Origin: Prochlorococcus sp. AG-679-M23 | Lineage (GTDB): Bacteria; Cyanobacteriota; Cyanobacteriia; PCC-6307; Cyanobiaceae | NCBI GenBank assembly: GCA_003208875.1 | Contig: QCUR01000007.1 | Coordinates: 1-64,000 of the forward strand | DNA: 64,000 bases | Reading direction: 5' to 3' | Shown here: positions 1-64,000 of the stretch, piece after piece | Numbering within the stretch: the stretch's first letter is position 1 | How the letters are laid out: each line of letters opens with the position of its first letter | Notes under the pieces: generated by a model | What the model saw: only the letters and a program-made list of their open reading frames with translations | Database searches by the model: none | What the model was told of the DNA's origin: nothing | Position numbers and translations under genes: made by a program

Positions 1-151
1 AAGAAATCCTTTTAATATCTTTTTTGTTTTTTGTTGGGAACAGATCTACCCATCTTTTGTCATTTTTACCTCCGTAGGCCTTTACTTGATAATGACGATT
101 CCCTTCGATTGTTTTTGGTGCTGTCCAGCAATTTGTGGGAGGCCATTTCAT
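1..151 (-). CDS. Trp-rich conserved hypothetical protein (TIGR02450-like), 3' end truncated by window edge
   Basis: Manual translation MKWPPTNCWTAPKTIEGNRHYQVKAYGGKNDKRWVDLFP...; the WTA...G.RH..V pattern is typical of this family. Confidence 0.6.
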   Translation of the reverse strand, partial: MKWPPTNCWTAPKTIEGNRHYQVKAYGGKNDKRWVDLFPTKNKKDIKRIS

Positions 152-179
152 ATATTATTTTTTAATAAAAAAAAGAATT

Positions 180-266
180 TTATAACGTGCTATTGCCTGT
201 TAAAACTAAACCATAGTATGCAATAGTTCCAAGAATCAAAACTATACCCAATACTCGAATAATCAT
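180..266 (-). CDS. putative 28-aa single-TM small protein
   Basis: Manual ORF MIIRVLGIVLILGTIAYYGLVLTGNSTL*, same strand as neighbours. Confidence 0.45.
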   Translation of the reverse strand: MIIRVLGIVLILGTIAYYGLVLTGNSTL

Positions 267-366
267 TTTTTAATAATATTTAATTTTGAATAATATTAAA
301 AATAAATCAATGAGTAAAATAATTGTATTATTTTTTAATCTTATGAATTGTTAAAAAATTATTTTC

Positions 367-585
367 TCATTTCTCATTCTTTTTGTGATTTCTAGCCAAT
401 GAGTGACATGATTCTGGATGCCACTCATGTTGGATTCTTGCAATGAAATCATAAATAAAAGAATCAGGACATTCCGTTATTTCTTGAAGCTCAGAAAGTT
501 CCTCTTTAATAAATTCATAAACACTTGAAACTATTCCAATATTTTGTTCATGAGTAGGTTCCCAATTTTCAAATTTCTTTTTCAT
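367..585 (-). CDS. conserved hypothetical protein
   Basis: 72-aa ORF in a co-oriented run of small genes. Confidence 0.7.
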   Translation of the reverse strand: MKKKFENWEPTHEQNIGIVSSVYEFIKEELSELQEITECPDSFIYDFIARIQHEWHPESCHSLARNHKKNEK

Positions 586-604
586 GTATGGTTTTTTCTA
601 TTTT

Positions 605-787
605 CTAATCTTCTACAATATCGTAATAAATAATATCTCCATAATCAGCATCCGAACAACATATATCTCCATATATTTCATCTAATAAATCATAAGCATC
701 AGCAAAGTTTGAAAAAGTTTGGGATGTGACATCATCTTCTTTTCCATCAATTCTTACAATTTTATAATTCATGAAAAAATCTCTCAA
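605..787 (-). CDS. small acidic hypothetical protein (CCSDAD motif); start may be ATG 772
   Basis: 60-aa ORF, protein-like composition. Confidence 0.65.
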   Translation of the reverse strand: MRDFFMNYKIVRIDGKEDDVTSQTFSNFADAYDLLDEIYGDICCSDADYGDIIYYDIVED

Positions 788-820
788 ACTAATTTAAATT
801 TACTATGCAGCTTAAATTTT

Positions 821-1024
821 TTATTTAAGAGCTTTAGGGTATAGCTTCCGAATCTTGTCTTTTTGTTTTTCTAATTTCTTTTTCTTATAATTTTCTGACA
901 AAATTTTTCTAATTACTAATTGTGGGATTAGCCATATCAATGCTATAGCGAAAGCCATAAAAACAGGATTTCTCCAGGTAAGTCTAATTATTTCTTGAGT
1001 AAATTCTTGATTTAAGATCTCCAT
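821..1024 (-). CDS. small membrane protein
   Basis: 67 aa, one TM segment plus basic tail. Confidence 0.7.
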   Translation of the reverse strand: MEILNQEFTQEIIRLTWRNPVFMAFAIALIWLIPQLVIRKILSENYKKKKLEKQKDKIRKLYPKALK

Positions 1025-1027
1025 GAA

Positions 1028-1291
1028 TTAATCTTCTGAAAGTAATTCATTGTTGGGAAATTTATCTTTAATTTTTAAAAGATATTCTTGTAAATTTTCT
1101 TTATTATCGGAACACATTTTTTCTAATGACCTTTCCATAAATTGGTTTAAACCTTTACCCTCCAATCCTAAAGACTTAGTTCCGGATGCATACATCATTA
1201 CTAATAATACTTTTGCTTCGTTCTCAGTCATCCAAGCATGCGATGCTATTAATCTATAAATTCTGTCTAATGGACTTTTGCTTTCTGACAT
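1028..1291 (-). CDS. conserved hypothetical protein
   Basis: 87-aa ATG ORF, 3 nt from the next gene. Confidence 0.7.
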   Translation of the reverse strand: MSESKSPLDRIYRLIASHAWMTENEAKVLLVMMYASGTKSLGLEGKGLNQFMERSLEKMCSDNKENLQEYLLKIKDKFPNNELLSED

Positions 1292-1396
1292 TATTGAATT
1301 ATAACTAAAATCATTTCCATTACACTAAAAGAATTAGTAATTAATTTTTTATGTTTATTGCTTCAGAAATTATAATATTTGAAATTATCTAAAAAT

Positions 1397-2062
1397 ATGT
1401 CTACTTACCTCATAACTGGCTCAAATAGAGGAATTGGAATGGAATTATGTAAACAAATTATTGAAAGAGGAGATGAGGTCATAGCTACCTGTAGAGAGGC
1501 TTCTTCAGATTTAAAAAACTTAGGTGTAAGAATTGAAGAAAATATCGATATTTCTTCAGAGGATTCTATCAATAATTTAAGGCAAGCATTATCAGGGGTC
1601 GAATTAGATTGTTTAATTCATAATGCAGGTATTTATGAATTTAATTCGATTGATAATTTTGATCATGAAAGTATTATTCGTCAATTTGTAGTAAATGCTT
1701 TAAGTCCTCTTTCTATGACTAGAGTACTGAAAGGTCTTTTAAAAAAGAATTCAAAGATTGGTTTCATCACGAGCAGAATGGGATCCATTGGTGATAATTC
1801 ATCCGGTAGTTCTTATGGTTATAGGATGTCTAAAGTGGCTTTATCCATGGCAGCGAAATCACTTTCAAGAGATTTGTTAAAAGAAGATATTTATGTTGCT
1901 ATTTTGCATCCAGGCTTAGTAAGTACTCGTATGACTGGATTTACAAAAAATGGTATATCTACAGAAGAATCCGCAAATGGACTCTTAAAACGTATCGACT
2001 CTCTTAATAAAAATAATACTGGGACATTTTGGCATACTAATGGAGAGATTTTGCCTTGGTAG
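1397..2062 (+). CDS. short-chain dehydrogenase/reductase (CsgA/C-factor-like SDR)
   Basis: TGSNRGIG Rossmann motif, HNAG, YRMSK catalytic YxxxK, HPG; ATG 1397 preferred over TTG 1379. Confidence 0.92.
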   Translation: MSTYLITGSNRGIGMELCKQIIERGDEVIATCREASSDLKNLGVRIEENIDISSEDSINNLRQALSGVELDCLIHNAGIYEFNSIDNFDHESIIRQFVVNALSPLSMTRVLKGLLKKNSKIGFITSRMGSIGDNSSGSSYGYRMSKVALSMAAKSLSRDLLKEDIYVAILHPGLVSTRMTGFTKNGISTEESANGLLKRIDSLNKNNTGTFWHTNGEILPW

Positions 2063-2181
2063 ATTTAACTTATTTACTTGAACTCTGGCTTATAAAAAAT
2101 GATTTGTTAAAAAAGCTTTAAATTTTAATATATTTAGTTTCTTTATTAAATCATCTTGGTTATGTTAAGGAAAATATTAGT

Positions 2182-2280
2182 AAAGGAGGTGATTCATTGT
2201 CGTATCTACCGAAAATTACGGTTACAAAAGAGACCGTGAAATCAGCATCTACAACCTGTTCATTGGTCTCTTATTCTTTA
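2182..2280 (+). other. structured element: long 16S-complementary sequence plus long hairpin (candidate sRNA or leader of a 40-aa ORF 2197-2319)
   Basis: AAAGGAGGTGATTCA 2182-2196; stem AAGAGACC 2228-2235 / GGTCTCTT 2265-2272 with further inner pairs and a T-rich tail. Confidence 0.4.
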
Positions 2281-2340
2281 ATAAAGAAAAAAGGTTTTAT
2301 TATTAATAGATTTATATAAAAACAACCTGAACAAATATTA

Positions 2341-2373
2341 AAAGCTCTGTTTCTCTTGAAGTGACAGGGCTTT
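2341..2373. terminator. probable bidirectional rho-independent terminator
   Basis: AAAGCTCTGT...ACAGGGCTTT inverted repeat with A/T flanks immediately past the stop of the minus-strand amidotransferase gene. Confidence 0.6.
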
Positions 2374-2374
2374 T

Positions 2375-3103
2375 TTATTTGATTAGTAAATTAAAAAGTT
2401 TATTAATTAATTCCTTTCTTTTTAAGATTGTTTTTTCTCCATACTTTTTATCCTCCTCCCTTAAAATTGACTGACCCTTTGGACCTAATCCTTTGGTTAT
2501 AAATAATTTATCCTCATTTATCCATCTTTCGGTCATTTCCTTATTTAACTCGACATGGAATTGTAAACCGTAAGCTAAATCCCCAATCTTAAAAAATTGC
2601 TCTTTACAACACATACTACTGGCAATGAGTTCGGCATTTTTTGGTAATAAAATTCTATCGCCATGCCAATGCAGGACATGAAAAGGAGTTTCACTAAATT
2701 TCTTTAAGTCATTATTTGATTGATTAAAAAAAACTTGAGACCATCCAATTTCTGGTAAAGGTTTAGGAGGAGATCCTTGTTTTAATATTTCGACATCTCC
2801 TCCTGCTGCGTTTGCTAATAACTGAGCACCTAAGCAAACTCCGAGAATACTTGTCTTTTTTTTTAATTCTGACTTTATAAAATCTCTTTCTTTTTTTAGC
2901 CATGGATATTTTGTGCTCCCAATATCTTTGACTCCCATTGGTCCACCCATTATTAAAAGTAAATCGTCTTTATTAGTTTTAGGTAGGCCATCACCTTGGT
3001 CCAGACGGATGATTTCTATATTCATCTCCCTCTCCTTAGCTATCTGATAAAAAAGCCCTGGTCCTTCGATTTCTAAATGTTGTAAAACTAATAGCTTTTT
3101 CAT
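2375..3103 (-). CDS. class I glutamine amidotransferase (GMP-synthase-like GATase1)
   Basis: MGGPMG, GVCLGAQL nucleophile elbow, HWHGD, GLQFHVE (Cys-His-Glu triad). Confidence 0.92.
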   Translation of the reverse strand: MKKLLVLQHLEIEGPGLFYQIAKEREMNIEIIRLDQGDGLPKTNKDDLLLIMGGPMGVKDIGSTKYPWLKKERDFIKSELKKKTSILGVCLGAQLLANAAGGDVEILKQGSPPKPLPEIGWSQVFFNQSNNDLKKFSETPFHVLHWHGDRILLPKNAELIASSMCCKEQFFKIGDLAYGLQFHVELNKEMTERWINEDKLFITKGLGPKGQSILREEDKKYGEKTILKRKELINKLFNLLIK

Positions 3104-3174
3104 TTGTAATTTTTAATCAGAAGTCAATTAACAAATTTTATTTATGACATAATTAAAAAATTAATTAATGCTGT

Positions 3175-3276
3175 TTATTTTGTTTTCCCAAAATATATCA
3201 AAGCTAAAAAAGATATTGTACTTACGATTGCTATTAAATACCAACCTGACGATGAGTTGCTAGAAATTTCTGACAT
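3175..3276 (-). CDS. putative 33-aa single-TM small protein
   Basis: Manual ORF MSEISSNSSSGWYLIAIVSTISFLALIYFGKTK*, follows upstream stop as TAATAAATG. Confidence 0.5.
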   Translation of the reverse strand: MSEISSNSSSGWYLIAIVSTISFLALIYFGKTK

Positions 3277-3279
3277 TTA

Positions 3280-3369
3280 TTATGGGGATTTTTCTGAAGA
3301 CTTTACTATTTGAGAAAAAATTATTAATGAGGCTAATAAAAATATCAAAAGTATATATGTGATGTTCAT
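3280..3369 (-). CDS. putative 29-aa single-TM small protein
   Basis: Manual ORF MNITYILLIFLLASLIIFSQIVKSSEKSP*, TAAATG junction with upstream gene. Confidence 0.5.
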   Translation of the reverse strand: MNITYILLIFLLASLIIFSQIVKSSEKSP

Positions 3370-3624
3370 TTATAGAAATATACTTACGATGAGAAAAATA
3401 ATTCCAATAACTACCGCAACGATTGCTCCGTCAACTAATAAGTCTTTCCATGTGTAACTATTGAGCATTTTTAATTTATCCTCCTCACTCATTAAATTCT
3501 TAAGCCATGTCCAGTCCAAAATTTGCGTTAAAGCTATAGCAAACACTAAATGCCCAACCAAAATACCAATTAGATCAATACGAGATATTTCTTTAGTAAA
3601 GCTTGTGATACTAAAAATTTCCAC
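3370..3624 (-). CDS. small two-TM membrane protein
   Basis: 84 aa, two hydrophobic segments; start overlaps upstream stop by 1 nt. Confidence 0.7.
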   Translation of the reverse strand: MEIFSITSFTKEISRIDLIGILVGHLVFAIALTQILDWTWLKNLMSEEDKLKMLNSYTWKDLLVDGAIVAVVIGIIFLIVSIFL

Positions 3625-3851
3625 TATTTTTTATCTTTATTAGAAAGAGCGCCGCCTTCCTCTTTATACTTGTCCCAAGCTTCACTTATTTTTGCTTTTG
3701 AAAAACTTTCTTTACTTTCTTTTAATTTGTTTTTTAACCCATTAAAACTATTCGAAAGCTCTTTTTTTGTTGGCTCATCAAGAAATTTTGAAGTTAATTT
3801 CCATAGATACCAGCTACTAGCAGCGAGTAAAATTAAACCTAATAATTGCAT
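3624..3851 (-). CDS. small membrane-anchored hypothetical protein
   Basis: 75 aa, N-terminal hydrophobic segment. Confidence 0.65.
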   Translation of the reverse strand: MQLLGLILLAASSWYLWKLTSKFLDEPTKKELSNSFNGLKNKLKESKESFSKAKISEAWDKYKEEGGALSNKDKK

Positions 3852-3950
3852 ATGATTAGTTTTTTATCATCCTACAACTATTTACATGGAAACGATATTC
3901 TCAAACTAAAAAAAATTAGAATTTATTTTTCAAATGATTTAAATTTTTCT

Positions 3951-4106
3951 TTAAAACTTTAACCAGTGAAAAAATATTCTTTCTAACAACCATATGGTTA
4001 ATCCACCTTCAATAAAAGCTAACCAATACATTCCATAATCTGAAAACCCCATCTGCTCTTTAACCGTACTTATTAACTTTTTATGAGCTTGAATGAGATC
4101 TTTCAT
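3951..4106 (-). CDS. putative 51-aa small membrane protein
   Basis: Manual ORF MKDLIQAHKKLISTVKEQMGFSDYGMYWLAFIEGGLTIWLLERIFFHWLKF*. Confidence 0.6.
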   Translation of the reverse strand: MKDLIQAHKKLISTVKEQMGFSDYGMYWLAFIEGGLTIWLLERIFFHWLKF

Positions 4107-4128
4107 TTCTAATTAATTATTTAAATAG

Positions 4129-4380
4129 TTAAAATCTTTGGATCTCTTCCATCAAAAAACCTTTTCCGTAACAGCAAAGACAAGTTTTGGCTTCGTCTAA
4201 TGAGATTCTTAAGTAACCTACACCATTGCATTTGATGCAATTAGTCTTGGTTTTAGAATAGATCTTGGAGTTGAGTTTAGCAGCTCTATTCAAAAAAGAA
4301 ACAGTTTCTTTGCGGCCATTTGCTTTATCTGCTTTGTTTAAAAGCTTTTTGTAATTTACTTTTAATTCTTTTATGGTCAT
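4129..4380 (-). CDS. small protein with DnaJ-type zinc-finger repeats
   Basis: CIKCNGVG...CLCCYGKG (two CxxCxGxG repeats). Confidence 0.75.
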   Translation of the reverse strand: MTIKELKVNYKKLLNKADKANGRKETVSFLNRAAKLNSKIYSKTKTNCIKCNGVGYLRISLDEAKTCLCCYGKGFLMEEIQRF

Positions 4381-4697
4381 GGGTTCAAAAGTGGATTGAT
4401 TACATTAGGGATTGATTGGATAGAAAATATTAAGTATTTTCTAGAAAAATTCACAATGAATATATATTTAATCTCAACATGAGATTTACTTAATATAACT
4501 ACTATTAATTACTACCGTTAGTGTTAAACCTTGATATTATTGGATTTAATAGAAAATTTATATTTTGAATTCTAAGGTTACTTAGATATCCATAAAAATA
4601 AATTTAATTTGGTTTGAATTTGCGAAAAGTTATTTTTAGACTTTATTTATTGAAAGATTATTAGTGGAATATCTTAAGTTTAAAAATAATAAAATTA

Positions 4698-4838
4698 TTA
4701 AGCAGCTCTATAAGAACCGCTTGGCCTTTTAAGACTTTTTAATAAGCGATCATTTTCTTCAGTAAGAATATCAAGATTTGATTTTTTAAAATCTTTTTGC
4801 ATCTCAGATGATTGTTTTTTAATTATTTTTTCAATCAT
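4698..4838 (-). CDS. putative 46-aa small protein ending YRAA
   Basis: Manual ORF MIEKIIKKQSSEMQKDFKKSNLDILTEENDRLLKSLKRPSGSYRAA*. Confidence 0.5.
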   Translation of the reverse strand: MIEKIIKKQSSEMQKDFKKSNLDILTEENDRLLKSLKRPSGSYRAA

Positions 4839-4964
4839 TGAATTTGAAAAATCTATTAAAGCAAATTTAATCTTATCGTTCCCAAAAAAATTCCGCGTGA
4901 CATTTTTTACAAAAAAACCTTATATTTTATTTCGCACATAGAAAAGTGAATTAAATCTACAACT

Positions 4965-5004
4965 TGTGGAAAAACCTGTTGAAAAATGGTTAAAAAGTGG
5001 ATAA
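4965..5004 (-). promoter_or_regulatory. cluster of co-oriented DnaA-box-like 9-mers
   Basis: Minus strand: TTTTCCACA (4965-4973), TTTTCAACA (4977-4985), TTATCCACT (4996-5004). Confidence 0.5.
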
Positions 5005-5371
5005 CTCACGGGGATCAAGATAAAAACAGGGTTTTTTGGCCTATTTTCTGAGTATTAATACTGCATCAATAAAATATTAAATGTAGTTTAATAATCAATA
5101 AAACTGACTGAAATAACAATGGGATCATTCCTTTTCTATAAAAAAGATATTTTTATAAATAAAATTTTTTGGTCGTAAATTAAATACTTTTTGATTTGCT
5201 ACATGTTTCAAAATGAAAATTTTCTTAAAGGAAAATTTTACAACTTTTATTTTTTTAAAAAATATTCATTAAAAGTTTGCAAAAAAAATCATGCTAATTC
5301 GGTTTTCTCTCTGGTTTAATTTTTCACATTCAAAATCAATCTAATAGATTAAGTCATATTCAAAAATAAAA

Positions 5372-5608
5372 ATGACAGAAGAAAAAACAGATTCTAAAAA
5401 ATGCGGTGGAAAGAAAAAAATCATGTTTGCTTATGGTTTTATTCAACTTGGTTCTAGTTTCGTATCTGCAGTCGCTTTATCTGCAATAGCTTTTGGATTT
5501 TGCTCTATTAAAAAGGAATCTAAAGTATTTAATAATTGTGTAACTGAAATTGTAGAAAATGGTAGTACTAATGCAGAGGCAGTCAGATACTGCAACGGCG
5601 GCAATTAA
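5372..5608 (+). CDS. small membrane protein with C-terminal C...CNGG motif
   Basis: 78 aa, TM segment then FNNCV...AVRYCNGGN. Confidence 0.75.
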   Translation: MTEEKTDSKKCGGKKKIMFAYGFIQLGSSFVSAVALSAIAFGFCSIKKESKVFNNCVTEIVENGSTNAEAVRYCNGGN

Positions 5609-5621
5609 TCAATTTAATTAA

Positions 5622-5864
5622 ATGAACTCTACTCATGGTTTTCTACTTGATGCCTTAAAAGAGGAACCAATAGGTGAGACATTTCATTTTGTTTGGTTTA
5701 TAACGGATATTGGTATTGCTGCTCTCTTTAAGGGAAATGAGATTCTTAAAACTTATAGTTTAAATGTTGAGAAAGAGGCAAAAAATTTAAGCCTTGATAT
5801 CAGTAAGGAAGAAAAGGAATATTGTGAAATTGAAGATAAAAAACTTTTTATCTTTTATTCCTGA
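5622..5864 (+). CDS. hypothetical protein
   Basis: 80-aa ATG ORF 13 nt downstream of the previous gene. Confidence 0.7.
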   Translation: MNSTHGFLLDALKEEPIGETFHFVWFITDIGIAALFKGNEILKTYSLNVEKEAKNLSLDISKEEKEYCEIEDKKLFIFYS

Positions 5865-5878
5865 AGTAATTAGTTAGA

Positions 5879-6073
5879 TCAATAGGATGGTTCTAAATTA
5901 TAAGCTGACTCCTTGACACTCTTTTCACTAATTATCTCAAATGTAAGTTCCTCATTTAAGGCATTAATGTAGGAAGTATAGAGTTTGCCCCAAACGAATT
6001 CAAACTCATCCTTACTAAGGTTTTTAAAAAGAATTTCTCCTTTAAAATAAATGTGATAAGAATCAAACATCAT
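5879..6073 (-). CDS. conserved hypothetical protein
   Basis: 64-aa ORF, YHIYFKGEILFKNL motif. Confidence 0.65.
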   Translation of the reverse strand: MMFDSYHIYFKGEILFKNLSKDEFEFVWGKLYTSYINALNEELTFEIISEKSVKESAYNLEPSY

Positions 6074-6169
6074 GGAAAATTTTTTCTAACCTTTTTTAAC
6101 GCAGTTAGATATGTCTGAAGTATTGATGGCTACTAAAAGAAAATTTAGAAAAAGCTCATAAATGCTTTT

Positions 6170-6481
6170 TTAATCAATTCGAGTATTCATTTTTTCCTTC
6201 TTAAATAAAGACACAGTTTCATCAAGATCTAAACAAGGTTGAATATTAATATCCATAAGTCTTCTCCATGGATGCCATTGTTTCCAAATTGTTTCTAAAG
6301 AATCTGCACTAACAACGGAATGACCAATGCCATTTTGGATCATAAAAATCCATGAATGAACTTCGTAGTTCTCAGGTCTATTTTGAGGCCCTCCCGATTC
6401 ATACCAATTAATAAGCATTTCTCCTCCTTCTTCTTGATCTTCACCGTCTGCAAATTCATAAGAAATTAAATATCTTTGCAT
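6170..6481 (-). CDS. DUF3303-like protein
   Basis: YLISYEF...W.ESGG...W..W..LMDINIQPC pattern resembles DUF3303. Confidence 0.7.
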   Translation of the reverse strand: MQRYLISYEFADGEDQEEGGEMLINWYESGGPQNRPENYEVHSWIFMIQNGIGHSVVSADSLETIWKQWHPWRRLMDINIQPCLDLDETVSLFKKEKMNTRID

Positions 6482-6765
6482 GTAACTTGAGATTTTTTAA
6501 TATTTTAACTTGATAATACAGTATTGCCTTTCAATTATTTGATTGCTAAAAATCTAAAAGAATCCAGTCTTATCGATGATCCTAAGAATTGAAAAAATCA
6601 AAAAGAATATTTTAAGTAATGTTTTATTTATAAATAAAACCATTTTTGAGTATTTTCAAAAACATGACCTTTTTGTCTGATTTGAAGCATGTAAAATTTT
6701 GACTTAAATTTTTTCTGACTAAGATCTATAATATTTAGAGAATTTACATAGTTGATAGAAAGTAC

Positions 6766-7149
6766 ATGAGTAGTAAGTCAAATAATTCTAATCCAACTGG
6801 AAATCTAGATTATGAGAAGATTCTTGAGGAGGAAATAATTAATTCATATGAAAATAAGTTTGAAGCTAATTCTGATATCAATAATAAAAACAAAATATTT
6901 TACAGACTTAAAAGAACGCCTCTTGAGGTAATAAATAGATTATTTTTCTTTTTCTTTATTGGAAGTTTTATCTTTTCATTCTTTTTAGCTTATACAGAAA
7001 ATAAAGTCTGGTTCATTATTTATTTAATTAGTGCATTCTCATGTATTTTCTATACTCCAAATAGAAAAGCCCTTAAGGAATTAATAGCAGCCTGGCCTAA
7101 CATTGAAGATCTAATTAAAGGAAGAAGCTTGTTTAAGAAAGGTAAGTAA
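6766..7149 (+). CDS. membrane hypothetical protein
   Basis: 127 aa, two TM segments, YTPNRKALKELIAAWP motif. Confidence 0.75.
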   Translation: MSSKSNNSNPTGNLDYEKILEEEIINSYENKFEANSDINNKNKIFYRLKRTPLEVINRLFFFFFIGSFIFSFFLAYTENKVWFIIYLISAFSCIFYTPNRKALKELIAAWPNIEDLIKGRSLFKKGK

Positions 7150-7152
7150 ATA

Positions 7153-7242
7153 ATGAATCTAATTAATTCTTTTAAAAAGTGGTTATTAAATATTCTTGTT
7201 CCTTATATTGAGGGATCTAAAAAGAAAAAGGAGAAAAAATAA
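7153..7242 (+). CDS. putative 29-aa small protein
   Basis: Manual ORF MNLINSFKKWLLNILVPYIEGSKKKKEKK*, starts 3 nt after upstream stop. Confidence 0.5.
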   Translation: MNLINSFKKWLLNILVPYIEGSKKKKEKK

Positions 7243-7244
7243 TA

Positions 7245-7382
7245 ATGAATGTGGTTGGTTTAGGAATAATAATTGAACTTTTTTTGTTAATTGGAGTAAT
7301 GTTTTGGATAAGAAAATTGAAAACTAATCAGAGTAGACAACCCTCCTTATCAAAAAAGATTATAAAAAACCTAAAGTTTTAA
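7245..7382 (+). CDS. putative 45-aa single-TM small protein
   Basis: Manual ORF MNVVGLGIIIELFLLIGVMFWIRKLKTNQSRQPSLSKKIIKNLKF*. Confidence 0.55.
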   Translation: MNVVGLGIIIELFLLIGVMFWIRKLKTNQSRQPSLSKKIIKNLKF

Positions 7383-7498
7383 AAAATTTTAAATAATAAT
7401 TTGTTTCAGAAAGATCAATTGGTTCAGGAAATTATTTTTCTTTTAGCTCTCACTTTGCATAAAAAATCAGTTAGAACATTGGAATAGTTTTTAATAAG

Positions 7499-7852
7499 AT
7501 GACTTTTACAGCACAAAGCCTTGCTCCTATAACAAACCCATTAAATAGTGTTTTAGTTGAAAAGAAACTAATAAATGTTGATCAGAAATTTATTCAACTC
7601 GTTTCTTTAGCTGAGGGTTTACCTAGAACTGAAGTCCTAGAAAGTGGTAAAAATTACTGGAGAGGTGTTTGCAGAAGTGCAATATTCAGATTTCCGGATG
7701 ATCTGGAGATTTTAAAACTCGATGCAAGGAGTTATGTTGATAGGTCCAAAGGGATAATTCAAATAAGATCAGCGGCAAGATTAGGTCAATCAGACTTAGG
7801 TGTTAATTTAAGAAGAGTAGAATATTTATTTAATCAATTAGAGAAATTTTAA
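7499..7852 (+). CDS. DUF1499 family protein
   Basis: S.IFRFPDDLE...IQIRSAARLGQSDLGVNLRRVE signature. Confidence 0.85.
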   Translation: MTFTAQSLAPITNPLNSVLVEKKLINVDQKFIQLVSLAEGLPRTEVLESGKNYWRGVCRSAIFRFPDDLEILKLDARSYVDRSKGIIQIRSAARLGQSDLGVNLRRVEYLFNQLEKF

Positions 7853-7937
7853 TTAGGTAATTAGTCTGATTTATATTTAGTTAAGGTTCTTTTTAATTTA
7901 TAGATGTGCTTTAATTCGAAAGAATATTTGAACAGCC

Positions 7938-8069
7938 ATGGTGAAAATAATTTTAGTTGCGATTATTGTCGCATTAGTATATTCACAACCTGATCTACGT
8001 TTGACTGTAGCCGATTGGTTGAAATCAGCTTCTGATTTTTTAATTGAGTCAGTAAAAGTAAAACAATAA
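7938..8069 (+). CDS. putative 43-aa small membrane protein
   Basis: Manual ORF MVKIILVAIIVALVYSQPDLRLTVADWLKSASDFLIESVKVKQ*. Confidence 0.55.
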   Translation: MVKIILVAIIVALVYSQPDLRLTVADWLKSASDFLIESVKVKQ

Positions 8070-8250
8070 AAAATTGTTTTGAGAGATTTAAATTACCCCT
8101 GAAACAGAAAGCATTTGTTTAATGCATATTGCGACAAAAATAAATATTAATATCCGGCTAAATATGTATTTCACAAAATTAATAAATTCTTTTAGCTACA
8201 TAATAGAAAAATATTGTGAAATTTTTGAATAGTTAACGATAATAGGAAAT

Positions 8251-9306
8251 ATGAAACTTAGATTATTTGAGTTCTATTTTATTAAAGACTACTTAAGGCC
8301 TTGGTTTGGTCTTATTTATTCTTTATTCTTTCTGTTTTTTTTAGGTGCTATTGGGTATCGAATTACAGAGGGATGGGATTGGGGTGATTGCTTATGGATG
8401 GTTCTGATCACAATAACCACAATTGGTTTTGGAGAAGTTCAAACTTTAAGTCCCGAAGGAAGAATTATCACTGTTCTAATAATCGTTGGTGGATTAATTT
8501 TTATTCAATTTACCTTTCAAAAAGCTGTTAGATTATTTGAATCCGGCTATTTTCAAAGAGTAAATGAATTACGCTTTAAAAGACTTCTAAGAAAAATGGA
8601 AAATCATGTAATTTTGTGCGGATATGGGAGGGTAGGTCAGGAAATATCTAATCAAATAAAAACACAAAATATTCCAATTATTGTTGTAGAAAGCGATGAA
8701 GATAGAAAAAAGATTGCTGAAGAAAATGGTTTAGAAGTACTTTGTGCCGATGCAACACTTGATGAAACTTTAAAGTTAGCTGGATTAGATAAGTGTAAAA
8801 GTTTAGTTGTTACCTTACCTAATGATGCTGCTAATTTATATGTCGTTTTAAGTGCTAAAGGGATAAGAAGTTCAATTAGAGTTATTGCTAGAGCTGGAAC
8901 GGAAGAAGCAGCTAGTAAATTGAGATTAGCTGGTGCAAGTATTGTTGTAAGTCCTTACATAGCAGCGGGAAGAGCTATGGCCTCAATGGCTTTAAGACCA
9001 ATAGCGATTGACTTTTTAGATTTATTGGCGGGAAGTGAATGTGAAATTGAAGAATTTGAATTAAGTAATGATATTAGCCTTTTTGAAACTGCAGAAAAGA
9101 TAACTCTTTTAGAGCTTGGAATAGGTAAAAAGAGTGGAGCAAAAATATTGGCAATAAAAGAAGATGAAAAGTTAATAACTAATCCTGGAGGAGATTTTTT
9201 ACTTCAGCCAGGTCAGGTATTAATTGCTTTTGGAAGTAAGGAACAACTAACTACCCTTAATAGGCTTTTAGGAAATCTTGTAGTTTCAGTTGAGCTTCTG
9301 AAATAG
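8251..9306 (+). CDS. potassium channel protein with RCK (TrkA-N/TrkA-C) domains
   Basis: TITTIGFGE selectivity filter, CGYGRVG NAD-binding RCK motif. Confidence 0.93.
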   Translation: MKLRLFEFYFIKDYLRPWFGLIYSLFFLFFLGAIGYRITEGWDWGDCLWMVLITITTIGFGEVQTLSPEGRIITVLIIVGGLIFIQFTFQKAVRLFESGYFQRVNELRFKRLLRKMENHVILCGYGRVGQEISNQIKTQNIPIIVVESDEDRKKIAEENGLEVLCADATLDETLKLAGLDKCKSLVVTLPNDAANLYVVLSAKGIRSSIRVIARAGTEEAASKLRLAGASIVVSPYIAAGRAMASMALRPIAIDFLDLLAGSECEIEEFELSNDISLFETAEKITLLELGIGKKSGAKILAIKEDEKLITNPGGDFLLQPGQVLIAFGSKEQLTTLNRLLGNLVVSVELLK

Positions 9307-9310
9307 ACAT

Positions 9311-9345
9311 ATCAAGAAATCTTGATTATATCAAAATATTTTGAT
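9311..9345. promoter_or_regulatory. tandem ArsR-type operator upstream of pstS
   Basis: ATCAA-gaaatc-TTGAT (9311-9326) and ATCAA-aatatt-TTGAT (9330-9345), 3 nt apart. Confidence 0.75.
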
Positions 9346-9417
9346 GCATTTCTTAATCTTTATTTTTCTTCCTTTGTTAGATGCTATAAATAAATTGTCT
9401 TTAATCTTAGGGTTGTC

Positions 9418-10389
9418 ATGAGCATTTTTAAAAAAGCTCTCATTTTCTCTTCTGCAATTTCATTAATACTTTCTCCATCTGCGATGGCATCAAAAAGATT
9501 GAGTGGGGCAGGTGCATCATTTCCCTCGAAAATTTATACAAGATGGTTTTTTGATCTTGCTAAAGCTGGAGGTCCTAGGGTGAATTATCAGGCTGTGGGA
9601 TCAGGTTCTGGAAGAAAGGCTTTTATTGATGAAACCGTGAATTTTGGAGCTTCAGATGATCCGATGAAAGATTCTGATATACAAAAAGTTACTAGAGGAC
9701 TTGTACAAATACCGATGATAGGTGGAACAATCGCGTTTGGATATAACTATGATTGCGATTTGAAATTAACTCAAGAGCAGGCTGTTCAAGTAGCAATGGG
9801 AATGATAAAAAATTGGAAGGAATTAGGATGTAAGTCAGGTAAATTAACTTGGTCACATCGTTCCGATGGTTCAGGCACGACTAAAGCTTTTACAAATTCT
9901 ATGGAGGCTTTTTCTAAAACTTGGAATTTAGGTACTGGTAAATCGGTTAAGTGGCCTGCGGGAGTGGGAGCTAAAGGTAATTCTGGTGTCGCGGGTGTTA
10001 TACAAAATACTCCCGGAGCAATTGGTTATGTTAATCAATCATATATAAAAGGAAATGTAAGGGCTGCAGCTTTACAAAATCTTTCTGGTGAATTTGTTAC
10101 TCCGAATACTAAGTCAGGCGCAATAGCTTTAAATGGAATAAATCTTGATAAGAACCTAGCTGGTAAAAATCCCAACCCTACAGCTAAAGGAGCTTATCCA
10201 ATAGCGACCTTAACTTGGATACTTGCTTATGAAAAGGGTAATGGCAGAAATACTAAGGCAATTCAAGATACGTTCTACAAATTGCTCAGCGATGAATACC
10301 AATCAAAAGCACCTGCCTTAGGTTTCGTACCCTTGAAAGGAGAAATTCTAAAAAAATCAATTGATGCTGTTGGAAGAATAGGAAGGTAA
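9418..10389 (+). CDS. pstS: phosphate ABC transporter substrate-binding protein PstS
   Basis: Signal peptide, GAGASFP, GSGSG, FGASD, RSDGSGTT motifs. Confidence 0.97.
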   Translation: MSIFKKALIFSSAISLILSPSAMASKRLSGAGASFPSKIYTRWFFDLAKAGGPRVNYQAVGSGSGRKAFIDETVNFGASDDPMKDSDIQKVTRGLVQIPMIGGTIAFGYNYDCDLKLTQEQAVQVAMGMIKNWKELGCKSGKLTWSHRSDGSGTTKAFTNSMEAFSKTWNLGTGKSVKWPAGVGAKGNSGVAGVIQNTPGAIGYVNQSYIKGNVRAAALQNLSGEFVTPNTKSGAIALNGINLDKNLAGKNPNPTAKGAYPIATLTWILAYEKGNGRNTKAIQDTFYKLLSDEYQSKAPALGFVPLKGEILKKSIDAVGRIGR

Positions 10390-11613
10390 TTTAGAACTAG
10401 TAAGCCAAGCAATAAAAATCAAAATAGATGAAGTATATAAACAATATTGCATACCTATAGTGGCATTTTTACCGAGCATAAATAATAAGCCAGATAGCAA
10501 TGTTCCTAATAATCTTCCCGCGGCATTAGCCATATAGTAATAACCAACATTTAAACTTACTTTCTCATTATCTGAATAAGCCAAAATCAAGTACGAATGA
10601 GTAGATGAATTCATTGCAAAAATAAATCCGAATATTATTAATCCAATAACAATTACAGGGCCTAATGATTTATCGCCGTTTAAAGCTCCAGCAATAAATA
10701 AAGGAATAACCGTCAAGATAAGTCCCCAAAATTGAACTGTAGTTTTTGATGGGCTGTTATTTTTTCCCCATACTTTTCTAAGTAATGGAGCTAATACTTG
10801 AAAGAAACCATAGATTATTATCCATCCACCCAAAAATAGTCCTATTTTTAAATAATCCCATCCAAAAGAAATGTCTAAAAAGACTGGAAGAGCTACTACA
10901 AACCAGACATCTCTTGCTCCAAATAAGAAAAACCTTGCACTTGAAAGAATATTTATACCTTGAGACTTTGAATAAAGGTCTTTAAAAATTGGCTTTCTTT
11001 TCATTTTCCCTGAATCTTTAGGAAGACATAAAGTTAAAAAGAATGCGAAGCATAGACCTAAACCCATTATTCCGACTGCACTATTAAAGCCCAATAGCTT
11101 ATATAAGAGACCCCCTAAGAAGAAGCCAACACCCTTAAGTGCATTTTTAGATCCTGTTAAAATTGAAACCCACTTAAATAATTGTTTTTGACTATTTTGA
11201 TTATTCTCTTCTGAATCTGGAACTATTGATTTAACTGCACTTTTTGCACTCATTTTATTTAAATCTTTTGCTACCCCACTAAGAGCTTGGGCTAACATAA
11301 CGTATGAGACGCTAAAGATTACTGACCAATTCTCTTTGACTGGAATCAGCATGAAAAGAGCAAGAATTTGCAAAATTGTTCCTATCCATAAAGTAAGTCT
11401 TAAACCATATCTTGCTCCTATCCAGCCTCCAAAAAGATTTGTAATTATTCCAAAAAACTCATAGAAAAGAAAAAGTAAAGCAATTTGCAGAGTTGAATAA
11501 CCAAGTTCATGAAAATGACCAACAACTAGTATTCTCAATGCACCGTCAGTAAGAGTAAATGCCCAATAGTTTGCGGTAACGACACTATATTGTTGAAGAC
11601 TAGATAACTTCAT
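10357..11613 (-). CDS. arsJ: organoarsenical efflux MFS transporter ArsJ
   Basis: NYWAFTLTDGALR, KDLNKMSAKS, LTGSKNALKG, FLFGARDVWFVVALPVFL; adjacent to GAPDH. Confidence 0.92.
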   Translation of the reverse strand: MKLSSLQQYSVVTANYWAFTLTDGALRILVVGHFHELGYSTLQIALLFLFYEFFGIITNLFGGWIGARYGLRLTLWIGTILQILALFMLIPVKENWSVIFSVSYVMLAQALSGVAKDLNKMSAKSAVKSIVPDSEENNQNSQKQLFKWVSILTGSKNALKGVGFFLGGLLYKLLGFNSAVGIMGLGLCFAFFLTLCLPKDSGKMKRKPIFKDLYSKSQGINILSSARFFLFGARDVWFVVALPVFLDISFGWDYLKIGLFLGGWIIIYGFFQVLAPLLRKVWGKNNSPSKTTVQFWGLILTVIPLFIAGALNGDKSLGPVIVIGLIIFGFIFAMNSSTHSYLILAYSDNEKVSLNVGYYYMANAAGRLLGTLLSGLLFMLGKNATIGMQYCLYTSSILIFIAWLTSSKLPSYSSNSIN

Positions 11614-11618
11614 AAAAA

Positions 11619-12647
11619 CTAAAATTTATTTTCTTTCTCAATTACATAAGAAGTAAGATCTGCAAGCCTGCAACTATAACCCCACTCATTGTCATACCAA
11701 GCATAAACCTTTAATAAATTTGAATTTACAACCATCGTTGAAAGTCCATCAATTATTGAACTTCTACAGTCATTTAAGTAATCAGCTGATACTAAGGGTC
11801 TCTCTTCGTATCCAAGAATACCTTTTAAGTATGTTTCAGATGCTTTTTTAAGTTCATTATTTACTTGCTCTTCAGTTACTTCCTTATTTAATTCAAAAAC
11901 CACATCGGTTAATGAGGCGTTTAGAAGTGGAACCCTTACTGCATGACCATTTAGTTTTCCTTCCAATTCAGGGAAAATTTCAGCAATCGCTTTAGCTGAT
12001 CCAGTTGTAGTAGGTATTAAGCTTTGCATGCATCCTCTTGCTCTTCTCAAGTCACTTTTGTAAAAATCTACTGGTGCTTGTGTATTTGTAACGTTATGAA
12101 TAGTTGTTATGACCCCATGTTTAATTGAGAAATTTTCATTAACAACTTTTACGATGGGGGCCAAGCAATTTGTAGTACAGGACGCTGCAGTAATTAATTT
12201 ATGTTTATCAGCTTTATAAAGGGCTTGATTAATTCCATAAACAATATTAAGTGCTTGTTCCCCTCCCACAATTCCTTTTACAGGACAAGCAACTATTACT
12301 TTTTTTATTCCAAGATGATCAAAATATGGATTTAATTCTTCGGGAGATTTATTTTTCCCTGTACATTCCAAAACAAGATCAACCGAAGATTTATTCCATG
12401 GAACATCAAGATAGTTCTTTGTTGATGTAAAGGAAATTTTTTTACCTTCAATCATTATTTCGTTGTCATTCGAAGTTATATCTTTATTCCATCTACCATG
12501 AACAGAATCAAACTCTAGGAGATGAGATGCAATTAAAGAATTCCCACTTATTTCATTTATATGAGTTATTTCTATATCTTTTCTTTCCCATAAAATTCTT
12601 AAAACTAACCTCCCAATTCTTCCAAATCCGTTAATTCCAATTTTCAT
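11619..12647 (-). CDS. gap: ArsJ-associated glyceraldehyde-3-phosphate dehydrogenase
   Basis: [36 protein letters not shown]; co-oriented directly upstream of arsJ. Confidence 0.93.
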
Positions 12648-12676
12648 AACAAATATTGAAAACTGCTTTATTATAT

Positions 12677-12710
12677 ATCAAAAATAATTGATGTATCAAT
12701 AATTCTTGAT
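12677..12710. promoter_or_regulatory. tandem ArsR operator in gap/arsR divergent promoter
   Basis: ATCAA-aaataa-TTGAT (12677-12692) and ATCAA-taattc-TTGAT (12695-12710), matching the cyanobacterial ArsR ATCAA-N6-TTGAT site. Confidence 0.85.
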
Positions 12711-12758
12711 ATGTGTAATTAATTTTTTTAGGTTAATATTTAAGAAGTTAATTATCTT

Positions 12759-13082
12759 TTGATTTTGTTAGAACAACTTAAAAAGATTAATAGTGAGCAA
12801 TTTATTAAGATAATGGAGTCCCTCTCAGATCCGATCAGAATAAATATTCTTGAATTAATGATGGGTGGAGAGATATGCGTTTGCGACATAGTTAAAGTAA
12901 CTGGATTATCTCAATCTAGAATTTCTTATCACGTAAAGATCCTAAAAGATTCAGGTCTTATCTCTGATAGACAAGAGGGTAGATGGGTTTACTACAAATT
13001 AGATTTGGAAGTATTATCAGATATTAAAAATTGGATGGGTAATTTAATTCAATCATCATCGAACAAGAGAACTTGTAAATAA
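12759..13082 (+). CDS. arsR: ArsR/SmtB family As(III)-responsive repressor
   Basis: LSDPIR...EICVCDI...SQSRISYHVKILKDSGLI...GRWVYY. Confidence 0.92.
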   Translation: MILLEQLKKINSEQFIKIMESLSDPIRINILELMMGGEICVCDIVKVTGLSQSRISYHVKILKDSGLISDRQEGRWVYYKLDLEVLSDIKNWMGNLIQSSSNKRTCK

Positions 13083-13160
13083 TCAAATATCCAAATTTTG
13101 ACTTTTCTGGAAGTCTTTTTGCTCATTTAGTAGTAGATTTATAAAGATATTCTTTTTTTA

Positions 13161-14108
13161 ATGGAAGAGAAATTAGCTCTTTTCAAGAATCGAAAAAGAT
13201 TCGGAATTGAAAAAAATATAGATATTATTTTTAAGAATACTGCTCTAGTCTTGTCTAGTTTTGTAGCGATCATACTTTTAGGAATTGTTTTAGTAGTCTT
13301 TTTTCAGTCATTTGAATCATTCTCAAGGTATGGTCTAAAGTTTCTTGTGACCTCTGAATGGAATCCAGTAAAAGATGAATATGGTGCATTTACCGCAATA
13401 TATGGAACATTAATAACCTCTTTTCTTTCATTATTGATAACTATTCCATTGGGGGTAGGAACCGCAATATTTATAACAGAGGATTTTGTTCCTAAAGTCT
13501 TTAGAGAAATAATAGGATCTTTTGTTGAACTTTTAGCTGCTATACCTTCAGTCGTATTGGGATTATGGGCAATATTTGTGATGGAACCTTTTTTTAGGGC
13601 CTTTTTTGTCTTTTTACATAATTTCTTTGGCTGGGTTCCTTTATTTAGTACAGAACCTACTGGCAGGAATTCCTTGCTGGCGATATTGATTTTAGTTGTA
13701 ATGCTTTTACCAATCGTGACCTCTATTGCTAGAGATTCTCTTAATCAAGTACCTAAAAAACTTAGAAATGCTTCTTATGGAATTGGAGCTAGTAGGTGGA
13801 AAACAATTTTTTCAGTAATTTTGCCAGCTGCATTATCAGGAATTATGGCTGGAGTTTTATTAGCTTTAGGTAGGGCCATGGGAGAAACTATGGCTGTCAC
13901 AATGATTATCGGAAACTCTAATGCATTTAGTTGGTCTTTATTATCTCCTGGATATACTATTTCTTCCATGCTCGCAAATCAATTTGGAGAAGCTGATGGA
14001 AGTCAAGTTTCCTCATTGTTTTATGCAGCATTTGTTCTGATGATTTTATCTTTGGTGGTAAATATCTTTGCTCAATGGCTAGTTAAGAAATTTAGTCTCA
14101 AATATTAG
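13161..14108 (+). CDS. pstC: phosphate ABC transporter permease PstC
   Basis: ELLAAIPSVVLGLW, GRAMGETMAV. Confidence 0.97.
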   Translation: MEEKLALFKNRKRFGIEKNIDIIFKNTALVLSSFVAIILLGIVLVVFFQSFESFSRYGLKFLVTSEWNPVKDEYGAFTAIYGTLITSFLSLLITIPLGVGTAIFITEDFVPKVFREIIGSFVELLAAIPSVVLGLWAIFVMEPFFRAFFVFLHNFFGWVPLFSTEPTGRNSLLAILILVVMLLPIVTSIARDSLNQVPKKLRNASYGIGASRWKTIFSVILPAALSGIMAGVLLALGRAMGETMAVTMIIGNSNAFSWSLLSPGYTISSMLANQFGEADGSQVSSLFYAAFVLMILSLVVNIFAQWLVKKFSLKY

Positions 14109-14113
14109 ATATT

Positions 14114-15007
14114 ATGAATTCACTTTTTTACCAGAAAAATTCATCTCGAAATATAGGAGATAAAGTTTTTACCTCTTTGTCTTTAATCTGTGTAGTTATA
14201 GCAATACTTCCTTTGATTTTTTTGGTAACTTATATTCTTATTAAAGGTGGGGCACAGATTACTCCTGATTTGTTTACTTTAGAACCAAATCCTCCTGGAG
14301 ATGATTTAGATGCTGGTGGAATTAACCCTGCATTAATCGGGACATTAATAATCACAACCATTGCTTCAATTATTGCGATACCAGTAGGTGTCGGGGGTGG
14401 TATTTATCTAGCTGAATATTCAAAAGGAGGACCTTTTTCAAGGTTTATTAGATTTGGAGTTAATGTTTTAGCTGGTGTTCCTTCAATAATTGCAGGTGTA
14501 TTTATTTATGCATTAATCGTTTCTACCAAAATTTTATTTGGAAGTATGTATAGTGGCTTAGCTGGAGGAATGGCGCTTTCAATATTGATGTTGCCTACTG
14601 TTATAAAAACAACTGATGAGGGTTTAAAGTTAGTACCAAATGAATTAAGGTACGCTTCTCTTGGAGTAGGCGCAAGTATGTATACAACAATATTAAAAAT
14701 AACCTTACCCTCAGCTTTTCGGTCTATTGCAACTGGTGTCGTACTTGGTATAGCTAGGGCTGCGGGAGAAACTGCTCCATTAATTTTTACTGCTTTATTT
14801 TCTTACTACTACATAACTGGATTTGGTGATTTGTTTTATGAAATGGGATCTCTTGCCGTTTTAATTTATAATTTTGCTTTAGAACCATATGATGCTCAAA
14901 ATAAACTTGCTTGGGCGGCATCATTCATCCTTGTTTTGTCTATTCTTTCTGTAAATATATTTTCAAGAATTTTAGCCGCATTTACAGAGCAGACTAAGAG
15001 GGTATGA
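14114..15007 (+). CDS. pstA: phosphate ABC transporter permease PstA
   Basis: [18 protein letters not shown]. Confidence 0.97.
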
Positions 15008-15008
15008 A

Positions 15009-15818
15009 ATGATTAAAAATACTAAAAAAGCTCAAAAGAAAAATATTTTATCTCTTGAGGATGTTTCTATTAGTTATGGAAAAAATGAAGCAATTAAAAA
15101 TGTTTTTTGTGAGTTTAAGAAAGGAGATATAACTTCACTTATTGGACCTTCAGGTTGTGGTAAATCAACTGTCCTAAGATCCTTAAATCGAATGAATGAC
15201 CTAATTCCAAATTGCTCGTTAAAAGGTACAGTTCTTTTTGATGGAACGAATATTTATGATAAAAGAGTTGATCCAGTTGAAGTTAGAAGAAGGATTGGAA
15301 TGGTTTTTCAACAACCTAATCCTTTTCCAAAATCTATTTATGAAAATATTGCATTTGGAGCAAGAATTAATGGATTTGTAGGGGATATGGACGATTTGGT
15401 GGAACTATCGCTTAAAAAGGCTGCTTTATGGGATGAGTGCAAGGATAAATTAAATGAGAGTGGTTACTCCTTATCTGGAGGACAGCAACAAAGACTATGT
15501 ATAGCAAGAACAATAGCAATCGAACCTGAAATAATACTTATGGACGAGCCATGCTCAGCATTAGATCCTATTTCAACTTTAAAAATAGAAGAAACAATGC
15601 ACGAACTAAAGAAGAATTACACGATAATAATAGTTACTCATAATATGCAGCAGGCTTTAAGAGTAAGTGATATGACTGCATTTTTTAATGCAATTGCATT
15701 TGACGATGGTTTTGATGGTAAGGTTGGTTATCTAGCTGAATTCAATTCTACAAAGAAGATTTTTAGTTCTCCTAAGGAAAAAACAACTCAAGAATATATC
15801 TCAGGGAAATTCGGATAA
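15009..15818 (+). CDS. pstB: phosphate ABC transporter ATP-binding protein PstB
   Basis: [38 protein letters not shown]. Confidence 0.97.
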
Positions 15819-15924
15819 CTTTTATTTCTTACCCATAAAAGAAGAATTTAAACTATTTGAAAGAATTAGCACTAGACAAACAGTATAAATACCTATATAG
15901 TTGTTTCGAATTACCAAAGTAAAT

Positions 15925-16014
15925 TTGAAAAACTTTCCTTATCTTCCTTTTTTAATCTTTGCAGGCGCATTAATAACAACAGCTACTATAGGCTTACCAG
16001 TATTCACATCATAA
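15925..16014 (+). CDS. putative 29-aa hydrophobic small protein (TTG start)
   Basis: Manual ORF MKNFPYLPFLIFAGALITTATIGLPVFTS*. Confidence 0.45.
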   Translation: MKNFPYLPFLIFAGALITTATIGLPVFTS

Positions 16015-16053
16015 ATTTTGAACTCTTTTTTAATCTCTGATCTTATTGTGATT

Positions 16054-16170
16054 ATGAAAAAAGAAGTTTTAACTGCAAGTCCTCATATAACATCAATAGA
16101 TAGAGATTTATTTGACTTTATAAAAAACAGAGTGAAGATAGGTTTATGTGTGAGTGAAAATTTGTTTTAA
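16054..16170 (+). CDS. putative 38-aa small protein
   Basis: Manual ORF MKKEVLTASPHITSIDRDLFDFIKNRVKIGLCVSENLF*. Confidence 0.4.
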   Translation: MKKEVLTASPHITSIDRDLFDFIKNRVKIGLCVSENLF

Positions 16171-16209
16171 AACCATCATTTCAATTGGTGTATTTCTAAC
16201 TAATTAACT

Positions 16210-16359
16210 ATGAATAAAACTCAAGAACAATTGGAAAAATTAAGAGAAGTCGCTGAGGCTTCTCTAACAAAGACAGAAGAACTGCATAAAGTTTTAGCTC
16301 AAATAGAAGCTCTTATGTCTAGAGAAGAAATGCAAAAAGTATCTAAAAAAAATAAATAA
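16210..16359 (+). CDS. putative 49-aa coiled-coil small protein
   Basis: Manual ORF MNKTQEQLEKLREVAEASLTKTEELHKVLAQIEALMSREEMQKVSKKNK*. Confidence 0.6.
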   Translation: MNKTQEQLEKLREVAEASLTKTEELHKVLAQIEALMSREEMQKVSKKNK

Positions 16360-16422
16360 TAGATTAAGAATAAATATTTAAAATGTACTTTTTATTACAT
16401 CTGTACAATTTAAAATTAGTTA

Positions 16423-16505
16423 TCAATTAATTAACAGAACCCGTTCCAAAGTTTCTGTCAGGTCTCGAGGTCTTACCTTCTTTAAGTAAAAGACCTCTTT
16501 TATTT
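16423..16505 (+). ncRNA. candidate ~80-nt sRNA (hairpin plus terminator hairpin)
   Basis: TAAAAT -10 at 16411-16416; stem ACAGAA/TTCTGT around a CCCGTTCCAAAG loop; GAGGTCTT/AAGACCTC stem followed by T-rich tail. Confidence 0.45.
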
Positions 16506-16546
16506 GAAATTACTTAAGAATAAACTTCTACTAAATATTTAAGGAA

Positions 16547-16855
16547 TTAATTTATAACCTTACTTACTTCTTTCTTGCAAACATTTACATCGAAAGATTC
16601 AGTCCCAACAATTTCTAAGCCTGTTTTCTCAGTGACTTTTACAGTAGCATTGCATTCATCTTGTTTAAGAGACATATAGCTAGGCTTTTTATTATTTAGT
16701 TCTAGTTCAGTTTTAGGTTCAACATCAAAATCTTTTTCATATTGCTCCATTACTAATGTAAGGGCTTCAATCTCTACAGAAAAGTTTTCATTAGCATTCA
16801 CACCAAATGGCACCAACAGAACCTGAAATATAAGAATAGTTATTAATTTTTTCAT
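16547..16855 (-). CDS. secreted hypothetical protein
   Basis: Signal peptide ending VNA, two Cys. Confidence 0.7.
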   Translation of the reverse strand: MKKLITILIFQVLLVPFGVNANENFSVEIEALTLVMEQYEKDFDVEPKTELELNNKKPSYMSLKQDECNATVKVTEKTGLEIVGTESFDVNVCKKEVSKVIN

Positions 16856-17072
16856 TATTAAAAGTTAAGTTTATTTTTTTTATAACGTAATTATCAAGTT
16901 AATGAAAGGGTAAATAAATTTATATTCTTTTCTTGATAGCTTTTTTTTATCATTAACTATTTAAATTTCTGAATATAACCTACTAAATGAGAAATAATAA
17001 CGAGATTTATATGTATAAATTAGTACGCTCAAAGGATGAATTTGATTATTATTTTTAATAATTTTATAGATT

Positions 17073-17717
17073 CTATATTGCAATAATTTCTTTTTCAGAA
17101 ATAATTGCCCATTTTCTAAATGAATTCTTACAAGGATAACCTCCCGTGAGATCTCCAAATGCTGGGAGGTATAATGTATTATTTTTTTCATCCATGGCAA
17201 AACATTTAAAGGATAATTTATCTTTTGAATTTTTTAAAAATGTTTTCGGATGATAGTGTCCGCAAATATTTAAAATGTTATTTTCAAATTTTCCTATTGG
17301 CTCGTGACTAAATATAAAATTACTAGATCTTTTATATTCAAGAAAGCTTATATTTTTGACTTTGCAACCGATATCATGATTGCCAACTATTAGTTCAATT
17401 TTAATATTTAATGACTCTGAAAGATTTTCAACTTTACTTTTTAAAGATTCACTTATTGAATATTTACTATGAAATAAATCTCCTAAAATAATTAATTTAT
17501 AAGGTTTATAGTTTTCTACAATTTTTTTTATGCTTAATAAATTTTGTTCATCTGAATTATTTGTAAGAGGAATTCCATTCTGCTGAAAATATTCTGCTTT
17601 ACCGAGATGAACGTCACAAATTAATAGTTCATTTGTTTGAGGCAAAAGTAATGCTTTTGAAGGAAGCATTTCTAATGACGAATCCCCCCAACTTATTGAA
17701 AAAGACTTTTTTTGCAT
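17073..17717 (-). CDS. pdeM: ligase-associated metallophosphoesterase/endonuclease (PdeM/MPE)
   Basis: DVHLGK, LGDLFH, GNHD, SHEP, GHYHP, LPAFG. Confidence 0.92.
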   Translation of the reverse strand: MQKKSFSISWGDSSLEMLPSKALLLPQTNELLICDVHLGKAEYFQQNGIPLTNNSDEQNLLSIKKIVENYKPYKLIILGDLFHSKYSISESLKSKVENLSESLNIKIELIVGNHDIGCKVKNISFLEYKRSSNFIFSHEPIGKFENNILNICGHYHPKTFLKNSKDKLSFKCFAMDEKNNTLYLPAFGDLTGGYPCKNSFRKWAIISEKEIIAI

Positions 17718-20195
17718 TTAACTATTATATTTTTTTATAAGTTTTTCAACTCTTTTTTCTATAGATTCATTGCTTAATGTATTTTTTAGTCTTTCAACTA
17801 ACAAAGGAAAAGCAAATGGACTTGGAGTTTTAGTCTCATTTAATATTATTTTTAAATTAGATAATCTTTCTAAAGAATTAGTAATTCGTTTATTTTCTAA
17901 TTGGTACTCTTTTACTTCTTCATGAGCTTGTTTGATTAGTAGATGATCTTCTTCATATCTAGTGAATACATCATAAAAAAGACTTGAGCTTATTTGTAGT
18001 TGAGATGAACTTTTTGTTTTGGTGGGATTATTTTGATTCACTAATCCACTAATCTGAGCAATGTTTTTAAATCTTCTCTTTGTTAATTCTGAAAAATTTA
18101 TTGCATTTTCTAAATCTTCTTCCAAGTTTCTATCTTCTATAAAATATGAAAAATCTTTTTCAATAATTGAAAAGTCATAATTTTCTGAAGTGGTTAAGCT
18201 AAATCCAAAATCATTTGCAGAAATACTAAATGTAGATTGCTTTTTATTAGCAAATCTTAATGCCCAAAGAAAGGCAATTCCCTCATTAACAAATTTTCCA
18301 TCAAGCGTAAAAACAAAAAGACTAGTTAATTCTTTAGTTTTATAGATTTCAATAAGTAGTTGATTCCTTTTAGGAATATCTGAAAGATCTTTCTGTTTTT
18401 TTAAAATTGGAAGTAGTGAATTTAATTCATTATTAATATATTGATCATCATTTTCTAAGTTATTGCAAATATCTATTTCACTTCTTAATTTATCACTTAA
18501 AAGATCAGAGATAGCCATTTGTCCTCCCACCCATGCTGGAATTAAGGAACTTTTTTTGGAAGATTTTTTAACGTATAAAGTCATATCTCTAATTTTTATA
18601 AACTGGAGCATTTTGCCCGCGAAGTAAAAAGTATCACCTGCTTTTAATTTACTAGCAAAGTTTTCTTCTAAATTGCCTAATGATTTCCCCTTTAAATATT
18701 TTACATTTATAAATTTATCGCTTGTTATCGTTCCAATATTAAACTTATGCATCCTTATTAAAGATTTATCTTTTACAAAATATTTGAAGTTTTTTTCGTC
18801 TCCTTTTATTTTTTCTCTTTCTATCTTTTTATATTTTGGATAAGCTTTCAAACACTTTCCTCCATACTCCAAAAAATCAATACACCAATCCCAATCCTGA
18901 TCGTTTAGATTTCTGTAACTCCAACAATCTTTAATTCTTTCTTTTTCAGTAATGGGATTAAAACCTGGTCCACAAGCCAAACTAACCAGATGTTGAAGAA
19001 GTACATCAAAAGATAATTCAGGAAGTGTAATTTTTTCAGATATTCCACTTTTTATTATTCTCCTCATGGCACTAATTTCGAGTAATTCTAATGAGTTAGT
19101 GGGCATAAAAATTATTTTTGACTTTCCTCCAGGTCTATGAGCACTTCTCCCTGCCCTTTGAATAAGTCGAGCTAAGTTCTTAGCACTTCCTATTTGTACA
19201 ATTTGATCAACAGGTTGAAAGTCAATCCCTAAATCTAATGAGCTTGTACAAACAACCCATTTTATAGATCCGTTTTTAACCCCATCCTCAACTATCTTTC
19301 TCTCATCTTTATCCAATGAACCATGATGTAAAGAAATCTTATCTTCCATTTCTGGTAGACAGAATCTTAAGCATTGATACCATCTCTCAGACTGATTCCT
19401 AGTGTTAGTGAATAGTAGTGTACTTTTGTTTTTATCTAATACTTCGAGAAGTAAAGAATAACTCCTAATTCCTAAATGTCCACTCCATGGGAAGGTCGTT
19501 TCTTCTTCAGGTAAAACACTAAGGATTTCAATTTCTTTTTGAATATTAGTACTTATTACTGTTGGGAGTTCCCCTTTTATTCCAACAATAGCTCGTGCTG
19601 CTTCTGTAATATTACCGATAGTTGCAGACATTCCCCAAATTTGTAAATCTTTTTTATTTCCTCTCAGCCAACTCAGTGATAATTCACATTGATTACCTCT
19701 TTTACTACCCATTAACTCGTGCCACTCATCAATAATAATTGAAAATAAATTACTAAATATTTTATTAGATTCTTTATTAGATAAGAGAAGAGAAAGTGAT
19801 TCTGGAGTCGTTATTAGAATATTTGGAGGTTTAAGTATTTGCTTTTTCTTTTCATATTGGCTGGTATCACCATTTCTAATTCCAACTGTTATTTCTTGAT
19901 TAAAAAATTGGGCTGCTAAACATACTGCATTTTTTAAGTCTCTGCTTAATGCTTTTAATGGAGTTATTAATAAAATACTTAATCCAGTTCGTTTTGTGGA
20001 ATCTTTTAATTTCGAAAGAGGTCCCATTAAAGCTGCATAAGTTTTACCGCATCCTGTAGGAACTTGGATGATGCCATTTTCTCCATTAAAATATGCTTCC
20101 CATGATTCAATTTGATATGGCAAAGGTTCCCAACCATTTTTATTAAAAAAGTCTTTTATATTAGTGATTGGATTTTTAGTTGAGATACTTTCCAT
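17718..20195 (-). CDS. lhr: ligase-associated Lhr-core DEXH-box helicase
   Basis: PTGCGKT, TPLKAL, TTPESL, DEWH, SAT, HHGSL, QRAGRSAH. Confidence 0.93.
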   Translation of the reverse strand: MESISTKNPITNIKDFFNKNGWEPLPYQIESWEAYFNGENGIIQVPTGCGKTYAALMGPLSKLKDSTKRTGLSILLITPLKALSRDLKNAVCLAAQFFNQEITVGIRNGDTSQYEKKKQILKPPNILITTPESLSLLLSNKESNKIFSNLFSIIIDEWHELMGSKRGNQCELSLSWLRGNKKDLQIWGMSATIGNITEAARAIVGIKGELPTVISTNIQKEIEILSVLPEEETTFPWSGHLGIRSYSLLLEVLDKNKSTLLFTNTRNQSERWYQCLRFCLPEMEDKISLHHGSLDKDERKIVEDGVKNGSIKWVVCTSSLDLGIDFQPVDQIVQIGSAKNLARLIQRAGRSAHRPGGKSKIIFMPTNSLELLEISAMRRIIKSGISEKITLPELSFDVLLQHLVSLACGPGFNPITEKERIKDCWSYRNLNDQDWDWCIDFLEYGGKCLKAYPKYKKIEREKIKGDEKNFKYFVKDKSLIRMHKFNIGTITSDKFINVKYLKGKSLGNLEENFASKLKAGDTFYFAGKMLQFIKIRDMTLYVKKSSKKSSLIPAWVGGQMAISDLLSDKLRSEIDICNNLENDDQYINNELNSLLPILKKQKDLSDIPKRNQLLIEIYKTKELTSLFVFTLDGKFVNEGIAFLWALRFANKKQSTFSISANDFGFSLTTSENYDFSIIEKDFSYFIEDRNLEEDLENAINFSELTKRRFKNIAQISGLVNQNNPTKTKSSSQLQISSSLFYDVFTRYEEDHLLIKQAHEEVKEYQLENKRITNSLERLSNLKIILNETKTPSPFAFPLLVERLKNTLSNESIEKRVEKLIKKYNS

Positions 20196-21832
20196 TATTT
20201 ATTTAGCATTAATGTCTGAGCGTTTTCTAAAGTATCAGCATCTTTAATCAGCTTATCTTTCCTCCACTTAGTTATTCTTGGAAATCTTACAGCAATTCCT
20301 GATTTATGACGTTTTGAAATTTGAATATTTTCGAAGGAAATTTCGAAGACCATTTCCGGTCTTACTGATCTAACAGGTCCAAATCTATCAATAGTATTTT
20401 GTCTAATCCATCTATCTAACTCTTTAATTTCAGTGTTGTTTAATCCAGAATAGGCACTAGCAAATTTGATTAATTCTCCATCTTTCCAAAGAGCAAAACT
20501 ATAGTCAGTATATAAACCGGCTCTTATCCCACTCCCGCCTTTGGCATAAATGAGGACTGCATCAAGTTGCATTGGATCAACTTTATATTTCCACCAAAGA
20601 CCTTTCTTTCTGCCAGGAGTGTAGATTGATTTTTTATTTTTAATAACTAATCCCTCTGTTCCATTATCTCTAGAATTGTTTTTAAAAGTTTCTACCTCTT
20701 CCCAATTTTTTGGATATATTAAATCACTTATTTTAAAAATATTAGATAATTCTTCTTTACTTTCATTTAACCAATTATATGAATGTTTTTCTAAACTGTT
20801 TCTTCTAATTTCTAAATTTGAGTCTCTTTGATCTTCTCCATTTATTTCTAAAATATCATAGGCAATAAATATAATAGGTAAATTTTTTTGAATTGATCTT
20901 GATGGAGCCTTTCTATTAATTCTTTTTTGAAGCAAAGAGAAATTAAGAGGAAGACTCTGCTTAAAATCCCAGACTAATAATTCACCATCTATTACAAAGT
21001 CATCTTTGATAGATGAGATTTTTTCTACTAATTCAGGGAAAGATTTATTTACTAAATCCTGACCTCTTGTCCATATTGAAACTTTTCCTGACCTTTTTAT
21101 TAATTGAATTCTGATTCCATCCCATTTCCATTCAAACTGAAAATCATTAGTTGATTTATCTATAATTTTCTTTTCAAAAGTATTAGCTAGAAGAAAGGGG
21201 TAAGGTTTGTAATTTAACTCTGAAGGATTTATTTTTTTATCTATTAATAATTTATATGATTCTTCAGAGGGAATAAAATCGCCCATTAATCTATGAGAAA
21301 TTATTGCTTCATCTATATTTATTAGCTTGGCTATAGATTTTGTTATCAATCCTATAGAGACTCCAACTCTAAAAGTACCAGTTAAGATTTTATTTATAAC
21401 TAGAAGATTTTCTTTTGGAATGGTTTCCCAAATTTCTTTTACTCTTAACTTCTTATCATCTTCTTTAAGAATGGATAACTCTGGAAAAGATTTATTTAAT
21501 AATTCATGCAGAGAAACATCTTGATATTTTGTATTTTTTTCTGTGATCACATTCCTTAATAATAGAGATATGACTTCTGCAGAATCTCCAACTTTTAAAT
21601 AACAAGAATCAATTAACCATAAAGGGTATTCATAAATTTCTGAAAATAAAGTTTTAAGGGATCGTCCACTTATAAATCGCTTATTGTTTTTTCCTGTAAG
21701 TAAATATATTGTCCATGAGTTTTCTAAAGCCTCATTTGAAGAAAAATAGTCTTGTAAAATTCCAATCTTTTTATTTGTGCTATTACAAGAGTCTAAATTT
21801 ATAAATAATTCTGAAAACTTTTTTAGGCTCAT
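20195..21832 (-). CDS. ATP-dependent DNA ligase
   Basis: Motif I EWKWDGIR, DGEL, YDIL, EGLVIK, WWKYK, RFPR. Confidence 0.95.
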   Translation of the reverse strand: MSLKKFSELFINLDSCNSTNKKIGILQDYFSSNEALENSWTIYLLTGKNNKRFISGRSLKTLFSEIYEYPLWLIDSCYLKVGDSAEVISLLLRNVITEKNTKYQDVSLHELLNKSFPELSILKEDDKKLRVKEIWETIPKENLLVINKILTGTFRVGVSIGLITKSIAKLINIDEAIISHRLMGDFIPSEESYKLLIDKKINPSELNYKPYPFLLANTFEKKIIDKSTNDFQFEWKWDGIRIQLIKRSGKVSIWTRGQDLVNKSFPELVEKISSIKDDFVIDGELLVWDFKQSLPLNFSLLQKRINRKAPSRSIQKNLPIIFIAYDILEINGEDQRDSNLEIRRNSLEKHSYNWLNESKEELSNIFKISDLIYPKNWEEVETFKNNSRDNGTEGLVIKNKKSIYTPGRKKGLWWKYKVDPMQLDAVLIYAKGGSGIRAGLYTDYSFALWKDGELIKFASAYSGLNNTEIKELDRWIRQNTIDRFGPVRSVRPEMVFEISFENIQISKRHKSGIAVRFPRITKWRKDKLIKDADTLENAQTLMLNK

Positions 21833-22821
21833 TTTTTAAATTCAAACTCAAGAACATTTATCGAATTTTTCTCTTTTAAGTATTTATTTAAAGCTTCACT
21901 ATCTCCATGGTGAAAAAAAACATTTTTAGCTTTAGATTCTTTTATTGTCTTTAAAATAGCTATCCAATCAGCATGGTCTGAGATAGAAAAACCTTTATCA
22001 TAACCAGATCTTTTTCTGAGTGCTCTAATTGACATCCAGCCACTTGCAAATCCAGTTTGAATGTCTTTAAAATTTTTTAGAGAAGAACTTTTATTTAAAG
22101 CAGGTGGAAGTATTATTAGACTTCCTTTAAGATCCGAATTATTTTTAGTTTGTTCTAATTTCGTTGTTTCAATAATATCAATACCTAATTTTTTATAACA
22201 ATTATTCATCCTATAAATACTGCTGTGTGTATAAATATTATTTATAAAATTTGTTTTACTAATTTCATTCAATATTCTTTGTGCTTTTCCAAGCGAATAG
22301 CAAAATAAGATAGATGTTTTTTCTTGGGATGAGTTCACCCATTTTGTAATATCAGATGCCGTCTTTTGAGGTTCATCCCACTTAAAAATTGGCAAGCCAA
22401 AAGTTGATTCACTTATCAAATAATCAGTTTTTACTATTTCATATTCTTTGCAAGTTTCATCTTTTTGACGTTTAAAATCACCAGTGATTAACCATATCTC
22501 TTCAGCGAGACTAAATTTGATTTGACTTGACCCGAGAATATGACCTGATGGATGAAAAGAAATTTTGATACCGTTAATTTTAAATTCTTTTTCATAATCG
22601 TAAGTTTTAATATTGATTTCTTTCCCTATTCTTTCTTTTATAATTACCGCAGTTTCATAGGTTGATATATATTCATCGCTCCCAAAGGTGAAATGATCCA
22701 TATGGGCATGAGTAATTAGTGCTCTTTTTACTGGTTTAATTGGATCTATCCAAACATCTGCTAGTTCACAATAAAGTCCACTACTTGTATATTGAATTAG
22801 ATAAGAACTATCCTCTTTCAA
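21829..22821 (-). CDS. ligase-associated metallo-beta-lactamase exonuclease
   Basis: ITHAHMDH, GHILGS, GDFK, ESTFGLP, SDHADW. Confidence 0.93.
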   Translation of the reverse strand: MKEDSSYLIQYTSSGLYCELADVWIDPIKPVKRALITHAHMDHFTFGSDEYISTYETAVIIKERIGKEINIKTYDYEKEFKINGIKISFHPSGHILGSSQIKFSLAEEIWLITGDFKRQKDETCKEYEIVKTDYLISESTFGLPIFKWDEPQKTASDITKWVNSSQEKTSILFCYSLGKAQRILNEISKTNFINNIYTHSSIYRMNNCYKKLGIDIIETTKLEQTKNNSDLKGSLIILPPALNKSSSLKNFKDIQTGFASGWMSIRALRKRSGYDKGFSISDHADWIAILKTIKESKAKNVFFHHGDSEALNKYLKEKNSINVLEFEFKK

Positions 22822-22857
22822 GAATTTAATTTATATTAATGGAATTAATTTAGCGAA

Positions 22858-23271
22858 TTAAGCCCAGGCTTGTTTAGTTAAAGCTATTGCTGAGATCGCT
22901 ACAAGAGAAATAAAAACAAATCTATTACTCCATTTCATCATGAAAATACCTAGATCAAATGATATTGTTTTTTCAAGTTGTGGAATCTGTTTTTGAACTA
23001 TTTCTTTTTTTGATGAATCAACTTTATTAAAACTGTAATTTTTAATTTTATTTATTAGTTTTGACTCTATATTTGATAAGTTTTCTATTTCACTTAATAG
23101 GACTTTGTCGTCTGGATTAATAAAATTAGTTAGTGTTTGAATTTCTTGTTGTTTAGAAGAGCAAAAGTCATTTACTATTTTTTCAGAATTTTCACCATTC
23201 TTTATTTTTGATAAGATCTCTTTTCTTGACCAAGAATTTTCAAGAGATTTTAAGGCCTCAGTGATTTCCAT
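22858..23271 (-). CDS. hypothetical protein with C-terminal membrane anchor
   Basis: 137 aa, hydrophobic C-terminus ...ALTKQAWA. Confidence 0.7.
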   Translation of the reverse strand: MEITEALKSLENSWSRKEILSKIKNGENSEKIVNDFCSSKQQEIQTLTNFINPDDKVLLSEIENLSNIESKLINKIKNYSFNKVDSSKKEIVQKQIPQLEKTISFDLGIFMMKWSNRFVFISLVAISAIALTKQAWA

Positions 23272-23356
23272 TTTTAAGTATTTTTACTTATATTAATTTA
23301 TTAGAGATTTCTTCTGTGGTTTTAAATACTTAAAATAAGGAAAAAATTTGTTTTAT

Positions 23357-23644
23357 TTAAGATTTCGCAATAAGTCTATTTGGAAAATAACTTATTTTTG
23401 TTTCTCTTTTAATTTTTTTTGTTTTGCTTTGAATTGAAGTTTTCTTTTGGTTAATTTCAACTATTTCTTCAGAAACATTTTTACCTGTTTCAAAGTAATT
23501 TTTTACTTTTTCTAATTCTTCTTCATTTAATCGTTTTGTGGCTCCTTTCGCATTAATACCTATTGATTTGCAAGCTAATATAATCCTATTACTATCAATA
23601 TTAAGTTCCTTTGCAATACTATAAATAGGAGTGTTCGAAGCCAT
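23357..23644 (-). CDS. stand-alone IF2 N-terminal (IF2_N)-like domain protein
   Basis: PIYSIAKELNIDSNRIILACKSIGI.AK......EEE resembles the IF2_N repeat. Confidence 0.75.
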   Translation of the reverse strand: MASNTPIYSIAKELNIDSNRIILACKSIGINAKGATKRLNEEELEKVKNYFETGKNVSEEIVEINQKKTSIQSKTKKIKRETKISYFPNRLIAKS

Positions 23645-23739
23645 TATTTATTCGTAAATCGATAGTTGTATTATATCCTTATTAATTCAGAAATTATTAA
23701 ATATGAAATTTTTATGAACTTTCTGTAGTTGAATTGAAT

Positions 23740-25056
23740 TTATTTTAAGTCTTCTTCATTTCTTAAATCATTAAATTTCTTCTTCATTGTGGGATTATTT
23801 TTAGTTAACTTTTTAACTGTTAAATCTTGCGATTTACTATCAGCAGATAAAAGATGTTTTTTAGATACCAATAATGCCTCTTTCGTTTTTTGTAAATGAC
23901 TTATTGATTTATCTATTTCAGAAATTGCGTCATTAAATCTATCCTGCGCTAATGAAACGTTTTTCCCTACCGCATTTTTAAATTGATCAAGAGTACTTTC
24001 AAAATTTGTTATGTCATAATTCTCTCTTTTCATTAAATCTATTTGAGTTTTATACTTTAAAGTCTCAAAAGAAGCATTTCTAAGAAGGGAAATAATAGGC
24101 AGAAAGAATTGTGGCCTTATTACAAACATCTTTGGATATTTATAAGAGACATCTACAATTCCGGAATTATATAGTTCACTTTCTGGTTCCAATAACGAAA
24201 CCAACACTGCATATTCGCATGATTTCTGAGTTCTATCTTTATCTAATTCTTTAAAAAAGTCTTCATTTTTTCGTTTATTAAAACCATCAGCACTTTGGTT
24301 TTTCATCTCAAACATGATAGAGACAATTTCAATTTTATTATCATCAAACTCTCTAAAAATATAGTCACCTTTGCTTCCTGAGCTGGCATCATTATCTTTT
24401 TCAAAATATGAGTTTTTAAAAGCAGTAGCTCGATTTAGATTGAATTGCGTCTCACAATGTATTTCTAATGTTTCTCCAACCATTTTTGTTGAAAGTTTAG
24501 ATTTCATATCTCTGAGTTCTTGAATCGTTAAATCACGCTCAGTAATTTTGTTTTTAAATTTTTCTTCAATTTCTTTCTCATTTATGGATTGTTCTAATTT
24601 CATTTTTTCAATAGAGTTTATTAGTGAATTTTTTTCTTTTTCTAAACTATTTACAGCTTCAATTACTTTATTCTTTGTCGATAAATCACTTATTACGGAT
24701 TGCCTTTCAATATCCTCTTTTAATTTAATTACTTCATTATTGAGCAAATTGATTTTGTTCGTTGCTTTATTCTTCAGTTCATTTAGTGCATTTAATTTCT
24801 TTTCTTCTGCGATATTTAACTTAGATTCAAGATCTTGAATTTTCGTATCTTTTTTTTGCCTGTCTTCCATTAATTTTATTTTTAATTCTTGTTTGGCAAT
24901 TTCTATCCCTTTATTCTTATCTTCTTCAGCGAGTTTAAGTCTTTCTTCTATTTGCTTATTAAATTCCTCGTCTTTAATTTGAAGAAGTATTTCTTGAAAG
25001 CTACTTGGATCTATTCTGAATGTTTTTCCACATGATGGACATTTTATATCTTTCAT
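23740..25056 (-). CDS. DUF2130 family coiled-coil protein with probable C-terminal PD-(D/E)xK-like domain
   Basis: N-terminal CPSC, long coiled coil, GETLE...KGDYIF...IMFEMKN...KELDKDR...AVLVS. Confidence 0.8.
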   Translation of the reverse strand: MKDIKCPSCGKTFRIDPSSFQEILLQIKDEEFNKQIEERLKLAEEDKNKGIEIAKQELKIKLMEDRQKKDTKIQDLESKLNIAEEKKLNALNELKNKATNKINLLNNEVIKLKEDIERQSVISDLSTKNKVIEAVNSLEKEKNSLINSIEKMKLEQSINEKEIEEKFKNKITERDLTIQELRDMKSKLSTKMVGETLEIHCETQFNLNRATAFKNSYFEKDNDASSGSKGDYIFREFDDNKIEIVSIMFEMKNQSADGFNKRKNEDFFKELDKDRTQKSCEYAVLVSLLEPESELYNSGIVDVSYKYPKMFVIRPQFFLPIISLLRNASFETLKYKTQIDLMKRENYDITNFESTLDQFKNAVGKNVSLAQDRFNDAISEIDKSISHLQKTKEALLVSKKHLLSADSKSQDLTVKKLTKNNPTMKKKFNDLRNEEDLK

Positions 25057-25197
25057 TTTTTACTAACAAAGAATTTTTTTAGAAAATGACTCGGTACTTT
25101 ATTTTTTGATAAGGCATTTAATTATGGATATAGAATAATCATAGATTGAATATTATGCATCATATACTTATAAGAAATAAAAATAATTCGTCTCCTT

Positions 25198-25563
25198 CTA
25201 AATTAAACCTGATTCTTTTAAGATATTGATTTTATTTGCTAGTTCAATATCTGCTGTTGAGATAGATCTATCTGAAGTTTGTTGGGAGGAGATTGTATAA
25301 CCGCTATCATCAACAAACTCATCCTCTGAATCGGATATATTTTTAATGGGTTTATTTTTAGTATAAGTTTCAGAATTAAATGTTTTAGTTTTACTCAAAT
25401 TGCTATATCCAAAATTTGCAATACCTCTAGCATCCAATGCTTCTTCTACTAGTATTCCCACAACTTTTGACCTGCTTATAGATTCACTTTTAGATATTTG
25501 ATCTATAATTTCCAGAACTCTTTTCCTGGGTAAATATCCTATCCTTTTAACTGGATTATCCAT
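25198..25563 (-). CDS. CopG/ribbon-helix-helix-like DNA-binding protein
   Basis: KRIGYLP...IDQISKSESISRSKVVGILVEEAL. Confidence 0.65.
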   Translation of the reverse strand: MDNPVKRIGYLPRKRVLEIIDQISKSESISRSKVVGILVEEALDARGIANFGYSNLSKTKTFNSETYTKNKPIKNISDSEDEFVDDSGYTISSQQTSDRSISTADIELANKINILKESGLI

Positions 25564-25767
25564 TCTATTAAAGTATTTGTCATAATTGTAACACTTTTGT
25601 CAAGTATTTCCAGGCGATAAAAAAATTAAATATCTATAACATTATCGTCTTGAATTATAATGAAATAGCGTATTTCTAAGATTTTTTTCGATTACTTTAT
25701 TATTATTATTTTTAAAGAATTTTTTTAAGTAATTATTTCACGGACCTTAAATTTTAAACCACTTTTT

Positions 25768-25971
25768 ATGAAAGATAAAACCTATAATAACGCAGATAGT
25801 TTTGCTATATCTTTTGATGAGGAGTGGCAAAAAGTTGATTGTAACGATACGGCTCAAAAAATAGATAAAGTTATTGAAATTTTATCTGATCACCCATTTG
25901 TAATTTCAGATTTTGAAAATGCAAAGAAAATAGCAAAATTTAGAATTTATTCTCTTAAAAAATTTAAATAA
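25768..25971 (+). CDS. conserved hypothetical protein
   Basis: 67-aa ATG ORF. Confidence 0.7.
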   Translation: MKDKTYNNADSFAISFDEEWQKVDCNDTAQKIDKVIEILSDHPFVISDFENAKKIAKFRIYSLKKFK

Positions 25972-26036
25972 TTTTAAATATTTTCTAAATTTTATATTTT
26001 AAATAATTATTTTTATTGTTAAATAAAATTTTTAGA

Positions 26037-26213
26037 TTAAATGTTTGGAGAATTAAAAAAACCTTTAGTAAACAAAAATATTATAATTCCAATTATTGGA
26101 CCAATGCCAAATATAAATAAAATTAATTTGGCTGAATTTTTTGTCTGTCCTAATTCATTATTAGCTTCTTTTATTAATTTTTTTGGATTCTTTTTTGATG
26201 ATTTTTTCTTCAT
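26037..26213 (-). CDS. 58-aa small membrane protein
   Basis: Manual ORF MKKKSSKKNPKKLIKEANNELGQTKNSAKLILFIFGIGPIIGIIIFLFTKGFFNSPNI*; more plausible than the + strand ORF 26041-26271. Confidence 0.6.
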   Translation of the reverse strand: MKKKSSKKNPKKLIKEANNELGQTKNSAKLILFIFGIGPIIGIIIFLFTKGFFNSPNI

Positions 26214-26348
26214 GAAAACTATATTACAACAAACTAATAACCAAATAATAAATAATTTAAGTTTTGGTTAATTTCTATTTGTTTGAAATATCTCATTAAA
26301 ATATAAAAAAATACAATATTGTATAATAATTATTAACGTTTGGTAGAT

Positions 26349-26555
26349 ATGAGTGCATCTAAAAGAGAGGAAGTGAGTTCACACCTTAGATATATAAGGT
26401 TAGAACTTAGAGAGATGCATCAAATGCTTATGAGGGATAATTTATTGCCTGATCTTAACGAAGCAAAGGAAGTACATGCTCAACTAGATGCGCTTTATGA
26501 ACTTTTGTCTGATAAAAGAAAAAAGAAGGTTAAGAATGAATTTGAGAACTTCTAA
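26349..26555 (+). CDS. conserved small helical protein
   Basis: MSASKREEVSSHLRYIRLELREMH...LLPD; paralogue at 27820-27996. Confidence 0.75.
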   Translation: MSASKREEVSSHLRYIRLELREMHQMLMRDNLLPDLNEAKEVHAQLDALYELLSDKRKKKVKNEFENF

Positions 26556-26584
26556 TTATCAACTAACAAATTTTTTCTGAAAAA

Positions 26585-26770
26585 TTAAGAGCTAAATTCT
26601 ATTTTTTTTCGTTTGTCATGTAATAATTCTAATTTATTATAAATTTCTTTTATTTGTATTTGTAGGATATCCGTTGAGTTGATGTTACTTAAAGATTCCA
26701 TTGCTAGTAATAGACTTTCTTTAGCCTCAATCAAATGTCTACATTCTTTACTACCTGCTTCGTAGGACAT
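26585..26770 (-). CDS. conserved hypothetical protein
   Basis: 61-aa ORF MSYEAGSKECRHLIEAKE... Confidence 0.7.
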   Translation of the reverse strand: MSYEAGSKECRHLIEAKESLLLAMESLSNINSTDILQIQIKEIYNKLELLHDKRKKIEFSS

Positions 26771-26913
26771 AATTGTGAAAAATACTATTATTATAAATAT
26801 ATTAAGAATAGTTCAGTATTTTCTGATACTTTTATTGAATGAATGCTTTTTATTGTCATATTTAATACAAAATTGTAGTTAGAACTTATTAATCTAAAAT
26901 AAAGTGTATTCTT

Positions 26914-27096
26914 ATGAAAAAAGATTCTGTAGATATTAAATTTTGCATAAATTTAGCCATTGGTAATGCTGAGAAAAGAATTCAATCATTAGAAAAAGAG
27001 GATCAAAAATGTATTTTGGAAGAATATAAAGAGTGGTTAAAAGAGAGTATTGATTATCAATCAATCTTATTACTAAGAGAGGACCCAATTATTTAA
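26914..27096 (+). CDS. hypothetical protein
   Basis: 60-aa ATG ORF with EEYKEWL motif. Confidence 0.6.
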   Translation: MKKDSVDIKFCINLAIGNAEKRIQSLEKEDQKCILEEYKEWLKESIDYQSILLLREDPII

Positions 27097-27120
27097 AGAT
27101 TAAATTTTAAAAAAATCAAA

Positions 27121-27216
27121 TTAATCTTTTGCTCTAGAAGTCACTTTAAATAAAAAATATAGACTTATAACAAAAATACTTATAAGTATTATTGTTAAAG
27201 TTGAAAAGTTATACAT
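27121..27216 (-). CDS. putative 31-aa single-TM small protein
   Basis: Manual ORF MYNFSTLTIILISIFVISLYFLFKVTSRAKD*. Confidence 0.45.
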   Translation of the reverse strand: MYNFSTLTIILISIFVISLYFLFKVTSRAKD

Positions 27217-27420
27217 TTACTAATGTCTCTAAAAAATTGTTAGCAATATTATTTTAACAAATTTCTGATTTGTAATTTTTTAGTATTAGTTGTCATTTAT
27301 AAGGAAATTAATGAATTTAGTAAATTCTTTCTTTTCTAAATTAATATTTTTGGAGTTTTTTTTTAATTTGTTAAATATGACTTCTAACAAATATTCTTTC
27401 TTGTTCCGCATGATTTTTAA

Positions 27421-27771
27421 CTATTTTTCTAATAAATAAACTTTTTCTTCACCAATTTTATCAGGAGTTGTTATTTTACAACCTTTATCTTTTTCCATAT
27501 CGCAATCTTTAGTCGCAGGAAATGATTTCCAGGTACATATTTTTTCTTCTGTATATTCTTTAGAAATAATCCATCCATCATTGAGGAAATCAGAAATGCC
27601 GTCTTCTCCACAGGAATATCTTACTTCCATTTTGCTTTTTGATAACTTTAATTTCTGACTCCTCTGTTCTTCAGAATCTATTATCAACTCCTGTTTATTA
27701 GCTGTTGATTTGCAAGAAGTTAAAAAAATTAAAAGTAAGAATAATTGTGTAATCTTTATAGAATTTTTCAT
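27421..27771 (-). CDS. putative lipoprotein
   Basis: Lipobox LTSC after hydrophobic stretch; four further Cys. Confidence 0.75.
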   Translation of the reverse strand: MKNSIKITQLFLLLIFLTSCKSTANKQELIIDSEEQRSQKLKLSKSKMEVRYSCGEDGISDFLNDGWIISKEYTEEKICTWKSFPATKDCDMEKDKGCKITTPDKIGEEKVYLLEK

Positions 27772-27819
27772 CCAATTTCAATGTTTTGGAAAGTATGTTT
27801 TTATTTTTTAAATTATAGT

Positions 27820-27996
27820 TTATTTTGATTCGATTACTTTCAACAATTGATCCATTTTATACATTAGAGTTTTGACCTCTTCTGGTTGTGGTAATAATAA
27901 CTCTTCAGTAACGGTAAGGTGTATTCTTTTTAATTCTTTTCTAAGATCCTTTAAATGCATCTTCACATCTTCTTTTTTTTGTCTAACGTTAGTCAT
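27820..27996 (-). CDS. 58-aa small helical protein, paralogue of 26349-26555
   Basis: Manual ORF MTNVRQKKEDVKMHLKDLRKELKRIHLTVTEELLLPQPEEVKTLMYKMDQLLKVIESK*. Confidence 0.7.
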   Translation of the reverse strand: MTNVRQKKEDVKMHLKDLRKELKRIHLTVTEELLLPQPEEVKTLMYKMDQLLKVIESK

Positions 27997-28084
27997 AGAA
28001 TTAATAAATTGAAATTGAAATTGAAATTAAATTTATAAAATTATATAAGTTTTTAGTAATTTTATATGGAAATAAATAATTAGA

Positions 28085-28522
28085 TCAATTTTCGAGGTTT
28101 TTGATTTCATATATTTCATCGCCCCCATTACAAAAATTAGTTGATAACATTCTTAATTCGTTTCTTTTTATATTAGTTAGATTTTTATTTTTTACAATAT
28201 AATTTTGAGCATTATTCTCGCAATCTAATTTGTTTTTAGAGTATTTAATTAGTGGATAAATATAAGTTAAACCAGCTAAAAAGAACAAAAATATAAATAT
28301 TAACTTTTTCTCATTTTTAAGTATCTCGGTATATTTTTTCTTTGACTTTAATACTTTAATAAGCCATTTATCTGGTAACCCAATTTGAACAAATAATAAT
28401 TCGACCCACCAAGGGAGAGATTTATCTTTTTTATTATTTGAATTTGGTGAAGCTTTTAATTTTTTATTTTCAAAGGTTGGATCTTTTATACCTGGGACCT
28501 TTCTTGATTCTTTTTTCTCCAT
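28085..28522 (-). CDS. membrane protein with LPWWVELLFVQIGLPD and C...CNGG motifs
   Basis: 145-aa ORF. Confidence 0.75.
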   Translation of the reverse strand: MEKKESRKVPGIKDPTFENKKLKASPNSNNKKDKSLPWWVELLFVQIGLPDKWLIKVLKSKKKYTEILKNEKKLIFIFLFFLAGLTYIYPLIKYSKNKLDCENNAQNYIVKNKNLTNIKRNELRMLSTNFCNGGDEIYEIKNLEN

Positions 28523-28657
28523 ATCATCAAATGTCTTATTTGGAATATAGTGGTTTTATTTTGATTTGAAAACTATATTTTTATTTTTTAAGTTTTAAAT
28601 TGATTTATACATGATTTTGATTATTGTAAATTTGTAATTTAAATATATAAATTCATA

Positions 28658-28927
28658 ATGCCTAAAAAAAGAAGAAAGTTAAATAAAGATTTCGAGAAAA
28701 AAATATATACTTCAAAAAAAAATGTGGAATTAGTATTGGCTAAAATTTATGATATTGACGACGAGGATATTCAAAAAGAATATATGAGCGCCTTTAACGA
28801 TGTTGTTTATTCTTATGATCAATTAAAAAATAACTATGAATTAACTGGATTTAATGATAATTCTGACAAATTGATTGCTGACTACAACAAAGCTTTTTCT
28901 CTTTTTGAGTCAGAGTTTGAAATATAA
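28658..28927 (+). CDS. conserved hypothetical protein
   Basis: 89-aa ATG ORF. Confidence 0.75.
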   Translation: MPKKRRKLNKDFEKKIYTSKKNVELVLAKIYDIDDEDIQKEYMSAFNDVVYSYDQLKNNYELTGFNDNSDKLIADYNKAFSLFESEFEI

Positions 28928-28934
28928 AATAGAT

Positions 28935-29144
28935 TTATTTTTTGAAAGGTATTACTGGAATTTCAATTTTATTCCCTTGTAATAAATTTAATTTTTTAAA
29001 TTTTAGGTTTTTTATACAAGTAGATCTTTTTGACTTCTTTTGACATATTTCTTTTATTTGATAATCAGAAAGTGAATAAGCACTATTCTCAAATAAAAAT
29101 AAAATAAAAAAAAATAAAAGGGGATTGAAAAATAATTTCATCAA
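28935..29144 (-). CDS. small secreted hypothetical protein
   Basis: Signal-like N-terminus (AYS), two Cys, IPVIPF. Confidence 0.6.
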   Translation of the reverse strand: MMKLFFNPLLFFFILFLFENSAYSLSDYQIKEICQKKSKRSTCIKNLKFKKLNLLQGNKIEIPVIPFKK

Positions 29145-29184
29145 ATTTTTTATTTTAAAGAAAGTTTAAATCTTATTTTTAAGA

Positions 29185-29463
29185 TTAACCATAATTACAA
29201 AAATCTAAAAGCTTTTTTAATTCATCTTTACTTAAGTCTGTAGAAATAAAAACTTCTTGAGCTGTTTTCCCTCGTCTTGCAATTGCTTTGTAACCGTTAA
29301 TTGTCTTTACAGATACTCTTATAACTAAATTAGTAGATCTCCCTCTTACTCTTGATATTATTGCTGGGGTTATAGTTTTAATTCTTATGTTTAAGGCAAG
29401 TTTTTTAAGAACTGGAATCAAACCTTCTATGTGTGTACTATGGTTTAAAACAACTCTTCCCAA
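29185..29463 (-). CDS. DUF2103 family protein
   Basis: GRVVLNHSTHIEGL...ITPA.I...KAIARRGKTAQEVF. Confidence 0.8.
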   Translation of the reverse strand: MGRVVLNHSTHIEGLIPVLKKLALNIRIKTITPAIISRVRGRSTNLVIRVSVKTINGYKAIARRGKTAQEVFISTDLSKDELKKLLDFCNYG

Positions 29464-29593
29464 GGTGGTTACTCTTTTTATAGATATTGTATTTAATAGA
29501 ATTAGTTTCTGAGAAATAAATTTTTGTTTGAAAAGGATTGTATTAAAAAATTTTTTTTGGTAGTTCTGTTATATTGGGTTTATTAATTAAATT

Positions 29594-29698
29594 ATGATGA
29601 TTTTTCAGATAGGCTGGGCTGCTTTAGCAGCAATTTTTACTTTTTCAATTGCTATGGTTGTTTGGGGCAGAAATGGTGATGGTTCTATTGATATATGA
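29594..29698 (+). CDS. petN: cytochrome b6f complex subunit VIII PetN
   Basis: Manual [37 protein letters not shown]; hallmark FTFS.A.VVWGRNG; missed by ORF track. Confidence 0.95.
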
Positions 29699-29837
29699 TT
29701 TTTCATCATTTAACTATGAAGATTATTTAAGCAAATTTCTTATTTTTGCTTCTTTTGCTCTACTAAGTCTAATTACTGTAGCAGTAATTTATATTTCTTA
29801 TATTTCTTGGAAAGATAAGAGAAGATTAGAGAAATAA
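29688..29837 (+). CDS. small single-TM protein downstream of petN (TTG start inferred)
   Basis: C-terminal part of track ORF 29649-29837: TM then YISWKDKRR. Confidence 0.55.
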
Positions 29838-29852
29838 TTTTTTAATTAAAAA

Positions 29853-30461
29853 CTATTTCTTCTTTTCTTTCTTATCTTTTATTTTTGCTTCTTGAAGTAG
29901 TTCTTTCGCCTGTTCCATTTTTATAATACTGCTTTTATAAATTCCAATATCCTTTTCTGCTTTATTAAATGATAAATTTAATTTATTAATGATATCTGAA
30001 ATGATTTTATTCTTTTCAGAATCCTTAATATCCTTGAAATCAGTGGCATTAGCTATAATTAGGTAAATACCTAAATTCAATATCCTTGAAGAGTATAGAT
30101 TAGTATCTGATTTTTCTTTTAATAAAATAGAGATTTCTTTTAAGGATTTATCTTTGTAGCCTTCAAGAGTTTTCTTGGAAGTTTCTTTTATTTTTTTAGG
30201 TTCAAAATTTGAGGAATTACATAATGATTCAAAAAGTACCACTAAATGTTCCTCGGGCTTATAACCTTTCGTTAATTCTTTGAATGTTTCTGTAAGACCA
30301 ACACAAAATAAATCATCTTGTATAAATTCATTTTGGTGATTTAAAAGATTTAGTTCAACAAGCATTTCATCAACTATCCTTTTATATAAACCTGGAATTA
30401 CGTAAGGAAATTGTTCATGAAATAACTTTTTGCTATCTGAGACAGTCAATTTTTCTTTCAA
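29853..30461 (-). CDS. psb29: photosystem II biogenesis protein Psb29/THF1 (TTG 30461 start inferred)
   Basis: TVSDSK..F...FPYVIPGLY..IVDE.LVEL.LL; YSSR...LG. Confidence 0.9.
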   Translation of the reverse strand: MKEKLTVSDSKKLFHEQFPYVIPGLYKRIVDEMLVELNLLNHQNEFIQDDLFCVGLTETFKELTKGYKPEEHLVVLFESLCNSSNFEPKKIKETSKKTLEGYKDKSLKEISILLKEKSDTNLYSSRILNLGIYLIIANATDFKDIKDSEKNKIISDIINKLNLSFNKAEKDIGIYKSSIIKMEQAKELLQEAKIKDKKEKKK

Positions 30462-30541
30462 TTGTTTATATGTAAACCTTAATAACCATAGCGTATGTTG
30501 AGTCAATATCGTTAAGATCTAATAAACAGATAAATATTATT

Positions 30542-31132
30542 ATGATCCCTTTAGTTTTAGAAGAATCCGGCGGTAGTGAAAGAGTATTTGATATTTACTC
30601 GAGACTTTTAAGAGAGAGGATTATATTCTTAGGAGAACAAGTAACTAGTGATACTGCTAATAGAATTGTTGCTCAATTACTTTTCCTTGAAGCTGAAGAT
30701 CCTGAGAAAGATATCTACATGTATATTAATTCTCCTGGAGGCTCGGTTTATGATGGTTTAGGTATTTTCGATACTATGCAACATGTAAAGCCTGATATAC
30801 ATACCGTTTGTGTTGGGCTCGCTGCTAGTATGGGTGCCTTTTTACTGGCAGCTGGAACTAAAGGTAAAAGAAGTAGCCTGAGACATTCAAGAATTATGAT
30901 TCATCAACCTCTTGGAGGTGCAAGAGGACAAGCCAGCGATATAAGAATTCAAGCTGATGAAATTTTATATTTAAAAGAACGTTTAAATACTGAGTTATCT
31001 GAAAGAACAGGAAAAGAACTTGAAACCATTAAGGAAGATACTGATAGAGATTTTTATATGTCTCCGCAGGAAGCAGTAGAGTATGGTCTAATAGATTTGG
31101 TTTTAGATAAAAAACCAATAAAAAATACTTAA
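30542..31132 (+). CDS. clpP: ATP-dependent Clp protease proteolytic subunit
   Basis: [27 protein letters not shown]. Confidence 0.97.
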
Positions 31133-33042
31133 TTAAGTATTTGTGGAGTTCTTTCTTTTTCAGGAATTTGTGTAAATTCAGAAAGAATTTTTACAAACTC
31201 TTCACCATCCAATGTTTCTTTTTCTATTAAAAGATCTACTATTTTATCCATTGCCTTCCTGTTTTTACTTATTATTAAATAGGTTTGCTTATAACAGTCT
31301 TTTACCATAACTCTTACACTTTCATCAATTTGTTTAGAGATTGAGTCTGAAACTTCGCTTCTAGTCATTAAATCTCTTCCTACAAAAACTTCTTGATTAC
31401 CACTTTCAAGAGCAATTGGACCAAGCTCACTCATTCCAAATCTTGTAACCATTTGTCTAGCCATTGAAGCAACTTGTTGAAAATCTCCTCCAGCTCCAGT
31501 TGTTATTTCACCTTTACCAAAAACAACATCCTCAGCAGCTCTTCCTCCAAGAGCACCCATTATCCTTGCCTTCAAATTTGCCCTACTTATAAGAGATTGA
31601 TCATCATCAGGGGTAAACCAAGTAAGACCTTTAGCTTGTCCTCTTGGAATTACAGTTACTTTCTGAACAGGATCATGAGCTTTTACTAAAGTTCCTATTA
31701 TTGCATGACCAACTTCATGATAAGCAATTAATCTTTTGCTTCTTCCATCTGTTAGCGGAGAACCTTCCATTCCGGCAACTATTCTATCAACTGAATCATC
31801 AATTTCTAAAATGCCTATTGACTCTTTTCTTCTTCTTGCGGTTAAGATTGCAGCTTCATTTAGAAGATTTGCTAAATCCGCTCCAGTAAAACCAGGTGTC
31901 CTTCTCGCAATACTTTCTAAAGTTAAATCTTCCTGAAGAGTTTTATTTTTTGAGTGAACTTCAAGTATAGATAATCTCCCTTTAATATCAGGAGCATCAA
32001 CTGTAACTTGTCTATCGAATCTTCCTGGCCTCATTAAGGCTGAATCCAAAACATCTGGACGGTTAGTTGCAGCAATAATAATAATCCCACTATTACCTTC
32101 AAACCCATCCATTTCAGTTAGAAGTTGGTTAAGAGTTTGTTCTCTTTCGTCATTTCCACCACCGATTCCAGCTCCTCTTTGCCTTCCTACTGCATCAATT
32201 TCATCAATAAATATTAAGCATGGACTATTCTCTTTGGCTTTTTTGAAAAGATCCCTAACTCTACTGGCACCTACTCCAACAAACATTTCTACAAATTCTG
32301 AACCTGCAAGCGAGAAGAATGGAACTCCTGCTTCACCTGCAATTGCTTTTGCTAAAAGTGTTTTACCAGTTCCAGGAGGACCTACAAGTAAAACCCCTTT
32401 GGGTATGCGAGCACCAACAGAAGTAAATTTTTCAGGTTTTTTTAAAAATGTAACTACCTCTTCTAAATCTTCTTTTGCCTCATTAACTCCTGCGACATCG
32501 TCGAATACAACTCCAGTATCAGCATCCATAGCAAATCTAGCTTTTGATTTTCCAAATTGCATAGCTTGACCTGGTCCACCAGGCATACCATTTGATCTCC
32601 TAGCTAAGAGAATTAAACCTCCTATTAGAATTGCAGGGAAAAGAAGATTACCGAGAATACCTAATGCTGGTGGTGTAGTTTTCACAGGGTGAACATCAAA
32701 ACTTATTCCTTCATTTTTGAGATTAGTTATTAATTCAGGTGTAAGACCAGGCAAGTCAACTCTCAATCTTTGTACTTTGTTATCCAAATCTGAATCTATA
32801 GTTTCGATAACAGCATTTCTACCTCCATCAAAAATATCAACTGATGTAACTCGGCCTGATTTAATATAATCTAAAAATCTTCCATAACTAACTCTTGCTA
32901 CAGCTGAATTTTTAGGTGCTATTGTAGTACCATTGGATTTTAATGAATCAATATTGCTTGTTGAGAGGAATTGATACGAAAGAGCGATGACTAAAATAAT
33001 TGGAAGCGCCCATAAAATTATTGTTTTGAGTTTTTGATTCAT
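31129..33042 (-). CDS. ftsH: ATP-dependent zinc metalloprotease FtsH (FtsH2-type)
   Basis: Two [19 protein letters not shown]. Confidence 0.97.
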
Positions 33043-33154
33043 TAACTTATTTCATAAATAAATTTTTTCAATTCTAGAATGAAACGATGCATTTCGTTGA
33101 TATTTTTCTTAACTTAATTTTTATAGTAGATTTACTTTACTTTAAATAACTTTA

Positions 33155-33370
33155 ATGGAATTTAATATTCAGGATAAAGTTAAACTGAAAAATCCTTTGT
33201 CTTATCTTAAAACCTCTGACAATATGCCTATGCTAAGGCCACCTGACTTAGTAGCTATTGACGAAGTTGGAGAAATTATAGCTATAAAATCTCCGGATAC
33301 TGTTGAAATAAAATTTAGAAGAGGATCTTTCTTAATTGATACTGACAAGATAGAAAAAACACAAATTTAA
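33155..33370 (+). CDS. sipA: DUF3148 family / NblS-interacting regulator SipA
   Basis: YLKT.D.MPMLRPPDLV...G...FRRG.FL; divergent from ftsH. Confidence 0.8.
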   Translation: MEFNIQDKVKLKNPLSYLKTSDNMPMLRPPDLVAIDEVGEIIAIKSPDTVEIKFRRGSFLIDTDKIEKTQI

Positions 33371-34596
33371 AAATTTTTTATCCAAAGTTTATTAATTTCA
33401 TTACATATTTTTTCGTCTCCATAAATACTTAAAAAGGGTTTTGTTAAATATTTTTTGGTTACTTTCAAAATATCTGCAGGGTTTACATGATTAATTTTAT
33501 TTATAAAATCATAATTTTGGTCTAATGAATATCCCATATATTGAATTTTCCTGTGTAATATTTCATTTAAAGTTTGGTTAGATATTAAAAATGAACTTTT
33601 CAATTTAATCTTTGCTAAATTTATGTCTTTTTCGGTAATTGAGGAAGATAATAATTTTCTCCATAATTCGGATAGGATTTCAAATGCAAGAAGCGCATTT
33701 TTATTTGAGACAGAAAAATAAACTAAAAAAGGCGAATTTTCTTTTCTAAAAGGGTTATAGACCCCAACTTCATAAGTTAAACCATTCCTTTCTCTGAACA
33801 ATTTGAACAACACAGAGCTCATTCCATATGAGAGATGTGATTCTAAAATTTTCAAAGGTAAGTATTCATAACTTGATATCGGACATGTTTGATTACCTAA
33901 CATTAAAATTATTTGATTCGACTTCTGATATGTACTTACAAACCTATTCAAAAGATTAGGTTTATTGTTGTAATTTTTGCTTTCTCCGTTGTGAGTAATT
34001 TTATTTTGATCAATATTTTTGTTTAAAAAATCAAAACTTTTATTTTTGATTTTTAAATTATTAGAAATTAGATACTTATTTCTGTTTTTAAAATTCTCAT
34101 ATTCACATAAAATATCATTATGAGTAATTTTTAAAATATCTTCTTCATATCCAGAAGAGTTATATGCGTAGGAATGTTTTAAATAAACAATTTTCCTCCA
34201 TTTTTCAAAGGTAATATTAAATGGATTTTCCCTATCTTTTTTTAAGATATTTATAGTTGATTTCTTTACATTTTGGAATTGTTTATATAAGAGTGATGGT
34301 TCATTTATAATTAAATTTATTAAAGGTAAAAGTTTATTAAAATGTTCATCTAATGATTTGAGGCTTATTATCATACCGTCCTCTAATGTCTCTAGATTTA
34401 GTTCCGCTCCATGAGAATCAACATACTCTGAAAAAGCTAAATTTTCAAAACCTTTACATCCTCTTGTTAATAATGAGCAAAGAATTTGATTGATCCCTTT
34501 TTTCCCTTCAATATCCATATTGCTTCCACCATTTATCCAAACCATCGCAATTGAAAAATTATGACAAATTTTTGTTTCGTAATGTGCTTTTATCAT
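33367..34596 (-). CDS. M16 family peptidase, non-catalytic-like subunit
   Basis: M16 fold motifs (LF..FRERNGLTY) but no HxxEH. Confidence 0.85.
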   Translation of the reverse strand: MIKAHYETKICHNFSIAMVWINGGSNMDIEGKKGINQILCSLLTRGCKGFENLAFSEYVDSHGAELNLETLEDGMIISLKSLDEHFNKLLPLINLIINEPSLLYKQFQNVKKSTINILKKDRENPFNITFEKWRKIVYLKHSYAYNSSGYEEDILKITHNDILCEYENFKNRNKYLISNNLKIKNKSFDFLNKNIDQNKITHNGESKNYNNKPNLLNRFVSTYQKSNQIILMLGNQTCPISSYEYLPLKILESHLSYGMSSVLFKLFRERNGLTYEVGVYNPFRKENSPFLVYFSVSNKNALLAFEILSELWRKLLSSSITEKDINLAKIKLKSSFLISNQTLNEILHRKIQYMGYSLDQNYDFINKINHVNPADILKVTKKYLTKPFLSIYGDEKICNEINKLWIKNF

Positions 34597-35843
34597 TTGC
34601 CTGTTGATGCAATCAAAGTAAATTTATTTCTTGATAAATAATTTATGATTTCCTTAAAATTATTTATATTATTCCAGTAATCTAAGTGATTGTTTAAATC
34701 ATTTAGAGTATTTTTCCTACCCCACAAAAGCTCATTTCCAAAAAATGAAGTTAGTTGTGTTGACGTTTCTAGATTAAAAATATAGTTACTTTTAACAATA
34801 TTAATTGCTTTTCTAATCTCATTTAAAGTTAAATTTTTACAACTTATAACTTCTTGAATTGTTTCATTGATTTCTTCCTCTACGTTTTTTAAATTTATTT
34901 TGTCGCAGCAAGCTTCAATTACTAGTAAACTGCCAAATTCTCCACCATTTACATCTACATATATTGATTCAACTAGGTTACTTTCTTCCTTTAAAGATTT
35001 TACTAATCTGCTATTTCTTCCAACACAAAGTATTGATGCTAATATTTCAAAGCCAATATTCATTTTTTGATTCTTTAGGCTGGGTATACTCCATGCGATG
35101 AATATTCTAGACAATTCAATATTCTTAAAATAGATCTCTTCTCTTCCAGTGCTTGCGACTACAATTGATTTATCATTATTTTTTATTTTAGAAGTTTCAT
35201 CAGGATCTAGATAAGAAAATTTGTTTTCAAGATATATTTCAAAAGTTTTCTCAGATAGATTTCCAGCAATTGCAATACAAAAATTATTTTTTTTGTAAAA
35301 GCTTTTGTGAAATTTTTCTAAATCAGCTTTTTTTAATGATTGGAGATTTTTTTCTGTGCCTAATATTGTTTTGCCATAATTATTATCCTTCCATACTCTG
35401 CTTAAAAAATAATTATAAAGTCTTTCATCAGGCTGATCATTTTGTTGTTTTATTTCATCAATGACAACACTTTTCTCTTTTTCAAATTCATGAATATTAA
35501 TACTTGGAGATAAAACAATGTTTGTCAAAAGAGCTAGTGATTCTTTAAAGTTGTTTTCAGGTATTAATACATAGTAATGTGAATCATCATAGCCAGTTGA
35601 AGCGTTGCTCATCCCCCCAAGAGATTCGATCTTATAATCAAATTCTCCTGGCATTAATTTGTTACTACCCTTAAAAATCATATGTTCCAAAAAATGAGCT
35701 GTTCCGCCTCTATCTGATTCCTCAAATGCAGATCCTGCTTTAAACCAAAAATCTATGCATATAAGAGGTAATTCTTTTTTTTTCACAAAAACGCATTTAG
35801 GTTTGCTTGAATGGTTAAAGTATTTAACTTCTCCTGGTTTCAT
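34593..35843 (-). CDS. M16 family zinc peptidase (insulinase-like)
   Basis: GTAHFLEHMIFKGS (HxxEH). Confidence 0.92.
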   Translation of the reverse strand: MKPGEVKYFNHSSKPKCVFVKKKELPLICIDFWFKAGSAFEESDRGGTAHFLEHMIFKGSNKLMPGEFDYKIESLGGMSNASTGYDDSHYYVLIPENNFKESLALLTNIVLSPSINIHEFEKEKSVVIDEIKQQNDQPDERLYNYFLSRVWKDNNYGKTILGTEKNLQSLKKADLEKFHKSFYKKNNFCIAIAGNLSEKTFEIYLENKFSYLDPDETSKIKNNDKSIVVASTGREEIYFKNIELSRIFIAWSIPSLKNQKMNIGFEILASILCVGRNSRLVKSLKEESNLVESIYVDVNGGEFGSLLVIEACCDKINLKNVEEEINETIQEVISCKNLTLNEIRKAINIVKSNYIFNLETSTQLTSFFGNELLWGRKNTLNDLNNHLDYWNNINNFKEIINYLSRNKFTLIASTGK

Positions 35844-35883
35844 TGAAATCCTTTCCTTATTTTAATTTTGATACTTTTTAAAC

Positions 35884-36609
35884 TTGTTGTCTAAATCTTT
35901 AACCAAAACTAAATTAATTGATCCACTTATTTTGACTTTATTGCAAAATATAAAGGTTCAGAGGTCTAAGCTTAATGACCTCAATTGCATAGAGGTAGAT
36001 CCTAAACTTTCAAACATAATTTCCAATGTAGAAGGTGAGGAGCTTTATATAGAAAATGAATTTTATAAAGCAAAGGGATTTAGAAAGTTACATATTGAAG
36101 TGGCTGAATTTTCAAAAAGTCTAAAGATTCTACATTGCGTATTTTTCCCTGACCCAAAGTATGATATTCCAATATTTGGAATGGATTTGGTTAAAGTTAA
36201 TGAACTAGTTTCAGCAGCTATTGTTGATTTATCTCCTTCATCGAAGAACCAAAATTTAAAATACGATCATTTATTGTCTAATATTGATAAAAGTGTTTTT
36301 AAATCTAAAAGGAAAATTCCAGACTGGGGAAATATTTTCTCTAAAAATGTTTTTTTTGCTTCCTTAAAAAATAAAAGTGAAAAAAATGCTTTTTGTAAAA
36401 TAGTTGATAATTATCTTTCTGTTTTAATTCAATTAACTCAAAGTACTAGTCCTGATTCTGATTATGAAATAATTGAAGAAAGAATTAATTATCAAAAAAA
36501 TTATTGTGTTCAACAAATGAAAAATGAAAAAACAAGGTTAGTTTTGCTTAAATATTTTGATAAAGTATGGGTAGATGAATATATCAAAAAAGTATTATTT
36601 GATTTTTGA
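35884..36609 (+). CDS. pcyA: phycocyanobilin:ferredoxin oxidoreductase
   Basis: [34 protein letters not shown]. Confidence 0.93.
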
Positions 36610-37523
36610 TGTATTTAAATAATTTTAAAAATATAATCTTTTATTTTTTGATATTTTTACCATTATCGATCGGAATAAATTCATGTTCTCAAAATAAAAA
36701 ATTAAATTCTGATTCTAATATAGAAATAACTTCTAATTTTATTCCTGTAATAGAATCAGTTGCAGCATTAGGACAACTTTCTCCAGCTGGGGATATTAGG
36801 CAATTAGCAGCACCAATCTCTCAATTTGGATCGTCTCCTCGTTTGTCTGAACTACTAGTAAAGGAGGGTGATTTTGTCAAGAAAGGTTCAGTTCTAGCCG
36901 TTTTTGAAAATAGAAAGAAATTAGTTGCAGATCTTGAAAAAAAGAATAACCTAATCAAAACTAATATTTTAGAGATTTCATTAAAAGAAGATCAAATTAA
37001 AAGATATGAGTTAGCCGTTGAAAAGTCAGCATACTCTTTTGTACAACTTTCTCAGAGAAAAGATGAATTATTAAAATTACAAAAACAAAAAATAATTAAT
37101 ATTGGGGATAAAAAAAACATTGAGATAGATCTTTTTAACTCTCAACTTAGAAGCCCAATTGATGGCTATATACTTGATGTTCATACAAGGGTTGGAGAAA
37201 GATCTAAAAACGAAGGGATACTTGATATTGGCTCAAGTCAGAATATGGAGGCTCTTATAGAAGTCTATGAATCTGATATAAATAGAGTATTTATCTCGCA
37301 AAATGTTGAGTTAAGTAGTGAAAATGGAGGCTTTAAAAAAATACTGAAAGGAGAAGTAATAAGAATTAGCCCACAAGTAAAACAAAGAAAGGTCTTATCC
37401 ACAGACCCTACAGGTGATGCGGATGCTCGTATTATTGAAGTTCTTGTAAAACTAAATCCGGAATCTATAAAATTAGTTAAAAATTATACTGGTATGAAAG
37501 TTATTGCAAAATTCCTCCCTTGA
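36606..37523 (+). CDS. devB: ABC exporter membrane fusion protein, DevB family
   Basis: [30 protein letters not shown]. Confidence 0.85.
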
Positions 37524-38695
37524 TAAATTTTTCTTTCATAAAATTCAGGAAAATCCCTTTAGCTTGGTTGTTACTAACAAGACAGCCACTCAGGTTAATA
37601 GTTGCTATTGCAGGAATTAGCTTCGCGGGGATTTTAATGTTTATGCAATTAGGATTTCGAGATGGATTATTTGATACAAGTGTAACTATTCATAAACTTT
37701 TGGATGCTGATCTTGTGTTGATAAGTCCAAGATCAAAAAGTTCTATAAGTATGAGTGGGTTTCCTAAAAGAAGATTAATTCAAACTTTAGCTTTAGAAGA
37801 CGTAGAAAAAACTGCACCTGTTAACTTAACTTATCTTCTCTGGAGGAACCCAGAGAATCTAAAAACAAGATCTATTTTAACCTTAGGATTTAATCCTTCA
37901 GATTCCCTTTTACTAGATGATGGATTTTCAAGAAAGGCTGATAAACTTAAAAATCCAGGAAGAGTTCTTTTTGATAAACTTTCAAGACCAGAATTTGGGC
38001 CTATAGAAGATTGGTTTCTTTCGGAGAAGAAAGTAGAAACCGAAGTTGCGGGTAAAAGAGTACTAGTTGAAGGCCTTGTTGAGTTAGGTCCTTCCTTTGG
38101 AGCAGATGGAAACCTCATAACAAGTAGAGAAACATATCTAAGGCTTTTCCCTGCAAATCCAAAAGGGAGTATTGAAATAGGTTTAGTGAAACTGCGAAGT
38201 AGTTCAAATCCTATTCTGGTATCTAAAATTTTAAATAAGTCTTTACCGAATGATGTGCGTGTTTTAACAAAAGATCAATTTATAGAATTTGAAAAAAATT
38301 ATTGGAAAAACAGTACCGCGATTGGCTTTATATTTAGTTTAGGAGCTTTGATGGGCTTTGTAGTTGGTTGTGTTGTTGTGTACCAAATACTTTATAGCGA
38401 TGTTACTGATCATCTTCCTGAATATGCAACCTTGTTGGCTATGGGGTATAGATTAAAGACTTTGTTTTTTGTTGTAGCTAGAGAAGGCTTTTTATTAGCA
38501 TTATTTGGCTATTTGCCTGCTTATTTTTCTGGGCAAATACTTTATTCAATTGTCCGAAATTCTACAAAATTACCAATAGTAATGGATGCCAATAAAACAA
38601 TTTTAATTTTTATTTTGATCTTGATTATGTGTATGGGTTCTGCTGGAATTGCTATGCGTAAATTAGTCGATGCAGATCCTGCTGAAATATTTTAA
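37520..38695 (+). CDS. devC: ABC exporter permease, DevC family
   Basis: IPLAWL, FMQLGF, YQILYSDV.DHL.EYATL. Confidence 0.92.
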   Translation: MINFSFIKFRKIPLAWLLLTRQPLRLIVAIAGISFAGILMFMQLGFRDGLFDTSVTIHKLLDADLVLISPRSKSSISMSGFPKRRLIQTLALEDVEKTAPVNLTYLLWRNPENLKTRSILTLGFNPSDSLLLDDGFSRKADKLKNPGRVLFDKLSRPEFGPIEDWFLSEKKVETEVAGKRVLVEGLVELGPSFGADGNLITSRETYLRLFPANPKGSIEIGLVKLRSSSNPILVSKILNKSLPNDVRVLTKDQFIEFEKNYWKNSTAIGFIFSLGALMGFVVGCVVVYQILYSDVTDHLPEYATLLAMGYRLKTLFFVVAREGFLLALFGYLPAYFSGQILYSIVRNSTKLPIVMDANKTILIFILILIMCMGSAGIAMRKLVDADPAEIF

Positions 38696-38709
38696 CCAGA
38701 CTTATTTTT

Positions 38710-39432
38710 ATGTCTAAAGCCATCAATAAAAAAGATAAAAATTCAAAAACTGTTTCTATAAATAATTTGAGTCATTATTATGGGATTGATGAAAATAAGA
38801 AACAAGTACTTAATAATGTAAATTTCTTTATTGAAAAAGGAGAGTTAGTTCTTTTAAAAGGACCTTCTGGATGCGGTAAGACAACTCTTCTAACCTTAAT
38901 AGGTGCATTGAGAACATGCCAAAGTGGAGATTTGACAGTTTTAAATAATCAACTAAATGGAGCTTCAAGAAAAACTAGACAAAAACTTCGAAGAAATATA
39001 GGGATGATTTTTCAAGGACATAATTTGCTTAGATGTTTAACAGCAGAACAAAATGTTCAGATGGGAGCAGATCTAATTACAAACTTAACGTACTTACAAA
39101 GAAGAGAAGTAGCTAGGAAGTGGTTATCTGCGGTTGGTTTAGAGAGTCATCATAAAAAACTGCCAAATGGATTGTCAGGAGGGCAGAAACAAAGGGTTGC
39201 AATCGCAAGGGCATTATCCGCGAATCCCAAACTTTTACTTGCGGATGAACCTACTTCAGCTTTAGACAGCGTCACTGGAAGAGAAATAGTTTCACTTTTG
39301 CGGAAATTAGCAAAAGAGCAGAATTGTTCTGTCCTTATGGTTACTCATGATCCTAGGATTTCAGATATGGCTGACAGGATATTAAACATGGAAGATGGTA
39401 AGATATTTAATGCACTTAGTGAGCTAAGATAG
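38710..39432 (+). CDS. devA: ABC exporter ATP-binding protein, DevA family
   Basis: GPSGCGKTT, LSGGQKQR, DEPT. Confidence 0.92.
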   Translation: MSKAINKKDKNSKTVSINNLSHYYGIDENKKQVLNNVNFFIEKGELVLLKGPSGCGKTTLLTLIGALRTCQSGDLTVLNNQLNGASRKTRQKLRRNIGMIFQGHNLLRCLTAEQNVQMGADLITNLTYLQRREVARKWLSAVGLESHHKKLPNGLSGGQKQRVAIARALSANPKLLLADEPTSALDSVTGREIVSLLRKLAKEQNCSVLMVTHDPRISDMADRILNMEDGKIFNALSELR

Positions 39433-39454
39433 TCAAAAGTAAAAAAGAATTTTT

Positions 39455-39604
39455 ATGTCAAAGAGAAGAAATTTAAAAAAAGAAAAGCAAGACCGTAATC
39501 GCGCATATGCTAGAAAATTTAAAAAAAGAAAGCTTAGATCTGATGGTAGACCAGAAGGAAATAACGTAGCTGGAACTGCTAATAATGGCGGAGCAGCGGA
39601 TTAG
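39455..39604 (+). CDS. 49-aa highly basic small protein
   Basis: Manual ORF MSKRRNLKKEKQDRNRAYARKFKKRKLRSDGRPEGNNVAGTANNGGAAD*. Confidence 0.75.
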   Translation: MSKRRNLKKEKQDRNRAYARKFKKRKLRSDGRPEGNNVAGTANNGGAAD

Positions 39605-39660
39605 TAAAAATTTGGATTTTTTATATTTTAAAATTCTGTATATTAATAAATAAATAATAT

Positions 39661-40578
39661 ATGGTTATGAACGTAAGCATTGTTATTCCAACTTATAACA
39701 GAAAACCAATATTGGAAAAATGTCTAAAGGCTCTTGAGAATCAGAAGTTAAACGAGAATATCAGTAATTATGAAGTAATAGTTGTTGATGATGGATCTAC
39801 GGATGGCACAACCTATTGGATAAAAGATAATTATGAAGCTCTTCCTCATGTGGTCTTATATGAACAAGAACATGGTGGACCTGCTTTAGGAAGAAACCTA
39901 GGTGTAATGAAATCTAATTATGAAATTATCATTTTCATCGATAGTGATCTTATTGTTTTAGATGACTTTATAGCTTGTCATGTGAATAAACTATTATTCT
40001 CTTGGAATAAAAATAATAAAAAATGCTTTACTTATGGTTCAGTTATTAATACTTCTAATTTCTCGAATCCAGAAAGTGAAAGATATAAATTAACTGATTT
40101 TTCCTTTGCATACTTTGCTACTGGAAATGTTGCTATTTCAAAAGAATTACTTTTAAGTGTTGGATTATTTGATAACTCTTTTAGCCTTTATGGTTGGGAA
40201 GATCTAGAGTTGGGAGAGAGATTAAAAAAATTAGGGACAACATTAATTAAATGTCCAGAAGCTGTTGGATTTCATTGGCACCCCCCTTTTGATTGTGGGC
40301 AAATCGAATCACTAATATCCCAAGAAAAAGAGAGAGCAAGGATGGCTCTAGTATTTTATAAAAAACACACAAATTTGAGAGTTAGATTTATGATTCAATT
40401 AACTCCGATTCATATTTTGCTTTGGCAGATAATTTGTCTGGGGGGATTGATAAGTATTAAAAGATTATTCCCGTTACTAAGATTTCTAATTGATTCAGGG
40501 AGAAATAGAATTGCATTAGAGATTGTTAGAATTCCGCTTAATTTAATTTATGTAAAAGAACTTAGAAGATTAATTTAA
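39661..40578 (+). CDS. glycosyltransferase family 2
   Basis: SIVIPTYNR, VVDDGSTD, FIDSD, GWEDLELG. Confidence 0.92.
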   Translation: MVMNVSIVIPTYNRKPILEKCLKALENQKLNENISNYEVIVVDDGSTDGTTYWIKDNYEALPHVVLYEQEHGGPALGRNLGVMKSNYEIIIFIDSDLIVLDDFIACHVNKLLFSWNKNNKKCFTYGSVINTSNFSNPESERYKLTDFSFAYFATGNVAISKELLLSVGLFDNSFSLYGWEDLELGERLKKLGTTLIKCPEAVGFHWHPPFDCGQIESLISQEKERARMALVFYKKHTNLRVRFMIQLTPIHILLWQIICLGGLISIKRLFPLLRFLIDSGRNRIALEIVRIPLNLIYVKELRRLI

Positions 40579-40626
40579 ATTTTAAAATTAATCTTAAAAG
40601 ACATTCTTTTAGGATTTCTGATTATT

Positions 40627-40635
40627 TGCTACAAT
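40627..40635 (+). promoter_or_regulatory. extended -10 promoter of rpsB-tsf
   Basis: TGcTACAAT just upstream of the leader. Confidence 0.5.
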
Positions 40636-40649
40636 ATTAAAAAATAAAA

Positions 40650-40720
40650 CCACACATCTGACTGTTTCGGGTGATTTAAATATTTAAATTTCCCGTCGGA
40701 TGGAGGCTAACCCGAAACTT
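40650..40720 (+). ncRNA. rpsB (S2) 5' leader, pseudoknotted autoregulatory element
   Basis: CATCTGAC 40655-62 pairs GTCGGATG 40695-702; GTTTCGGGT 40664-72 pairs ACCCGAAAC 40710-18; directly upstream of rpsB. Confidence 0.8.
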
Positions 40721-40728
40721 ATTTAAAC

Positions 40729-41433
40729 ATGGCTGTTGTATCACTATCTGAAATGATGGAAGCTGGTGCCCATTTTGGACATCAAACTAGACGTTGGAAT
40801 CCCAAAATGTCTAAATATATATATTGTGCGAGAAATGGGGTTCATATTATTGATCTTGTTAAGACTGCTCTATGCATGAATAATGCTTATAAGTGGACAA
40901 GGAACGCTGCAAAAAGTGGAAAAAGATTTCTTTTTGTTGGTACGAAAAAGCAAGCATCAGATGTTGTTGCTCAAGAAGCTGTTAGATGTGGTGCCGCTTA
41001 CGTGAATCAGAGATGGTTAGGAGGTATGCTTACTAACTGGACTACTATGAAAGCAAGGATAGAAAGATTGAAAGATCTTGAGAGAATGGAAAGTAGTGGG
41101 GCTATCGCTATGCGACCAAAAAAAGAAGCTGCTGTTTTGAGACGAGAGCTAGAACGCTTGCAGAAGTATTTAGGTGGTCTTAAAGGTATGAGAAGATTAC
41201 CTGATGTAGTTGTTCTTGTAGATCAAAGAAGAGAATCTAATGCCGTTCTTGAAGCTAGAAAATTAGACATTTCTTTAGTTTCAATGTTAGATACTAACTG
41301 TGATCCTGATTTGTGTGAAGTCCCTATTCCATGCAATGATGATGCAGTGAGGTCTGTTCAACTTATTTTAGGACGACTTGCAGATGCAATTAATGAGGGA
41401 AGAAAAGGTTCTAACGATCAAAGAAAAAATTAA
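40729..41433 (+). CDS. rpsB: 30S ribosomal protein S2
   Basis: [26 protein letters not shown]. Confidence 0.99.
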
Positions 41434-41477
41434 TTTACTTTCAAACTTTAATAAAAACAAAAACATTATCTTTTTAA

Positions 41478-42134
41478 ATGGGAAACATTACAGCAAAACT
41501 AGTTAAGGATCTTAGAGATAAGACTGGAGCAGGAATGATGGATTGCAAAAAGGCTTTAAACGAGACAAATGGAAATGTTGAAAAAGCCTTAGAATGGTTA
41601 AGGAAGAAAGGTATAGCAAGTGCAGAGAAGAAATCGGGAAGAGTTGCTGCTGAAGGTTCTATTGGCAGCTATATACATACGGGTTCAAGGGTCGGTGTTC
41701 TTTTAGAACTAAATTGTGAAACTGACTTTGTTGCTAGAGGAGATATATTTCAATCTCTTTTAAAAGACGTATCTATGCAAGTTGCTGCATGTCCAAATGT
41801 AGAGTACGTATCTATTGATCAAATACCAAAAGATATAGTCGAGAAAGAAAAACAAATAGAAATGGGTAGAGATGATTTGTCTGGCAAACCAGAAAATATT
41901 AAAGAAAAAATTGTTGAGGGAAGAATAGCTAAAAGACTAAATGAGTTAGTCTTGCTTTCTCAACCTTATATAAAAGATAGTGCACTTACAGTTGAGGATC
42001 TTGTGAAACAAGCAGCAGCTAAAATTGGTGAAAATATCAAAGTTAGACGTTTTACTAGATACACATTAGGAGAGGGTATTGAAAAAAATGATATGGACTT
42101 TGCTGATGAAGTCGCATCTTTAAAGTCAAACTAA
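41478..42134 (+). CDS. tsf: elongation factor Ts
   Basis: [24 protein letters not shown]. Confidence 0.99.
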
Positions 42135-42139
42135 AAAAC

Positions 42140-43213
42140 TTGAGCAATAGTATAAAAGGTAGAAATTCAAAAGAAGTTATAGTTCAGCTAAAGAGGGCTG
42201 AAATCCAAAAAAATATATTAATAAAAAAGATTTATAAAGAATATGATGCCTACTTTAATACCGTAAGAAAATCTATACTTAACTCTGCTAAAAAAGGTAT
42301 AGCTGGCCTTTATTCTAATTTTTCTATTAATGACAAAGCATTAAACTCAAAAGAATTAAATATATTCTTAAACAAAAATATTAATCTGCTTATTAAATCA
42401 AAACTGCCCTTTATAACTATTGAACAACTTAAGTTAGGTGATATTAGTGATCCTACAAAAAAATTAGTAAATGTAAATGTCTTAAAAGAACTGCTAAAAC
42501 GAAAAGAATATCAAACAGTAAATATTGATTATGAGAATGAAATAACTGCTAACGAATCCATAGAATTTCATTGCGATAATAATTTAAATACATATGAATA
42601 TTATGAGACTTTAAGAGAAGATGAAATGTCATCTGTAAATTTAGATGAAAGTAGTTATTTAAATTCTTTTTCTAAAGAAATAAGTATTGAAAAGATTGAA
42701 GATGGGAAACATTTAGTTAATGCTGTCCTTGAATTAATAGAAGAAACAAGTGATGATAAATTAATTGATTATGAAAAAATAAATGATCAAGCCTCTGATG
42801 TTTTTATCTCAAGTGATAATTTAAATATTTTTGAATTTATTGATAAATCATTTAGCAATTTTTTATTGAATATTTCATATAAGATTAATTTAGAATTATT
42901 TAAAATAAAGTTAATAAAAAGAATTTTAACTGAAGAAACATTCAAATGTTTATCAAATAATAATTCTATAATTAAACATCCAAATCCTTTTGTTATTAGA
43001 TATGATTTGTATCCAGATAAGTTATCTCCAATTAATAATAAGTCTTCTGATGTTTATTTATTAAATATTACTAATGTTGAATTAGAACTTTATAACTTAG
43101 ATCTTTCAACCTGTAGAAATAATATAAATGAATTAAAAAATAGGTTTAAATTATTAAATAAAAAGCAAAGATATTGGAAAAATAAAAAACTTGCTTCATC
43201 TATTTCAAACTAA
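42140..43213 (+). CDS. hypothetical protein (very AT-rich)
   Basis: 357-aa ORF between tsf and recG. Confidence 0.75.
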   Translation: MSNSIKGRNSKEVIVQLKRAEIQKNILIKKIYKEYDAYFNTVRKSILNSAKKGIAGLYSNFSINDKALNSKELNIFLNKNINLLIKSKLPFITIEQLKLGDISDPTKKLVNVNVLKELLKRKEYQTVNIDYENEITANESIEFHCDNNLNTYEYYETLREDEMSSVNLDESSYLNSFSKEISIEKIEDGKHLVNAVLELIEETSDDKLIDYEKINDQASDVFISSDNLNIFEFIDKSFSNFLLNISYKINLELFKIKLIKRILTEETFKCLSNNNSIIKHPNPFVIRYDLYPDKLSPINNKSSDVYLLNITNVELELYNLDLSTCRNNINELKNRFKLLNKKQRYWKNKKLASSISN

Positions 43214-43242
43214 TTAAAATTTAAATTTTTCTTGTTGATAAA

Positions 43243-45699
43243 GTGACTAATAATGAAGAATATATTAATTTAATTAAGGATTGGATTCGACCCCTTCAAA
43301 AAGCTCTTACGATTGAATCAGAAAATAGATTTATTAATTTACTAGGTGTCCAACAACATTTTAATGATTATTTAAATAAGTCATTAAGTAATTTAGATAA
43401 TTTGAAATTAACTAATGAATTTATTAAATTATTTGGTGAATTCTCAATTAAATATTCTGAATATAATGACTTAAACATCAATCAAAGAAAAAGATTGGTA
43501 ATTGATACTAGAAAAAGTCTACTGAAATTAGGTAAATCTATTGATTTAAATTATTCTAATAAAAATTCGGACAGTTATTTTTCAAAAGTCATAGATTCTA
43601 ATCTATCATTAAACTCAGATATTGAGTTAGTAAAAAGTATAGGAAAGATTAATAAAAATAAGCTAAATGAATTAGGTATATATAATATAAAAGACGTAAT
43701 TAATTATTTTCCACGAACTTATTTAGATTATACAAATAGAGTTAAAATTATTAATTTAAAACCTGATAATCTATATACCTGTATTGCAACTGTAAAAAAG
43801 TTTTACATTTATAAGAGTTCAAACAATAGTAATTTATCAATAATGAATATAGTGATATTTGATGAGACCTCCTCAATAAAAGTCACGAAATTTTTTTTAG
43901 GTAAGAGATTTAGATCTTATTCATTTTTTTCTTCTCAGAAATCTCTATATATTCCAGGTACTAAATTAGCGATATCTGGTAAGGTCAAATTATCTGAGTA
44001 TGGGAAAAATTTTGTAGACCCGCAGATAGAAATTTTAAATACAAATGAAGAATCTTTTAATTTCTCTGGTAAGATTATGCCTTTATATTCGCTATCAGAA
44101 TCATTCTCAAATTTAAGTTTTATAAAATTAATTAAAAAAGTAATTATTTATTCAAAACAATATCCAGATCTACTTAATCAAAAACAACTTAACTCCTTAT
44201 CTTTAGTTTCAAAAAGTGATTCTTTAATAAATATTCATTTACCTATAAATCAGGATGCTTTGATTGAGTCAAAAAAACGATTGGTATTCGATGAACTATT
44301 TCTATTGCAAATGAAGTTTTTATTAAGAAAAAGGAAGAACAATAAAAAATTAACTATTCAAAAATCTATTAAAAAGAATTTTTTACTTAAAGATTTTTTA
44401 AATAAAGTTCCTTTTCAATTAACAAAATCTCAAGAAAAAGTACTTGATGAAATTAAATCTGATTTATCAGATTTAACACCTATGTCGAGACTACTACAAG
44501 GAGATGTTGGCAGTGGTAAAACTGTTATTGCAATCGCATCTCTTTTAATTGAACTTGAAAAAGATCAACAAGGTGCATTAATGGTTCCTACTGAAGTACT
44601 TGCCTCACAGCACTATAAAAATTTAATACAATTCTTGAACCCACTTTTAGTTTCTGTAGAACTTCTTACAGGTAATACCCCACAGAAAAAGAGAAAAGAA
44701 ATACTTACAAACTTAAAAAATGGAATGGTAGATATTCTCGTAGGTACGCATGCATTATTTGAAGATAAAGTTGTCTTTAATTCATTAGGGATGGTAGTCA
44801 TAGATGAACAGCATAGGTTTGGTGTTACACAAAGAAATCGATTACTTAACAAAGGAGATAATACTAATTTGTTATCAATGACAGCTACTCCCATACCTAG
44901 GACTCTTGCTTTATCATTATATGGTGATTTAGATATTAGTCAGATTACAGAACTCCCCCCAGGAAGAGTTCCAATAACAACAAAAATTATTTCAGAAAAA
45001 GAGTTAAACAAACTATTTAAACATGTTGAGAATGAGATAAATAACGGAAAGCAAGCTTATGTAATTTTGCCGTTAATTGAAGATTCTGAAAAAATGAATT
45101 TAAGTTCTGCAAAAAAGATCTTTAAATATTTATCAGAGGAAATTTTTTTAAAAAATAATGTTGGATTATTACATGGAAAATTAAATTCTGAAGAGAAGAA
45201 AAATGTCATTAATTCTTTTGTAAATAATGAAGTAAATATATTGGTTTCTACCACAGTTATTGAGGTAGGAATTGATGTACCTAATGCTTCAATTATGATT
45301 ATTTATAATTCAGAAAGATTTGGGTTGTCTCAATTACACCAGTTACGAGGGAGAGTTGGGAGAGGATCCCATAAATCATTTTGTTACTTAGTAACTTCTG
45401 AAAATAATGGATTAGAAAATAAAAGGCTAACTGTATTAGAAAAATCTAATGATGGTTTTTATATCGCGGAAAAAGACTTGGAACTTAGAGGACCCGGCCA
45501 ACTCTTGGGATATAAGCAGTCGGGATTACCTGATTTTGTATTGGATAACTTACCAAATAATAAAGTTTTAATTGAAAAGGCTAGAGAAGAGGCTCAGAGG
45601 GTAATAAATGAAGATCCTGACTTAAGAAAAAATATTTTATTAAAAGATTTGCTAATCGATAATTCTGATAATAAATTTATTCATGACTTCTTAAATTAA
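43243..45699 (+). CDS. recG: ATP-dependent DNA helicase RecG
   Basis: LLQGDVGSGKT, DEQHRFG, TATPIPR, QLHQLRGRVGR. Confidence 0.97.
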   Translation: MTNNEEYINLIKDWIRPLQKALTIESENRFINLLGVQQHFNDYLNKSLSNLDNLKLTNEFIKLFGEFSIKYSEYNDLNINQRKRLVIDTRKSLLKLGKSIDLNYSNKNSDSYFSKVIDSNLSLNSDIELVKSIGKINKNKLNELGIYNIKDVINYFPRTYLDYTNRVKIINLKPDNLYTCIATVKKFYIYKSSNNSNLSIMNIVIFDETSSIKVTKFFLGKRFRSYSFFSSQKSLYIPGTKLAISGKVKLSEYGKNFVDPQIEILNTNEESFNFSGKIMPLYSLSESFSNLSFIKLIKKVIIYSKQYPDLLNQKQLNSLSLVSKSDSLINIHLPINQDALIESKKRLVFDELFLLQMKFLLRKRKNNKKLTIQKSIKKNFLLKDFLNKVPFQLTKSQEKVLDEIKSDLSDLTPMSRLLQGDVGSGKTVIAIASLLIELEKDQQGALMVPTEVLASQHYKNLIQFLNPLLVSVELLTGNTPQKKRKEILTNLKNGMVDILVGTHALFEDKVVFNSLGMVVIDEQHRFGVTQRNRLLNKGDNTNLLSMTATPIPRTLALSLYGDLDISQITELPPGRVPITTKIISEKELNKLFKHVENEINNGKQAYVILPLIEDSEKMNLSSAKKIFKYLSEEIFLKNNVGLLHGKLNSEEKKNVINSFVNNEVNILVSTTVIEVGIDVPNASIMIIYNSERFGLSQLHQLRGRVGRGSHKSFCYLVTSENNGLENKRLTVLEKSNDGFYIAEKDLELRGPGQLLGYKQSGLPDFVLDNLPNNKVLIEKAREEAQRVINEDPDLRKNILLKDLLIDNSDNKFIHDFLN

Positions 45700-45757
45700 A
45701 ACTTTTAATTGTCAATTTTTAAATATATGCAAATATAAAATCAATAGACAAAGTTCA

Positions 45758-46444
45758 TTGAAAATTTGGAATGAGATCCCAATTGAGGAGAATAAAGATA
45801 AATTAATTGCAATCCCAAGTTGTTTTAAATTTGTTAGTCCTCATCCTTACTATGATTTAGGTGCTCCTTATAATGAAAAAAAGTCCATTTGGAAATTAAG
45901 AGAAGAAGTTGTAAAAAGATTAATAAAAGTAAATGACTTTTTAAAATTAAAAAATAATAATTTATCCCTTTTGATTTATGACAGTTGGCGACCTATTGAA
46001 GTTCAAAAATTTATGTTCAATAGAGCTTTTATTTTGGAATGTGAAAGGCTAGATATTGATGCTTCTGAAAAAGATATGGAACGATATCCCATAGTTAAAA
46101 AATATGTTGAGAAATTTTGGGCATATCCTTCGTTCGATGACAGATGTCCACCACCACATTCAACTGGAGGTGCTTTAGATATCACTTTGGCTGATAGGTA
46201 TGGAAATATTATATATATGGGAAGTAATATTGATCAGATGGATGATAAATCAAAACCAGATTTTTATAATAATATTGATTGTGTAGATGCAATTATCTGG
46301 AATGATAGAAGAAAGTTACTAAAAGAAATTATGATTAAATTTGAATTTGTTCAGCATCCAAATGAGTGGTGGCATTTTAGTTATGGAGATCAACTATGGG
46401 CTTGGAAGAATAAAAAGCCTAATGCTTTGTATGGGAAAATATGA
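45758..46444 (+). CDS. D-alanyl-D-alanine dipeptidase (M15D, VanX/DdpX-like)
   Basis: YDSWRP, PPHSTGGALD, EWWHFSYGD. Confidence 0.88.
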   Translation: MKIWNEIPIEENKDKLIAIPSCFKFVSPHPYYDLGAPYNEKKSIWKLREEVVKRLIKVNDFLKLKNNNLSLLIYDSWRPIEVQKFMFNRAFILECERLDIDASEKDMERYPIVKKYVEKFWAYPSFDDRCPPPHSTGGALDITLADRYGNIIYMGSNIDQMDDKSKPDFYNNIDCVDAIIWNDRRKLLKEIMIKFEFVQHPNEWWHFSYGDQLWAWKNKKPNALYGKI

Positions 46445-46447
46445 TTT

Positions 46448-48238
46448 TTAATTTATCTCGCTTAGTAAATTTGTAATGAAAGATTCCTTTTGATTGTTAA
46501 TATAATCCCCAAAATCTTTTTCGGGGCTGCTTTTCTTCCAAAGTTCTAATAAAGGTTTAATAGTTTTTTCTAAATTATCAAGTTCCATTCTCTGCAAATA
46601 TGGTTTAGCTAATCTTTGAAGGTTTTTACTTCCCCCCAACCATAGTTGATATTTATTCTGCCCACTTCCAACAAGAGCTAATTCTGCCATATAAGGTCTT
46701 GTACATCCATTAGGACATCCTGTCATTCTAAATAATATTGTCTTCTCTATATCCATATCATTTAATAGATTTTCTATTCTATTAAGAACTTCAGGTAAAA
46801 TTCTTTCCGCTTCGGTCATGGCTAGACCACAAAGGGGGAGGGCAGGACATGCTAAAGCATGTCTTTGAATTTCATTGATGTCATTAAGATTGTCATATCC
46901 AATCTTTTTTAAGGCCTCTTTAATTTCGCTTTTATTTTTATTGGGAATATTACAAAGTAAAATATCTTGATTAGGAGTAAGTCTTAAATCAAGATCATTT
47001 TCTTTAACAAGATCTCTTATTAATGATTTCTTCTTTCCAGAAAGCCTTCCTGATAATAAAGGTAATCCAACAAAAAAATAATCTTTATTTTGTTTATGCC
47101 AACCTAGATAATCAATTAATTTATTTTCTGGTTCTTTTCTTAAAGGCTTAATTTCTTTTCTAAAATATTTATCTAAAAGTATTTTTTTAAACCATTTAAT
47201 ACCTTTCCTATTCAAAAGGTATTTCATTCTGGAATTTTTCCTTGATTTCCTATCTCCATAATCTCTTTGAATGGCAACAATACTTTGAATTAGTTCATAG
47301 GTGTCTTCTTTTTCAACATAACCAAGTGGATCTGCAATTCTTGCAAAGGTTTCTTCATTATTATGAGTTCGCCCCATTCCTCCACCGATATAAAAATTAC
47401 ATCCTTCGAAGTCACCTTCTTTTGAGGTAAATGCAACTATTCCAATATCATTAGTTAGGAGATCAACTGAATTATCGCCTGGAACGGTAACTGCACACTT
47501 AAACTTTCTCGGAAGGTATGTAGATCCATATAGAGGTTCTTGTTTTGTCCCGCTAAAAACATTCTCTTTAAATTGTAATTTCCTATTATCTTCAATTTCT
47601 TTATCTGGTTTTATTGTATATTCCAAATCGCCGTCAGCCCATAGCTCCAAAAAGGTTCCTTGTCCGGCTACTGGGGTTAAAAGATCGGCAACTTTTACTG
47701 CTAAAGTTCTTGCGGTTATGTATTCTGATGTTTCAAAAGGTGCAGCCGGAGCCATGACATTTCTATTTATGTCCCCACACGCAGCTAAAGTTGATCCCAT
47801 TGAATTTACAATAGATTTGATCACTTCCTTTAAGTTATCTTTTCTTATCCCATGCATTTGGAAGGCTTGTCTAGTAGTTACCCTCAGTGTGCCGTTCCCA
47901 AGTTTGTCAGATAATTCATCTAAAGATAAAAATAATTTACCAGGTATTTCTCCTCCTGGACTTCTTAACCTAAGCATCATCTGCCAATCTTTACTTTTCC
48001 CAGGCTTCCTGTTCTCTCTATTATCTTGTTGATAACTCCCATGGAATTTCAATAACTGAACAGCATCATTAGTAAAATGATCGCTTTCATTTTCTAATTC
48101 ACTTGCAAGTGGTTCCTTTAGAAAATCACTACTTTTCTTGAAATTCTCAAATTTAGATACTTCAAGACCATTTGCTAAACAAACTGTCTCTTGCTTAACA
48201 AGTTCTTTTTTCTTTTTTACTTTTTCGACCTTGATCAA
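46448..48238 (-). CDS. sir: ferredoxin-sulfite reductase
   Basis: KFHGSYQQDNR, ACGDINRN, ACPALPLC, TGCPNGC. Confidence 0.95.
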   Translation of the reverse strand: MIKVEKVKKKKELVKQETVCLANGLEVSKFENFKKSSDFLKEPLASELENESDHFTNDAVQLLKFHGSYQQDNRENRKPGKSKDWQMMLRLRSPGGEIPGKLFLSLDELSDKLGNGTLRVTTRQAFQMHGIRKDNLKEVIKSIVNSMGSTLAACGDINRNVMAPAAPFETSEYITARTLAVKVADLLTPVAGQGTFLELWADGDLEYTIKPDKEIEDNRKLQFKENVFSGTKQEPLYGSTYLPRKFKCAVTVPGDNSVDLLTNDIGIVAFTSKEGDFEGCNFYIGGGMGRTHNNEETFARIADPLGYVEKEDTYELIQSIVAIQRDYGDRKSRKNSRMKYLLNRKGIKWFKKILLDKYFRKEIKPLRKEPENKLIDYLGWHKQNKDYFFVGLPLLSGRLSGKKKSLIRDLVKENDLDLRLTPNQDILLCNIPNKNKSEIKEALKKIGYDNLNDINEIQRHALACPALPLCGLAMTEAERILPEVLNRIENLLNDMDIEKTILFRMTGCPNGCTRPYMAELALVGSGQNKYQLWLGGSKNLQRLAKPYLQRMELDNLEKTIKPLLELWKKSSPEKDFGDYINNQKESFITNLLSEIN

Positions 48239-48325
48239 GGGACCAAAACATATCTCTTTTTATACATTAGCGAAAAGCTTATTTAACTGGTAGTAAATTA
48301 TAGTTGTAATAGCTATAAATTATTC

Positions 48326-50488
48326 TTGTCTAAATATTTACTTGAGATAGGAACAGAAGAGTTACCAGCAAAATTTTCTCATTCTGTAATAAAACAAATT
48401 AACTCTCTTATAGAATTTGAATTTGATAAGAAACTTATCAAATTCGATAATATTATTTGCACCTCCACACCAAGAAGAATAGTTTTATTTCTAGATGGAT
48501 TAATTGATCAGGCAGATGATAAGACGGTAATAAGAAAAGGTCCAAAAGCTACTTCTGCATTTCTTAATGGCGTACCAACTAATGCTGCTATAGGTTTTGC
48601 AAATAGTTTAGGAATTAATATAGATGACTTAGAAATAAGAGAAACAGAAAAGGGTGAGTTTGTATTTGGAACAAAAATTGAGAAAGGAGAATCTACAAGA
48701 TCTTCTTTATCTTCAATAATCCCTAAAGTAATAAAAAATTTGCAAGGCCCCCGATTTATGAAATGGGGATATGGAAGCTTTAAATTTTCAAGACCCATTA
48801 GATGGATAGTCTCACTTTATAACGACGAAATTCTTGATTTTGTTTTTGATGAATGTGATCCTAAGATTTCAATAGGCAACAAATCAAAAAGTCATAGATT
48901 AATTAATAAAGTTATTGAAATTCATTCTCCAGATACTTATTTTGAATTAATTGCTAAGAGTGGAGTTTTTGTAAAAAGAGAAGAAAGAAAAGAAAAAATT
49001 GTTAATCTCATAAATCATGAATCTCAATTGGTAAATTTAGATCCTGATCTCTCTGATAATTTACTTAACGAATTAACAGATTTAGTTGAATCTCCTAATT
49101 TAATAACTAGTAACTTTGATAAGCAATTTCTTAATTTGCCTGTTGAAGTTCTTTCAACGGTAATGAAAAATCACCAAAGATATATTCCTCTTCTAAAAAA
49201 AGATAGAATATTTTCTAAATTAGATTTGAGTTCTGAAAAAGTTATAAGTACAAATTTCTTTGTCTTATCTAATGGTCTTAGAGAATCTAATAATATTATT
49301 TCTAAGGGAAATGAAAAAGTATTAAGGGCTAGATTCTCTGATGCGAAGTTTTTTGTAGAAAGTGACCAAAAAGTTTCTTCTAAAGAAAGGAATGAAAAAC
49401 TTAAAACTGTTTCTTATTTGAAAGGGATGGGTAATGTTTTTCAGAGAGTAAAACGAATTGAGGCTACCTCAGAAAAGATAATTAATTATTTAAATGATCA
49501 TTCTTTAGATAGTGAAAAAACTAAAGAAGCTGCAAAGTACTGTAAAAACGATTTGTGTAGTGAAATTGTGTATGAATTTCCTGAATTGCAAGGGATAATG
49601 GGAGGGAAATACTTGCGAAATGAAGGCTTTAGCAAAGAAATTTGTATAGCTGTATCTGAACATTATTTGCCTGGTTTTTATAAAGATGATTTACCTTCTA
49701 CAAAATATGGAGCTATTATTTCCATCTCTGACAAAATAGAAACTTTAATAAGTATATTTATATCTGGAAAAAGACCAAGTGGTTCCTCTGACCCGTATGC
49801 ACTTAGAAGAAGTTTAAATGGAGTTATTCTGATTATTTGGCAATTCGAATTTGATTTGGATCTTGAAAATATTTTTGAGGAACTTATAAAATATTGGAAA
49901 ATTTCATTACCAAAATTGAAATTCGAGAAAGAAAAAGTTTTAAATGACTTAATTGAATTTACTAATCAAAGAATTGTTAGCCATCTTGATGAACTATCAA
50001 TAAGTAAAGATCTAATTAAAGCTACTTGTTTTATTGATTCATCATCTGAAAAAAAGATAATGAATATTTTGGATTTAAAAAATAGAATTAATACTATTAA
50101 CCAACTTAAAGGGAAACCAGATTTTTCTGAAATTCAAAAAGTTATCTCGAGAGTTAGTAAATTAGCTGAAAGTGGAAATCTTAAAACAACCATTTTTTCA
50201 TGCAAAGATTATGTAAATTCAGATTTATTTGAAAAAGAATGTGAAAATAAGGTATTTGAATTTATCAAAGAATTAGAAGGAATTATTAAATTACCTAATT
50301 GGAATTATTCTCAACTATTTAAACTATTTGAGACTAATTCAAAATATCTTGATGAACTTTTTGATAATGAGAGGGGTGTTCTGATAATGGCAGAAAATCC
50401 TGAAATTAGAAATAATCGTCTCAATTTATTAGGTTTGGTAAGGAACTACTCTTTAAAAATTGCTGACTTTACCCTTTTTAACTCTTAA
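48326..50488 (+). CDS. glyS: glycyl-tRNA synthetase beta subunit
   Basis: LLEIGTEELP, TPRR, EFPELQG.MG, SGSSDPYALRR. Confidence 0.97.
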   Translation: MSKYLLEIGTEELPAKFSHSVIKQINSLIEFEFDKKLIKFDNIICTSTPRRIVLFLDGLIDQADDKTVIRKGPKATSAFLNGVPTNAAIGFANSLGINIDDLEIRETEKGEFVFGTKIEKGESTRSSLSSIIPKVIKNLQGPRFMKWGYGSFKFSRPIRWIVSLYNDEILDFVFDECDPKISIGNKSKSHRLINKVIEIHSPDTYFELIAKSGVFVKREERKEKIVNLINHESQLVNLDPDLSDNLLNELTDLVESPNLITSNFDKQFLNLPVEVLSTVMKNHQRYIPLLKKDRIFSKLDLSSEKVISTNFFVLSNGLRESNNIISKGNEKVLRARFSDAKFFVESDQKVSSKERNEKLKTVSYLKGMGNVFQRVKRIEATSEKIINYLNDHSLDSEKTKEAAKYCKNDLCSEIVYEFPELQGIMGGKYLRNEGFSKEICIAVSEHYLPGFYKDDLPSTKYGAIISISDKIETLISIFISGKRPSGSSDPYALRRSLNGVILIIWQFEFDLDLENIFEELIKYWKISLPKLKFEKEKVLNDLIEFTNQRIVSHLDELSISKDLIKATCFIDSSSEKKIMNILDLKNRINTINQLKGKPDFSEIQKVISRVSKLAESGNLKTTIFSCKDYVNSDLFEKECENKVFEFIKELEGIIKLPNWNYSQLFKLFETNSKYLDELFDNERGVLIMAENPEIRNNRLNLLGLVRNYSLKIADFTLFNS

Positions 50489-51809
50489 CTTTAATTCCAC
50501 CTTTTATTGAATAGTTCTTTAACATTTTTTCTACTTCTTTTTCTTCTCTTACAGCACTTTTAACTGGTTTGTACTTTAATGGTGCTAGAGCTTTTCCTCT
50601 TAAAATTGATCCAAGAGTAAGCATGGTAAGTTTGATTTGCTGGAGGGGTTTCATTGCAACCACTCGTTTGTACAGGTAACTATCAAAAGTTAATCTTTGA
50701 ACGTCCATATCATCACACATTTCTACAAAAGCTTCTCTAGCAGAATCATTTCTATAAAAAATATTTTGAAGAATTTCTAGTACCTTGTAGGTTGTCCCAT
50801 ATTTTTTGTCCCATTTTTTTAAATAATTTTTTAAATCTTTTTCTGATGGAATTTCTTGCCCATTTTTTGAAGCTTCAACGATTTCTTCAGCACACATTCT
50901 CCCACTTTTCGCAGCAAAATAAATACCTTCACCAGAGCTCTTTGTGACATATCCAGCTGCATCACCTACCAAAGCCATTCTTCCTACAACTCTTCGAGGT
51001 CTTGGATGCTCAGGAATAGGATGTGCTTCAACTTTTATTACTTCACCATTCACAAGCCTTTTTTTAGCTCTATTCCTTACACCTTCTTGAAGTCCTTTTA
51101 TTAGGGATTGGTTTTTTTGCATTGTGCCTGTCCCTACTGCGACATGATCATATTTTGGAAATACCCAACCATAAAAATCAGGAGAAACATCTGTTCCTAC
51201 ATACATCTCAGCGAGATCTTCGTAGTAACTCATTTCTTCTTTAGGCAATTTAATTCTTTCTTGGAATGCAATTGCTACTTTGTAATCGCCAGCATCCATA
51301 GCTTTAGCAACTCTGCTGTTGGCGCCATCAGCTCCAATTAAGAGATCTACAGTTAACTCTTTAAGTTCTCCTTTCTTGTCTCCAGAAGAAAAATCTGAAT
51401 ATGAAAGTTTGTATGGACCTTTATTATCATTACCAGTATCAATTGAAGTAACTAGTCCATTAATTAATGTTGCCCCAAGTTCAGAAGCTCTGTTTCTCAT
51501 AAATGCATCCATTACCTCTCTTCTGCACATTCCTATATATTCATTATCACTTTTGCCATAAACATTATCTAAGCTAATATCAACTTCTCTATTAGAGGGA
51601 GATATCATTTTCATATGTCTTACTTTTCTATCTATAATGCTTTCTGGTAAGTCAAATTCTTCAACCATACAAAGAGGAATGGCACCTCCACAAGGTTTTG
51701 CATTATCTAATTTTCTTTCAAAAAGCCAAGTCTTTATACCAGATTTAGCAAGTATTTCAGCAGCACATGAACCACTTGGCCCTCCACCGATAACAGCAAC
51801 TCTCAACAT
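50478..51809 (-). CDS. chlP: geranylgeranyl diphosphate reductase
   Basis: GGGPSG, AKPCGGAIP, GDAAGYV..SGEGIYFA. Confidence 0.97.
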   Translation of the reverse strand: MLRVAVIGGGPSGSCAAEILAKSGIKTWLFERKLDNAKPCGGAIPLCMVEEFDLPESIIDRKVRHMKMISPSNREVDISLDNVYGKSDNEYIGMCRREVMDAFMRNRASELGATLINGLVTSIDTGNDNKGPYKLSYSDFSSGDKKGELKELTVDLLIGADGANSRVAKAMDAGDYKVAIAFQERIKLPKEEMSYYEDLAEMYVGTDVSPDFYGWVFPKYDHVAVGTGTMQKNQSLIKGLQEGVRNRAKKRLVNGEVIKVEAHPIPEHPRPRRVVGRMALVGDAAGYVTKSSGEGIYFAAKSGRMCAEEIVEASKNGQEIPSEKDLKNYLKKWDKKYGTTYKVLEILQNIFYRNDSAREAFVEMCDDMDVQRLTFDSYLYKRVVAMKPLQQIKLTMLTLGSILRGKALAPLKYKPVKSAVREEKEVEKMLKNYSIKGGIKVKS

Positions 51810-51919
51810 ATTAAAAAAAAATTGTATCCTATTAAAAAACTACATCAATTTTCTTATAAAAGTGCATTTCGTAAATTAATAGTTAATATCGAAATATCTT
51901 TGGAATTAATAATTTTATA

Positions 51920-52651
51920 TTGAAAAAAAAGAATCCTATAAATGAAGATATTGAGATACAAGTTGCTGAAAGAATAACCTTAAATGAAAATAATTTTAAA
52001 TTTAAGAAATATTATTTATTTATAGCTTTTTTTCTAATATTTTTATTACCTTTTATTGGCATGGAAATTATTAGTAATTTTAAATTAAATCTCTCTGGAG
52101 TTAATAATGCTAAAAAATTTGTAAATAATGATCTTAGTATTTTGGGCCATTTACCCTACAAGGAAATTTCAAAAGAAAAATTGGTTTCTATTGAACCTAA
52201 TATTCAAGTTCATATCGACATGAGTGAATCTCTTCTTAAAATGAGGGATGATGCCAGAAAAGATGGAATATATTTAGTATTCCTTAGTGGATATAGATCA
52301 ACAAATTTGCAAAAAGAAATTTTTTATTCATTAAAATCTATGAGAAATCAGATTGCTGCTGAGAGGGCTAAGGTCTCAGCACCCCCTGGATATTCTGAAC
52401 ACAGTACTGGCTTTGCTATCGATATTGGAGATGCTGATAAAAGAGAAACAGACTTTGAAGTTCAATTTGAGAACACGGATGCTTTTAAATGGCTTAAAAA
52501 AAATGCAGCTAAGTATCACTTCAAATTATCTTTCACACAAAATAATAAAAATGTTGATTATGAGCCTTGGCACTGGAGATATGAGGGATCGATTGAAGCA
52601 CTTAAAGTTTTTGAAGCATCAAATAGGAATTTGAAAAAGCTACAAAATTGA
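51920..52651 (+). CDS. D-Ala-D-Ala carboxypeptidase (M15B, VanY-like)
   Basis: SGYRS, APPGYSEH.TG.A.D, YEPWHWRY. Confidence 0.9.
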   Translation: MKKKNPINEDIEIQVAERITLNENNFKFKKYYLFIAFFLIFLLPFIGMEIISNFKLNLSGVNNAKKFVNNDLSILGHLPYKEISKEKLVSIEPNIQVHIDMSESLLKMRDDARKDGIYLVFLSGYRSTNLQKEIFYSLKSMRNQIAAERAKVSAPPGYSEHSTGFAIDIGDADKRETDFEVQFENTDAFKWLKKNAAKYHFKLSFTQNNKNVDYEPWHWRYEGSIEALKVFEASNRNLKKLQN

Positions 52652-52765
52652 AACACTAATAACAATTTTTTTATATGATTTTCAAAGTCTTATGGGCAAA
52701 TCTTTCAGAATAAGCATTCTTTGAGTTAGCCTTAATATATTAATTATTGGTTTGCAATTTTTTAG

Positions 52766-54568
52766 ATGTCAGCTTCAATTAAAGAAATAAGAAATGTAGC
52801 AATCATAGCCCATGTAGATCATGGAAAAACAACCCTAGTCGATGCATTATTATCTCAATCTGGAATATTTAGAGATAACGAAGTAGTTCCAACTTGTGTA
52901 ATGGATTCAAATGATCTCGAGAAAGAAAGAGGTATAACAATACTTTCAAAAAATACGGCTGTCAATTATAAAAACACAAGAATCAATATTATTGATACAC
53001 CTGGACATGCTGACTTTGGAGGAGAGGTTGAGAGGGTTTTGGGCATGGTTGATGGTTGTTTATTAATCGTTGATGCTAATGAGGGTCCAATGCCACAAAC
53101 AAGGTTTGTATTAAAAAAAGCTTTAGAAAAAGGTCTTAGGCCTATTGTTTTTGTAAATAAAATTGATAGGCCTAGGGTAGTCCCAGAAATTGCGGTGGAT
53201 AAAGTTCTTGATTTATTCCTTGAATTAGGAGCAGATGATGATCAATGTGATTTTCCTTATTTATTCGGTAGTGGATTATCTGGTTTCGCAAAAGAAGAAA
53301 TGGAATCTAATAATGATAATATGATGCCCCTTTTTGAAGCTATTCTTAGGCATGTCCCACCACCTGTAGGGGATCTTAATAAGCCTTTGCAGCTTCAAAT
53401 TACAACTTTGGATTATTCTGATTTCTTAGGTAGGATTGTGATTGGAAAGATTCATAATGGAACTATAAAAAATGGCCAACAAGCAAGCCTAATAAAAGAA
53501 AGTGGGAAAACTATCAAGGGTAAAGTAAGTAAACTTTTAGGATTCGAAGGATTACAAAGAATTGATATTAATGAGGCCTTTGCAGGAGACATTGTTGCAG
53601 TTTCAGGTTTTGATGATGTAAATATTGGAGAAACGATTGCTTGTCCTGATTCTCCTCATCCACTTCCATTAATTAAAGTTGACGAACCTACACTTAACAT
53701 GACCTTTGTTGTGAATGATTCTCCATTTGCGGGTAAAGAAGGGAAATTCGTTACGAGCAGACAATTAAAAAATAGATTAGAGAGGGAATTATTAACTAAC
53801 GTAGCCCTAAGAGTTGAAGAAACCGATTCTCCAGATAGGTTTTCTGTCTCTGGGAGAGGTGAGCTTCATTTAGGGATTTTAATTGAAACAATGAGACGAG
53901 AAGGTTTTGAGTTCCAAATCTCGCAACCGCAAGTTATTTTTAGAGAAATTGATGATGTTCAATGCGAACCCATAGAAACATTAGTCTTAGATGTTCCAGA
54001 AGTAGCGGTTGGCTCTTGTATTGAAAAACTGGGATCAAGAAAAGCTGAGATGAAAAACATGCAGACAAGTTCAGATGGAAGAACCCAGTTAGAATTTCTT
54101 GTACCATCAAGAGGACTTATAGGCTTTCGTGGTGAATTTGTTCGAATAACTAGAGGTGAAGGAATTATGAGTCACTCTTTTTATGAATATAAACCTAAAG
54201 CTGGAGATTTTGAAACGAGAAGAAATGGTGTACTTATTTCTTTTGAAGAGGGTGTCGCTACTTTCTATGCTTTAAAAAATGCGGAGGATAGAGGTGTTTA
54301 TTTTATCAAACCAGGAGTGAAAGTTTATAAAGGTATGATTATTGGCGAGAATAATAGGTCACAAGATTTAGAGTTAAATATCTGTAAAACAAAGCAATTG
54401 ACTAATATGAGATCTGCTGGAGCAGAAGAGTTAGATACTTTACAATCTCCTGTTGATATTACACTCGAGCGAGCTCTTGAATATATAGGTCCTGATGAAA
54501 TGTTGGAGGTGACGCCGGATTCTATAAGAATGAGGAAATTAAATAAGAAGAAGACAATGAAAAAATAA
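52766..54568 (+). CDS. typA: translational GTPase TypA/BipA
   Basis: [24 protein letters not shown]. Confidence 0.97.
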
Positions 54569-54574
54569 AATATT

Positions 54575-54958
54575 ATGAGAGAAGAAGATATTAAAAGTTT
54601 TGAGGATGCTTTTTTTGATGCTCTAAATCTCTTTAATAATCAAAAATGGTATGAAGCTCATGATGCCTTTGAGGACATATGGAATACTCTTGAAGGAGAT
54701 GAAAGACAAATAATACAAGGAATACTTCAAGTATCTGTCTCTCAATTTCATTTAAGTAAAGGGAATCTAAATGGAGCGACTATATTATTGGGAGAAGGCT
54801 TAGGTAGGATAAAAAACAGAACTAATATTGATTTAGGAATAGATCTCGTATCTTTTTGCAAATGTCTTGATGAATTATTAAGAAAACTTCAATATAAAGA
54901 GGAATTAACTAAAAATGATAAACCTTACCTTCTGATAAAAGAGCAAAATGAATTTTGA
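54575..54958 (+). CDS. DUF309 family protein
   Basis: LFN...WYEAHD.FE..W...QGILQ. Confidence 0.85.
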   Translation: MREEDIKSFEDAFFDALNLFNNQKWYEAHDAFEDIWNTLEGDERQIIQGILQVSVSQFHLSKGNLNGATILLGEGLGRIKNRTNIDLGIDLVSFCKCLDELLRKLQYKEELTKNDKPYLLIKEQNEF

Positions 54959-55676
54959 AATAAAAAACGTATTTCTGACTATTGAAGGAAAAACCATAGT
55001 GAATGATGTGTCAATAAAGGTTTGCCCAGGAGAAATTGTAGGTTTAATGGGACCAAATGGTGCTGGTAAAACATCTACTTTTAATCTTGCGGTGGGCAAT
55101 TTAAAACCTGATAAGGGAGATATATTAATGAATAGCAAATCTATAATAAATTTACCTTTGCCTAGTAGAGCAAAACTTGGTTTAGGATATTTAACTCAAG
55201 AAGCAAGTATCTTTAGAGATCTAACAGTTAAAGAAAATATTGACTTAGCATTACACAATTCCTTTTCTAGTAGCGCAATAGTAAGAAATAAGAGAGAAAA
55301 AATAATTAATGAATTTAATCTGAATAAAGTTGTTGATAATTATGGTTATCAACTATCAGGAGGGGAGAGAAGAAGGTGTGAAATAGCAAGAGCTCTATCA
55401 GTTGGTAGAAAAGGACCTAAATATTTACTTTTGGATGAACCTTTTGCAGGGATCGACCCCTTGGCTGTTAATGATTTAAAGAAACTTATTATTAAACTTA
55501 GTGAGAACGGAATGGGAATTCTCATAACAGACCATAATGTAAGAGAGACTCTATTAATTACAACTAAATCATATGTTTTAAGTGAAGGAAAGATACTTGC
55601 GCATGGATCATCTGATGAACTTGCAAATAATCAAATAGTGAAAAAGTTTTATTTGGGGGATGATTTTCAGCTTTAA
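54948..55676 (+). CDS. lptB: LPS export ABC transporter ATP-binding protein LptB
   Basis: GPNGAGKT, LSGGERRR.EIARAL, DEPFAGIDP, ITDHNVRETL, YLG. Confidence 0.9.
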   Translation: MNFEIKNVFLTIEGKTIVNDVSIKVCPGEIVGLMGPNGAGKTSTFNLAVGNLKPDKGDILMNSKSIINLPLPSRAKLGLGYLTQEASIFRDLTVKENIDLALHNSFSSSAIVRNKREKIINEFNLNKVVDNYGYQLSGGERRRCEIARALSVGRKGPKYLLLDEPFAGIDPLAVNDLKKLIIKLSENGMGILITDHNVRETLLITTKSYVLSEGKILAHGSSDELANNQIVKKFYLGDDFQL

Positions 55677-55787
55677 TAATTTAATTTAGAAATATATTTA
55701 AATTAAAATAATTGATAAAATCATGAATTTTCTATTTTATTTATTATTTTATAATTAAGTAAACTTATACAGTTTTATATTTTACTG

Positions 55788-56732
55788 ATGTTATTTGATG
55801 GTTTTATCAAAAATTTAATTTACGATCCAGTATCTTCAATAGGCATATTAATTTTTTATTTTTTATTAATTAATTTGCCTATTTCTCTAATAGCGTTATT
55901 TAATAAAAAATCTTCTTCATATGTAAGATTAATTACTATCTTAATTAATCTTTTCATAGCTTTACAGCTTATTTCAAGATGGATTGTATCTGGACATTTT
56001 CCAATAAGTAATTTATATGAATCTCTTTATTTCTTGGTTTGGGGTATATCTTTAGGTCAATTATTAGTTGAGAAAGAATACCCGACTCCGATAATCCCAG
56101 CAATAACAATACCTATTGAACTTTTGACTATAGCTTTTGCGTGTTTTGTTTTGCCTGAAGATTTAAAGCTATCTTCTAATCTTGTCCCAGCATTAAGATC
56201 AAGTTGGTTAGTTATGCATGTAAGCGTAGTCATGCTAAGTTATGCAGCCCTTATCATTGGCTCTTTATTATCAGCTTCTGTACTCTTTATCAATAATAGT
56301 CAACCTCTTCAACTTAGAAGTAGTTCTATAGGTGTAGGCGGTTTCAAAATATCTAATTCTTACTCGACCAATAATGTCATAGAGCCCATAAATTTTTCTC
56401 ATTCTGAGGAATTAGATTCTCTTAGTTATCGATCTATATTAGTAGGATTTGTTCTTCTCACTCTCGGCTTAATTACTGGTGCTGTCTGGGCTAATGAAGC
56501 TTGGGGAACTTGGTGGAGTTGGGATCCTAAGGAGACTTGGGCTTTCATTTCTTGGTTATTTTATGCTGCCTATTTGCATATGAGAATAAGTAGGGGTTGG
56601 CAAGGTAGAAGACCCGCATTACTTGCTACTTCTGGCTTTTTTGTCGTACTAATATGTTATATCGGAGTAAATTTCTTAGGTGTAGGTTTGCACAGTTATG
56701 GTTGGATATTTGGAATATTTAATTTGTTTTAA
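55788..56732 (+). CDS. ccsA: cytochrome c biogenesis protein CcsA (system II)
   Basis: [29 protein letters not shown] (WWD), GLHSY. Confidence 0.95.
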
Positions 56733-56742
56733 ATTCCAGTTA

Positions 56743-57498
56743 TTAAGGCTCTGAAATTATCTTTCCATTTTGCGCATCTAGGGCAACTGACCTTAATTCA
56801 TCACAACCCTCTTTTAATGTTGGATAAGCAAACATCCCACTTCCTGCAATAAAACAATTAGCACCAGCTTCTGCACATTGCGAAATGGTCCAATTTGCTT
56901 TTATTCCGCCATCAACTTCAATATCTACATTTAAATTCTTTTCAATTACGAAGTGTCTAATTTTTCTTATTTTATTTAACATTGTTGGTATGTAAGCTTG
57001 TCCACCAAATCCTGGATTAACGGTCATTACTAAGACATGATCAACCATATCCATAATGTTTTCAATCATTTCAAATGGCGTATGAGGATTTAATGCGACC
57101 GATGGTGATCCTCCAAGATCTCTTATCTTTCCAAGAACTCTATGAAGGTGAACATTAGCTTCAGCATGGGCTATAACAACTCCAGGCTCTCCATTAGGAC
57201 CTTTGGAAGCTTTTACATATGCCTCAAGCATCGTCTCACAATTATATTGGCTTACCATTAATTGAGTCTCAAAAGGAACTTCGCAATATTTTCTACATGC
57301 AGCAATCATTTCAGGACCAAATGTAAGATTTGGTACAAAATTCCCATCCATGACATCAAATTGAATACGGTCTACACCTGCTTCTTCAAGATCTTTAACA
57401 CATGCCCCCATATTTGCCCAGTCTGCTGGTAGTACGGAAGGAATTATTTGAATTGGTCGATTAACACCTACTGAATTTTTAGAGTTAGTTTCGGGCAT
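56743..57498 (-). CDS. rpe: ribulose-phosphate 3-epimerase
   Basis: DVMDGNFVPNLTFG, MTVNPGFGGQ, EVDGGI. Confidence 0.95.
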   Translation of the reverse strand: MPETNSKNSVGVNRPIQIIPSVLPADWANMGACVKDLEEAGVDRIQFDVMDGNFVPNLTFGPEMIAACRKYCEVPFETQLMVSQYNCETMLEAYVKASKGPNGEPGVVIAHAEANVHLHRVLGKIRDLGGSPSVALNPHTPFEMIENIMDMVDHVLVMTVNPGFGGQAYIPTMLNKIRKIRHFVIEKNLNVDIEVDGGIKANWTISQCAEAGANCFIAGSGMFAYPTLKEGCDELRSVALDAQNGKIISEP

Positions 57499-57614
57499 TT
57501 TATTTTTAAAATATTTAATAAAGATACTATATTTGGTTGCTTATTCCTAATTTCAAGTCACGGCCTGATAAAGTAACACCTGCAAAGAGTTAAAAAAAGC
57601 TAATTAGCATATTA

Positions 57615-57646
57615 ATTCTCATAAAAAAGGCATTTTTTATGAGAAT
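57615..57646. repeat. perfect 14-bp inverted repeat in rpe/glpX divergent intergenic region
   Basis: ATTCTCATAAAAAA-GGCA-TTTTTTATGAGAAT. Confidence 0.85.
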
Positions 57647-57685
57647 ATGTTTTAAGCCTCTTAGAAAATCTTTTAAAATTTAACT

Positions 57686-58687
57686 GTGAATCAAACTTTA
57701 ATTCAAGAAATTCTCGAAGTAGTCGAGCAAGCCGCAATCGCATCAGCGAAACTTACAGGTTTAGGTCAGAAAGACGAAGCTGATGCAGCTGCTGTTGAAG
57801 CAATGAGGTTGCGTATGGGCAAAATTGAGATGAAAGGAAAAATTGTAATTGGTGAAGGTGAACGTGACGAAGCACCAATGTTATATATAGGGGAAGAGGT
57901 AGGTAGTGGGAACGGTCCAGGGGTTGACTTTGCTGTAGATCCTTGTGAAGGAACTAATCTATGTGCTAACAACCAACGAGGATCCATGGCAGTATTAGCT
58001 GCTTCCGATACTGGGGGGCTTTTCAATGCACCTGATTTTTATATGAATAAATTGGCAGCACCTCCAGCGGCAAAAGGAAAGGTAGATATTAGGAAGTCAG
58101 CTACTGAGAATTTAAAAATTTTAAGTAATTGCTTAGATCTAGCGATTGATGAACTTACTGTAGTAGTTATGGATAGAGCAAGACATAAAGGTTTGATTAA
58201 GGAGATTCGAGAATGTGGAGCAAAAATTCAACCAATTTCTGATGGAGACGTTCAAGCTGCAATTGCTTGCGGATTTGCGGGTACAGGAACTCATTGCTTA
58301 ATGGGTATTGGAGCAGCTCCAGAAGGTGTTATATCTGCTGCTGCTATGAGAGCTCTTGGGGGACATTTTCAAGGACAGTTAGTTTATGACCCTGCAATTG
58401 CGCAAACTTCTGAATGGGCTGACTATACAAAAGAAGGAAATATAAAACGTTTAAATGAAATGGGAATTACTGATATTGACAAAATCTATGAAGCTAATGA
58501 ACTTGCATCAGGAGAAAATGTGATCTTTGCGGGAAGTGGAATTACTGATGGATTATTATTTGACGGAGTCAAATTTGAAAAAGACTGTACTAGAACCAGT
58601 AGCCTTGTAATAAGTACATTGGATAGCACTTGTCGATTTACAAATACAATACACATGAAAGATGGTGCTAAAAGCATTAGCCTTTAA
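57686..58687 (+). CDS. glpX: class II fructose-1,6-/sedoheptulose-1,7-bisphosphatase
   Basis: [34 protein letters not shown]. Confidence 0.97.
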
Positions 58688-58704
58688 CATTTCAATATAA
58701 TTTT

Positions 58705-60006
58705 ATGCATATTGTTGTCGTCGGACTAAGTCATCGCACGGCACCTGTCGAAGTGCGTGAGAAGTTAAGTATTCCTGAACAATCGATTTCAGAATCATTA
58801 AAAACTCTGAGTATCAATTCTGATATTTTAGAAGTTTCTATTTTAAGTACCTGTAATAGGTTAGAAATATACGCTCTTGTTAAAGAGATAAATATTGGTA
58901 TTTCAACTATTAAAGAATTTTTAACAGATTACTCGAGCGTAAATTTTGAAGACCTAAATCCTCATCTTTTTGATTTTAGACAAGAGGAAGCTGTTTTACA
59001 TTTAATGAAAGTCTCAGCTGGATTAGATAGCCTCGTTTTGGGCGAAGGGCAAATACTCTCGCAAGTTAAAAAAATGATGAGATTAGGTCAGGAGAATCAA
59101 TCTACTGGGCCAATTCTTAATAGGTTATTAAGTCAATCAGTTAGTGCCGGGAAGAAAGTTAGATCTGAAACAAATTTAGGAACTGGCGCTGTATCAATTA
59201 GCTCAGCCGCTGTTGAACTCGCTCAATTAAAAATTGGACAGGATCATGGTGTTGATGGGCTCGTTAGTTTGAAATCTGAAAAAGTTCTAGTCGTTGGCGC
59301 TGGAAGGATGAGTAGACTTTTAATAACTCATTTGAAATCCAAAGGATGTAATAAGCTCACTCTTTTAAATAGAAATATTGATAGAGCCGTTAATCTTGCA
59401 GGAGATTTCCCAGATCTTGAAATAAATTGCAAGAGTTTAAATGAATTGGATCAAAATATATCTTTATCATCTCTTGTCTTTACTAGTACTGCCTCTGAAA
59501 AACCTTTTATTGATTTAGCAAGAGTTGAAAATATTAGTTTAAATAACAAACTTAAATTTATTGATATAGGTGTTCCAAGAAATATATCAAATGATGTTAA
59601 ACATCATGCTTCTATAGAGTCTTTTGATGTAGATGACTTGGAAGAAGTTGTTTCTAGAAATCAAGAATTTAGACAAAAAATAGCAAAAGAGGCTGAATCT
59701 TTAGTTAAAGATGAAAGAATCATTTTTTTGGAGTGGTGGGCTAGTTTGGAAGCAGTTCCAGTCATAAATAAATTAAGATCTGATTTGGAGTTAATAAGAA
59801 AAGAAGAGTTACAAAAGGCACTAAGTAGAATGGGACCTGATTTTTCTGCTCGAGAAAGGAAAGTTGTAGAGGCTTTAACTAAAGGGATTATTAATAAGAT
59901 TCTTCACACACCAGTCACTAAATTGAGAAGTCCTCAGTCAAGAGATGAAAGACAAGCATCATTAAAAATCGTTGAAAAATTGTTTTCTTTGGTAGATGAT
60001 GAATAA
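58705..60006 (+). CDS. hemA: glutamyl-tRNA reductase
   Basis: GLSHRTAPVEVRE, STCNR, GLDSLVLGEGQI. Confidence 0.97.
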   Translation: MHIVVVGLSHRTAPVEVREKLSIPEQSISESLKTLSINSDILEVSILSTCNRLEIYALVKEINIGISTIKEFLTDYSSVNFEDLNPHLFDFRQEEAVLHLMKVSAGLDSLVLGEGQILSQVKKMMRLGQENQSTGPILNRLLSQSVSAGKKVRSETNLGTGAVSISSAAVELAQLKIGQDHGVDGLVSLKSEKVLVVGAGRMSRLLITHLKSKGCNKLTLLNRNIDRAVNLAGDFPDLEINCKSLNELDQNISLSSLVFTSTASEKPFIDLARVENISLNNKLKFIDIGVPRNISNDVKHHASIESFDVDDLEEVVSRNQEFRQKIAKEAESLVKDERIIFLEWWASLEAVPVINKLRSDLELIRKEELQKALSRMGPDFSARERKVVEALTKGIINKILHTPVTKLRSPQSRDERQASLKIVEKLFSLVDDE

Positions 60007-60144
60007 AATTTATAGAAATAACTGACTTTATATTAAGTTTTTCATTAGATTTTTCTTAATACCTTTGTAAAGTGGCCATTTCCATTTTTAAATTTGCACA
60101 TAATCAGTTAATTTTAATAGTTGAGTATACCTCCATGAAATTGA

Positions 60145-61440
60145 ATGAAGCGTGTGTTGGCAATCATCCTCGGAGGAGGAAAAGGTTCTAGGCTTTATCC
60201 CTTAACAAAAATGAGGGCTAAACCTGCAGTTCCTTTAGCAGGTAAATATCGTTTGATTGATATCCCAATTAGTAACTGTATTAATTCTGGGATTAATAAA
60301 ATGTACGTTTTAACTCAGTTTAATAGTGCTTCTCTTAATAGACATATTGGGAGAACCTACAATTTAAGTGCCCCTTTTGGGCAAGGATTTGTGGAGGTAC
60401 TAGCTGCTCAGCAAACTCCTGATAGTCCAAAGTGGTTTGAAGGTACTGCTGATGCAGTAAGAAAATATCAATGGTTGTTTCAAGAGTGGGATGTGGACGA
60501 ATATTTAATATTATCTGGTGATCAGCTCTATAGAATGGACTATAGTTTATTTGTTCAACACCATAGAGATAATAAAGCTGATTTAACAGTAGCTGCCTTA
60601 CCTGTTGATGAATCTCAGGCTGAAGGTTTTGGGCTTATGAGAACAGATGATTTGGGTAATATTAAAGAATTTAGTGAAAAGCCAACTGGTGAGAAATTAA
60701 AATCAATGGCGGTTGATACCTCTAAGTTCGGATTAACAAAGGAATCGGCATCAGAGAAACCGTATCTTGCCTCTATGGGTATTTATGTTTTTAGTAGAAA
60801 GACACTTTTTGATCTCTTAAATAAGTTCCCTAGTTATACAGATTTTGGTAAAGATATAATCCCTGAGGCATTAAGTAGAGGGGATACATTAAAGAGTTAT
60901 GTTTTTGATGATTATTGGGAAGATATAGGAACTATAGGAGCATTTTTTGAATCAAACTTAGCATTAACACAACAACCAAAACCTCCGTTTAGTTTTTATG
61001 ATGAAAAATTTCCTATATATACTAGGCCTAGATATCTTCCTCCATCAAAACTTGTAGATGCTCAAATTACTGATTCAATAGTTTGTGAAGGAACTATTTT
61101 GAAATCTTGTAGCATCTTGCATTGTGTCTTAGGGGTGAGAAGTAGAATTGAAAGTGATTCTGTTATTGAAGATACTCTTGTAATGGGATCTGATTTTTTT
61201 GAATCGCTAGAAGAGAGGATTGAATTAAGAAAAGGTGGTGGTACTCCTCTTGGAGTAGGAGAAGGTTCAACTATAAAAAGGGCAATTCTTGATAAGAATG
61301 CAAGAATTGGAGATAATGTGGTGATAGTAAATAAAGATAGAGTAGAAGAAGCAGATAAACCAGATCTAGGATTTTATATAAGAAATGGAATTGTTGTTGT
61401 AGTTAAAAATGCAACTATTGCTAACGGAACAATTATTTAA
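60145..61440 (+). CDS. glgC: glucose-1-phosphate adenylyltransferase
   Basis: [31 protein letters not shown]. Confidence 0.98.
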
Positions 61441-61538
61441 TTTAGTTTTTCGATCATTTTTCGCTGACATAAGTAATGTTTTTTAAGCAATTTCTCTAAG
61501 TTGCATGCAATATATATTTATTGCGTTTTTTAATTTTT

Positions 61539-62957
61539 ATGCCCAAGGCACATTTTGGTTTAATCGGTCTTGGAGTTATGGGGGAGAATTTAGTCCTTAA
61601 TGCAGAAAGGAACGGATTTTCTAGTGTAGTTTTTAATAGAACCTATTCAAAAACTCAAGAATTCTTAGAAGGTAGAGGTTTAGGAAAGAATGTAGAAGGA
61701 GCTAAAACACTTCAAGAATTTGTGAATAAGCTTGAGAGACCAAGAAGAATTTTAATGATGGTTAAAGCCGGGCCAGCTACAGATGCTGTTATTGATAATA
61801 TTTCTGAATATCTTGAAGAAGGTGATTTATTAATTGATGGAGGGAATTCTCAGTTTAAAGATACTGAAAGAAGAGTTGAGACTCTTGAAAGTAAAAGCTT
61901 TGGATATATAGGAATGGGTGTCTCTGGAGGTGCTAAAGGAGCCTTGGAGGGGCCAAGTATGATGCCTGGCGGAACTAAAGCCTCTTATGACGCCATAGAA
62001 AGTTTATTGACTAAAATGGCTGCGAAAGTAGAAGACGGTCCTTGTGTTGCTTATGTTGGACCCGGTGGTTCAGGCCATTTTGTTAAAACTGTTCACAATG
62101 GTATTGAATATGGCATTGAACAAATTCTTGCAGAAGCTTATGACCTTATGAAAAGAGTTAAAAATATGAATGGATCACAAATGGCTGAGGTTTTTGGTCT
62201 TTGGAATAATACTGATGAATTAGCCTCTTATCTTGTAGAAATAACGCAGATATGTTTAAACACCAAAGATGAACTAACAGGCGAAGATGTTGTTGAAAAG
62301 ATATTGGATAAAGCTGGCCAAAAAGGTACCGGATTGTGGACTGTTGTTAGTGCCCTAGAACTTGGTATATCAGTACCCACTATTTATGCTTCATTAAATG
62401 CAAGGGTTATGAGTTCCCTTAAGGTTCAACGTAGTGAAATCGAGAAAACAATTCCGATGGAAGCTATTGAAGATTTTGATTTAGGAGAAATTTCTACTGG
62501 TATGAAACCTTTATTTGATGCTGTCGTTCTTGCTACTATTGCTAGTTACGCTCAAGGGATGGACATATTAAGTGAAGCTTCATCTGTTTATAATTATGAG
62601 CTAAATATGCCATCTATTGCTCAAATATGGAAAGGTGGTTGCATTATAAGATCAAAATTATTAAAAAAGATTCAAGATGCATATCAAAAAGATCCAAATT
62701 TGAAGAATCTAATTTTTGATGATTGGTTCAACAACGAAATTTCTACAAGAATTGATAATTTAGCAAGTGTCGTTTCTTCTTCAACTAAGGCGGGTATTCC
62801 AGTTCCTTGTTTATCAAGTACATTAGATTATTTAAATAGTTACAGAACAAACAGACTCCCTCAGAATTTAGTTCAAGCCATGAGAGATTGTTTTGGCTCT
62901 CATACTTATGAAAGAGTTGATAAGGAAGGAAGTTTTCATACTGAATGGATGAAATGA
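61539..62957 (+). CDS. gnd: 6-phosphogluconate dehydrogenase (NADP-dependent)
   Basis: GLGVMG, DGGN, VHNGIEY, QKGTG; ATG 61539 preferred. Confidence 0.97.
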   Translation: MPKAHFGLIGLGVMGENLVLNAERNGFSSVVFNRTYSKTQEFLEGRGLGKNVEGAKTLQEFVNKLERPRRILMMVKAGPATDAVIDNISEYLEEGDLLIDGGNSQFKDTERRVETLESKSFGYIGMGVSGGAKGALEGPSMMPGGTKASYDAIESLLTKMAAKVEDGPCVAYVGPGGSGHFVKTVHNGIEYGIEQILAEAYDLMKRVKNMNGSQMAEVFGLWNNTDELASYLVEITQICLNTKDELTGEDVVEKILDKAGQKGTGLWTVVSALELGISVPTIYASLNARVMSSLKVQRSEIEKTIPMEAIEDFDLGEISTGMKPLFDAVVLATIASYAQGMDILSEASSVYNYELNMPSIAQIWKGGCIIRSKLLKKIQDAYQKDPNLKNLIFDDWFNNEISTRIDNLASVVSSSTKAGIPVPCLSSTLDYLNSYRTNRLPQNLVQAMRDCFGSHTYERVDKEGSFHTEWMK

Positions 62958-63682
62958 TTGAACAATCTTATGGTGGATACAAACTTTACATATATAAAGA
63001 TAAACATGAACTCTCATCTAATGTCTCTAATTTTATAGAAAATCAAATTGTTCAAAAGTTAAAAATTAAAGACAGATTTCAATTTTGTGTAAGTGGTGGT
63101 TCAACTCCTAAATCTGTATATCAATTACTTTCAGAAAGAGATATTGAATGGGAGAAAGTTGATATTTTTTTAGGTGATGAGAGGTGTGTTGATCCAAAAT
63201 CTGAATTAAGTAACTCTCTGATGTTAAAAAATTCCTTGCTAACTAAATATGGTTCTAAAGCCTTCTTTTATGATATTTTTAGTGATAAAAAAGTTGACGA
63301 TAATATCTCTAAAAATTTATTAATTTCTAAATTAAATGAAAAATGTAATGGTAAACCTCCATCTTTTGATTTAACTTTATTAGGCCTTGGAGATGATGGT
63401 CATACCGCTTCATTATTTCCATATCAGAAAGATAATAATGCTGATGATTTAGTGATTTTTAATGAGGGTAAGGGGCTTAAAAGAATTTCTCTAACACCTA
63501 AAGTACTCTCTGCTTCTTTAAATATAATATTTTTAGTCAGTGGTGCTTCTAAACAATTAGCACTCCAGAGGTTATTGGATAAAGATGAATCTCAAGAAAG
63601 GACTCCTTCTAAACTAATTAAATCAAGTAACCAGATATCAATATTTTGCGATGAAGAATCTTCAAAAGAATTATCAATTTAG
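62954..63682 (+). CDS. pgl: 6-phosphogluconolactonase
   Basis: SGGSTP, GDER, LGLGDDGHTASLFP; ATG 62954 overlaps gnd stop (ATGA). Confidence 0.95.
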   Translation: MIEQSYGGYKLYIYKDKHELSSNVSNFIENQIVQKLKIKDRFQFCVSGGSTPKSVYQLLSERDIEWEKVDIFLGDERCVDPKSELSNSLMLKNSLLTKYGSKAFFYDIFSDKKVDDNISKNLLISKLNEKCNGKPPSFDLTLLGLGDDGHTASLFPYQKDNNADDLVIFNEGKGLKRISLTPKVLSASLNIIFLVSGASKQLALQRLLDKDESQERTPSKLIKSSNQISIFCDEESSKELSI

Positions 63683-63712
63683 TTAAAGTCTATATTAGAT
63701 CTAAACTAATTA

Positions 63713-64000
63713 ATGAGTAATAAAAAAGTTTTATTCCAGAAAAAAGAGTTTGAAGGATGGAAAACCTTAAACGATACTGTTATGGGTGGTTCAAGTTCAG
63801 CTTATTGCGAAAATACAAATTCTGGGTTGCTATTAAAGGGAAATATCATAGAGAAAGCTGGTGGCTTTGTTAGTTGTAGATCATCGATATATAAACCTTC
63901 ATTAGATATTAACGAGTATCAATCTTTTGAATTAAAAATAGATGGTCAAGGAAGAACCTTTAAATTTGCAGTCGCATGCGAAGATGACATCCTTGGCCTG
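63713..64000 (+). CDS. CIA30 family (complex I intermediate-associated) protein, truncated by window edge
   Basis: Manual translation MSNKK...WKTLNDTVMGGSS...GGFVSCRS...DGQGRTFK. Confidence 0.85.
   Translation, partial: MSNKKVLFQKKEFEGWKTLNDTVMGGSSSAYCENTNSGLLLKGNIIEKAGGFVSCRSSIYKPSLDINEYQSFELKIDGQGRTFKFAVACEDDILGL

Follow-up and report, generated by a model that had tools for sequence, protein, structure and literature searches.

A tandem predicted ArsR box shared by pstS and the gap-arsJ arsenate efflux genes in a Prochlorococcus genome with no detected PhoB/PhoR

Results

Gene organization of the locus

The window, i.e., the whole stretch of 64,000 nucleotides analyzed here from Prochlorococcus sp. 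AG-679-M23, contains a locus in which the genes for phosphate uptake and for arsenic resistance are interleaved (Table 1). The pstS gene lies downstream of a K+ channel gene, matches TIGR00975 at equivalog level, and encodes a protein that is 84–96% identical to the products of the core pstS genes of relatives. The 3' end of arsJ is convergent with pstS, and the two genes overlap by 33 nt. By family criteria, arsJ and the adjacent gap gene on the same strand constitute a GAPDH/ArsJ arsenate efflux pair. Because this arsenic cassette is placed within the core pst locus, arsR also precedes pstCAB, and no terminator-like site was found in the gap between arsR and pstC. The genome also carries a gene of the ArsC family and another of the LMW-phosphatase family. 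Contigs of four metatranscriptome runs cover the genes of positions 8900–13400, from which transcript starts, strand and level are not readable; X6 and X13 show gaps over the two promoter regions, to which we attach no weight.

Table 1 Features of the pstS–arsR–pstCAB locus, with positions in the window
Feature	Position	Strand	Basis or remark
Distal predicted ArsR box, pstS side	9311..9326		Exact ATCAA-N6-TTGAT
Proximal predicted ArsR box, pstS side	9330..9345		Exact; linker 3 nt, centre-to-centre 19 bp
Inferred extended -10 of pstS, TGcTATAAA	9382..9390	+	39 nt past boxes; sequence reading
pstS, sole copy in genome	9418..10389	+	NCBIfam TIGR00975, 218.1 bits, cut-off 205
arsJ (MFS organoarsenical efflux)	10357..11613	-	NCBIfam MFS_ArsJ NF033734, 553.7 bits, cut-off 400
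gap (ArsJ-associated glyceraldehyde-3-phosphate dehydrogenase)	11619..12647	-	NCBIfam G3PDH_Arsen NF033735, 538.2 bits, cut-off 450
gap-arsJ promoter	12670..12699	-	-35 TTGATA, 18 nt, -10 TATAAT (11/12 matches)
Predicted ArsR box closest to gap	12677..12692		Exact
Predicted ArsR box closest to arsR	12695..12710		Exact; linker 2 nt, centre-to-centre 18 bp
arsR	12759..13082	+	Only ArsR/SmtB-family gene in genome; CVC and C-terminal Cys
Third box, decayed, in the arsR–pstC gap	13089..13102		Exact in G060, G137 and G016
pstC, pstA, pstB	13161..15818	+	Start 78 nt downstream of arsR

The arsR product is a winged-helix protein (HTH_5, Pfam PF01022, E = 7e-16; NCBIfam NF033788, 88.9 bits with a cut-off of 55) and the sole HTH_5 protein of the genome; its closest solved relative is SmtB (E = 1.8e-11). 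Residues 39–43 read ICVCD and contain the CVC motif of the As(III) site in helix α-3. C40, V41 and C42 are invariant across nine operator-linked ArsRs, as are Q52, S53, S56, H58 and K60 of the recognition helix, and a cysteine near the C-terminus is present in 9/9.

Neither the locus nor the genome as a whole (99.99% complete) yielded an orthologue of PhoB or PhoR. Compared with the two proteins of a relative, the best matches reach 41% (PhoB) and 27% (PhoR) identity and represent paralogues; the corresponding search of G000 returned no match at E ≤ 1e-70. A PtrA orthologue was likewise not found in the genome, and a second pstS is absent.

Predicted ArsR boxes and promoter geometry

The tandem ATCAA-N6-TTGAT arrangement is reportedly, from work by Lopez-Maury in 2003, the footprinted ArsR operator of Synechocystis arsBHC. 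All four sites of the locus match this pattern exactly, and they form the only two tandem pairs of the 1.65-Mb genome (9311–9345 and 12677–12710). The 64-kb window holds five exact sites versus 0.5 expected from shuffles, with at least five in 0/100 shuffles; the fifth, at 60702, is single and lies within an ORF. In the genome as a whole (1,645,990 bp) we counted 19 exact sites versus 9 for the reversed control pattern; 14 of the 19 fall within long ORFs, and one is intergenic, next to unrelated genes. No site with at most one mismatch turned up immediately before the ArsC-family or LMW-phosphatase genes in an arrangement suggestive of regulation.

These data agree with an earlier note on this DNA, in which the four palindromes and the 72 nt that separate the operator end from the pstS ATG (position 9418) had been located exactly. 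Its observation that the window contains no further tandem pair extends to the rest of the genome, and its estimated chance rate of about 5e-6 per position is matched by the reversed control (9 per 1.65 Mb). The As(III)-binding CVC motif that it ascribed to this ArsR is present, and its description of a locus devoid of PhoB/PhoR holds for the genome as a whole.

Both boxes of the 12677–12710 pair overlap the gap-arsJ promoter, and their placement on top of a near-consensus promoter fits classic repression there. At pstS, the boxes extend roughly from -47 to -81 relative to the inferred start, and end 39 nt before the only convincing -10, an extended element that is also found in the palindrome-free pstS promoters of phoB-bearing relatives. 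Instead of a palindrome, the latter promoters contain TTAA-rich direct repeats, which are probably Pho boxes. A single octamer that resembles the Pho-box consensus, CTTAATCT, is present at 9352–9359, and an array as in the phoB-bearing relatives was not seen.

A conserved cassette in relatives of the genus

Exact tandem pairs are present in 10 of 24 genus relatives and none is found with the reversed control (0/41 genomes). The conserved arrangement is OO-pstS / arsJ-gap-OO-arsR, where O denotes a box, and it forms a movable cassette as a whole. The distance between pair and pstS is constant in 10 loci that have three kinds of upstream neighbour, and both boxes are exact in 10 cassette-type pstS promoters. 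As to what the motif tracks with, a point raised in the earlier note, this constancy identifies pstS and not the K+ channel gene, and on the same ground the alternative offered there, that the operator is a remnant of a deleted phoB, is rejected. Every arsR-bearing cassette has exact half-sites while the N6 spacers are variable, a pattern indicative of selection acting on the half-sites.

In relatives, the core pstS promoters contain a single box, immediately next to a TATAAA-like hexamer. All palindromes are exact in 23/23 pstS promoters of arsR-bearing genomes, and in only 2/7 of those from genomes at least 95% complete in which arsR was not detected; the counts are not independent, since the compared genomes are close kin, and G072, whose arsR is probably unassembled, is left out. 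Box integrity thus depends on the presence of arsR, with boxes often mutated where arsR is not found. However, loss of the box does not always accompany loss of arsR, as G059 and G018, which are complete and have no arsR, retain an exact single box before the core pstS. The arsR type of the window is carried by 15 genomes, none of which has phoB, and 34 of the 36 genomes with a second arsR type have it.

Occurrence of the motif across cyanobacteria

Among 401 cyanobacterial genomes, 21 contain an exact tandem pair, compared with 1 for the reversed control. Outside the genus, 11/11 tandem pairs flank arsR, gap, acr3/SBF or a gene for a PstS-like binding protein, and three of them are located directly before the PstS-like gene. 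In a scan of 1.26 kb upstream of acr3 in each of 80 named cyanobacterial acr3 loci, an exact box was found in 36 (control 0), among them a Synechocystis arsBHC operon. The acr3-arsH-arsC (arsBHC) operon of Synechocystis salina has two boxes at its promoter, placed on either side of the -35 and start. On the strength of these associations, ATCAA-N6-TTGAT is the cyanobacterial ArsR box. The sites themselves, their conservation, their association with ars genes and their arsR dependence are established by the analysis.

Discussion

Proposed ArsR control of pstS

Since the sole pstS carries the same paired sites as the arsenic-resistance genes, an arsenic-sensing regulator probably controls phosphate uptake too. 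We assign a probability of about 0.6 to the reading that ArsR controls both tandem pairs, and that arsenite releases repression of gap-arsJ, pstS and arsR-pstCAB. A single ArsR would bind all four palindromes, with ArsR dimers on both tandem pairs when arsenic is absent. At gap-arsJ, the protein would lie over the -35 and the spacer and keep RNA polymerase out, and at pstS it would be positioned just upstream of the extended -10 and lower promoter activity. Arsenite binding at the CVC site would release ArsR from the DNA, leading to joint induction of GAPDH/ArsJ arsenate export, PstS and ArsR itself; pstCAB would probably be expressed by read-through behind arsR.

The central claim of the earlier note, that the same ArsR operator is present before pstS and in the gap-arsJ/arsR promoter, gains comparative support from the link of the tandem motif with ars genes, its constancy at pstS, and its arsR-dependent integrity. 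From the sequence we infer that ArsR binds, that it represses pstS, that arsenite is the effector and that arsR is co-transcribed with pstCAB; the direction of control at pstS is included here because the boxes lie some 39 nt ahead of the -10. That distance is not the position for simple occlusion, is compatible with activation, and counts against repression at pstS. Also counted against the proposal are the decay of the box before pstC in this genome and, with respect to the arsenite signal, that Acr3 was not found in the genome.

A broader reading, which we offer tentatively as a possibility, is that in picocyanobacteria that lost PhoB/PhoR, ArsR took over control of high-affinity phosphate uptake. 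Arsenate entry via Pst would scale with the As:P ratio in the water, and intracellular arsenic would thus serve as a proxy for phosphate scarcity; release of ArsR would raise PstS and arsenate export and, in close relatives, PstCAB as well through the third box. This is suggested by the restriction of the window's arsR type to phoB-less genomes, and by ArsR boxes occupying the place of the TTAA-rich repeats of phoB-bearing relatives.

Comparison with known systems

In Synechocystis sp. PCC 6803, ArsR (Sll1957) is an ArsR/SmtB repressor of arsBHC that also controls a divergent neighbour gene, and the arsR mutant is reported to change the expression of five genes only, with no pst gene named among them in the available text (PMC4010505). 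The present locus shares with Synechocystis arsBHC the ATCAA-N6-TTGAT half-sites and the two promoter copies, the latter as seen in S. salina. In Synechocystis, however, arsR is unlinked and the target is acr3-arsH-arsC, where 29 bp separate the two boxes that surround the core promoter. In the present genome, gap-arsJ, pstS and probably pstCAB would be the targets, the box spacing is 18–19 bp, and there is no acr3.

That ArsR co-regulates PstS and the ars genes has already been inferred from cyanobacterial gene order (Huertas et al. 2014, PMC4284471), in clusters that contain arsR, pstS/sphX, gap3 and an MFS gene (PMC4284471; Nodularia cluster, PMC9846622). Our locus has the same gene set, and in two such ars clusters (L069 and L070) tandem boxes lie between arsR and the PstS-like gene. 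Those clusters differ in that PstS is an extra paralogue within a one-direction ars operon, and the genomes have several pst systems, whereas in our case the sole pstS is convergent to arsJ, has its own operator pair, and forms part of a cassette placed within the core pst locus, in a genome that lacks phoBR.

Compared with relatives that have a large phosphate island and PhoB/PhoR, the pstS -10 region and leader are homologous (gatgcTATAAAt...gtcttt) and gap, mfs and arsR are neighbours in both, but two ArsR boxes replace the TTAA-rich repeats. The gene names of the published Prochlorococcus phosphate island match those of the large-island relatives (PMC10504305).

The α-3 CVC metalloid site is as in E. 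coli R773 and chromosomal ArsR, although the operator sequence differs, and arsJ and gap score as NCBIfam equivalogs, as for the GAPDH-ArsJ system of Pseudomonas aeruginosa. The E. coli ars operator lies immediately ahead of the -35 and would thus offer a precedent for repression from an upstream site. The wild-type position of that operator is not given in the accessible part of PMC9134189.

Alternative explanations

Arsenate enters the cell via Pst (PMC11665274), and ArsR might occupy both pairs but act as activator or anti-repressor at pstS, such that arsenic lowers PstS and hence arsenate entry while GAPDH/ArsJ rises. The boxes, centred near -59 and -78 from the inferred start, have a typical activator position and stand where the pstS promoters of phoB-bearing relatives have their presumed Pho boxes. 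We consider this mode of action unlikely, since ArsR/SmtB proteins are mostly repressors, the single box abutting the TATAAA-like hexamer in relatives is repressor geometry, and an extended -10 should work without an activator. It is rather improbable, too, that the pstS palindromes are read by another factor or are presently non-functional copies carried along with the cassette. The unusual spacing to the -10 and the box retained in arsR-less G059 and G018 would be explained, but every tandem hit outside the genus is associated with ars genes, and the half-sites stay exact in arsR-bearing cassettes while the spacers vary. Neither a PtrA nor a PhoB orthologue is available for this role, and PtrA/CRP was rejected as box-binding factor because no orthologue was found; the only CRP-like match in the genome is 33% identical over the HTH.

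That the palindromes start 5 nt after the stop codon of the K+ channel gene could indicate an RNA hairpin or terminator of that gene, or a chance occurrence in AT-rich DNA. Such an origin is hardly credible: in L006 and L008 the pair stays with pstS and no channel gene was found within 1.5 kb upstream, and the reversed-pattern controls hit only 0/41 and 1/401 genomes. A terminator or hairpin was rejected on the basis of the RNA fold (-8.4 kcal/mol, z = -0.58), which is no better than that of shuffled sequences.

Implications

PhoB/PhoR are missing from many open-ocean picocyanobacteria, which raises the question of how their phosphate uptake is regulated. With ArsR as the proposed repressor, the locus presents a concrete and testable answer, i.e., a sequence-defined operator, one candidate regulator and clear target genes. 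We found no published description of an ArsR box at Prochlorococcus pstS in the main texts of the literature searched, and none is contained in the available portions of PMC4284471, PMC4010505, PMC9846622, PMC10504305, PMC7522525, PMC11665274, PMC10119275, PMC5658604, PMC9134189 and PMC4562236. Where surface waters are poor in phosphate, arsenate can reach comparable levels (PMC11665274). The proposed control would tie arsenic detoxification and phosphorus acquisition together at the promoter level, and, if true, pstS expression of such lineages in the field would report arsenic exposure besides phosphate stress.

Putative ArsR boxes at pstS and at the arsenic genes

A common operator would wire both pstS and gap-arsJ/arsR to ArsR in the window, a reading of the sequence that we regard as well supported by comparison. 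The four palindromes of the putative ArsR box, ATCAA-N6-TTGAT, reported in the earlier note are exact where it placed them, and its statement that there is no other tandem pair extends beyond the window, the two pairs being the only ones in the whole genome. Exact sites number 5 in the window against 0.5 expected, and 19 in the genome (1,645,990 bp) against 9 for the reversed palindrome, which served as chance baseline; 14 of the 19 fall within long ORFs. The single palindrome in a 431-aa ORF of the window is probably due to chance, as is the only other intergenic site, which adjoins unrelated genes on contig 3 of the same genome (position 159237). The reversed tandem pattern matched in none of 41 genomes in one search and in 1 of 401 cyanobacterial genomes in another.

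Features of the pst/ars locus and palindromes in the window
Feature	Position	Strand
K+ channel gene	8251-9306	+
Tandem pair at pstS, box 1	9311-9326	
Tandem pair at pstS, box 2	9330-9345	
pstS	9418-10389	+
pstS/arsJ overlap	10357-10389	
arsJ	10357-11613	-
ArsJ-associated gap	11619-12647	-
Tandem pair between gap and arsR, box 1	12677-12692	
Tandem pair between gap and arsR, box 2	12695-12710	
arsR	12759-13082	+
Third box, decayed	13089-13102	
pstC, pstA, pstB	13161-15818	+
Single palindrome within ORF	60702-60717	

The genome has one pstS and one arsR, and its ArsR is the only HTH_5 protein. Nine ArsRs encoded beside such operators agree in the CVC motif, in having a Cys close to the C-terminus, and in the recognition-helix residues Q52, S53, S56, H58 and K60. 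Searches with the PhoB, PhoR, PtrA, ChrA, SBF/Acr3 transporter and phosphatase of a relative found no orthologue in the window's genome. TIGR00832 has no match there, and the ArsC and LMW-phosphatase families are each represented by a gene. The gene names match those of the published Prochlorococcus phosphate island (PMC10504305).

Identity of the motif across cyanobacteria

The exact tandem pair is present in 21 of the 401 cyanobacterial genomes searched, 11 of which lie outside the window's genus, and in all 11 an arsenic-related gene flanks it. At these loci (L numbers), the pair stands upstream of an acr3-type (SBF) gene in L066, L067 and L068, in the acr3/gap interval of L071, in the arsR/gap interval of L072, L083, L084 and L085, or directly 5' of a PstS-like binding-protein gene (L069 and L070, both downstream of arsR; L082). 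At least one exact box occurs upstream of acr3 in 36 of 80 named cyanobacterial acr3 loci (1.26 kb scanned; reversed control, 0 of 80), and the tandem pair in 7 of the 80. These associations with ars genes support the proposal that pstS and gap-arsJ/arsR share the same putative operator.

An acr3 / 216-aa / 131-aa operon of Synechocystis salina LEGE 00031, which fits arsB-arsH-arsC in gene order and size, has an exact box on either side of the stretch from a TTGACA -35 element to its ATG, the two boxes being 29 bp apart. The boxes agree with the operator of Synechocystis arsBHC, reportedly a tandem ATCAA-N6-TTGAT according to a footprinting study. The Synechocystis ArsR regulon was shown to consist of five genes around arsBHC (PMC4010505).

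pstS promoters in the genus

Approximately 20 kb around pstS copies was surveyed at 40 loci of the genus and 6 further loci, and three promoter classes were found among the surveyed loci of the genus. In class 1, where PstS is 94-100% identical to that of the window, the tandem pair is followed by 39 nt and a conserved TGcTATAAA, with the ATG 72 nt after the boxes, and the promoter is always part of a cassette in which pairs (OO) and genes are ordered OO-pstS / arsJ-gap-OO-arsR. In the window and in the compared genomes G060 and G137, probably also in G163 and G016, this unit is flanked by the K+ channel gene and pstC, whereas G210, G068, G165, G002 and G003 have it outside the core pst locus and downstream of other genes. 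On this distribution the pair tracks pstS rather than the channel gene, which answers the earlier note's question as to which of them the motif goes with. The alternative that the operator at pstS was inherited from a deleted neighbour, e.g., phoB, and remains as its remnant is ruled out by the pair moving with pstS across these differing contexts.

Class 2 is the core arrangement channel-pstS-pstCAB, with a single exact ATCAAaataatTTGAT in the promoter that in most cases directly adjoins a TATAAA-like hexamer. At L024, L033, L036, L038, L039, L045 and L054, the core pstS box, which in other relatives begins 8 nt past the channel stop codon, is separated from the K+ channel gene by approximately 850 unannotated nucleotides. 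The core pstS between channel gene and pstC on contig 2 of G044 (L064/L065) is matched only as two segments (residues 136-274 and 268-323), and looks truncated and frameshifted. Class 3 promoters are without palindrome and have TTAA-rich direct repeats instead, with the same TGcTATAAA. On their upstream side these loci have phoB and phoR along with genes for a phytase-like phosphatase and a porin; on the downstream side, chrA-mfs-gap is accompanied by arsR, an SBF-transporter gene and a CRP-like gene. In G184, G175 and G091, which belong to the genus and are 96-99% complete, the window PstS gave no pstS match at E <= 1e-20.

arsR, phoB and box integrity

Among 63 genomes of the genus that are at least 95% complete, 15 have an arsR of the window type (at least 90% identity), none with a phoB orthologue, and 36 have a second arsR type (56-61% identity), 34 of them with one. 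No arsR was found in 11, with a phoB orthologue in 2 (G072 and G175, both matches at contig edges), and G221 has an arsR fragment only and no phoB orthologue.

In genomes with arsR, the pstS-promoter palindromes are exact in 23 of 23 promoters examined (9 class 1, 14 class 2), whereas they are fully exact in only 2 of 7 genomes without detected arsR, a contrast that is descriptive and not a test, because the genomes compared are close kin. The boxes of these seven are exact in G059 and G018, have one mismatch in G021, a 7-nt spacer in G132 and one mismatch per box in G225; at cassette-type pstS genes, both boxes of G024 (L022) have the right half-site TTGCT, and one box of G044 (L062) has a mismatch. 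G072, in which arsR is probably past the contig end, and G163, G005 and G048, which were assigned to neither arsR group, were excluded. Both tandem pairs at L021 (G111) are exact, although the cassette there is without gap-arsJ and its arsR match is interrupted by a TAA stop.

Probable direction of control

On the gap side, both boxes overlap the region's best promoter match (TTGATA, 18 nt, TATAAT; 11/12), which, for a promoter so predicted, is the textbook repressor arrangement. On the pstS side, the boxes stop 39 nt upstream of the only convincing -10 element, and their inferred centres near -59 and -78 would be compatible with upstream repression and likewise with activation. We favour repression at pstS, because the ArsR family consists overwhelmingly of repressors and because the single box of class 2 occupies an occluding position. 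Arsenite would be the effector.

A third, single box between arsR and pstC is exact in G060, G137 and G016 (L016, 13558; L049, 13579; L003, 1107), and is decayed in the window by one substitution and a 2-nt loss. pstCAB begins 78 nt downstream of arsR, a proximity on which the earlier note is silent, with no terminator-like site in this interval of the window, and read-through from arsR or a promoter of its own is the more likely source of its transcription. In an RNA-library run (X1), a contig joins the end of pstS (10389) directly to the pstC leader (13124), skipping 2734 nt (arsJ-gap-arsR); its junction, with a shorter side of only 24 letters, is a weak hint, and would fit cassette-less relatives in the same waters. 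The convergent pstS and arsJ share 33 nt at their 3' ends, no terminator separates them, and the overlap is retained in cassette-type loci of relatives; if the two genes are co-induced, antisense overlapping 3' ends are expected.

Huertas et al. 2014 count PstS, Gap3 and an MFS gene among the members of cyanobacterial ars clusters, and infer co-regulation by arsenic where arsR lies upstream of pstS (PMC4284471); a Nodularia cluster is annotated as arsR-sphX-gap-arsJ in PMC9846622. The literature searched, covering few subscription journals and main texts only, yielded no description of ArsR boxes at Prochlorococcus pstS or of exclusivity between arsR type and phoB. The locus is of real interest for the control of phosphate uptake in picocyanobacteria without PhoBR.
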